Shown: positions 1 through 64,000 of the stretch, piece by piece
Layout of the letters: the number at the start of each line of letters is the position of its first letter
Numbering within the stretch: position 1 is the first letter of the stretch
NCBI RefSeq assembly: GCF_006345805.1
Contig: NC_043024.1
Span: 18,848,001 to 18,912,000 of the forward strand
Direction: 5' to 3'
Source: Octopus sinensis
Lineage: Eukaryota
DNA: 64,000 nt
The notes under the pieces: model-generated
Databases searched by the model: none
What the model was told of the DNA's origin: nothing
Seen by the model: the letters and a program-made list of their open reading frames with translations, nothing else
Made by a program: the position numbers and the translations under genes

Positions 1-14019: not shown

Positions 14020-14345
14020 TTATGTCAAATACTGTCTACTAAGTTCCAATCTATTATTTATTTATAGGTTGAGTCTATGTATGAGCAAGGCCTCCTTAAT
14101 TCATAAGTTACCCACATTTCTATTTCTGGCTTAAAGATACTAGAAATGTGGTTTTTGAATGAGGTTGTACGGGTGTTGAGGTGCTCTTTAATATGAGTGT
14201 GGAGTATTTGAATTGTGCTACCAAAGTAGAACTTCTTACATTTGTTGAATCCAGTCCGGTATGCCACATGTGTCTGCTGGCACATACCTGTCTCACAGAT
14301 GGGGCAGTTAGTCAGCAGCATTGATTATTGTTGTCTCTGGCTTGG
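14020..14345 (-). mobile_element. Penelope-like GIY-YIG endonuclease fragment
   Basis: NCPICETGMCQQTHVAYR...NKCKKFYFGST..LHTHIKEH, then after a frameshift IKEALLIHRLN. Confidence 0.7.
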
Positions 14346-14378
14346 TTTTTAGACAGGTATCCACACACAGATGGGCCA

Positions 14379-14433
<55 letters not shown>

Positions 14434-14434
14434 T

Positions 14435-14592
14435 ATATGACAGGCATCTTTCAGTTTCTGTCTATGAAAATCCTTCACAAAGTCTTTGGCTGACTCAGAG
14501 ATATAGTAAAAGACACTTGTCTAAAGGGGTCACACTTGGGACTGAAGTCAGAACCACGTGGCTGGGAAGCAAGCTTCTTACAATACAGCTAT
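14435..14592 (-). mobile_element. SINE family A 5' half, degenerate
   Basis: CTTTCAGTTTCTGTCTA...GGGACTGAA...AAGCTTCTTAC. Confidence 0.6.
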
Positions 14593-14640
14593 ATTTGATA
14601 TATATGTACTTATTCTGTCGTGTGTGTGTGTGTGTGTATT

Positions 14641-14709
<69 letters not shown>

Positions 14710-14726
14710 CATATATATATATATAT

Positions 14727-14772
<46 letters not shown>

Positions 14773-14929
14773 GTTTGTGTGTGTATGTATCTCTCTCTCT
14801 CCTTGTATATGGGTGCAGAACACACATTAATATGGAAAGAGAGAGTGAGAAAGAGTGAAGGTAGTGTTAGGGAAAGAGAAAGAGGGAGAAAAAGATAAGA
14901 AAGGTTTCTAGTAAAACTTGTAAGCATCG

Positions 14930-15017
14930 GGCAGACAGACAAACAGACAGACAGCTAGATAGATAGATAGAAAGATAGATAGATAGGTAGATAGATAGGT
15001 AGATAGATAGATAGATG

Positions 15018-15082
<65 letters not shown>

Positions 15083-15175
15083 GTGGATAAATAGATAAAT
15101 AGATAAATAGATAGACAGATAGATGAATAGATAGATAGATAGATAGATAGATAAATAGATAGGTAGATAGATAGG

Positions 15176-15222
<47 letters not shown>

Positions 15223-15375
15223 GTGGATAAATAGATAAATAGATAAATAGATAGACAGATAGATGAATAGATAGATAGATAGATAGATACATAGATAGAT
15301 AGATAGATAAGTAGACAGACAGACAGGCAGATAGATAGATAATTAGATAGATACAGACAAATAGATGATAGATAA
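14930..15375. repeat. (GATA)n microsatellite
   Basis: Direct inspection. Confidence 0.95.
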
Positions 15376-15684
15376 ATACAGAGACTTATACAGAGACTAA
15401 ATACAGAGAGGGTGATGGAGAGAGAAAGAAAGAGAGAGATGGACAGAAGGAATGAAAGCAATAAGGAGACAGAAGAGTGTGGTGAAGAAAGTGTACCCTA
15501 TGAATGTGTAAGCAACAAGTGGCTAGATTGCTTTGTGATGACCTGTCCCACCAGGGGGTCAATGAAATGTCTAGAATGAAGGGAAATATTTAAATCACCA
15601 TCTCATTGAAGTACTATAATTCGAGAGACAACAGGGGAGAATCTGTTTCGTGACTCTCTGTAATTCTGGTGTGTACACATATAC

Positions 15685-15724
<40 letters not shown>

Positions 15725-15726
<2 letters not shown>

Positions 15727-15960
15727 TCTTTACGCTTTTACTTTTTTGCTCTTTTACTTGTTTCAGTCATTTGACTGTGGCCATGCTGGAGCACCGTCTT
15801 TAGTCGAGCGAATTGACCCCGGGACTTATTCTTTGTAAGCTTAGTACTTATTCTATCGGTCTCTTTTGCTGAACCGCTAAGTTATGGAGACGTAAACACA
15901 CCAGCATCGGTTGTCAAGCGATGTTGGGGGGACAAACACAGACACACAAACACATACACA
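15725..15960 (-). mobile_element. SINE family A 3' half
   Basis: TTGTTTCAGTCATTTGACTGTGGCCATGCTGGAGCACCG... Confidence 0.8.
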
Positions 15961-17207
15961 CACATATTTATATACACATATATATATATATGCATATATA
16001 TATGTATATTTATAGATATGAGTGAGTTTGTATGTGTGTGTGTCTGCATGTGTGTGTGTGTGTGCATATGTTCTTTGTGCACTTCAAAACTGAGTTGCCA
16101 ATTTTGACATCTGGGGTATCAAAAGACTCAGTAAGCTTTTGGCTACCAGCTAAACCATTTTTTTATTCACATATTTGCATTACAAAATTTTAACATCATC
16201 ATTTTTCTTTTAGTCACCTATCGTAAATGACATTTTATATCACCACTACAATGACGATGATGTCACATTTTCTATAAGTGTGTTCGCAGGTTTATTACCT
16301 ATGTTAGGCCAATGACTGACAAGTAAATGTGTGTGGCAGTGTGTGTCTGTCAGTATACAAACATTTTTGTGACGACTGACACACACACACACACATCAAA
16401 ACAGAGACAGACACACACAGGGACAGAGATAGGCTTCAGGTGTGCATGCCTTAGTTTATTATGTAACTTCCACCTCTCGCCAACAGTGAAACACACCAAT
16501 ATTGAAAGTTTGCTTGCGGACTGGGCTTTTAACGAACAGTAATTCCCACTTCCAAGTACTACCAGCATGAAGACTCGCAAATATATCTGAAAAAATATTC
16601 TGGTTATTATAACAAATTCAGAAACTTGGCAAAGCAGAAACCCTCAGCGGTTCTCTGAATATAATTACAGAAATGTTATTCCACTCTTAACCAGTTTCAA
16701 GATATTGCTTTTTAACAGTTCTTACCGTATTCCTCCTATGATTCTTCATCATTGCGAGTGTCAATGTTGCATAACCTTTCTACTCTATTCAGTATTTATT
16801 CAACAGCTTATAACGGTACACAGTTCAAAAATATATAGTAATGTCAAATTAATTTATATCTTGCTACAACAAATATTTTAAATTAACGTTCATAACAACA
16901 GCATCTTCCTTTTTATACACTTGGTTCAGCGTTCGTTTCAAAATTGTAAAATAAATTATTTTTGTATGAAAAATTGAATTATGCCTTCTGAATTTTCTTG
17001 GACTTTCGTTTTCTTCACCGTGACATTTATTCAGTCATAAATTTTATAATATTTAGTACATGTTACAAATAAATGTTGACTTTCTGTACTCTCTTACACT
17101 GGTGATGCATACTAACTTTTCCTAAATTGGTGACTTTACATTTTCTTTATCACATAACTATGCTATAGAATGTATGTTTTGCACTTATATTGACTACATT
17201 TAGTAAC

Positions 17208-18437
17208 TTTTGCCAGCATAAACCCAAACTGCATCTTGCCTAGACTGACCCTCTCCCTAATCAGTTGGGCTAAAACCCTCTCCGTGACCTTCATTACCTG
17301 ATCTAACAGCTTGATACCTCTGTAATTATTTGTATCTAATGCATAACTTTTACCTTTGTAGCAGTTGACTATTATGCTGCTACACCAATCATTGAGTATG
17401 ACTCCTTCATGTATCACCTGGTTGACTATAAGGGTGACTAGATTATAGCCAACACTGCCAGATATTTTAAGCATCTCTGAGGTGATTCCTGATGAGCCAG
17501 GGGTTTTCCCTGTCTTCATACCCTTAATTGCTTTATCTACCAAAGTACTCTCAATTCGGATAGCTGGTCCCTCTGTTGGGTTGACATTTGGCAGGCTCTC
17601 TTTTCTTCCATTCATTTTCTTTATTGAGCAACCTTTCATAGTGGCATCTCCATATCTCCCTCTTTGCAACTTCATTTAGTGCAAGTGAACCATCATCCAT
17701 GAAGACACATTTCTCTCCTACGACATCACAATTCTCTCTCACACACAGTCAGTCTTGCAACATGAAATACCTCAAGTCTTTGGTCCTCATGGCACAGAAC
17801 ATTGGCAAGTTTTTTCTTATCTGCTTCCCCTCTGGCTAAATAAACCTGTCTCCTAGCTTCCTTTCTGGCAGTCTGGTACTATTCCCTGCTACCACCGTTC
17901 TTACAATCCTTCCAAGCCTGTTTTTTTCCCCTAATGATCCTGTCAACAACACTGATCCAACAGCACATTATCTTGTGTCGAGAGGTGACTTTGCACCATC
18001 CACAGATCTGGTCAGTGGCCCCCAGCAGGTTGTCCCGTAGAAGCCTCCACTTGTCTTCCACATCATGTGATGTTATATCCCCTTCTATTTCGTCAAAAGC
18101 TTTGAGTAATACGTCTCTGAAATTTATGTCCATTCGCAGGATCTTTAAGTTTCCAGACCCTTCTTCTCAATGCTGATTGTCTTCTGGGCAACCATTTAGC
18201 CCTGATCCTGAAGTCGCTAACTACTAGTCTATGTTGTGGGATACATTCTTTGCCTGGGAAGGTTTTGGCATTTATAAGCAGCCATCTTTCCCTTTTTCTG
18301 GTGAGGATGAAGTCAATTTAGCTAGTGTGTCTGCCAGAACGGTAGGTGACTGGCAAGTTACCTGAAGTTAGTATTGCAAACCCTAAGGTCATTTGCATCG
18401 AAGAACTCCAGCAGCCTGGTTCCCTCCTCATTGCAGA
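17208..18437 (-). mobile_element. RTE-clade LINE fragment (end of AP endonuclease to start of RT), decayed
   Basis: KAIKGMKTGKTPGSSGITSEMLK, DWCSSIIVNCYKGK..ALDTNNYRGIKLL...QFGFM; NEEGTRLLEF at the 5' end; frameshifted. Confidence 0.85.
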
Positions 18438-19063
18438 ACACTTTTAGCATCAGAAACAATGTCTTTTTTCCTGTTGTTTCTAGCATGTCAGGTTTTCTGG
18501 TGTTGGTCTGGTATTTTTTAAGTCTATTGTTTCAGTAGAATTCTATGCATGCAAGAAGCATCAGACAAAAGTGAAAGATTGGGAGATTTTAGCCTTTTGA
18601 AAGTTGGTAGGTGATGGGTGAGCAAGGTGAGGGTAGAGGCATTGAGTGTTTCTTTAAGAAAAATTAAACTATAAAAAATATATTTCCCAGACTCATAATC
18701 TCTGTATTTTTCTTGCGGTGGGGATAGGGGTAAATTAAAATTTTGAAAACGTGATTTCTGGATAAAATTATATTAATCCCCTTTTATATGATGAAACAAT
18801 GCATAACTTGTGATCTTTCTTAAGAACAGAAAGCACTTTCATGCAAGCCCATACAAATTTCACCCTTGCCCTTCACTATTAAACAAACAATAACTTCCAT
18901 TATTTCATTAACTATATATCAGCTGTGGTGATTCTGCCCATAAGAAAGAAGCAAATAATACAATGCGCTTGTAGGTCATAACACCCGGCAACGTCGGAAT
19001 ACATTGCCAGTGTGTGTGTGTGTTTATATATATATATATAATATATATATGTGTGTGTGTATG

Positions 19064-19114
<51 letters not shown>

Positions 19115-19186
19115 ATAAAAATGGTAAGACAATAAAACTCAGTTTTATCATGGCTACCGAATAATTGTCACATATTACATTTACAG

Positions 19187-19232
<46 letters not shown>

Positions 19233-19245
19233 TATGTATATATAT

Positions 19246-19290
<45 letters not shown>

Positions 19291-19294
19291 CACC

Positions 19295-19348
<54 letters not shown>

Positions 19349-20036
19349 GTATAATATATATACATATATATATACACATACATATATATTTATATATATA
19401 CACATACATATATATATCTGTATATATATATCCATACACACATATATATATCTGTATATATCTATGTGTATGTGCGTGTATAGTTTCAGTCATTAGGCCT
19501 GTGTATCCCAACCAATTTTCCACAGAGATAGACACTAATATAATTGTAAATGTGCAATGAAGATCTTATCAAATAAATATGATTGAAAGTTCAGTCAAAT
19601 GGCGTTTTTATAAAAAAAAAACAAAAGAAAAACAAAGGGAGAAAAAGAAAAAAAATAGAAAGGAAGAAAGAAGGGTTTTTCGCAATTTCTGTTGTAGTAC
19701 ATAAAATTGTTCTTCCTCAATTTCAGTCACATGAGTTTCTAAAATCCGGTTGCTCGTTAGATTTCAAATTATTATTAGTAAAAATTATGTTCGTTTATTT
19801 TTTTACTTGTTTCAGTCATTTGATAGCTGCCATGCTGGGGCACTGCCTTAAAAGGAGTTTTAATTGAAGAAATCGCCCCTTGGACTTAGTTTTTGTAAGC
19901 TTAGTACATATTCTATCTGTGTCTTTTGCTGAACTGCTAAGTTACAGAGGCGCAAACACACCAACATCTGTTGTCAAGTGATAAGGGGGGGGGGCGAGAG
20001 GAGGCAAACACAGATACACACATACATAGATATATA

Positions 20037-21313
20037 CAGGGGTTGGACAAAATAATGGAAACACCTAGAATCATAGAATCATAATTTTGAAATATCTATT
20101 AAACTGTCAAAAGTTTATTTATTTTTATGTTTTTTGATTTATTATTATTTTTGCTTAATGGTTTTCTAAAATTGCTTTTTCTTATCAGATATCATCAGAA
20201 AAAGGTAATTAAAATTCATTAAAATGACAGATCTATCAGACATTCAAAGAGGTCAAATTGTTGGTGATTGTATGGTAGGTGCTAGTGTAATGTTTGGTAC
20301 CAGCTAAAATGTTTGGTGTATCAAGAAGAACTGTCTCGAAATTAATGACAGCCTTTGAGAAGGAGGGAAAAACCTTCTCATCGAAACAAAATTCCAGAAG
20401 AAAACCAAAACTTTCAGATAGGGAGCGTCAGACTCTTACACGAATTGTTAGAAAGGATCACAAAGTACAGTTCCTAAAATTACTGCTGAGCTTAATGACC
20501 ACCTCGAGAACCTAGTTCCCACAAAAACTGTTCACTGGAAGCTGCACAAATCCGGATTTCACAGGAGGGCTGCGAACAGAAAACGACCAATTTCAAAAAC
20601 AAGAATTGCAAAGCATTTAGAGTAGAGTAAAAACCTACAGAATTGGTCCCTAGAGCAGTGGAAGAATGTTATTTTCTGGGACAAGTCATCCTTTACCTTA
20701 TTTCCAACCACCAACCAAGTATTAATGTAGAGACAGCCAAAAGAAGCATTTGACCCAGACTGCCTTCTTTCGACTGTTAAACACGGAGGAGGATCTGTGA
20801 TGATCTGGTGGGGGGCTATATCTTGGAAATCTGCCAGCCCAATGGTTTCCCTTCATGGCAGAATTAATAGTCAAGACTACTGAAGCATTTTATCTGATCA
20901 AATTCATCCTATGGTTGCGAAACTGCTTCTGGAGTGAAATGCAGTCTTTCAGGATGATAATGCACCAATTCACACAGCTAAAGTTGTTACTGAATGGCAC
21001 AAGGAACATTCTAGTGAAGTTGAACATCGTATCTGGCTACTGCAGTCCCCAGATCTCAATATTATTGAACAGTTATGGTGCATTTTAGAAAAACTAGTAA
21101 GGAGTCGATATCCTCCACCATCATCACTACAAGAACTGGAGACTGTTTTAGCTGAAGAATGGACAAAAATTCCTTTGGAAATAGTTCATACTTTGTACTA
21201 GCCCATTCCTCAAAGAATTCAAGCTGTAATTAATGCCAAAGGCAGTCGTACTCCATATTAAAATAAACTCGTTTGAAATTCTAAGCTGTTTCCATTATTT
21301 TGTCCAACCCTTG
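20037..21313 (+). mobile_element. Tc1-family DNA transposon with decayed DD34E-type transposase
   Basis: TIRs CAGGGGTTGGACAAAATAATGGAAACA / TGTTTCCATTATTTTGTCCAACCCTTG with TA TSD; ORF from 20223 MTDLSDIQRGQIVG, VIFWDKSSF, FQDDNAPIH, SPDLNIIEQLW; stops and frameshifts. Confidence 0.92.
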
Positions 21314-21690
21314 TACATATATATGTAGACTGACTTCTTTCAGTTTCCATCTACCAAATCTTTTTACAAGGCTTTGGTTGACCTGAAAATCTAGTAAGGA
21401 GTCGATATCATCCACCATCATCACTACAAGAACTGGAGACTGTTTTAGCTGAAGAATGGACAAAAATTCCTTTGGAAATAATTCAAGCCTTGTACTAGCC
21501 CATACCTCATAGAATTCAAGCTGTAATTACTGATAAATGTGGTCCTACTTCATATTAAACTAAATTTGTTTGAAATTCTAAGCTGTTTCCATTATTTTGT
21601 CCAACCCCTGTACATATATATGTACAACGGACTTCTTTCAGTTTCCATCTACCAAATCTTTTTACAAGGCTTTGGTTGGCCTGAAAAGAT
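21094..21690 (+). repeat. ~297-bp tandem duplication of the Tc1 right end plus flank
   Basis: CTAGTAAGGAGTCGATATC at 21094 and 21391; second right TIR ends at 21610. Confidence 0.85.
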
Positions 21691-21966
21691 AGCAAAAGAC
21701 ACTGCCCAAGGTGCCACACACTGGGACTGAATCTGGAACCTTGTGGTTGGGAAGCAAGTTGCTTACCACACAGCCGTTTTTACAGTAAATGATCAAGTTT
21801 TGAGTGGTTGTATACTGTCAACTTAACGTGACAGTCCCGTAAGGGAATTACACCACCGCTGTTTAGCCCTAGGAAGCATCGACGCTTCCTGTCGGCCTTG
21901 ACACATTTCCTGTGTCCTTATATATTTACGAAGGGGAGACAAACAGCCCCAACAGCTAGGCCTGCA

Positions 21967-22012
21967 TCTAGAGACATGCATGTTTCAGGGTCTTGCCCAT
22001 CATCAGTCTAGA
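21967..22012 (-). ncRNA. Minimal type I hammerhead ribozyme
   Basis: Minus strand: TCTAGA-CTGATGA-tGGGcaagaCCCt-GAAA-CATGCAT-GTC-TCTAGA; palindromic stem III ACATGCATGT. Confidence 0.8.
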
Positions 22013-22642
22013 GTAGCAAGGCCTGCTAGCTGAAGATATCTGTCTAGACTTCGTAAATATATATATATATATTTTCAGGGACTGTCACGTTAAGTTGACA
22101 GTATACAACCACTCTAACGCTCCACCACCGCACATATCTCTATGAGATATTTAGAAATTTAATATTTCTGATCAAGTTTTGATTGGCTGTAAATTTGATG
22201 GCATCTTTTGTTTTCCACTTGGGTGTTTTGATCAACATATTTTTGTTTTGGCGAAGTCCAGTGTTCCGGTTGGTTGATTTCCTTGTTATGTCATCTGTTT
22301 GCTCAACGTTTTCATTTTTTTGTTGAGTACAGTAAATAATCAAGTTCTAATTGGTTGTAACTTAAGTGATGTCATTAATTTTGGTAAAATATTTTTGTTG
22401 TTTTTGGTTAAACCAGAATGTAGAATTTTGCCAAAACAAAAATATTTGACCAAACCAAATGATGTCACTAAAATTACAACCAATCTGAAGTTGATCCTTT
22501 GCTGTGGCCTAAATGAAATATTGATATGCATATATGTATGTGTGTGTGTGTGTCTGCAGATATATGTATGTATGTATGTATATATTTATACACACATACA
22601 TATATATCTCTATATATACATATACATACATACATACATACA

Positions 22643-22678
<36 letters not shown>

Positions 22679-22917
22679 TATACATATATATATATATCAG
22701 AAATATTAATTTCTAAATATCTCATAGAGGTATGTACTGTTGTGGAGCGATAGAGTGGTTGTATACTGTCAACTTAACGTGACAGTCCTGTAAGGGAATT
22801 ACACCACCGCTGTTTAGCCCTAGGAAGCATCGACGCTTCCTGTCGGCCTTGACACATTTCCTGTGTCCTTATATATTTACGAAGGGGAGACAAACAGCCC
22901 CAACAGCTAGGCCTGCA

Positions 22918-22963
22918 TCTAGAGACATGCATGTTTCAGGGTCTTGCCCATCATCAGTCTAGA
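22918..22963 (-). ncRNA. Minimal type I hammerhead ribozyme (second tandem copy)
   Basis: Identical to 21967-22012. Confidence 0.8.
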
Positions 22964-23602
22964 GTAGCAAGCCTGCTAGCTGAAGATATCTGTCTAGACT
23001 TCGTAAATATATATATATATATATTTTCAGGGACTGTCACGTTAAGTGACAGTATACAACCACTCTAACGCTCCACCACCGCACATATCTCTATGAGATA
23101 TTTAGAAATTTAATATTTCTGATCAAGTTTTGATTGGCTGTAAATTTTATGGCATCTTTTGTTTTCCACTTGGGTGTTTGATCAACATATTTTTGTTTTG
23201 GCGAAGTCCAGTGTTCCGGTTGGTTGATTTCCTTGTTATGTCATCTGTTTGCTCAACGTTTTCATTTTTTTTTGTTGAGTACAGTAATAATCAAGTTCTA
23301 ATTGGTTGTAACTTAAGTGATGTCATTAATTTTGGTAAAATATTTTTGTTGTTTTTGGTAAACCAGAATGTAGAATTTTGCCAAAACAAAAATATTTGAC
23401 CAAACCAAATGATGTCACTAAAATTACAACCAATCTGAAGTTGATCCTTTGCTGTGGCCTAAATGAAATATTGATATGCATATATGTATGTGTGTGTGTG
23501 TCTGCAGATATATGTATGTATGTATGTATATATATTTATACACACATACATATATATCTCTATATATATATACATACATACATACATACATACATACATA
23601 CA

Positions 23603-23681
<79 letters not shown>

Positions 23682-24101
23682 TTACATACATATATATATT
23701 AGGCACATACCATCAGTAATTACTCAGGGCAGGCAGTTGGTGACCTTTATGTAGTAAAACACACAAAAAAAACTAAGCGAAACACAGGTGTGCGACTGAG
23801 TTAAAGGCAGATTTACTTCTGCCTTTATAACATGTAAAGAAAATGGTGTTGTAGGAGTGCACACAGCATGTATACTACAGCAGTATTATGGGATTGAAAA
23901 GCAAGGGAGAAGTATGCCTACCTAACGTACAAAAAAAATTATATGTTTTGCATTTTGCGCTTATTAATCAGAGTAACCTTCATAACTTTATTGAATTAGG
24001 TACATATTTTGCCATAGAAGGAAAATGCTGCTATTGATCTATTTTCTTCAACGTAGGCACTGTCTACCTTGGTTACCTAGGTGGCACGTTCCTGACTCCA
24101 G

Positions 24102-24132
<31 letters not shown>

Positions 24133-24133
24133 T

Positions 24134-24365
24134 CTATAAGTGGCTGAAGATTGCTTGACATTTTAAAACTTTTACAGTTTTAAAACTTTTACAGTGATTA
24201 ATAAAATGAAGTAGCATGAAACGATTGTACTACACTACCTTGGATATCCTTGTTGCTTATTTTGATTATAATCACCCCATTTGATTTATATGGATAATAC
24301 CATACTAATTCTGGTGCCTTTGACTTAAGTACCATATTCATCTGAATCTAAATTTTGCTGAACTT
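24134..24365 (+). mobile_element. Solo PLE pseudo-LTR-like fragment between (TA)n tracts
   Basis: Begins with a hammerhead motif; flanked by TA repeats on both sides. Confidence 0.55.
24140..24233 (+). ncRNA. Hammerhead ribozyme with long stem II insertion
   Basis: GTGG-CTGAAGA-tTGCT...AGCAt-GAAA-CGATT-GTA-CTAC; same core and stem III as the PLE hammerhead at 48871. Confidence 0.6.
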
Positions 24366-24558
24366 ATATATATATATATTCATCTTTTATCTTTTTATGC
24401 TTTACCTGTGTCAGTGATTTGACTGCAGTCATGCTTGGGCTTTTAGTCATAGAAATCAATCCACACACCCACACTAGTTGTCAAGTGGTGATGCGTAATA
24501 AAAACACACACACACACACACACATATTTCTATGCAGTTAAGTCTACATCCGGTCAAA

Positions 24559-24618
24559 GAATGACCAATGGTTTCACATCTATAAATGGCTTAGCCCTCT
24601 GGATGACTCATCAGACTC
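24559..24618 (-). ncRNA. Hammerhead ribozyme (left arm of palindrome)
   Basis: Minus strand: GAGT-CTGATGA-gtCATC...GATGt-GAAA-CCATTG-GTC-ATTC. Confidence 0.65.
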
Positions 24619-24623
24619 AGTTT

Positions 24624-24692
24624 GAGTCTGTTGAGTCATCCATAAATCTAATAAAGCTAACACCTTTATAGATGTGAAACCATTGGTCGCTC
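24624..24692 (+). ncRNA. Hammerhead ribozyme, core-mutated (right arm of palindrome)
   Basis: GAGT-CTGTTGA-gtCATC...GATGt-GAAA-CCATTG-GTC-GCTC; A6 changed to U. Confidence 0.5.
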
Positions 24693-24789
24693 TGTGACTG
24701 GACCAAGACTGAACTGCATATAAAACACATTGCTGCTCTATGCTTCAGAGTGTGTTTCATTGACAATCAATATATATGTGTGTCTCTCT

Positions 24790-25402
24790 CTTTACTCTTT
24801 TACTTGTTTCAGTCATTTGACTGTGGCCATGCTGGAGCACCGCCTTTAGTCGAGCAAATCGACCCCAGGACTTATTCTTTGTAAGCCTAGTACTTATTCT
24901 ATCATGCTCTTTTGCTGAACTACTAAGTTACGGAGACGTAAACACACTAGCATCGGTTGTCAAGCAATGTTGGGGGGACAAACACAGACACACAAACATA
25001 TACATGCACATGCATATATATATATATATACGACAGGCTTCTTTCAGTTTCCATCTACCAAATTCACTCACAAGGTTTTGGTTGGTCCAAAGCTATAGTA
25101 GAAGACACTTGCCCAAGGTGCCATGCAGTGGGACTGAACCCAGAACCCTGTGGTTCGTAAGCAAGCTACTTACCACATCATCATCATTGTTCAACCGTGG
25201 TCGAGACAATGGAATTTACCATGCTACGCCAGACTTCACGGTCCATCATGGCATTACGGAGGTCCTGTTGCTGGATGCCTGTATCCCTGGAGATTACATC
25301 AGGGTAGGAGAGTGTGTGCCCTCTGGTATTGCGAGTAGATGGCTTCCAGAGGAGAAGAGTAGAAATTACTTCTTTTTCAGCTCTTACCACACAGCCACTC
25401 CT
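24790..25402 (-). mobile_element. SINE family A carrying a nested LINE tail
   Basis: Family A sequence interrupted at 25178-25382. Confidence 0.8.
25178..25382 (-). mobile_element. 5'-truncated RTE-like LINE 3' end with 9-bp TSD
   Basis: RAEKEVISTLLLWKPSTRNTRGHTLSYPDVISRDTG...AMMDREVWR...EQ* then (TGA)n tail; TSD CTTACCACA at 25169-25177 and 25383-25391. Confidence 0.85.
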
Positions 25403-25889
25403 ACATGTATGTGTATATTTATATAGTACACCCACATACACACACATAATGTACATGTGTGTTTCTGTGTGTGAATCTTTACCCAAGTTTGTGAGCACAT
25501 GTCTCATGATGAGGTAATATAATTAAGTAAAGTTTGCAACTTGTAAGAGTTCAGTTAGTGTTGATCTTATGATGGCCTCATTAGCTTTTGGCTGTAACCT
25601 CAACAAAAACATTCTTTGCTCTCAGAGACTAAAATATATTCACACAAACACACACTCACACACACATGCTCAAATAAATAAGAGGTTGTGTCATATAATG
25701 TTTGGTGAAGTGTAGCATAAACATACATATATATACAACAATAGACAGCGTAGGTTTTATGAAAGAAAAACACGGAAAATATATATAAACAGAAGAGTCT
25801 GGTAAGAAAGAAAAAAGAAATAACATTCTAGAAAACCAAAACCAACAACCACAATAACAACAAGAATAATGAATGATGATAATAATACC

Positions 25890-26407
25890 AGACAGTGGCT
25901 CTCGTGGCTTCTGATCTTAACTGATTGGAAGTGTCATCATGTACATTGTTTTGTCTTGGTATAAAAGATGGGCTACAGCAAATATTCTGCTCAATACCAC
26001 AGATTTGCTTGTCAGTTGTTTGACCTTAACCAGTTGAGCATGTCCCTTAGTGGCTGACGATATGTGCATCTCTGATCAGAAGCAGAAGTAGTGGGGGAGC
26101 ATCATAGCCATGTGTTGAGAGGGATTCTTTGGGGTTTGGATAATTCACCTCTGGAAACAGGGGTGGTTCTTTCAACATCCTTAAACAACCCTTATTCATG
26201 GACCTTTTAAGCGGGATGGGCTACTTGACCAGAAGAAAATTCTAACTGGGCCCCACCTGCAAGGTCATGTGCTGTTTATTTTGATATGAGATCACCATGT
26301 CATGTACATAGGTTTGTGATGCATGTGCCTAGTGTACCCTTATCAGACGATGGGCTTCGTATATTTTACCCCAGTGTCACTTTGATGTCATGCACTGCTC
26401 TCTCCTC

Positions 26408-26450
<43 letters not shown>

Positions 26451-26480
26451 TTAATAATAATAATAATAATAATAATTATA
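25890..26480 (+). mobile_element. Unclassified interspersed repeat (family D) ending in (AAT)n, probably a retroposon tail
   Basis: Shares ~170 bp with 3880-4050; terminates in an AAT array. Confidence 0.5.
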
Positions 26481-26754
26481 ATATATAAAGGACTGTGGCA
26501 ACTCCTCCTGAAGATATAGAGTCAAAATTAAAAGAAGAGTGCCATTGTCATCTTATTTTGATTCTATATTTTCTGGAGGAGTTACCTCAATCCTTTATAT
26601 ATTAACCAAAATAAAGTAGATTGACAAAATTATTCTTTGAGCCTGTTGAAGATACACAAGATGTCAAAATATCATTCACTAGATAACAATGGCACTCTTC
26701 TTTTACTTTTGACTCCAATAATAATAATAATGAAAATCATAATAATAATAATCA

Positions 26755-27090
26755 TTAAGTGTCTGTTTTCCATGAGGGCATGGTTGGTGGTTTGGCTGAA
26801 ACTGGTAAGCTGTAGGGCTGCACCAGGTTCCAATCTGATTTGGCAAGGTTGCTATGGCTGTATGCCCTTCCTAATGCCAACCACTCCAAGAGGGTAATGG
26901 TGCTTTATATGAGCCACTGGCACAGGTGACAGTTGAGTGACATCGGTGTCAGCTACAACTATGATTCCCCTTGACTTGACAGGTCATCTCAAGCGTGGCA
27001 TATTGCCAAAGGTCTCGGTCAGTTATCATTGACTGCATGAGGCTCAATGTCCAAAGGATGCCACCAGCACATGTGCCACTTACTCAACAC
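26755..27090 (-). mobile_element. Family C (RTE 3' tail), degenerate
   Basis: GGCTGCACCAGG...TGCCCTTCCTAATGCCAACCACTCC. Confidence 0.65.
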
Positions 27091-27099
27091 CAACAACGG

Positions 27100-27343
27100 A
27101 ATAATAATAACAGTAATAATAATAATAATAATGAGGAGGAGGATAATGATGAGGATAATAATAATGATGATGATGATGAGGAGGATAATGATGAGGATAA
27201 TAATGATGATGATGATGATGATAATGATAATAATAATAATGATGATGATAATAATAATGATGATGATAATAATAATGATGATGATGATAATAATGATAAT
27301 GATAATAATAATAACAGTAATGATGATAATAATAATAATAATA

Positions 27344-27393
<50 letters not shown>
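27100..27393. repeat. (AAT)n/(GAT)n microsatellite
   Basis: Direct inspection. Confidence 0.9.
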
Positions 27394-27395
<2 letters not shown>

Positions 27396-27591
27396 GTGGT
27401 TTAAAATATTGCCAATAGGGCAACAATTTTGGGGGCAGGGATGAGTCGATTACATGGACCCCAGTGTTCAGTTGGTATTTATTTTATCGACTCCGAAATG
27501 ATAACAGGCAAAGTTGATCTTGGCAGAATTTGAACTTAAAACATAGCAATGGGTGAAATACCACTAAAATAATAATAATAATGATGACACC

Positions 27592-27995
27592 AGAGTGGCT
27601 GTGTGGTAAGTAGCTTGCTTACCAACCGCATGGTTCCGGGTTCAGTCCCACTGCATGGCACCTTGGCAAGTGTCTTCTACTACAGACTCGAGCCGACCAA
27701 AGCCTGTGGTGGTGGATTTGGTAGACGGAAACTGAAAGAAGCCCGTCGTATATATGTATATATATATATGTTGTGTGTGTTTGTGTGTCTGTGTTTTGTC
27801 TCCCTAGCATTGCTTGACACCGATGCTGGTGTGTTTATGTCCCCGTTACTTAGCGTTTGGCAAAAGAGACCGATAGAAGAAGTACTGGGCTTACAAAAAG
27901 AATAAGTCCCGGGGTCGAGTTGCTCGATTAAAGGTGGTGCTCCAGCATGGCCGCAGTCAAATGACTGAAACAAGTAAAGAGTAAAAAGAGAGAAT
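27592..27995 (+). mobile_element. SINE family A
   Basis: GAGTGGCTGTGTGGTAAG...GGTTCAGTCCC...GAAACAAGTAAAGAG. Confidence 0.85.
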
Positions 27996-28214
27996 ATCAA
28001 AATGATAATATTAAGAATATGTGAAGGAAATTTCCGAAACTAAATGAGAGACGAGTGGCAGAAAAGAGAATAAGTTTCAAAACATTTTGAATGATTAAAA
28101 AGAAAGAAATCAAGTGAATAAGAAAAATAGGCATCACCAACAACAACAACAATGACAACAACAACACTTATGAAATCAAAGTAAATCAAAAGATTAATCT
28201 AAACTCGAGAAGTT

Positions 28215-28284
28215 ATGGTGGTGGTGCTGATGTTGGTGGCGTTGTTGTTGTTGTTGTTTTTGCTGCTGCTGCTGCTGCTGCTGC

Positions 28285-28315
<31 letters not shown>

Positions 28316-29695
28316 GGTGGTGGTAGCAATGACGATGGTGATGGCTGTGATTATGGTGGCGACAGTGCTGGTGGTAGCAGTGGTAGTGGAGGCGGTGGTG
28401 GTGTTGTTGTTGTTGGTGGTGGTGGTGGTGGTGGTGGTGGCGATGAGCTGGCAGAAACGTTAGCACGCTGGACAAAATGCTTAGCGGTATTTCGTCTGCT
28501 GTTATGTTCTGGGTTCAAATTCCGCCGAGGTCGACTTTACCTTTCATCCTTTTGGGGTTGATAAATTAAGTACCAGTTATGCACTGGGGTCGATATAATC
28601 GACTTAATCCGTTTGTCTGTCCTTGTTTGTCCTCTCTGTTTGTCCTACCCTTGTGGGTAGTAAAGAAATAGGTATTGGTGTTGTCGGTGGTGGTGGTGGT
28701 AGTGGTGGTGGTTATGGCAGAGGCAGTGGTTGTGGTTACCTTGGTGGTAGTGATTATAGTGGTGATGGTGATTTTGGTGATAGCGATGGTGGTGGTGATG
28801 TTATTGGATCATTGTGGTGGTGGTGGTGGTGTAAGCAGCGTGGCCAGGGTGGGGGTGATTATTTTGTTGGTGGTAGTGGTGGTGGTGGTAGTGGTGGTGG
28901 TATTTTGCTGGTGGTGGTGGTGGTGTTGCTGGTAGTGGTGTTGATTGTGATGGTGGTGTTGGTGGTGGTTGCGATGGTGGTAGTAACAATGACGATGGTG
29001 ATAGCAGTGATTATAGTGGTGGAGGTATTACTGGTGGTGGCAGTGGTAGTGGTGGTGGTATTTTGCTGGTGGTGGTGGTCGTGGTGCTGGTAGTGGTGGT
29101 GATTGTAATGGTGGTGTTGGTGATAGTTGCATTGGTGGTAGTAGCAATGACGATGGTGATGGCAGTGATTATAGTGGTGATAGTGCTAGTGGTGGCAGTG
29201 GTGGTGATGGTGGTGGTGGTGGTAGTGGTGGTGGTGGTAGTGGTGGTGGTGGTAGTGGTGGTGGTGGTAGTGGTGGTGGTGGTGGTAGTGGTGGTGGTGG
29301 TAGTGGTGGTGGTGGTGGTAGTGGTGGTGGTGGTGGTAGTGGTGATAGTGCTAGTGGTGGCAGTGGTGGTGGTGGTGGTAGTGGTTGTGGTGGTAGGTGG
29401 TGGTGGTAGTGTGGTGGTGGTGTAGTGGTGGTGGTGGTGGTAGTGGTGGTGGTGGTAGTGGTGGTGGTGGTGTAGTGGTGGTGGTGGTGGTAGTGGTGAT
29501 AGTGCTGGTGGTGGCAGTGGTGGTGGTGGTGGTAGTGGTGGTGGTGTAGTGGTGGTGGTGGTTGCGATGGTGGTAGTGGCAATGACGATGGTGATGGCAG
29601 TGATTATAGTGGTGATAGTGCTAGTGGTGGCAGTGGTGGTGGTGGTGGTTGTGGTGGTGGTGGTGGTGGTGGTGTGGTGGTGGTGGTGGTGGTAA
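28215..29695. repeat. Degenerate (GGT)n/(GTT)n microsatellite field
   Basis: Direct inspection; interrupted by a family B SINE. Confidence 0.9.
28438..28670 (+). mobile_element. SINE family B
   Basis: GAGCTGGCAGAAACGTTAGCACG...GGTTCAAATTCC...GTAAAGAAATAGG. Confidence 0.85.
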
Positions 29696-30102
29696 AAGGT
29701 TACGGTAATGAAATTAGAATAAAAAAAGAAACAAAAAAAGGTAGGACAATAAATTTCAAAAGGAAGAAATAATCCAGATTATGGAAGAAAGAAAGAAAGA
29801 AAGAAGAATTGAAGAAATGAAGAAAAGAAAAGAATGAACGAATGAATGGTAGAATGGTAAACATTTGAAAGATAACATTTCAATAGTGAAACAAGGAGGG
29901 GGGAAAGGTCGCGGGAGGAGGAAGGGAAAGGAATGGAAGCTAGAGAAATGCGATGGTGTGTGGGTGCAGGTGTGTGTGTGTGTATGTGTGTGTGTGTGTA
30001 TGTGCGCGCACGCATGTACATACATGCATATATATATGCCAGCATCTCTGTCTCTCTCTCTCCTCTCTCTCTCTCTATATATATATACACACACATATAT
30101 AC

Positions 30103-30133
<31 letters not shown>

Positions 30134-30484
30134 CATATAATATATATACGTATATATATATACATTTATATATATATGCATATATAAGTACTTATATATT
30201 TACATATATATGTATACACACACACACACGCATATATATATATATATATATATATACAATTTCCAATCTCCACTTTCTTTTATATATATACATACATATA
30301 TGTATATATATATATATATACATATATATAAATGTATGTATATATGTGTGTGTGTGTGTATAGATAGATAAATAAATATATATGCACACACACATATATA
30401 TATACATACACATACATAGACACACACACACATAAATATAGACAGATTGATGCATACATGTATATATATATATATATACATACA

Positions 30485-30522
<38 letters not shown>

Positions 30523-30587
30523 TATATATATATATATATTATATACACATATATATATGTATAGGAAAAAAGCAACAAGAATATATG

Positions 30588-30650
<63 letters not shown>

Positions 30651-31069
30651 CATACATATATGCATATATACATAGGCACGTACAAACATACTATGTACAC
30701 ATACTTACATATAAATTAAACCTAAGTTTGTGTATATCTGTTATAAAAATACAAAACTATGTACTGACATTGCTGTGAAAAGTCACAGGAGAGAAAGCGA
30801 GAGACAGAGAGACACAGGGGAACAAGAGAGAGGGGGGGAGAGAGAGATGGAAAGAGAGATGGAAAGAGAGAAAGTCAGAATTCTGAGAATGCGTGCAGGC
30901 AAATCTTTTTTAAAACTTCTATGTCTTGTTTTTGATTTTTTGCTAAGAAATTATGAAAGTATGTTTTGGAAATGTGAACAAGTTCATTTATCAGAAGTTA
31001 TGAGAAAGTCATAAACAGATTCATTCATGGATGATAATAATGATAACAATAATATAAATAATAATAATG

Positions 31070-31345
31070 ATCATCATCATCGTTTAACGTCCGTTTTCCG
31101 TGCTAGCATGGGTTGGACGGTTCGACTGGGATCTGGGAAGCCAGGAGGCTGCACCAGGCTCCAGTCTGATCTGGCAGTGTTTCTACAGCTGGATGCCCTT
31201 CCTAACGCCAACCACTCCGTGAGTGTAGTGGGTGCTTTTAACGTGCCACTGGCACAGGTGCCAGGCGAGGCTGGCAAACGGCCACGATCGGATTGGTGCT
31301 TTTTACGTGCCACCGGCATCGAAGCCAGTCAAAAGCGGCGCTGGC
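31070..31345 (-). mobile_element. Family C (RTE 3' tail/SINE)
   Basis: CATCATCGTTTAACGTCCG...GGATGCCCTTCCTAACGCCAACC... Confidence 0.8.
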
Positions 31346-31398
31346 ACAATAATAATAATATTTAATAATAATAATAATAATAATAATATTTAATAATG

Positions 31399-31445
<47 letters not shown>

Positions 31446-31449
<4 letters not shown>

Positions 31450-31895
31450 AAAGTGTTAGGAAAAATGCCAAATTGGAAGGGCTCGGGACCAGATTTAATT
31501 CAAGGTTATTGACTAAAGAAATTTAGTAGTTTACATGGGAGGTTGAGGGAACAACTTCAGGATTGCCTTAATGGAGGAATAATACCTGATTGGATGACAA
31601 GAGGGAGGACAATATTGATTATGAAAGATAAGAGCAAGGGTAGTACAGCTAGCACCTGTAGACCAATCGTTTGCTTACCATTAGTGTGGAAGCCCTTAAC
31701 AGGAATGCTTTTGGATAGCATTTATGAGCACCTTGACAACCAGAGTTTACTGCCAGAAGAACAGAAAGATTGCAGGAAGAAGGCTAGAGAAACGCATGAT
31801 CTATTATACGTAGACAAAGCAGTTCTAAATGAAGTAAAAGCTAGAAAGAAAAATCTAACAAAAGCATGGATAGATTATAGGAAATCCTATGACAT
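31446..31895 (+). mobile_element. R4/Dong-like non-LTR retrotransposon RT fragment next to (AAT)n
   Basis: KMPNWKGSGPD...PDWMTRGRTILIMKDK...RPIVCLPLVWK...LLPEEQK...AWIDYRKSYDM. Confidence 0.8.
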
Positions 31896-31989
31896 GAAGT
31901 ACATCTCCGTAATATATATATATACAAAGGTGTCTGTGTTTTCTTCACCACCACCAAACCCCCTCCACCACCACCATACCACCCTACCA

Positions 31990-32500
31990 TTATCAAACTG
32001 CTTGATTACTGGTATTGGTGTGCTTACGTCCGCATGACTTAGTGGTTTTGCAAAAGAGACTGATGGAGTAACCACCAGATTTAAAAATCAAATTAAGAAC
32101 TGGGGTTGATCTATCTAACTAATATACATCAATGTGCTGCCCCGTGGAGGCACATGGCCTAGTGGTTAGAGCAGCGGACTCGTGGTTGAGGGATTGTGGG
32201 TTTGAATCTCAGACCGGGTGATGTGTGTGTTTATGAGCGAAACACCTTAGCTCCACGTGGCTCCGACAGAAGGTAATGGCGAACTTCTGCTGACTCTTTC
32301 GCCACAACTTTCTCTCACTCTTTCCTCCTGCATCTTGCAGCTCACCTGTGACAGACCGGCATCCCATCCAGGTGGGGAACCTCTATGCCAAGGAAACCGG
32401 GAAACCGGCCCTTATGAGCCAGGCATGGCTCGAGAAGGAACAAACAATGTGGTGCCCCAGCATGGCCACAACCAAATGACTGAAACAAGAAAAAGTTAAA
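31990..32500 (+). mobile_element. SINE family A-like 3' half interrupted by family E
   Basis: GCAAAAGAGACTGAT...[insert]...GCCCCAGCATGGCCACAACCAAATGACTGAAACAAG. Confidence 0.6.
32145..32445 (+). mobile_element. tRNA-derived SINE, family E
   Basis: TGGCCTAGTGGTTAG A-box and GGTTTGAATCTC B-box; flanking duplication CAATGTG(C/G)TGCCCC. Confidence 0.8.
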
Positions 32501-33609
32501 AGACACACACACACACATTTGATTGGCCGCTTTTAATTTCTGTATACCAAATTCACTCTGGAAGCTTTGGTGAATCCAGAGTTATAAAGAAGACAGAAGA
32601 CACTTTAACTTTACAGAAAGTGCCATGTTGAGTGAATGAACCAGAAATTCTTTGACTGAGAAACAAACTTCTCAAAGCACACAGCCATTCCTTCATAAAA
32701 CAGAAACTGTTAGATATCAGCCGAACTCCAAGATCTTGATTTTTCACTAACAAAATGTCATTATCTTTTATGCTGCTTATTTTCTCTCCTCTTTCTTCGA
32801 ATGATATCTTTGGAGAATACTACCACAATACATAATAACATTATGTCCCAGAGTTTGGCTTGCCATCTTTCTCATACTTACCGGAATTTCTTGATATCGA
32901 TTCCACTAATAAGATAAACTGGCAAGGTTGCTTCCAAGTGACGTTATCTTTATTCTTTCTCAAAACTTGACATGACAATGCAGAGTATGTTAATGTTATA
33001 ACATTGATAATCACAGAATTTTGCATTACAGGTTTCCGTATCTATCATATAAGTTTTGGATGTTAACCATTGTTGCACTTGTCTAAAAGATGGCATCAAA
33101 TTATTCCACTTTATTTAATCAGACATTTACGTGTCAAATTTGGAAAAAGAAATCTGTTCTACTTTACTGAGTTTTATATTAGTTTTCTTAAACATTGATA
33201 TGGGTTGGATATATAAGCAAATTTAGTTATTGGCATGTGCACTCAGGCATGGTTTTGTTGGTTAAGATGTTTGCTTTGCAATCATAAGATCCTAGAGTTG
33301 GTTCTACAGAAAGTTATCTTGGACAATTATCTTCATAGCATTGAACCAAATGTATTGTTAGAAGGAAACTTTGGTAAGTGGAACCACAAGTATGTGTAAG
33401 TGGACTAAGTTGAATAAAAATGGTAATTTTTCAAATGAAACTATAAAATTTTTTAGCCATTTTGATACCTAAAGCAGCTCTGGTTCTATCATCTAAAACA
33501 CCCAGTTTTAAAATGATTTTAATTAAAAGTTTCCATCAGCATTTCACATTATTCCATGCCTCAAACACTAACTGAATAACGACAAAGTTGTTTTATTAAA
33601 TTCTTCATT

Positions 33610-34022
33610 ATGGCGCAGGAGTGGTTGCATGGTAAGTAGCTTGTTTAGCAACCACATGGTTCCGGGTTCAGTCCCACTGCGTGGCACCTTGGGCAAGTGT
33701 CTTCTGCTATAGCCTCGGGCTGACCAAAGCCTTGTGAGTGGATTTGGTAGACGGAAACTGAAAGAAGCCCGTCATATATATATATACATATATATATGCG
33801 TGTGTGTGTTTGTGTGTCTGTGTTTGTCCCCCTAGCATTGCTTGACAACCGACGCTGGTGTGTTTATGTCCACATTACTTAGCGGTTCGGCAAAAAGAGA
33901 CCGATAGAATAAGTACTGGGCTTACAAAAGAATAAGTTCCAGGGTCGAGTTGCTCGATTAAACGCTGTGCTCCAGCATGGCCGCAGTCAAATGACTGAAG
34001 CAAGTAAAAGAGAAAAGAGAAA
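33610..34022 (+). mobile_element. SINE family A
   Basis: Full-length copy. Confidence 0.85.
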
Positions 34023-34037
34023 GAGATTATTTTTTAA

Positions 34038-34253
34038 CCCTTTAGCATTTAGATTGGCCATATCCAACCAAATATTCTACGATGTGTTATGTTCAAACTG
34101 ATCAGAACCAGCCTCTCACACCTACCCAACAATGTCATTCTAAAAGTAAAGAAATACATCATTGAAGTCTCAGTTACAAGACAATGTATGATTAATTAAA
34201 AACAATGTGAATAATTAAGCATTACATTTGACAATAATCTGAGTGTTAAAGGG
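34038..34253. mobile_element. piggyBac-like MITE
   Basis: TTAA-CCCTTTAGCATTTAGATT ... AATCTGAGTGTTAAAGGG-TGAA: imperfect TIRs with CCC/GGG ends and a TTAA-like site. Confidence 0.55.
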
Positions 34254-34576
34254 TGAAAACCATTTGAATCAAGGCAGTGTTTTTATAACAGAAAGACACT
34301 AACAAAAGGTCTTACCATTTAAAGTAAGCATTTAGCAGTTCATAGATATTACATTTCACAATTAATAAATGAATAGAAGATAATCTTATTTATGAAAATA
34401 TAAATCTGGGGAAAAAAAATTTTAAACTTAAACAGATTATTTTTTGTTTCACTTTTATCTTCCTGGTTCTGTGATATAAGCTTTTCAGTCTGAAGTGATC
34501 TTAATCAAACTTTCCATCTAAATTCCATGCTAATTCATATTCCAAACACCAGCTTAATAGTGACAAATTTAGCCAT

Positions 34577-34992
34577 ACTCTTTTACTCTTTTACTTGTTT
34601 CAGTCATTTGACTGTGGCCATGCTGGAGCACCGCCTTTTAGTTGAGCAACTCGACCGCGGGACTTATTCTTTTGTAAGCCCAGTACTTATTCTATCGGTC
34701 TCTTTTTGCCGAACCGCTAAGTAACGGGGACATAAACACACCAACATCGGTTGTCAAGCAATGCTAGGGGGACAAACACAGACGGACAAACACAGACACA
34801 CATACCCATATATATATATACATATATAAGACAGGCTTCTTTCAGTTTCCGTCTACCAAATCCACTCACAAGGCTTTGGTAGGCCCGAGGCTATAGTAGA
34901 AGACACTTGCCCAAGGTGCCACGCAGTGGGACTGAACCCGGAACCATGTGGTTGGTAAACAAGCTACTTACCACACAGCCACTCCTGCGCCT
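34577..34992 (-). mobile_element. SINE family A
   Basis: Full-length copy, inverted relative to 33610-34022. Confidence 0.85.
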
Positions 34993-35344
34993 ATGTACAT
35001 AAATTCTTTATTATTTTCAAAAGTAGTTGAAACAAAGACTGAAGAATTTCAACAAAAAGTATTCAAAGATAAAATGTTTGGCGTTGAAAATTCATTCTGC
35101 ATCATATTTCCATTAAACTTTTTCTATGAGTGTGCACTGAAATTTGCATATGTGCAAGTTTTGTCTCTCTTAGCAAATTTTGTGCATATTCATGCAATTA
35201 AGTAGCCAATGTGAAATTTTCATCAATTAATTAAAAAAACAAATTTAATTTCATCAAGGATATTTTCCATGTTCCTTTTCTTATCTTTCCCCATTGTTCA
35301 ACTTGTGTGCAAGCCATACTTTAGAGGGAATACGGTTTCTGTAT

Positions 35345-35705
35345 CAACACCACTGTCGACACCATCATCATCATCATCATTGTCATCAACATCATCGTCA
35401 TCATCACCATCACCACCATCATCATTATTTTCATCATCATAATCATCATCACCATAATCATCAATGTCGTTGTCATCATCATCATAATCGTCATCACCAT
35501 AATCATCATCGTCGTTGTCATCATCATCATCATTGTCATCAACATCATCGTTGTCATTGTCATCATCACCCTCACCGCCACCACCATCATCATCACCATC
35601 ATCATCATTTTCATCATCATAATCATCATCATTGTCGTCGTCATCATCATCATCATCATCGTTATTCTCATCCTCATTGTCATCATTATCGTCATTGTTG
35701 TTATT
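35345..35705. repeat. (CAT)n microsatellite
   Basis: Direct inspection. Confidence 0.9.
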
Positions 35706-35729
35706 AACATTCATTTCCATGCTCACATA

Positions 35730-35901
35730 TCATCATCATCATCATCGTTTAACATGCGTTTTCCGTGCTAGCATGGGTTGGACGGTTTGACCAGTGTCTA
35801 GGAGGCCGGGAGGCTGCACCAGCCTCCAGTCTGATCTGGCAGTGTTTCAACAGCTGGATGCCCTTCCTAACACCAACCACTCCGTGAATGTAGTGGGTGC
35901 T
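35730..35901 (-). mobile_element. Family C (RTE 3' tail)
   Basis: Same sequence as 31070-31240. Confidence 0.8.
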
Positions 35902-36049
35902 TGGGAACCTAGTCTTTTACCAACCCTCACTAATTTTCAGGCAGGGAAACATTTTCTTATGCTCAAATATTCCAAAACCAGGAAACACAAAAAGTCACCT
36001 ACTCTCACTCACACACGTGTGTGTGTGTGTATGTGTGTGTGATGTTTAA

Positions 36050-36970
36050 TAAACTATAAATCCTCTCCTCTGAAACAGTTCCATTGGGCAGCAATACTCC
36101 AGTGCCAGCATTCCTGCCACTTTTGGAATTTGGCCTGGAAGTCGTTTTGTGTGAGTCAAAGACCTTCTGTGATTCATTCTGGATCTTGATAACTGTGTTA
36201 AAATGGTAACCTTTGAGCAGCATTTTCCTCTTGGGGAAGAGATAGGAGTCTGCAGGTACTGTATCTGGTGAATAGGGTGGAAGGTAGAAGCAATACCCTG
36301 TTGCTTTTTACCAGAAACTAACGAGTGAAGGAGAGATCAGTGACAAGTTGCATAATTATCATGAAGAATCCAATTTTAAACCCAGGGCCAATATATTTTA
36401 AAACTGGAGGTTTGGATGATAGAACCAGGGCTGCTTTTAGGTGAGTTGGTATCAAAATGGCTAATCCAATTCTTCATGCTCTACAGATTCAGTTGCCAAA
36501 TGTCTTCCCTTAAATATTTTAAAATGCATTGATGATCTGGCTGTGGAAGACAAATTCTCAATGCCCAATACCACATTTCTGGGGGTAACACTGTTGGCCG
36601 GTCTTCCAGATCACTCAGTACCTTCCTCAGGGCCATTCTTACTCTTCTGAAGCGCCTATGCCACTCATAACATTGTGTATGATCCATTATTTCGTCGCCA
36701 TAAGCTTGCCAAAGCATGCTCAATATCTCTGTAGCAGACTCCCAAGTTTAACACAAAATTTCACGTTGGCTCTTTGTTCCAACTTCCTGTCCATGTCAAA
36801 ATTGCAGACTACAGCACACACGTGATCATGTAAACACAAATTTCCCAACTTGCAATGCAAACACAGCAATGTCACTCAGCACACTGCCTCGTGAAGATCA
36901 CAGCTAGCTCTCACTGTGCACGGACCCACAGCTGTCGGCATCCTATAGAAACTTTTTGATACCACCTTGT
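36050..36970 (-). mobile_element. Decayed mariner (DD34D-type) transposon
   Basis: MDRKLEQRANVKFCVKLG...LSMLWQAYGDEIM...YEWHRRF and LPPYSPDTVPADSYLFPK; probable 5' terminus TACAAGGTGGTATCAAAAAGT near 36970; internal deletions. Confidence 0.8.
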
Positions 36971-36999
36971 ATATGACACCAGCACTGGTGATTTACACG

Positions 37000-37397
37000 G
37001 CAAGCTGGCAGAAGTGATAGTGCGTCGGGCGAAATGCATAGCGGTATTTCGTCTGCCGTTACGTTCTGAGTTCAAATTCCGCCAAGGTCGACTTTGCCTT
37101 TCATCCTTTCGGAGTCGATAAATTAAGTACCAGTTACGCACTGGGGTTGATGTAATCAATTTAATTCGTTTGTCTTCTCTGTGTTTAGCCCCTTGTGGGT
37201 AGTAAAGAAATAAGTATTTCGTCTGCCGTTACGTTCTGAGTTCAAATTCCGCCGAGGTCGACTTTGCCTTTCATCCTTTCGGGGTCGATTAAATAAGTAC
37301 CAGTTACGCACTGAGGTCGATGTAATCGGCTTAATACCTATGTCTGTCCTTGTTTGTCCTCTCTGTGTTTAGCCCCTTGTGGGTAGTAAAGAAATAG
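37000..37397 (+). mobile_element. SINE family B, head-to-tail partial dimer
   Basis: GTATTTCGTCTGCCGTTACG block at ~37043 and ~37214. Confidence 0.85.
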
Positions 37398-37479
37398 GTT
37401 TACACATGACACCAACACCAACAGAGTTGCCAAGTAAATGGCAAGACAATGACCCCTCAGTTGGGAGAGGTAATATACG

Positions 37480-37739
37480 TGTAGTGACACTACTGTGTCA
37501 GTTTCAGTGCACATGCGCAGAATGGGATTACTTCCGGTTGGCCACCGGAAGTTTCCTCATGTGCTTGCGCAGGAACTGCAACCTGAAGCTCCCCCGTTAA
37601 TATCGGTCTTTTCTGGCAGAGCAGTGCTAGCGAACGGACGTGGCTACCCTTTCTCTCAGGGAAAACCATACGCACAGAGAAGCTCTCTCTTCGAAGCGGG
37701 AATGAACACCGTATCTTCTTGGCTCACACGAGTTATACA
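37480..37739. mobile_element. Candidate solo LTR with promoter-like motifs
   Basis: GC-rich 260 bp bounded by TGTA...TACA with flanks TACG/TACA; contains ACTTCCGGT..ACCGGAAGT and GCACATGCGCA. Confidence 0.45.
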
Positions 37740-37774
37740 TACATATATGCACTCATATATGATTAATGATTGAG

Positions 37775-37987
37775 GTTGTTGCCAGCCTCGCCTGGCACCT
37801 GTGCCGGTGGCACGTAAAAAGCACCCACTACACTAACGGACTGGTTGGCGTTAGGAAGGGCATCCAGCTGTAGAAACACTGCCAGATCAGACTGGAGCCT
37901 GGTGCAGCCTTCTGGCTTCCCAGATCCCCGGTCGAACCGTCCAACCCATGCTAGCATGGAGAATGGACGTTAAATGATGATGATGAT
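37775..37987 (+). mobile_element. Family C (RTE 3' tail)
   Basis: GTGCCGGTGGCACGTAAAAAGCACCC...AGGAAGGGCATCC...GATGATGATG. Confidence 0.8.
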
Positions 37988-38586
37988 GTCTGATGCCTTG
38001 CTGTACTCAAGAAGATCTGACTACCACAGAATAATTGATACTGGTGCTGGTTCCAGATAAAATGCACTTTTGCTGGTGTCACATTAAAAATACCGGTGCT
38101 GGTAATTCTCATATTGTTGCTTATCCATTTGGGAGCCTCTGGATTAATACGATGAGTATAAGAAGATCACTAACGTGTCCCATGAGGCCTTCAAATTCTG
38201 TGGAATCATTTGTGCCCATACTCACATTAAATGGTGTTTTAGATAATTTGTTTATCCTGATTAATCAATCATATCTCAATATGCTCTTTTGTGATTAGCT
38301 ATATCAGTAATTAATCTGACAATATTTCGGTCGTTAATTTGTGATAGTCTTTAATGTCTGTTTAAATAACTGTGGAAGTGTTATTAGTTATTCCAAAGTG
38401 GTGAAAATGGTAGTTTCTGTCTATCCAAATTCATTCACAATACTTTGATTAGTCTGATGCCATAGCAGAAGACACTTGACCAAGGTGCCAAGCACCTTCA
38501 CAAAGTTTTCTCATGATCTTTAACTGTGAAATATGGTTTTATTTTAGGTATCAATGGCTTTGTTCTCACGTCCATGCAAAGTTTAC

Positions 38587-38752
38587 AGGCACAGGAGTGG
38601 CTGTGTGGTAAATAGCTTGCTAACCAACCACATGGTTCCGGGTTCAGTCCCACTGCGTGGCATCTTGGGCAAGTGTCTTCTGCTATAGCCCTGGGCCGAC
38701 CAATGCCTTGTGAGTGGATTTGGTAGGTGGAAACTGAAAGAAGCCCATTGTA

Positions 38753-38823
<71 letters not shown>

Positions 38824-39032
38824 TTGTGGGTCTGTGTTCGTCCCCCTAGCATTGCTTGACAACCGATGCTGGTGTGTTTATGTCCTCGTCACTTAGCGGT
38901 TTGGCAAAAGAGACCAATAGAATAAGTACTGGGCTTACAAAAAAGAATAAGTCCCGGGGTCGATTTGCTCGACTAAAGGCGGTGCTCCAGCATGGCCACA
39001 GTCAAATGACTGAAACAAGTAAAAGAGTAAAA
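38587..39032 (+). mobile_element. SINE family A
   Basis: Full-length copy. Confidence 0.85.
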
Positions 39033-39654
39033 CAGTAATCTGTTGACCTTGTTTGTTACTCTGGTTTAGTGAGTTAGCATTACATTTTATTACATATAAT
39101 GGCCCTGGTTTAAACATCAATCTGGGTACTATATATAGTTACTGATTTTTTTACTTTTATCAGCTTGCATTTCTTAACCATTTCCTCTGCTTCACTAAAC
39201 TACTAATATGATTCTTTGTTTCTCTCAAATTACATTAATTCACACAAAAATAATATAAAAATCCCTTTATACTCCCACTGCTATATCCTCTAACAATGTC
39301 TATTCTTCCCATCCATAATATTTAATCATATATAATTATATTACAATAACTTTTCATTCTGTCAATAGTAAAATGATAAGCTTTCGCTAAAACAAAACAC
39401 TGAGATTTCTTGCATTAGAAACACAAAAAAAATTGTGTATTACTTGCCATTACATAACTATAGAACCAATTATGTATATATAAGTATGTGTTTACATATG
39501 TGTGTGTATGTGTGTCTGTGTGTGTGTGTATATATATATATACATATATGCACATATATATAATATACATATATATATTTATACATACATATATATGTGT
39601 GTGTATGTGTGTATTCATATTTGTGTCTATCTGTCTATATCTATCTATTTACCT

Positions 39655-40190
39655 ATGTATGTACGTATGTATGTATGTATGTATGTATGTGTGTGTGTAT
39701 GTATGTATGTGTGTATGTGTGTATGTGAGTATGTATGTGTTTATGTATGTATGTATGTATGTATATATGTGTGTGTGTGTATGTATGTATGTATGTATGT
39801 ATGTATGAATGTATGTATGTATGTATGTATATATGTGTGTGTGTATGTATGTATGTATGTATGTATGAATGTATGTATGTATGTATGTATGTATGTATAT
39901 ACGTGTGTGTATGTATGTATGTATGAATGTATGTATGTATGTATGTGTGTGTGTATGTATGTATGTATGTATGTGTATGTATGTATGTATGTATGTGTGT
40001 ATGTATGTATGTATGTATGTATGTATGAATGTATGTATGTATGTATGTATGTATGTATGTATGTATATATGTGTGTGTGTGTATGTATGTATGAATGTAT
40101 GTATGTATGTATGTGTGTGTATGTATGTATGTATGTATGTATACATGTATGTATGTATGTATGTATATGTGTGTATGTATGTATGCATGA
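39655..40190. repeat. (TATG)n microsatellite
   Basis: Direct inspection. Confidence 0.95.
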
Positions 40191-40431
40191 ATGCATTCAC
40201 AGTTGTACACATAATTGTGTTTTGATAAACTGGTTTATTTCCTTATTCTTAAATATTTTATATGATTAAAGTCAACTAAGTGCATATATGCACATATACA
40301 TGTGTATACATGTGTGTGTATGTACATCATGAAGTGAAACCAAGTAGCAACACCAAATGGCGGTGCCCCAGCATGGCCACAGCTCATAAGCTGAAACTAG
40401 AATCAATCAATCAATCAATCATATACTTGTT

Positions 40432-40478
<47 letters not shown>

Positions 40479-40718
40479 TGACATGTAATTTGAAATAGCA
40501 CACTCAGACACACATATGCACATGCACACACTGTCACATACACACATGTATATATATATATATATATTCACACATACAATTATGCACACATCACTTGCAT
40601 TGTTTTTAAAGAATAACATAATTAGCAAAATCAGACTACGTGTTCATTAAATTATCCCTTTGTTGATTAAATCATCACTCAGTCTAACAGTTCCCTCATA
40701 TATAGACACACATGTATG

Positions 40719-40757
<39 letters not shown>

Positions 40758-41163
40758 ACATATATATATACATACATGCATATATATATATACATATGAT
40801 ATATGTGTGTATGTATCTATATTTATATCTATCCACATGTATATATACATATATTATATATCATATATATATACATATATAGTTCATAGGTGCATATATA
40901 AGCATATATACACCCACACACATATAAACATGTACATGCATTACATGTAAATGTAAAACTATATATACATATACACTGCTACATACACATATATGTGCAT
41001 ATGTATGTGTGTATGTGTGTATACATGAATTTAAAATGTGTCTGCATCTGAATTGAATAAACATACCAACATTTATTTAAACTAGCTATTGTTTAAAAAA
41101 ATATGTAATCACAATTAAAATTTTTTTCTTGATCAGGTAAGAAAAAAGCAACTACAAATGTGT

Positions 41164-41192
<29 letters not shown>

Positions 41193-41194
<2 letters not shown>

Positions 41195-41790
41195 CATCAT
41201 CATCATCATCATTTAGCGTCCGCTTTCCAGGCTACCATGGGTTGGACGGTTCAGCTGGGGTCTGTGAAGCCAGAAGGCTGCATCAGGCCCAGTCTGATCT
41301 GGCAGTGTTTCTACGGCTGGATGCCCTTCCTAATGCCAACCACTCCGTGAGTGTAGTGGGTGCTTTTTACGTGCCGTGCCACCCGCACAGGTGCCAGACA
41401 GAGCTGGCAGACGGCCACGGACAGATGGTGCTTTTTACGTGCCAGGTGTGGCTGGCAACGGCCACGAACGGATGGTGCTTTTACGTGGCACCGGCACGGG
41501 GGCCAGGTGAGGCTGGCAACAGCCGTGAACGGATGATGGTACGTGCCACCGGCACGGGGGCCAGGCGAAGCTGGCAACGGACATGAACAGATGATGCTAC
41601 GTGCCACCGGCACGAGGGCCAGGTGAGGCTGGCAACGGCCACAAACGGATGGTGCTTTTTACATGCCACTGGCACGGAGGCCAGTCAGCGCGGTGCTGGC
41701 TACGGCCACGATCGGATGGTTCGCTTACTTGTCACCGACACTGGTATCACAGCTGCAATTTCCATTGATGTTGAACGACTTCGATTTTGG
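41193..41790 (-). mobile_element. Family C with an internal ~58-64-bp GC-rich tandem array
   Basis: Five to six units resembling GTGCTTTTACGTGCCACCGGCACGGGGGCCAGGTGAGGCTGGCAACGGCCACGAACGGATG. Confidence 0.8.
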
Positions 41791-41836
41791 TTCTGCTTTC
41801 TGATATCTGATTTAATTTGGTTTGATTTTGATTTTG

Positions 41837-41869
<33 letters not shown>

Positions 41870-41884
41870 TATATATTATATATA

Positions 41885-42280
41885 TTACTCTTTTTACTAT
41901 TTTACTTGTTTCAGTCATTTGACTGTGGCCATGCTGGAGCACTGCCTTTATTAAAAGCAAATCGACCCCAGGACTTATTCTTTGTAAGCCTAGTACTTAT
42001 TCTATCGGTCTCTTTTGCTGAACTGCTAAGTTATGGAGATGTAAACACACCAGCATCGGTTGTCAAGTGATGCTGGGAGGACAAACACAGACACACATAC
42101 ACACACATACATATATATATATATATACGACGGGCTTCTTTCAGTTTCCGTCTACCAAATCCACTCACAAGGCTTTGGTCAACCCGAGGCTATCGTAGAA
42201 GACACTTGCCCAGGGTGTAATGCAGTGGGACTGAACCATGTGGTTGGTAAACAAGCTACTTATCACACAGACACTCCTAC
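41885..42280 (-). mobile_element. SINE family A
   Basis: Full-length copy. Confidence 0.85.
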
Positions 42281-42317
<37 letters not shown>

Positions 42318-42321
<4 letters not shown>

Positions 42322-42662
42322 CGCCTCGACTGGCTTCTGTGCCGGTGGCACATAAAAAGCACCATCCGAACGTGGCTGATGCCAGCGCTGCCTCGACTGG
42401 CTTCTGTGCTGGTGGCACGTTAAAAGCACCAACCGATCGTGGCCGATGCCAGACCCCCCTGGCACCTGTGTAGGTGGCACGTAAAAAGCACCCACTACAC
42501 TCGCGGAGTGGTTGGCATTAGGAAGGGCATCCAGCTGTAGAAACACTGCCAGATCAGACTGGAGCCTGGTGCAGCCCCTGGCTTCCCAGACCCCGGTCGA
42601 ACCGTCCAACCCGTGCTAGCGCGGAAAACGGACGTTAAACGATGATGATGATAATGATGATG
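42318..42662 (+). mobile_element. Family C with three tandem units
   Basis: GGTGGCAC(A/G)T..AAAAGCACC occurs three times, followed by the tail. Confidence 0.8.
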
Positions 42663-43395
42663 ATATACATATATATATATATATATTATATATATATATA
42701 TATGTATATATATATTATATATATGTGCATGTGTTTGGGTGTGTGTATATGTATATATATTGAAATTGTAACCTATTCTTTAATTATTTTGTCTTCTCTT
42801 ATATCAACAAATGTTTTTAAGATCTCACACGTTTGATATAAGTTTTTGAGTTCTGTGACATCTCCCATGATTCTGTCAACAATGTCAGTCTAAGAAGCAA
42901 ACTGTGGAGTTTTCTTGTTATGTCATAAACCAAGACAGCTTGCTTTTTTTTCTTTCTTGTTGTTCTTTCTTTGCACTGTAGAGAATTTCTTAGAAAAGAC
43001 AGAACTGCCAAATATGGAAATGTCATTCTGCAGTCAGACTAAATTTGTTTCAACTCTTTCACTTTATCGATGTGTGCACATCAAATACGTACATTCAAGC
43101 ATATATACATACACGTTTATATATATATGCATTGATTGCGAAATCACAGATGATATGTAACTAAATTCTGTTTTTAAATGACTCGCTTTGAAGTTTTGCA
43201 TTCGGTACAATTTGTTTATTTTAGTAGTTTTGACTGCAAAAGTCCCTCCTAGCGTGCGGTATCTATGAATAATAGTAACCTCTATATAATATAAATAAGT
43301 ATTTTCAAAGTTGAAAAAATTTACAGATTTTTTCTCTTACGAGGTTTTTCACGCTAACTACTTGATAATTTCTTATAAAGATTTTATCCTATTTT

Positions 43396-43433
<38 letters not shown>

Positions 43434-43524
43434 CATACACACACACACATATATATAAATATACATACATATATATATATATTCACAGACACTCAAGCAC
43501 ACATATATATGTATACATACACAC

Positions 43525-43742
43525 ACATCATCATCATCATCGATTAACGTCTGCTTTCCATGCTAGCAGGGGTTGGACGATTTGACTGAGGGCTGGCAAA
43601 CCAAATGGCTGCACCAGGCTCCAATCTTCATTTGGCAGAGTTTCTACAGCTGGATGCCCTTCCTAACATGCCAACCACTCCAAGAGTGAAGTGTGTGCCT
43701 TTTATGTGCCACCAGCACGGTGCTAGTTAGGCGGTACTGGCA
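43525..43742 (-). mobile_element. Family C
   Basis: CATCATCGATTAACGTC...GGATGCCCTTCCTAAC. Confidence 0.75.
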
Positions 43743-43793
43743 ATACACACATCCATATATATATACACACACACATACATATAAATATATACA

Positions 43794-44478
43794 TTTCAAC
43801 AATTGAGGGCAAAATTAATTAATTATTAATCAATTTCACCAAGTGTTCAGTATGCAAAGGGACCATTCAAGGCGAATTCAAATTATTACATTATATAAAA
43901 GGGCTTAGTAAAATAAATTACTTTGCCGCATACTGAACTCATTAGAAATAGCAGCTAAAAAACTTTTTTAAAGCTATTTCTAATACTTAAAGAAAATCTC
44001 TCTCATATATAGTGTTTGCTTAATTCAACTCACAAAAGTTTGGGGGTAAGGACATCGAAAAATCAAATGCTAAGGTTATTTGAGAACGTACGTTTCAAGA
44101 TTAGTCAAAAACAACACTTCTATCATCAGCTCAGAAATTCCTTGGTTTGGATTTGGAAACACTGAAAATAAGAACATACCCTTTCGAAGATCTGCTCGTA
44201 ACTAACAGTGCCAACAAATTCAAATAAGCAAGCGAAGAATCTCTGTTCTCCCCATTCCACCAGCGTGGGTTAAAATCATCAAACACTATGCTTATTTCGG
44301 TAAAATCCGAAGCATTAATCAGAGGGAGATTAATTATAATTTCAACAATTGAGGGCAAAATTAATTAATTATTAATCAATTTCACCAAGTGTTCAGTATG
44401 CAAAGGGACCATTCAAGGCGAATTCAAATTATTACATTATATAAAAGGGCTTAGTAAAATAAATTACTTTGCCGCATA
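43794..44478 (-). mobile_element. Non-coding PLE/retrozyme-like element: 546-bp unit with ~138-bp direct terminal repeat
   Basis: 43795-43932 matches 44341-44478; lies in (TA)n; central hammerhead. Confidence 0.8.
44081..44133 (-). ncRNA. Minimal type I hammerhead ribozyme (GUU triplet)
   Basis: Minus strand: TGAG-CTGATGA-tAGA...TCTt-GAAA-CGTAC-GTT-CTCA; palindromic stem III AACGTACGTT. Confidence 0.75.
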
Positions 44479-45066
44479 TATAAATATATACATATATATA
44501 TATAGATTTAAGAGACAGAATCACCCTCAAGCAACTCAATCTTCATTGAATGACATTATCCACAATAGGGACATATAGGACTAAATATTAAATTATCAAA
44601 ATTAATACCTACAATTCTTATTCCAAATTATCAAAATTAATACCTTCAATTCTTATTTCAAATCATATACTTTACTAAGCGCATTTCATGACGACATATT
44701 CCTCGGTATTGCTGAAATAGAATGTCTCTAAATACAATACCATATTAAAACAATTATATTGCCAATCTTCAGGTCTAGCATATAGGAACTTATTTTTCCT
44801 ATATACATTGTATATTAAGACATGACAAACTAAAATCATATAACTAGAAGTTGTTGGAATAATTTTACTTTAGTAAATAATGAACAGAAATGTGGAATAA
44901 AAGTAAGAAAAAGAAATGTTAGTAAAAAGAAATATTAACTTATCTGAATGGTAATTTTCTCTCCATAAATAAACATGGCTACCAGCAATCGTATAATCCA
45001 ACATTGAGAGCTATATATATACTACTTCCTCAACCACCACCAACACCACCATATATAAACTAGCAC

Positions 45067-45282
45067 GGCGGCGAGCTGGCAGACTCGTTAGCACGCCGGG
45101 CGAAATGCGTAGCCGTATTTCATCTGCTGTTACGTTCTGAGTTCAAATTCCGCCGAGGTCGACTTTGCCTTTCATCCTTTCGGGGTCGTTAAATTAAGTA
45201 CCAGTTACACCCTGGGGTCGATGTAATCGACATAATCCTTTTGTCCCCTCTGTGTTTAGCCCCTTGTGGGCAGTAGTGAAAT
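45067..45282 (+). mobile_element. SINE family B with TSD
   Basis: ATATATAAACTAGCAC duplicated on both flanks. Confidence 0.9.
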
Positions 45283-45479
45283 ACATATATAAACTAGCAC
45301 ATGCAAGCTGACTCCCTTACTCGATTTAATACCTTGGCTGAAAAATAGGAATCCCAGAATATGTTCAGATAAGATGTTTTATGTTTTCAACCCTGTCATC
45401 TACTCTTCTATTTCTGTGCAGATTATAAGCCCCTAATTAGTTCTTTTCATTATTCTGTCTATTTAAGTACCATGTCATC

Positions 45480-45891
45480 ATACTCTTTACTCTTTTACTT
45501 GTTTCAGTCATTTGACTGCGGCCATGCTGGAGCACCGCCTTTAGTCGAGCAAATCGACCCCGGGACTTATTCTTTTGTAAGCCCAGTACTTATTCTATCG
45601 CTCTCTTTTGCCGAACCGCTAAGTGGCGGGGACATAAACACACCAGCATCGGTTGTCAAGCAATACTAGAGGGACAAACACAGACACACAAACACACACA
45701 CACACATATATATATATACACATATATACGACGGGCTTCTTTCAGTTTCCGTCTACCAAATCCACTCACAAGGCTTTGGTCAGCCCGAGGCTATAGTAGA
45801 AGACACTTGCCCAAGGTGCCACGCAGTGGGACTGAACCCGGAATCATGTGGTTGGTAATCAAGCTACTTACCACACAGCCACTCCTGCACC
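45480..45891 (-). mobile_element. SINE family A
   Basis: Full-length copy. Confidence 0.88.
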
Positions 45892-46243
45892 AATAGTTTC
45901 GTCTTCCTTGTTGTTGCCTAAGATAACCTCAGCTCACGCATTTCCTTAATCTGCAACATATTCTTTCACTCATCTATGAAAGTTTATCACATAATCACTC
46001 AGTCATTCTTCTCTAATTTTGTCTTAGACTGTCTCCCAGATTCTCCAATTCTATTTACTATTATCAACATTTACTGTCTTGTTAAATAAACTATGCCACA
46101 CAAAGCATTTCCTGACTTCCTCCCTCTCTCTGTTTCACTATGTCTCTCTCTCTCTCTCTCTCTCTTGGCCTCACTCTGTCTGTGTCTCTCTCTCTTTCGA
46201 TTACCATTCGCCTCGCCAAGGCTTCCTACTTCCTCCACCACAA

Positions 46244-46658
46244 CCTATTTCTGTACTACCCACAAGGGGCTAAACACAGAGAGGACTAACAAGGACAGAC
46301 AAACGGATTAAGTCGATTATATCGACCCCAGTGCGTAACTGGTACTTATTTAATCGACCCCGAAAGGATGAAAGGCAAAGTCGACCTCGGCGGATTTGAA
46401 CTCAGAACGTAACGGCAGATGAAATACCTATTTCTTTACTACCCACAAGGGGCTATCGTAGAGGGGACAAACAAGGACAGACAAACGGATTAAGTCGATT
46501 ATATCGACCCCAGTGCGTAAATGGTACTTATTTAATCGACCCCGAAAGGATGAAAGGCAAAGTCGACCTCGGCAGAATTTGAACTCAGAATGTGAAGACA
46601 GACGAAATACTGCTAAGTATTCCGTCCGGCGTGCTAACGATTCTGCCAGCTCGCCGCC
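46244..46658 (-). mobile_element. SINE family B, head-to-tail partial dimer
   Basis: CTATTTCT.TACTACCCACAAGGGGCTA at 46245 and 46428. Confidence 0.85.
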
Positions 46659-46794
46659 TTCTTCCTCCAGCACAACCACCCTATATAAACTTGTGCACGC
46701 ACTCAGATTCCCCTACTTGATTCTTAATACCTCCACCGAAAGAATATGTATCCAGGAGATGCTCTTGTCCATATATGCTAGTTTGAAGTGCGCC

Positions 46795-47075
46795 TTCAAT
46801 GAGGAAGGAACCAGGCTGCTGGAGTTCTGCGATGCAAATGATCTTATGGTTTGCAATACTAACTTCAGGAAACCTGCCTGTCACCTAGTCACCTACTGTT
46901 CTGGCAGACACACTAGTCAAATTGACTGCATCCTCACCAGAAAAAGGGAAAGATGGCTAGTTATAAATACCAAAACGTTCCCAGGCGAAGAATGTACCCC
47001 TCAACATAAACTGGTAGTTAGTGAGTTCAGGATCAGGGCTAAATTGATGCCCAGAAGACGACTAGCATGGAGGAG
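46795..47075 (+). mobile_element. RTE LINE AP-endonuclease fragment
   Basis: NEEGTRLLEFCDANDLMVCNTNFRKP..HLVTY.SG...SQID...PQHKLVV; same family as 18170-18437. Confidence 0.85.
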
Positions 47076-47079
47076 AAGC

Positions 47080-47550
47080 ACCTTAGGCAAGTGCCTTCTA
47101 TTATAACCCCAGGCCGACCATAGCCTTAAGAGTGGATGTGGCAGATGGAAACTAAAAGAAATCCATTGTATGTATGTATGTGTGTGTGTGTGTATGTATG
47201 AGTGTGTTTGTGTGCGTATTTGTATGTATGTATGTGTCTGTGTGTCTGTGTGTTTGTATGTATCTATGTGTGTGTGTGTATGTATGTATGTGTGTGTGTG
47301 TGTGTGTGTGTTTGTATGTACGTATGCATGTATGTATGTATGTATGTATGTGTGTGTTTGTACCCTCACCATTGCTTGACAAACGATGTGGGCGTGTTGT
47401 TTACGTCCCTGTAACTTAGTGGTTTGGCAAAAGGCACCAACAGCATAAGTAGTAGGTTTACAAAGAATAAGTCCTGGGGTCAGTTTGTTCAACTAAAGGC
47501 TGTGCTCCAGCATGGCCACAATCAAACTACTGAGCAAATAAAAGAATACA
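47080..47550 (+). mobile_element. SINE family A, 5'-truncated with expanded microsatellite
   Basis: CACCTTAGGCAAGTG...GCTCCAGCATGGCCAC. Confidence 0.75.
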
Positions 47551-47814
47551 TACATACATATATACATGAATGTCTGTAGAGAGAGAGAGAGGGAGAGAGA
47601 GAGAGGGAGAGGGAGAGGGAGAGAGAGAGAGAAACAGAGCAATTATATGTATATATGTATAAATATATATATATAAATTATATGTGTATATATATATGTA
47701 TATATATATATATAAATATATAAAATATTATTTGAGACAAAACCACTATTTTGCAAAACAAACAAGGAAAGACTTAATCAATACATAAAATTTAATAAAT
47801 AGTCAAAAAAACCG

Positions 47815-47857
47815 CCACTACAATCGTTTCTTGTCTTGATCGACAATCTTCAGGTGG
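47815..47857 (-). ncRNA. Minimal hammerhead ribozyme in inverted pLTR
   Basis: Reverse complement of 48871-48913. Confidence 0.8.
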
Positions 47858-48870
47858 ACTTCCAATCTAAAAAATCAAAATTTTAAAATATAAAAATAAT
47901 ACTTTTAAATAATTAAAGTATAAATGAAAAAATATAAGTAGATAATCCATATATAACCTATATATAATCCATATCGAAAATATAGACTAATTACCACGAA
48001 TTCCCTAAAAAAACCATGATAAAACAAAACTCTTAAACATATAACGATAAAATCTCCCTTTGCTAAACTCTATAACAAACCTATAAAGTAAACCCCCTAA
48101 CTAAACATTCACACACAAATACACACACGTAAACCACAGACTCACGACTTATACACATACCTATACTAACTTATAAACCTCAATATACACCACAACCCAC
48201 TCCCTCCCCACCACACCAATTAACACATACATCCCAAAACCTAAATAACAAACCCATATACACATTCACACACAAAACACCACTCACACGCAAAACACTC
48301 ACACACAAAAGATACATATACTCCCTCACATATACGCCTATACATACTCACTAACTCGACATATACAACAATACTTACACACCCACAAAAAACATTATAT
48401 ACATTTATGAGCTTTAACTCACCTTAGCATCTCTAACAAACAACTTGCAGTAACCCAATCCCATTCTCTATGCCTACCTCACTACTACACTATTCCATTC
48501 ACATTCCAAGCAACGCTAGTCCACCACCCGGTTATTCACGTGGCAAAACGAACACCACTCAAAAATTATGAATGAAACAATGTAAAAAAATAACCAACAC
48601 CTAAAATAGACAAAATACCACAAATTACCTAAAAAATATTTCTGTACTTTGTTATAGAGTTTAGCTAAGGGAGATTTTATCGTTATATGTTTTTAAGAGT
48701 TTTGTTTTATCATGTTTTTTTAGGGAATTCGTGGTAATTAGTCTATATTTTCGATATGGATTATATATAGGTTATATATGGATTATATACTTATATTTTT
48801 TCATTTATACTTTAATTATTTAAAAGTATTATTTTTATATTTTAAAATTTTGATTTTTTAGATTGGAAGT

Positions 48871-48913
48871 CCACCTGAAGATTGTCGATCAAGACAAGAA
48901 ACGATTGTAGTGG
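48871..48913 (+). ncRNA. Minimal hammerhead ribozyme in 5' pLTR
   Basis: CCAC-CTGAAGA-TTGTCgatcaaGACAA-GAAA-CGATT-GTA-GTGG. Confidence 0.82.
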
Positions 48914-49147
48914 CGGTTTTTTTGACTATTTATTAAATTTTATGTATTGATTAAGTCTTTCCTTGTTTGTTTTGCAAAATAGTGGTTTTGTCTCAAATAA
49001 TATTTTATAATATTTTACTATAAAATTGGATTTAATCCTAAATCTGATTTTTTTTTCCTGTAAATTTGGATATATTCCCTAATATTTATTATTTATATAA
49101 TATTGATAATTTTGTATATTGAGTGTAATACCTCAATTTCGCAAATT

Positions 49148-51633
49148 ATGGATTTTACAGGTAAGATAGAACCGCTTTTTGGGATTCATCTTTGAAAGAT
49201 ATTCCTATTCCTTCTAGAAAGGAATTTATCTTGAAACTTGTTAATAATGTTAAAGATTTTATTTCTAGAATTAAATGGAAAGCTTTTTACTATAATTTTT
49301 ATTTATTTAATGATATTGATAGTAGGAATGATAATTATACCTCTAAATTTAAATCTAGAAAGGAACCTCCATTTAATAAAGAATTACATTACTTGAAGAT
49401 AGTATATGGAAGGTGGTAAAAAATATTGAATTCCATAAATACCCAAATAGAAATAATGAATATTTAAGGAATTTAGCAATTAAAATTAAAGATATGAGAA
49501 ATATGGATGGTATTATAGTACAATCTGATAAAACAAGGAACTTATATAAATTAGATGTTAAATTATATGATAAACTATTAGGGAAAGAAATAATTAAAAA
49601 ATATAAAATTGTTCCAGATGATATTCTTTATAATATTAATAAGGCCTCTAAAGTAGTAATGTTAAAATATGAGTTGGATAATAAAACTCTGCACCCCAGA
49701 ATTACTCTTAAAGACCATAAAGATAATTTTTATTCAGACCCTAAAGTTAGATTAATTTGCCCATGTAAATCGGACCTAGGTAAATTAAGTAAATTTATTT
49801 TAGATAAATATATTGATAAGTTAAATAAACTTAATTATTTAAAATTATGGTTTAGTAATAATAATACATTGAAATGGTTTAATAATATTAAAGATAAAAA
49901 TCGTTATAAATTTATTCAAATAGATATAGATAATTATTATTCTTCTATTAATGAAATTGTGTTTAATAAAGCGCTTATTTTCGCAATGAATAAAGTGGGC
50001 ATGTCACGGGAAGAAGTTAATGTAATTAAATTGGCTAGGAAATCGCTAATTAAATATAAAAATAAATTATGGCTAGGAATGATACTAGAGATTGTTTTGA
50101 TATACCTATGGGAGCACCAGATTCTGCACAGGCTACTGATTTAGTAGGTATTTTTCTTTTATCTGAACTCCAATTAGAAAATCTTAAGATAGAGGGTGGT
50201 TTATATAGAGACGATCTTCTACTAGTTACAAAGAATTGTACTAATAGGATCTAGAAGTATATAAGAAAAAACTATATAGTTTCTTTAAAAGATATGGTTT
50301 ACGTATTACTATATATAAGGAGAATTATAATGTTAATTATTTAGATGTTAATTTTAATCTTATTACAGGTAAAACACAACCATATCATAAACTTAATGAG
50401 AACCTTAGATATATAAATGTTAATAGTAATCACCCATTTTCTATTAAAAAATCGTTGATTAATAATATAAGTAAACGTATTTCATTACTCTCTTATGATA
50501 TAGAGATTTTTAATAAACATGCTAATTATTATAATGAGGCCCTTAGAGGGGCAGGTTATAATAAGAATATTAAATTTTAATATTAGCGATAATGATTTAA
50601 ATGATAATTTTCGAGATACTTCTAATAATATTTTATAATTTTGTTACGTTTAGTGGTAAAAATAATAGATATTATAAAAAAAAAATAAAATGATAAAAAT
50701 ATAAATAAGAATAATAATAATAATAAATATAATAATAATAATAATAATAATATATAATAAAAATAAATTTAATAATTATTATAATAATTATATTGATAAA
50801 TTTAATAATATTAATAATTCCTTAAATGCTGTACATAGATATAATTCTGATAATAATTTTAATAAAATAAAGAATTATAAATATATTTATAATAATGATA
50901 ATAATAATAAGGTTAATAAGAATAAAATTTGGTTAATAGTTCCTTATGGAGATCAAGTTAAAACGAATATTATTAAAGAGATTTTAGATGTTATAGAACT
51001 ATTTATTAGAGATAATCGTAAATATAGAAACATTTTCTCTTTTAATAATTTTGGAGTTGGTTACTCTACCACTAATAATGTTGGTAACATTATTTCTTCA
51101 TTTAATAAATATAAACTGAATAATTTTTATAAAAAGAAATTATTTGATAATAATATTAATAATGATAAGACTTATATTAATTGTACATGTAGAGATAAAT
51201 CTAATTGTATATTAAATAATAATTGTGATATTAACGATGTAGTGTATAAATGTATAGTTACATTACATGATAATAACTTTAAGAATAATAATTACAATAA
51301 GCGGTTTATATAGGTTCTACTTCCTCAAAAATAAAACTAAGAATTGCACAACATATGAATTCTTTTAAAAATAAAAACTTAATCAACTCAACCGGACTTA
51401 GTAAGTATATTTGGAGTCTTAAATCACTAAATATTAATTATAGTTTAATATGGGAAATAATTTGTAAAACTAAATCATATAATATAGGAGCTAATTGTTG
51501 TTATTTATGCTCTAATGAGTTTAAAGAAATTTTATTTTATAAGTATGATAATTTACTTAATACTGGGGAGGAGCGTAAAATAAAATGTAGACACAAGTTA
51601 CTTTACTTATATAATAAGTTTCATGATAAATAG
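49148..51633 (+). pseudogene. PLE polyprotein (reverse transcriptase + C-terminal GIY-YIG endonuclease), frameshifted
   Basis: SLKDIPIPS...IKWKAF, QSDKTRNLY, RITLKDHK...KVRLICP, IQIDIDNYYSSI, FDIPMGAPD, GGLYRDDLL, RYINVNSNHP, CTCRDKSNC (CxCx5C), VVYKC..FIGST, STGLSKYIW..CYLCSNE. Confidence 0.9.

Positions 51634-64000: not shown

Follow-up and report, generated by a model that had tools for sequence, protein, structure and literature searches.

It is very probable, in our judgement, that a protein-free superfamily of hammerhead repeats, with units of about 360 nt and one shared layout, populates the Octopus sinensis genome as non-LTR retrozymes, an assignment made because the units are likely copied in trans by a Penelope-like element (PLE) reverse transcriptase-endonuclease. 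We analyzed a window of 64,000 nt (contig NC_043024.1, positions 18,848,001 to 18,912,000) that contains copies of two types, A and B. Both types belong to one abundant superfamily, whose members differ at about 40% of their sequence and yet pair into a common shape. Their cores agree in 122 of 214 aligned columns, and we consider them homologous because the alignment score of 124 lies above all 500 shuffles (mean 61, maximum 83).

The window shows both forms of insertion: an A-type insertion with an inverted, tailed piece followed by a partial and a full unit, and a B-type insertion with an inverted tail and a body. Direct units per window copy number at most 1.3. The features, in window coordinates, are as follows.

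7181..8330, plus strand: 3' fragment of a Neptune-type PLE (context), which carries an unrelated pLTR of its own and ends in the (TA)n where the A insertion sits
8611..9398, unstranded: A-type insertion in (TA)n, comprising an inverted piece (8611-8937, minus strand, with tail), a 101-nt partial unit and a full plus-strand unit ending at site 1
8828..8872, minus strand: second A hammerhead, in the inverted piece (motif scan)
9030..9392, plus strand: A-type monomer, 363 nt
9140..9266, plus strand: A rod, with outer helix 9140-9150/9256-9266 and extension 9167-9173/9232-9238
9181..9225, plus strand: A type I hammerhead, with U3-A8 core UUGAUAA (9187-9193), U-U at the stem II base, 8-nt palindromic stem III and predicted cut after 9219
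9270..9326, plus strand: A 3' hairpins, GACGCC/GGUGUC and, inside a GGGCU-closed helix, GGCGA/UCGCC
21794..21801, unstranded: target-site duplication of B copy 1 (partner 22173-22180), 8 nt unambiguous and up to 13 with overlap
21802..22172, minus strand: B-type insertion copy 1, whose body (22077-21802) stops at 3' site 1 and is joined to a tailed, inverted 3' end (22078-22172)
21862..21897, minus strand: B hairpin GGAAGC/GCUUCC within a short helix closed by GGGCU (fold and alignment)
21900..21917, minus strand: nearly invariant GACAC/GUGUC hairpin of B (fold and alignment)
21922..22060, minus strand: B rod, with outer helix 22049-22060/21922-21933, extension 22026-22032/21953-21959 and hammerhead cap
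21967..22012, minus strand: B type I hammerhead (motif scan), with stem I 22007-22012/21967-21972, core CUGAUGA (22000-22006), U-U at the stem II base, 10-nt palindromic stem III and predicted cut between 21973 and 21972
22078..22172, plus strand: inverted copy of the B 3' end with a tail of ~55 nt (3' site 2)
22696..23123, minus strand: B-type copy 2, with a tail at both ends, within a local tandem duplication of ~950 bp
22918-22963, minus strand: hammerhead of the second B copy (motif scan)
47815-47857, minus strand; 48871-48913, plus strand; 54355-54397, plus strand: hammerheads of a third, unrelated repeat

Besides the two A and two B hammerheads, the motif scan of the window returned two further AT-rich hits. 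The tandem duplication of ~950 bp (21802-23671) comprises B and its flank at 96.9% identity. At the position of the first copy's target duplication, the second copy carries a tail. The duplication stems either from an artefact of assembly or haplotypes, or from retrotransposition that took the flank along. The flank upstream of B (22180-22520), which holds an imperfect internal inverted repeat and several CCAAT and TGACATCA motifs, had no match among the other fetched loci. An inverted repeat (21802-21838/22078-22117) that resembles a DNA-transposon TIR was rejected as such, as it is the inverted B 3' end. The third repeat (47719-49009 and about 53500-54493) has a minimal type I hammerhead and an inverted-pair layout, and at its 3' end it is similar to sequence next to PLE copies (L123, L124).

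A sequence-only reading of the window had proposed two diverged hammerhead families with a common rod-like fold. All 13 motifs that it quoted for 21802-22075 (minus strand) and all 14 for 9130-9330 (plus strand) are present in the order given and pair as described, and the MFE folds of both regions contain the outer helix, extension, stem I and downstream hairpins. The proposal of a structured, non-coding, mobile, hammerhead-bearing RNA family, its fold kept across diverged subfamilies, is borne out. Several of its details are revised: the elements are longer than the spans quoted, with units of 363 nt (A) and 360 nt (B); AGGAC and GTGTCAAG, read as separate motifs, are two arms of one further hairpin in the folds; and the families are many rather than two, with 27 clusters at 90% among 207 full-length hits in the fetched loci, some of which are damaged or rearranged copies. 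In the folds of both regions, GGGCT closes a helix around the "downstream hairpin".

First-look searches of the 2.7-Gb genome gave 3113 candidates for B, 1052 for A and 2436 for D, a third relative first met beside a B copy; the best genomic copies are 94-99% identical for B and 95-99% for A. Patterns built on the shared 3' motifs matched 1588 and 2875 times, compared to 14 times for each reversed control. Tandem copies give monomer lengths of 363 (A), 360 (B) and 355 nt (D), with a GC content of 0.42-0.46, and direct tandems of two or more units occur elsewhere in the genome. Overall, the 355-363-nt non-coding unit exists in at least 18 sequence variants and thousands of copies. Pairwise identity among the first 11 subfamily representatives is 56-86%, and 16 and 18 natural copies served as representatives in the comparisons below. 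The longest ATG frames in three insertions span 46-58 codons, with no RT or GIY-YIG ORF.

Contigs covering the A unit, which we treat as no more than a lead to expression, number 54, 21, 5 and 1 in four sequencing runs that are only guessed to be RNA, lack a silent control and are blind to strand and to the distinction between circle, tandem transcript and DNA. In the X1 contigs, depth is 813 for a 285-nt variant and 823 for a 360-nt go-back joint; one variant, carrying the 360-nt go-back joint, is dominant in two runs of one study.

Both window regions fold as a long rod with the hammerhead region at its cap, followed by two hairpins. The B stretch reaches -89.4 kcal/mol (z -5.57) and the A stretch -84.2 kcal/mol (z -5.27), with 0 of 200 shuffles as good in either case. 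An alignment of 16 copies, made from sequence alone, contains the hammerhead core and its three stems; the stems covary, as do the separate 3' hairpins. At the 31 named pairs of this alignment 93.7% of cells are paired and 21 pairs show two-sided change, compared to at most 46.9% and 4 pairs in slid controls, and 0 of 500 shuffles equal the real value; these controls ignore relatedness, and the tested structure was chosen from that very alignment. We also applied a tree-aware test, using a background-corrected G statistic and nulls in which substitutions are reshuffled on the tree. With 16 rows, six named pairs rank among the top seven, one of them (in stem I) is the only named pair at E<0.05, and one non-pairing column pair likewise reached E 0.02; with 18 rows including the outer rod, one outer-helix pair stands at E 0.02. 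Two-sided change affects 21 of the 31 pairs, but only one pair per alignment survives the tree-aware test, and at the present alignment depth the signal is suggestive rather than strongly significant.

An arm-swap test, which requires no column alignment, gave a clearer result, with a mean of -47.2 kcal/mol for arms with their own partners (n=18) versus -22.8 between clades (n=244), in a set of 18 copies that, as for the 18-row test, was hand-picked for intact arms, a choice that favours good folds. Inversion artefacts among the best-folding representatives were left out of both the arm-swap and the tree-aware tests. The A and B arms reach -47 and -50 with their own partner versus -16 and -15 when swapped, and the best single partner is the own 3' arm for 12 of 18 5' arms and lies within the clade for 17 of 18. 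At paired columns G-U outnumbers A-C by 36 to 4 in 368 cells, and the sense duplex is more stable than the antisense duplex in 16 of 18 copies, as expected if the hammerhead-strand RNA is under selection.

On the 3' side of the rod, the GACAC/GUGUC hairpin is the most conserved sequence outside the catalytic core; it is nearly invariant and therefore yields little covariation. Further 3', folds of A, B, D, D4 and E show the first 3' end flanked by the two strands of a helix, and the tail forming a small CUC-loop-GAG hairpin. Only in B and D is this 3' domain more stable than its shuffles (z -5.0 and -3.3); A, A4, E and D4, at z -0.2 to +0.6, do not differ from theirs in that way. The sequence-only reading had suggested an RT-recognition hairpin: conserved hairpins do lie 40-130 nt upstream of the fixed 3' ends described below, where they may serve in binding.

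Rfam gave zero hits at the gathering score across the whole window, and searches of the A and B regions at E up to 5 returned two chance bacterial hits and no hammerhead. MFE folds miss the hammerhead junction, where the open catalytic core costs about 3 kcal/mol. A U-U at the base of stem II, noted earlier for both window elements, is indeed present in both but is not a family-wide trait: it occurs in 39 of 42 parsed A copies, 8 of 20 B copies and 0 of 24 D copies (43, 23 and 25 examined). Similarly, both window elements have the palindromic stem III, which is perfect in only 8 of 15 parsed subfamily representatives (18 examined). The U3-A8 core is found in 28 of 42 parsed A copies, and many cores are variant (U3-G8, U-U). 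U3-A8 covariation, the U10.1-U11.1 mismatch and a weak stem III have all been described for hammerheads (PMC3088659), and a palindromic helix III with dimer cleavage is also in print (PMC4209133). The ribozyme core, with its U-U, U3-A8 and palindromic stem III, adds nothing new to these published traits. Eight of nine retrozymes assayed in one study did not cleave (10.64898/2026.07.22.740005).

The insertion ends carry the link to PLEs. Our census started from 80 loci found in three DNA searches, of which 8 repeated another locus and were dropped, leaving 72 insertions, whose units are arranged head to tail, truncated at the 5' side or inverted. Of 105 outward 3' ends, 97 fall no more than 8 nt from one of two sites, compared to 5 of 39 5' ends. 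Because the census counted the best full-length matches, one 3' end of each insertion necessarily reaches or passes the end of the query. The two fixed 3' sites are 46-55 nt apart. Both orientations occur in 34 of the 72 insertions, and 24 of 33 double-ended inverted insertions have one outward 3' end at each site. Ends adjoin (TA)4 in 64 of 105 cases versus 8.7% of background windows, a bias that is strong in A (23/26) and D (17/19) and weaker in B (9/27). Copies that extend upstream run into the previous unit, with no LTR layout, and we found no poly(A) or simple-repeat tail belonging to the unit. Taken together, the insertions show partial tandems, 5' inversion, two 3' ends with a single tail and a microsatellite target, a layout that has been drawn for PLEs (PMC8557442); the tail has been attributed to a PLE reverse transcriptase that can initiate at either of two internal sites (PMC11167929). 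From these ends we infer mobilisation in trans by a PLE enzyme.

None of 35 A pieces has its 5' end within 3 nt of the predicted cut. A linear cleaved monomer is an unlikely template because the 5' ends do not pile up there, and their positions point instead to a circle or an uncleaved tandem transcript. In a PLE assay the main substrate was uncleaved RNA (PMC11167929). At one locus (L018, 2895-2967), a 74-nt piece of a D-type 3' module lies at the inversion junction of a third-family copy, and one (TA)n tract contains B, D and the third hammerhead family next to each other. Reverse transcription may here have switched templates between two families that share an enzyme.

A different account would make A, B and D the pLTRs, or solo pLTR arrays, of an unsampled autonomous PLE, with the fold as its cis signal; we consider this improbable. 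Numerous PLEs in the genome combine RT and GIY-YIG domains with the linker zinc-finger typical of Neptune, and just part of its 5029 GIY-YIG candidates was examined, which leaves this account some room, as does the close relationship of Xenopus retrozymes to pLTRs (Li et al., 10.64898/2026.07.22.740005). At one locus (L005) a B copy lies directly behind a degenerate PLE ORF in the same orientation. Against it, pLTRs sampled from four multi-copy PLE families, and from about six more families represented by one copy each, did not match our unit model, and have minimal hammerheads, 30-40-nt tails, TA targets and no such 3' module; the young Neptune-type PLEs have their own tails and TA targets. 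Of 140 element-centred loci, 7 match a PLE protein at all, and at none does an intact ORF continue into the unit; in 97 PLE-centred loci (67 and 30) the unit is never the pLTR, and model hits fall at scattered, single places. The upstream extension of copies, being the previous unit, also speaks against this account. Of the coding PLEs in this partial sample, none has the unit as its pLTR.

L125, L117, L130/L107, L237 and L253 have one match each, placed differently from locus to locus, and these were read as nested insertions; in L078 a B copy with an 8-nt duplication, seen by eye, sits inside an old PLE frame. In the PLE family of the window fragment at 7181-8330, the pLTR contains a minimal hammerhead-like motif and may or may not carry a tail of ~40 nt. 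A very young Neptune-type family (L125 and L246-L260; 99% protein identity, several open frames of 775-777 codons) has a minimal hammerhead with a CCGA core, a U-U under stem II and an optional 30-nt tail, and is a candidate assay partner.

The rod itself could be largely a by-product of PLE inversion and template switching that rewrite its arms, with little selection on the RNA outside the hammerhead. The 34 of 72 insertions holding both orientations would fit this idea, as would perfect inversion-made hairpins across the rod in L089, L163 and L088, but natural rods are imperfect and keep their internal loops, the separate 3' hairpins covary too, and neither the G-U excess over A-C (36 versus 4) nor the greater sense stability (16/18) is predicted by inversion at the DNA level; we regard it as very improbable. 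More improbable still is a SINE-like passenger of a LINE reverse transcriptase with coincidentally PLE-like ends. LINE insertions also show 5' truncation and inversion. Cervera and de la Pena kept LINEs possible as partners (PMC7229834), but two fixed internal 3' ends and a single-end tail are described as unique to PLEs (PMC11167929), and the unit has no poly(A) or simple-repeat tail of its own.

For a retrozyme copied in trans by a PLE enzyme, the following cycle can be proposed. Head-to-tail transcripts would form a rod with the hammerhead at its tip and, on the 3' side, three to four hairpins. Cleavage by the hammerhead would follow, perhaps with two units dimerized via stem III, and the resulting monomers might be closed into circles. 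A PLE protein of Neptune type would then bind the structured 3' part and nick AT-rich DNA, and reverse transcription starting at two internal sites about 50 nt apart would leave one end with a tail and one without. Selection on the RNA template at each subfamily amplification would keep the fold as the sequence drifts. A bolder version, possible but in our view doubtful, is that the superfamily did not arise by trimming of a pLTR but represents an old RNA-parasite lineage of independent descent, which shares no sequence with the pLTRs of the PLEs in this genome and recruits the PLE enzyme via a conserved 3' structural module; this module would comprise the GACAC/GUGUC hairpin, the GGGCU-closed hairpin, the helix bracketing the first RT start and the terminal CUC-loop-GAG hairpin. 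If true, no retrozyme before this one would have had a trans-acting PLE loading signal defined.

PLEs have been the proposed copying partner of animal retrozymes on the basis of co-occurrence and pLTR similarity. Here, a PLE end signature appears in 72 insertions, along with many diverged natural variants of one fold. Such variants mark the RNA parts under selection, and are ready substrates for the existing in vitro PLE assay.

The sequence-only reading could not match the elements to a named family, but their size, tandem layout, canonical type I hammerhead and absence of coding capacity fit metazoan non-LTR retrozymes. Such elements are known from coral, mussel (350-390 bp) and axolotl, with PLEs proposed as partner (PMC7229834). 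Retrozymes are recognized by tandem units of 150-450 bp with GC under 50%, a type I hammerhead motif in each unit and no protein-coding capacity; the octopus units measure 363, 360 and 355 nt and share the hammerhead, GC and non-coding properties. Further criteria are the lack of an LTR, primer-binding site and polypurine tract, a TSD of >4 bp where one occurs, a self-cleaving transcript, and linear and circular RNA of unit length; the octopus insertions have no LTR layout, and an 8-nt TSD flanks B copy 1 in the window. As in the described metazoan elements, the units are short, tandem and non-coding, with one canonical type I hammerhead, GC below 50%, a highly self-paired fold and thousands of copies, and the U-U at the helix II base is shared with axolotl HHR_Amex2 (PMC7229834). 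They differ in sequence and host. Most octopus insertions have 1-3 units, and they show inversions and two fixed 3' ends, features that the sections of that account consulted here do not describe (PMC7229834). The family is undescribed in the cephalopod literature that we searched, though Repbase, Dfam or paper supplements may list it; for giant squid, 235 hammerhead loci have been counted, and nothing more.

Vertebrate non-LTR retrozymes have been tied to pLTRs as non-autonomous PLE derivatives; 24 of 57 families match catalogued elements, and 21 of 22 of these are PLEs (10.64898/2026.07.22.740005). The octopus units have the same proposed partner class and likewise co-occur with Neptune-type PLEs (10.64898/2026.07.22.740005), but here no examined pLTR matches, and the PLE link comes from insertion ends, not phylogeny. 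With Neptune and Poseidon PLEs they share partial tandems, 5' inversion, an optional tail at one end, TA/AT-rich targets and a hammerhead near the 3' end (PMC8557442; PMC11167929; PMC4209133). In contrast to PLEs, the unit has no RT or GIY-YIG ORF, its hammerhead is canonical rather than minimal, and its tail of 46-55 nt is longer than the published 30-40 nt (PMC8557442). The class of element is already known, and we describe neither a new element class nor a new ribozyme variant. No conserved retrozyme 3' module is described in the literature that we searched, and the one found here, adjoining fixed RT start sites, is a useful addition.
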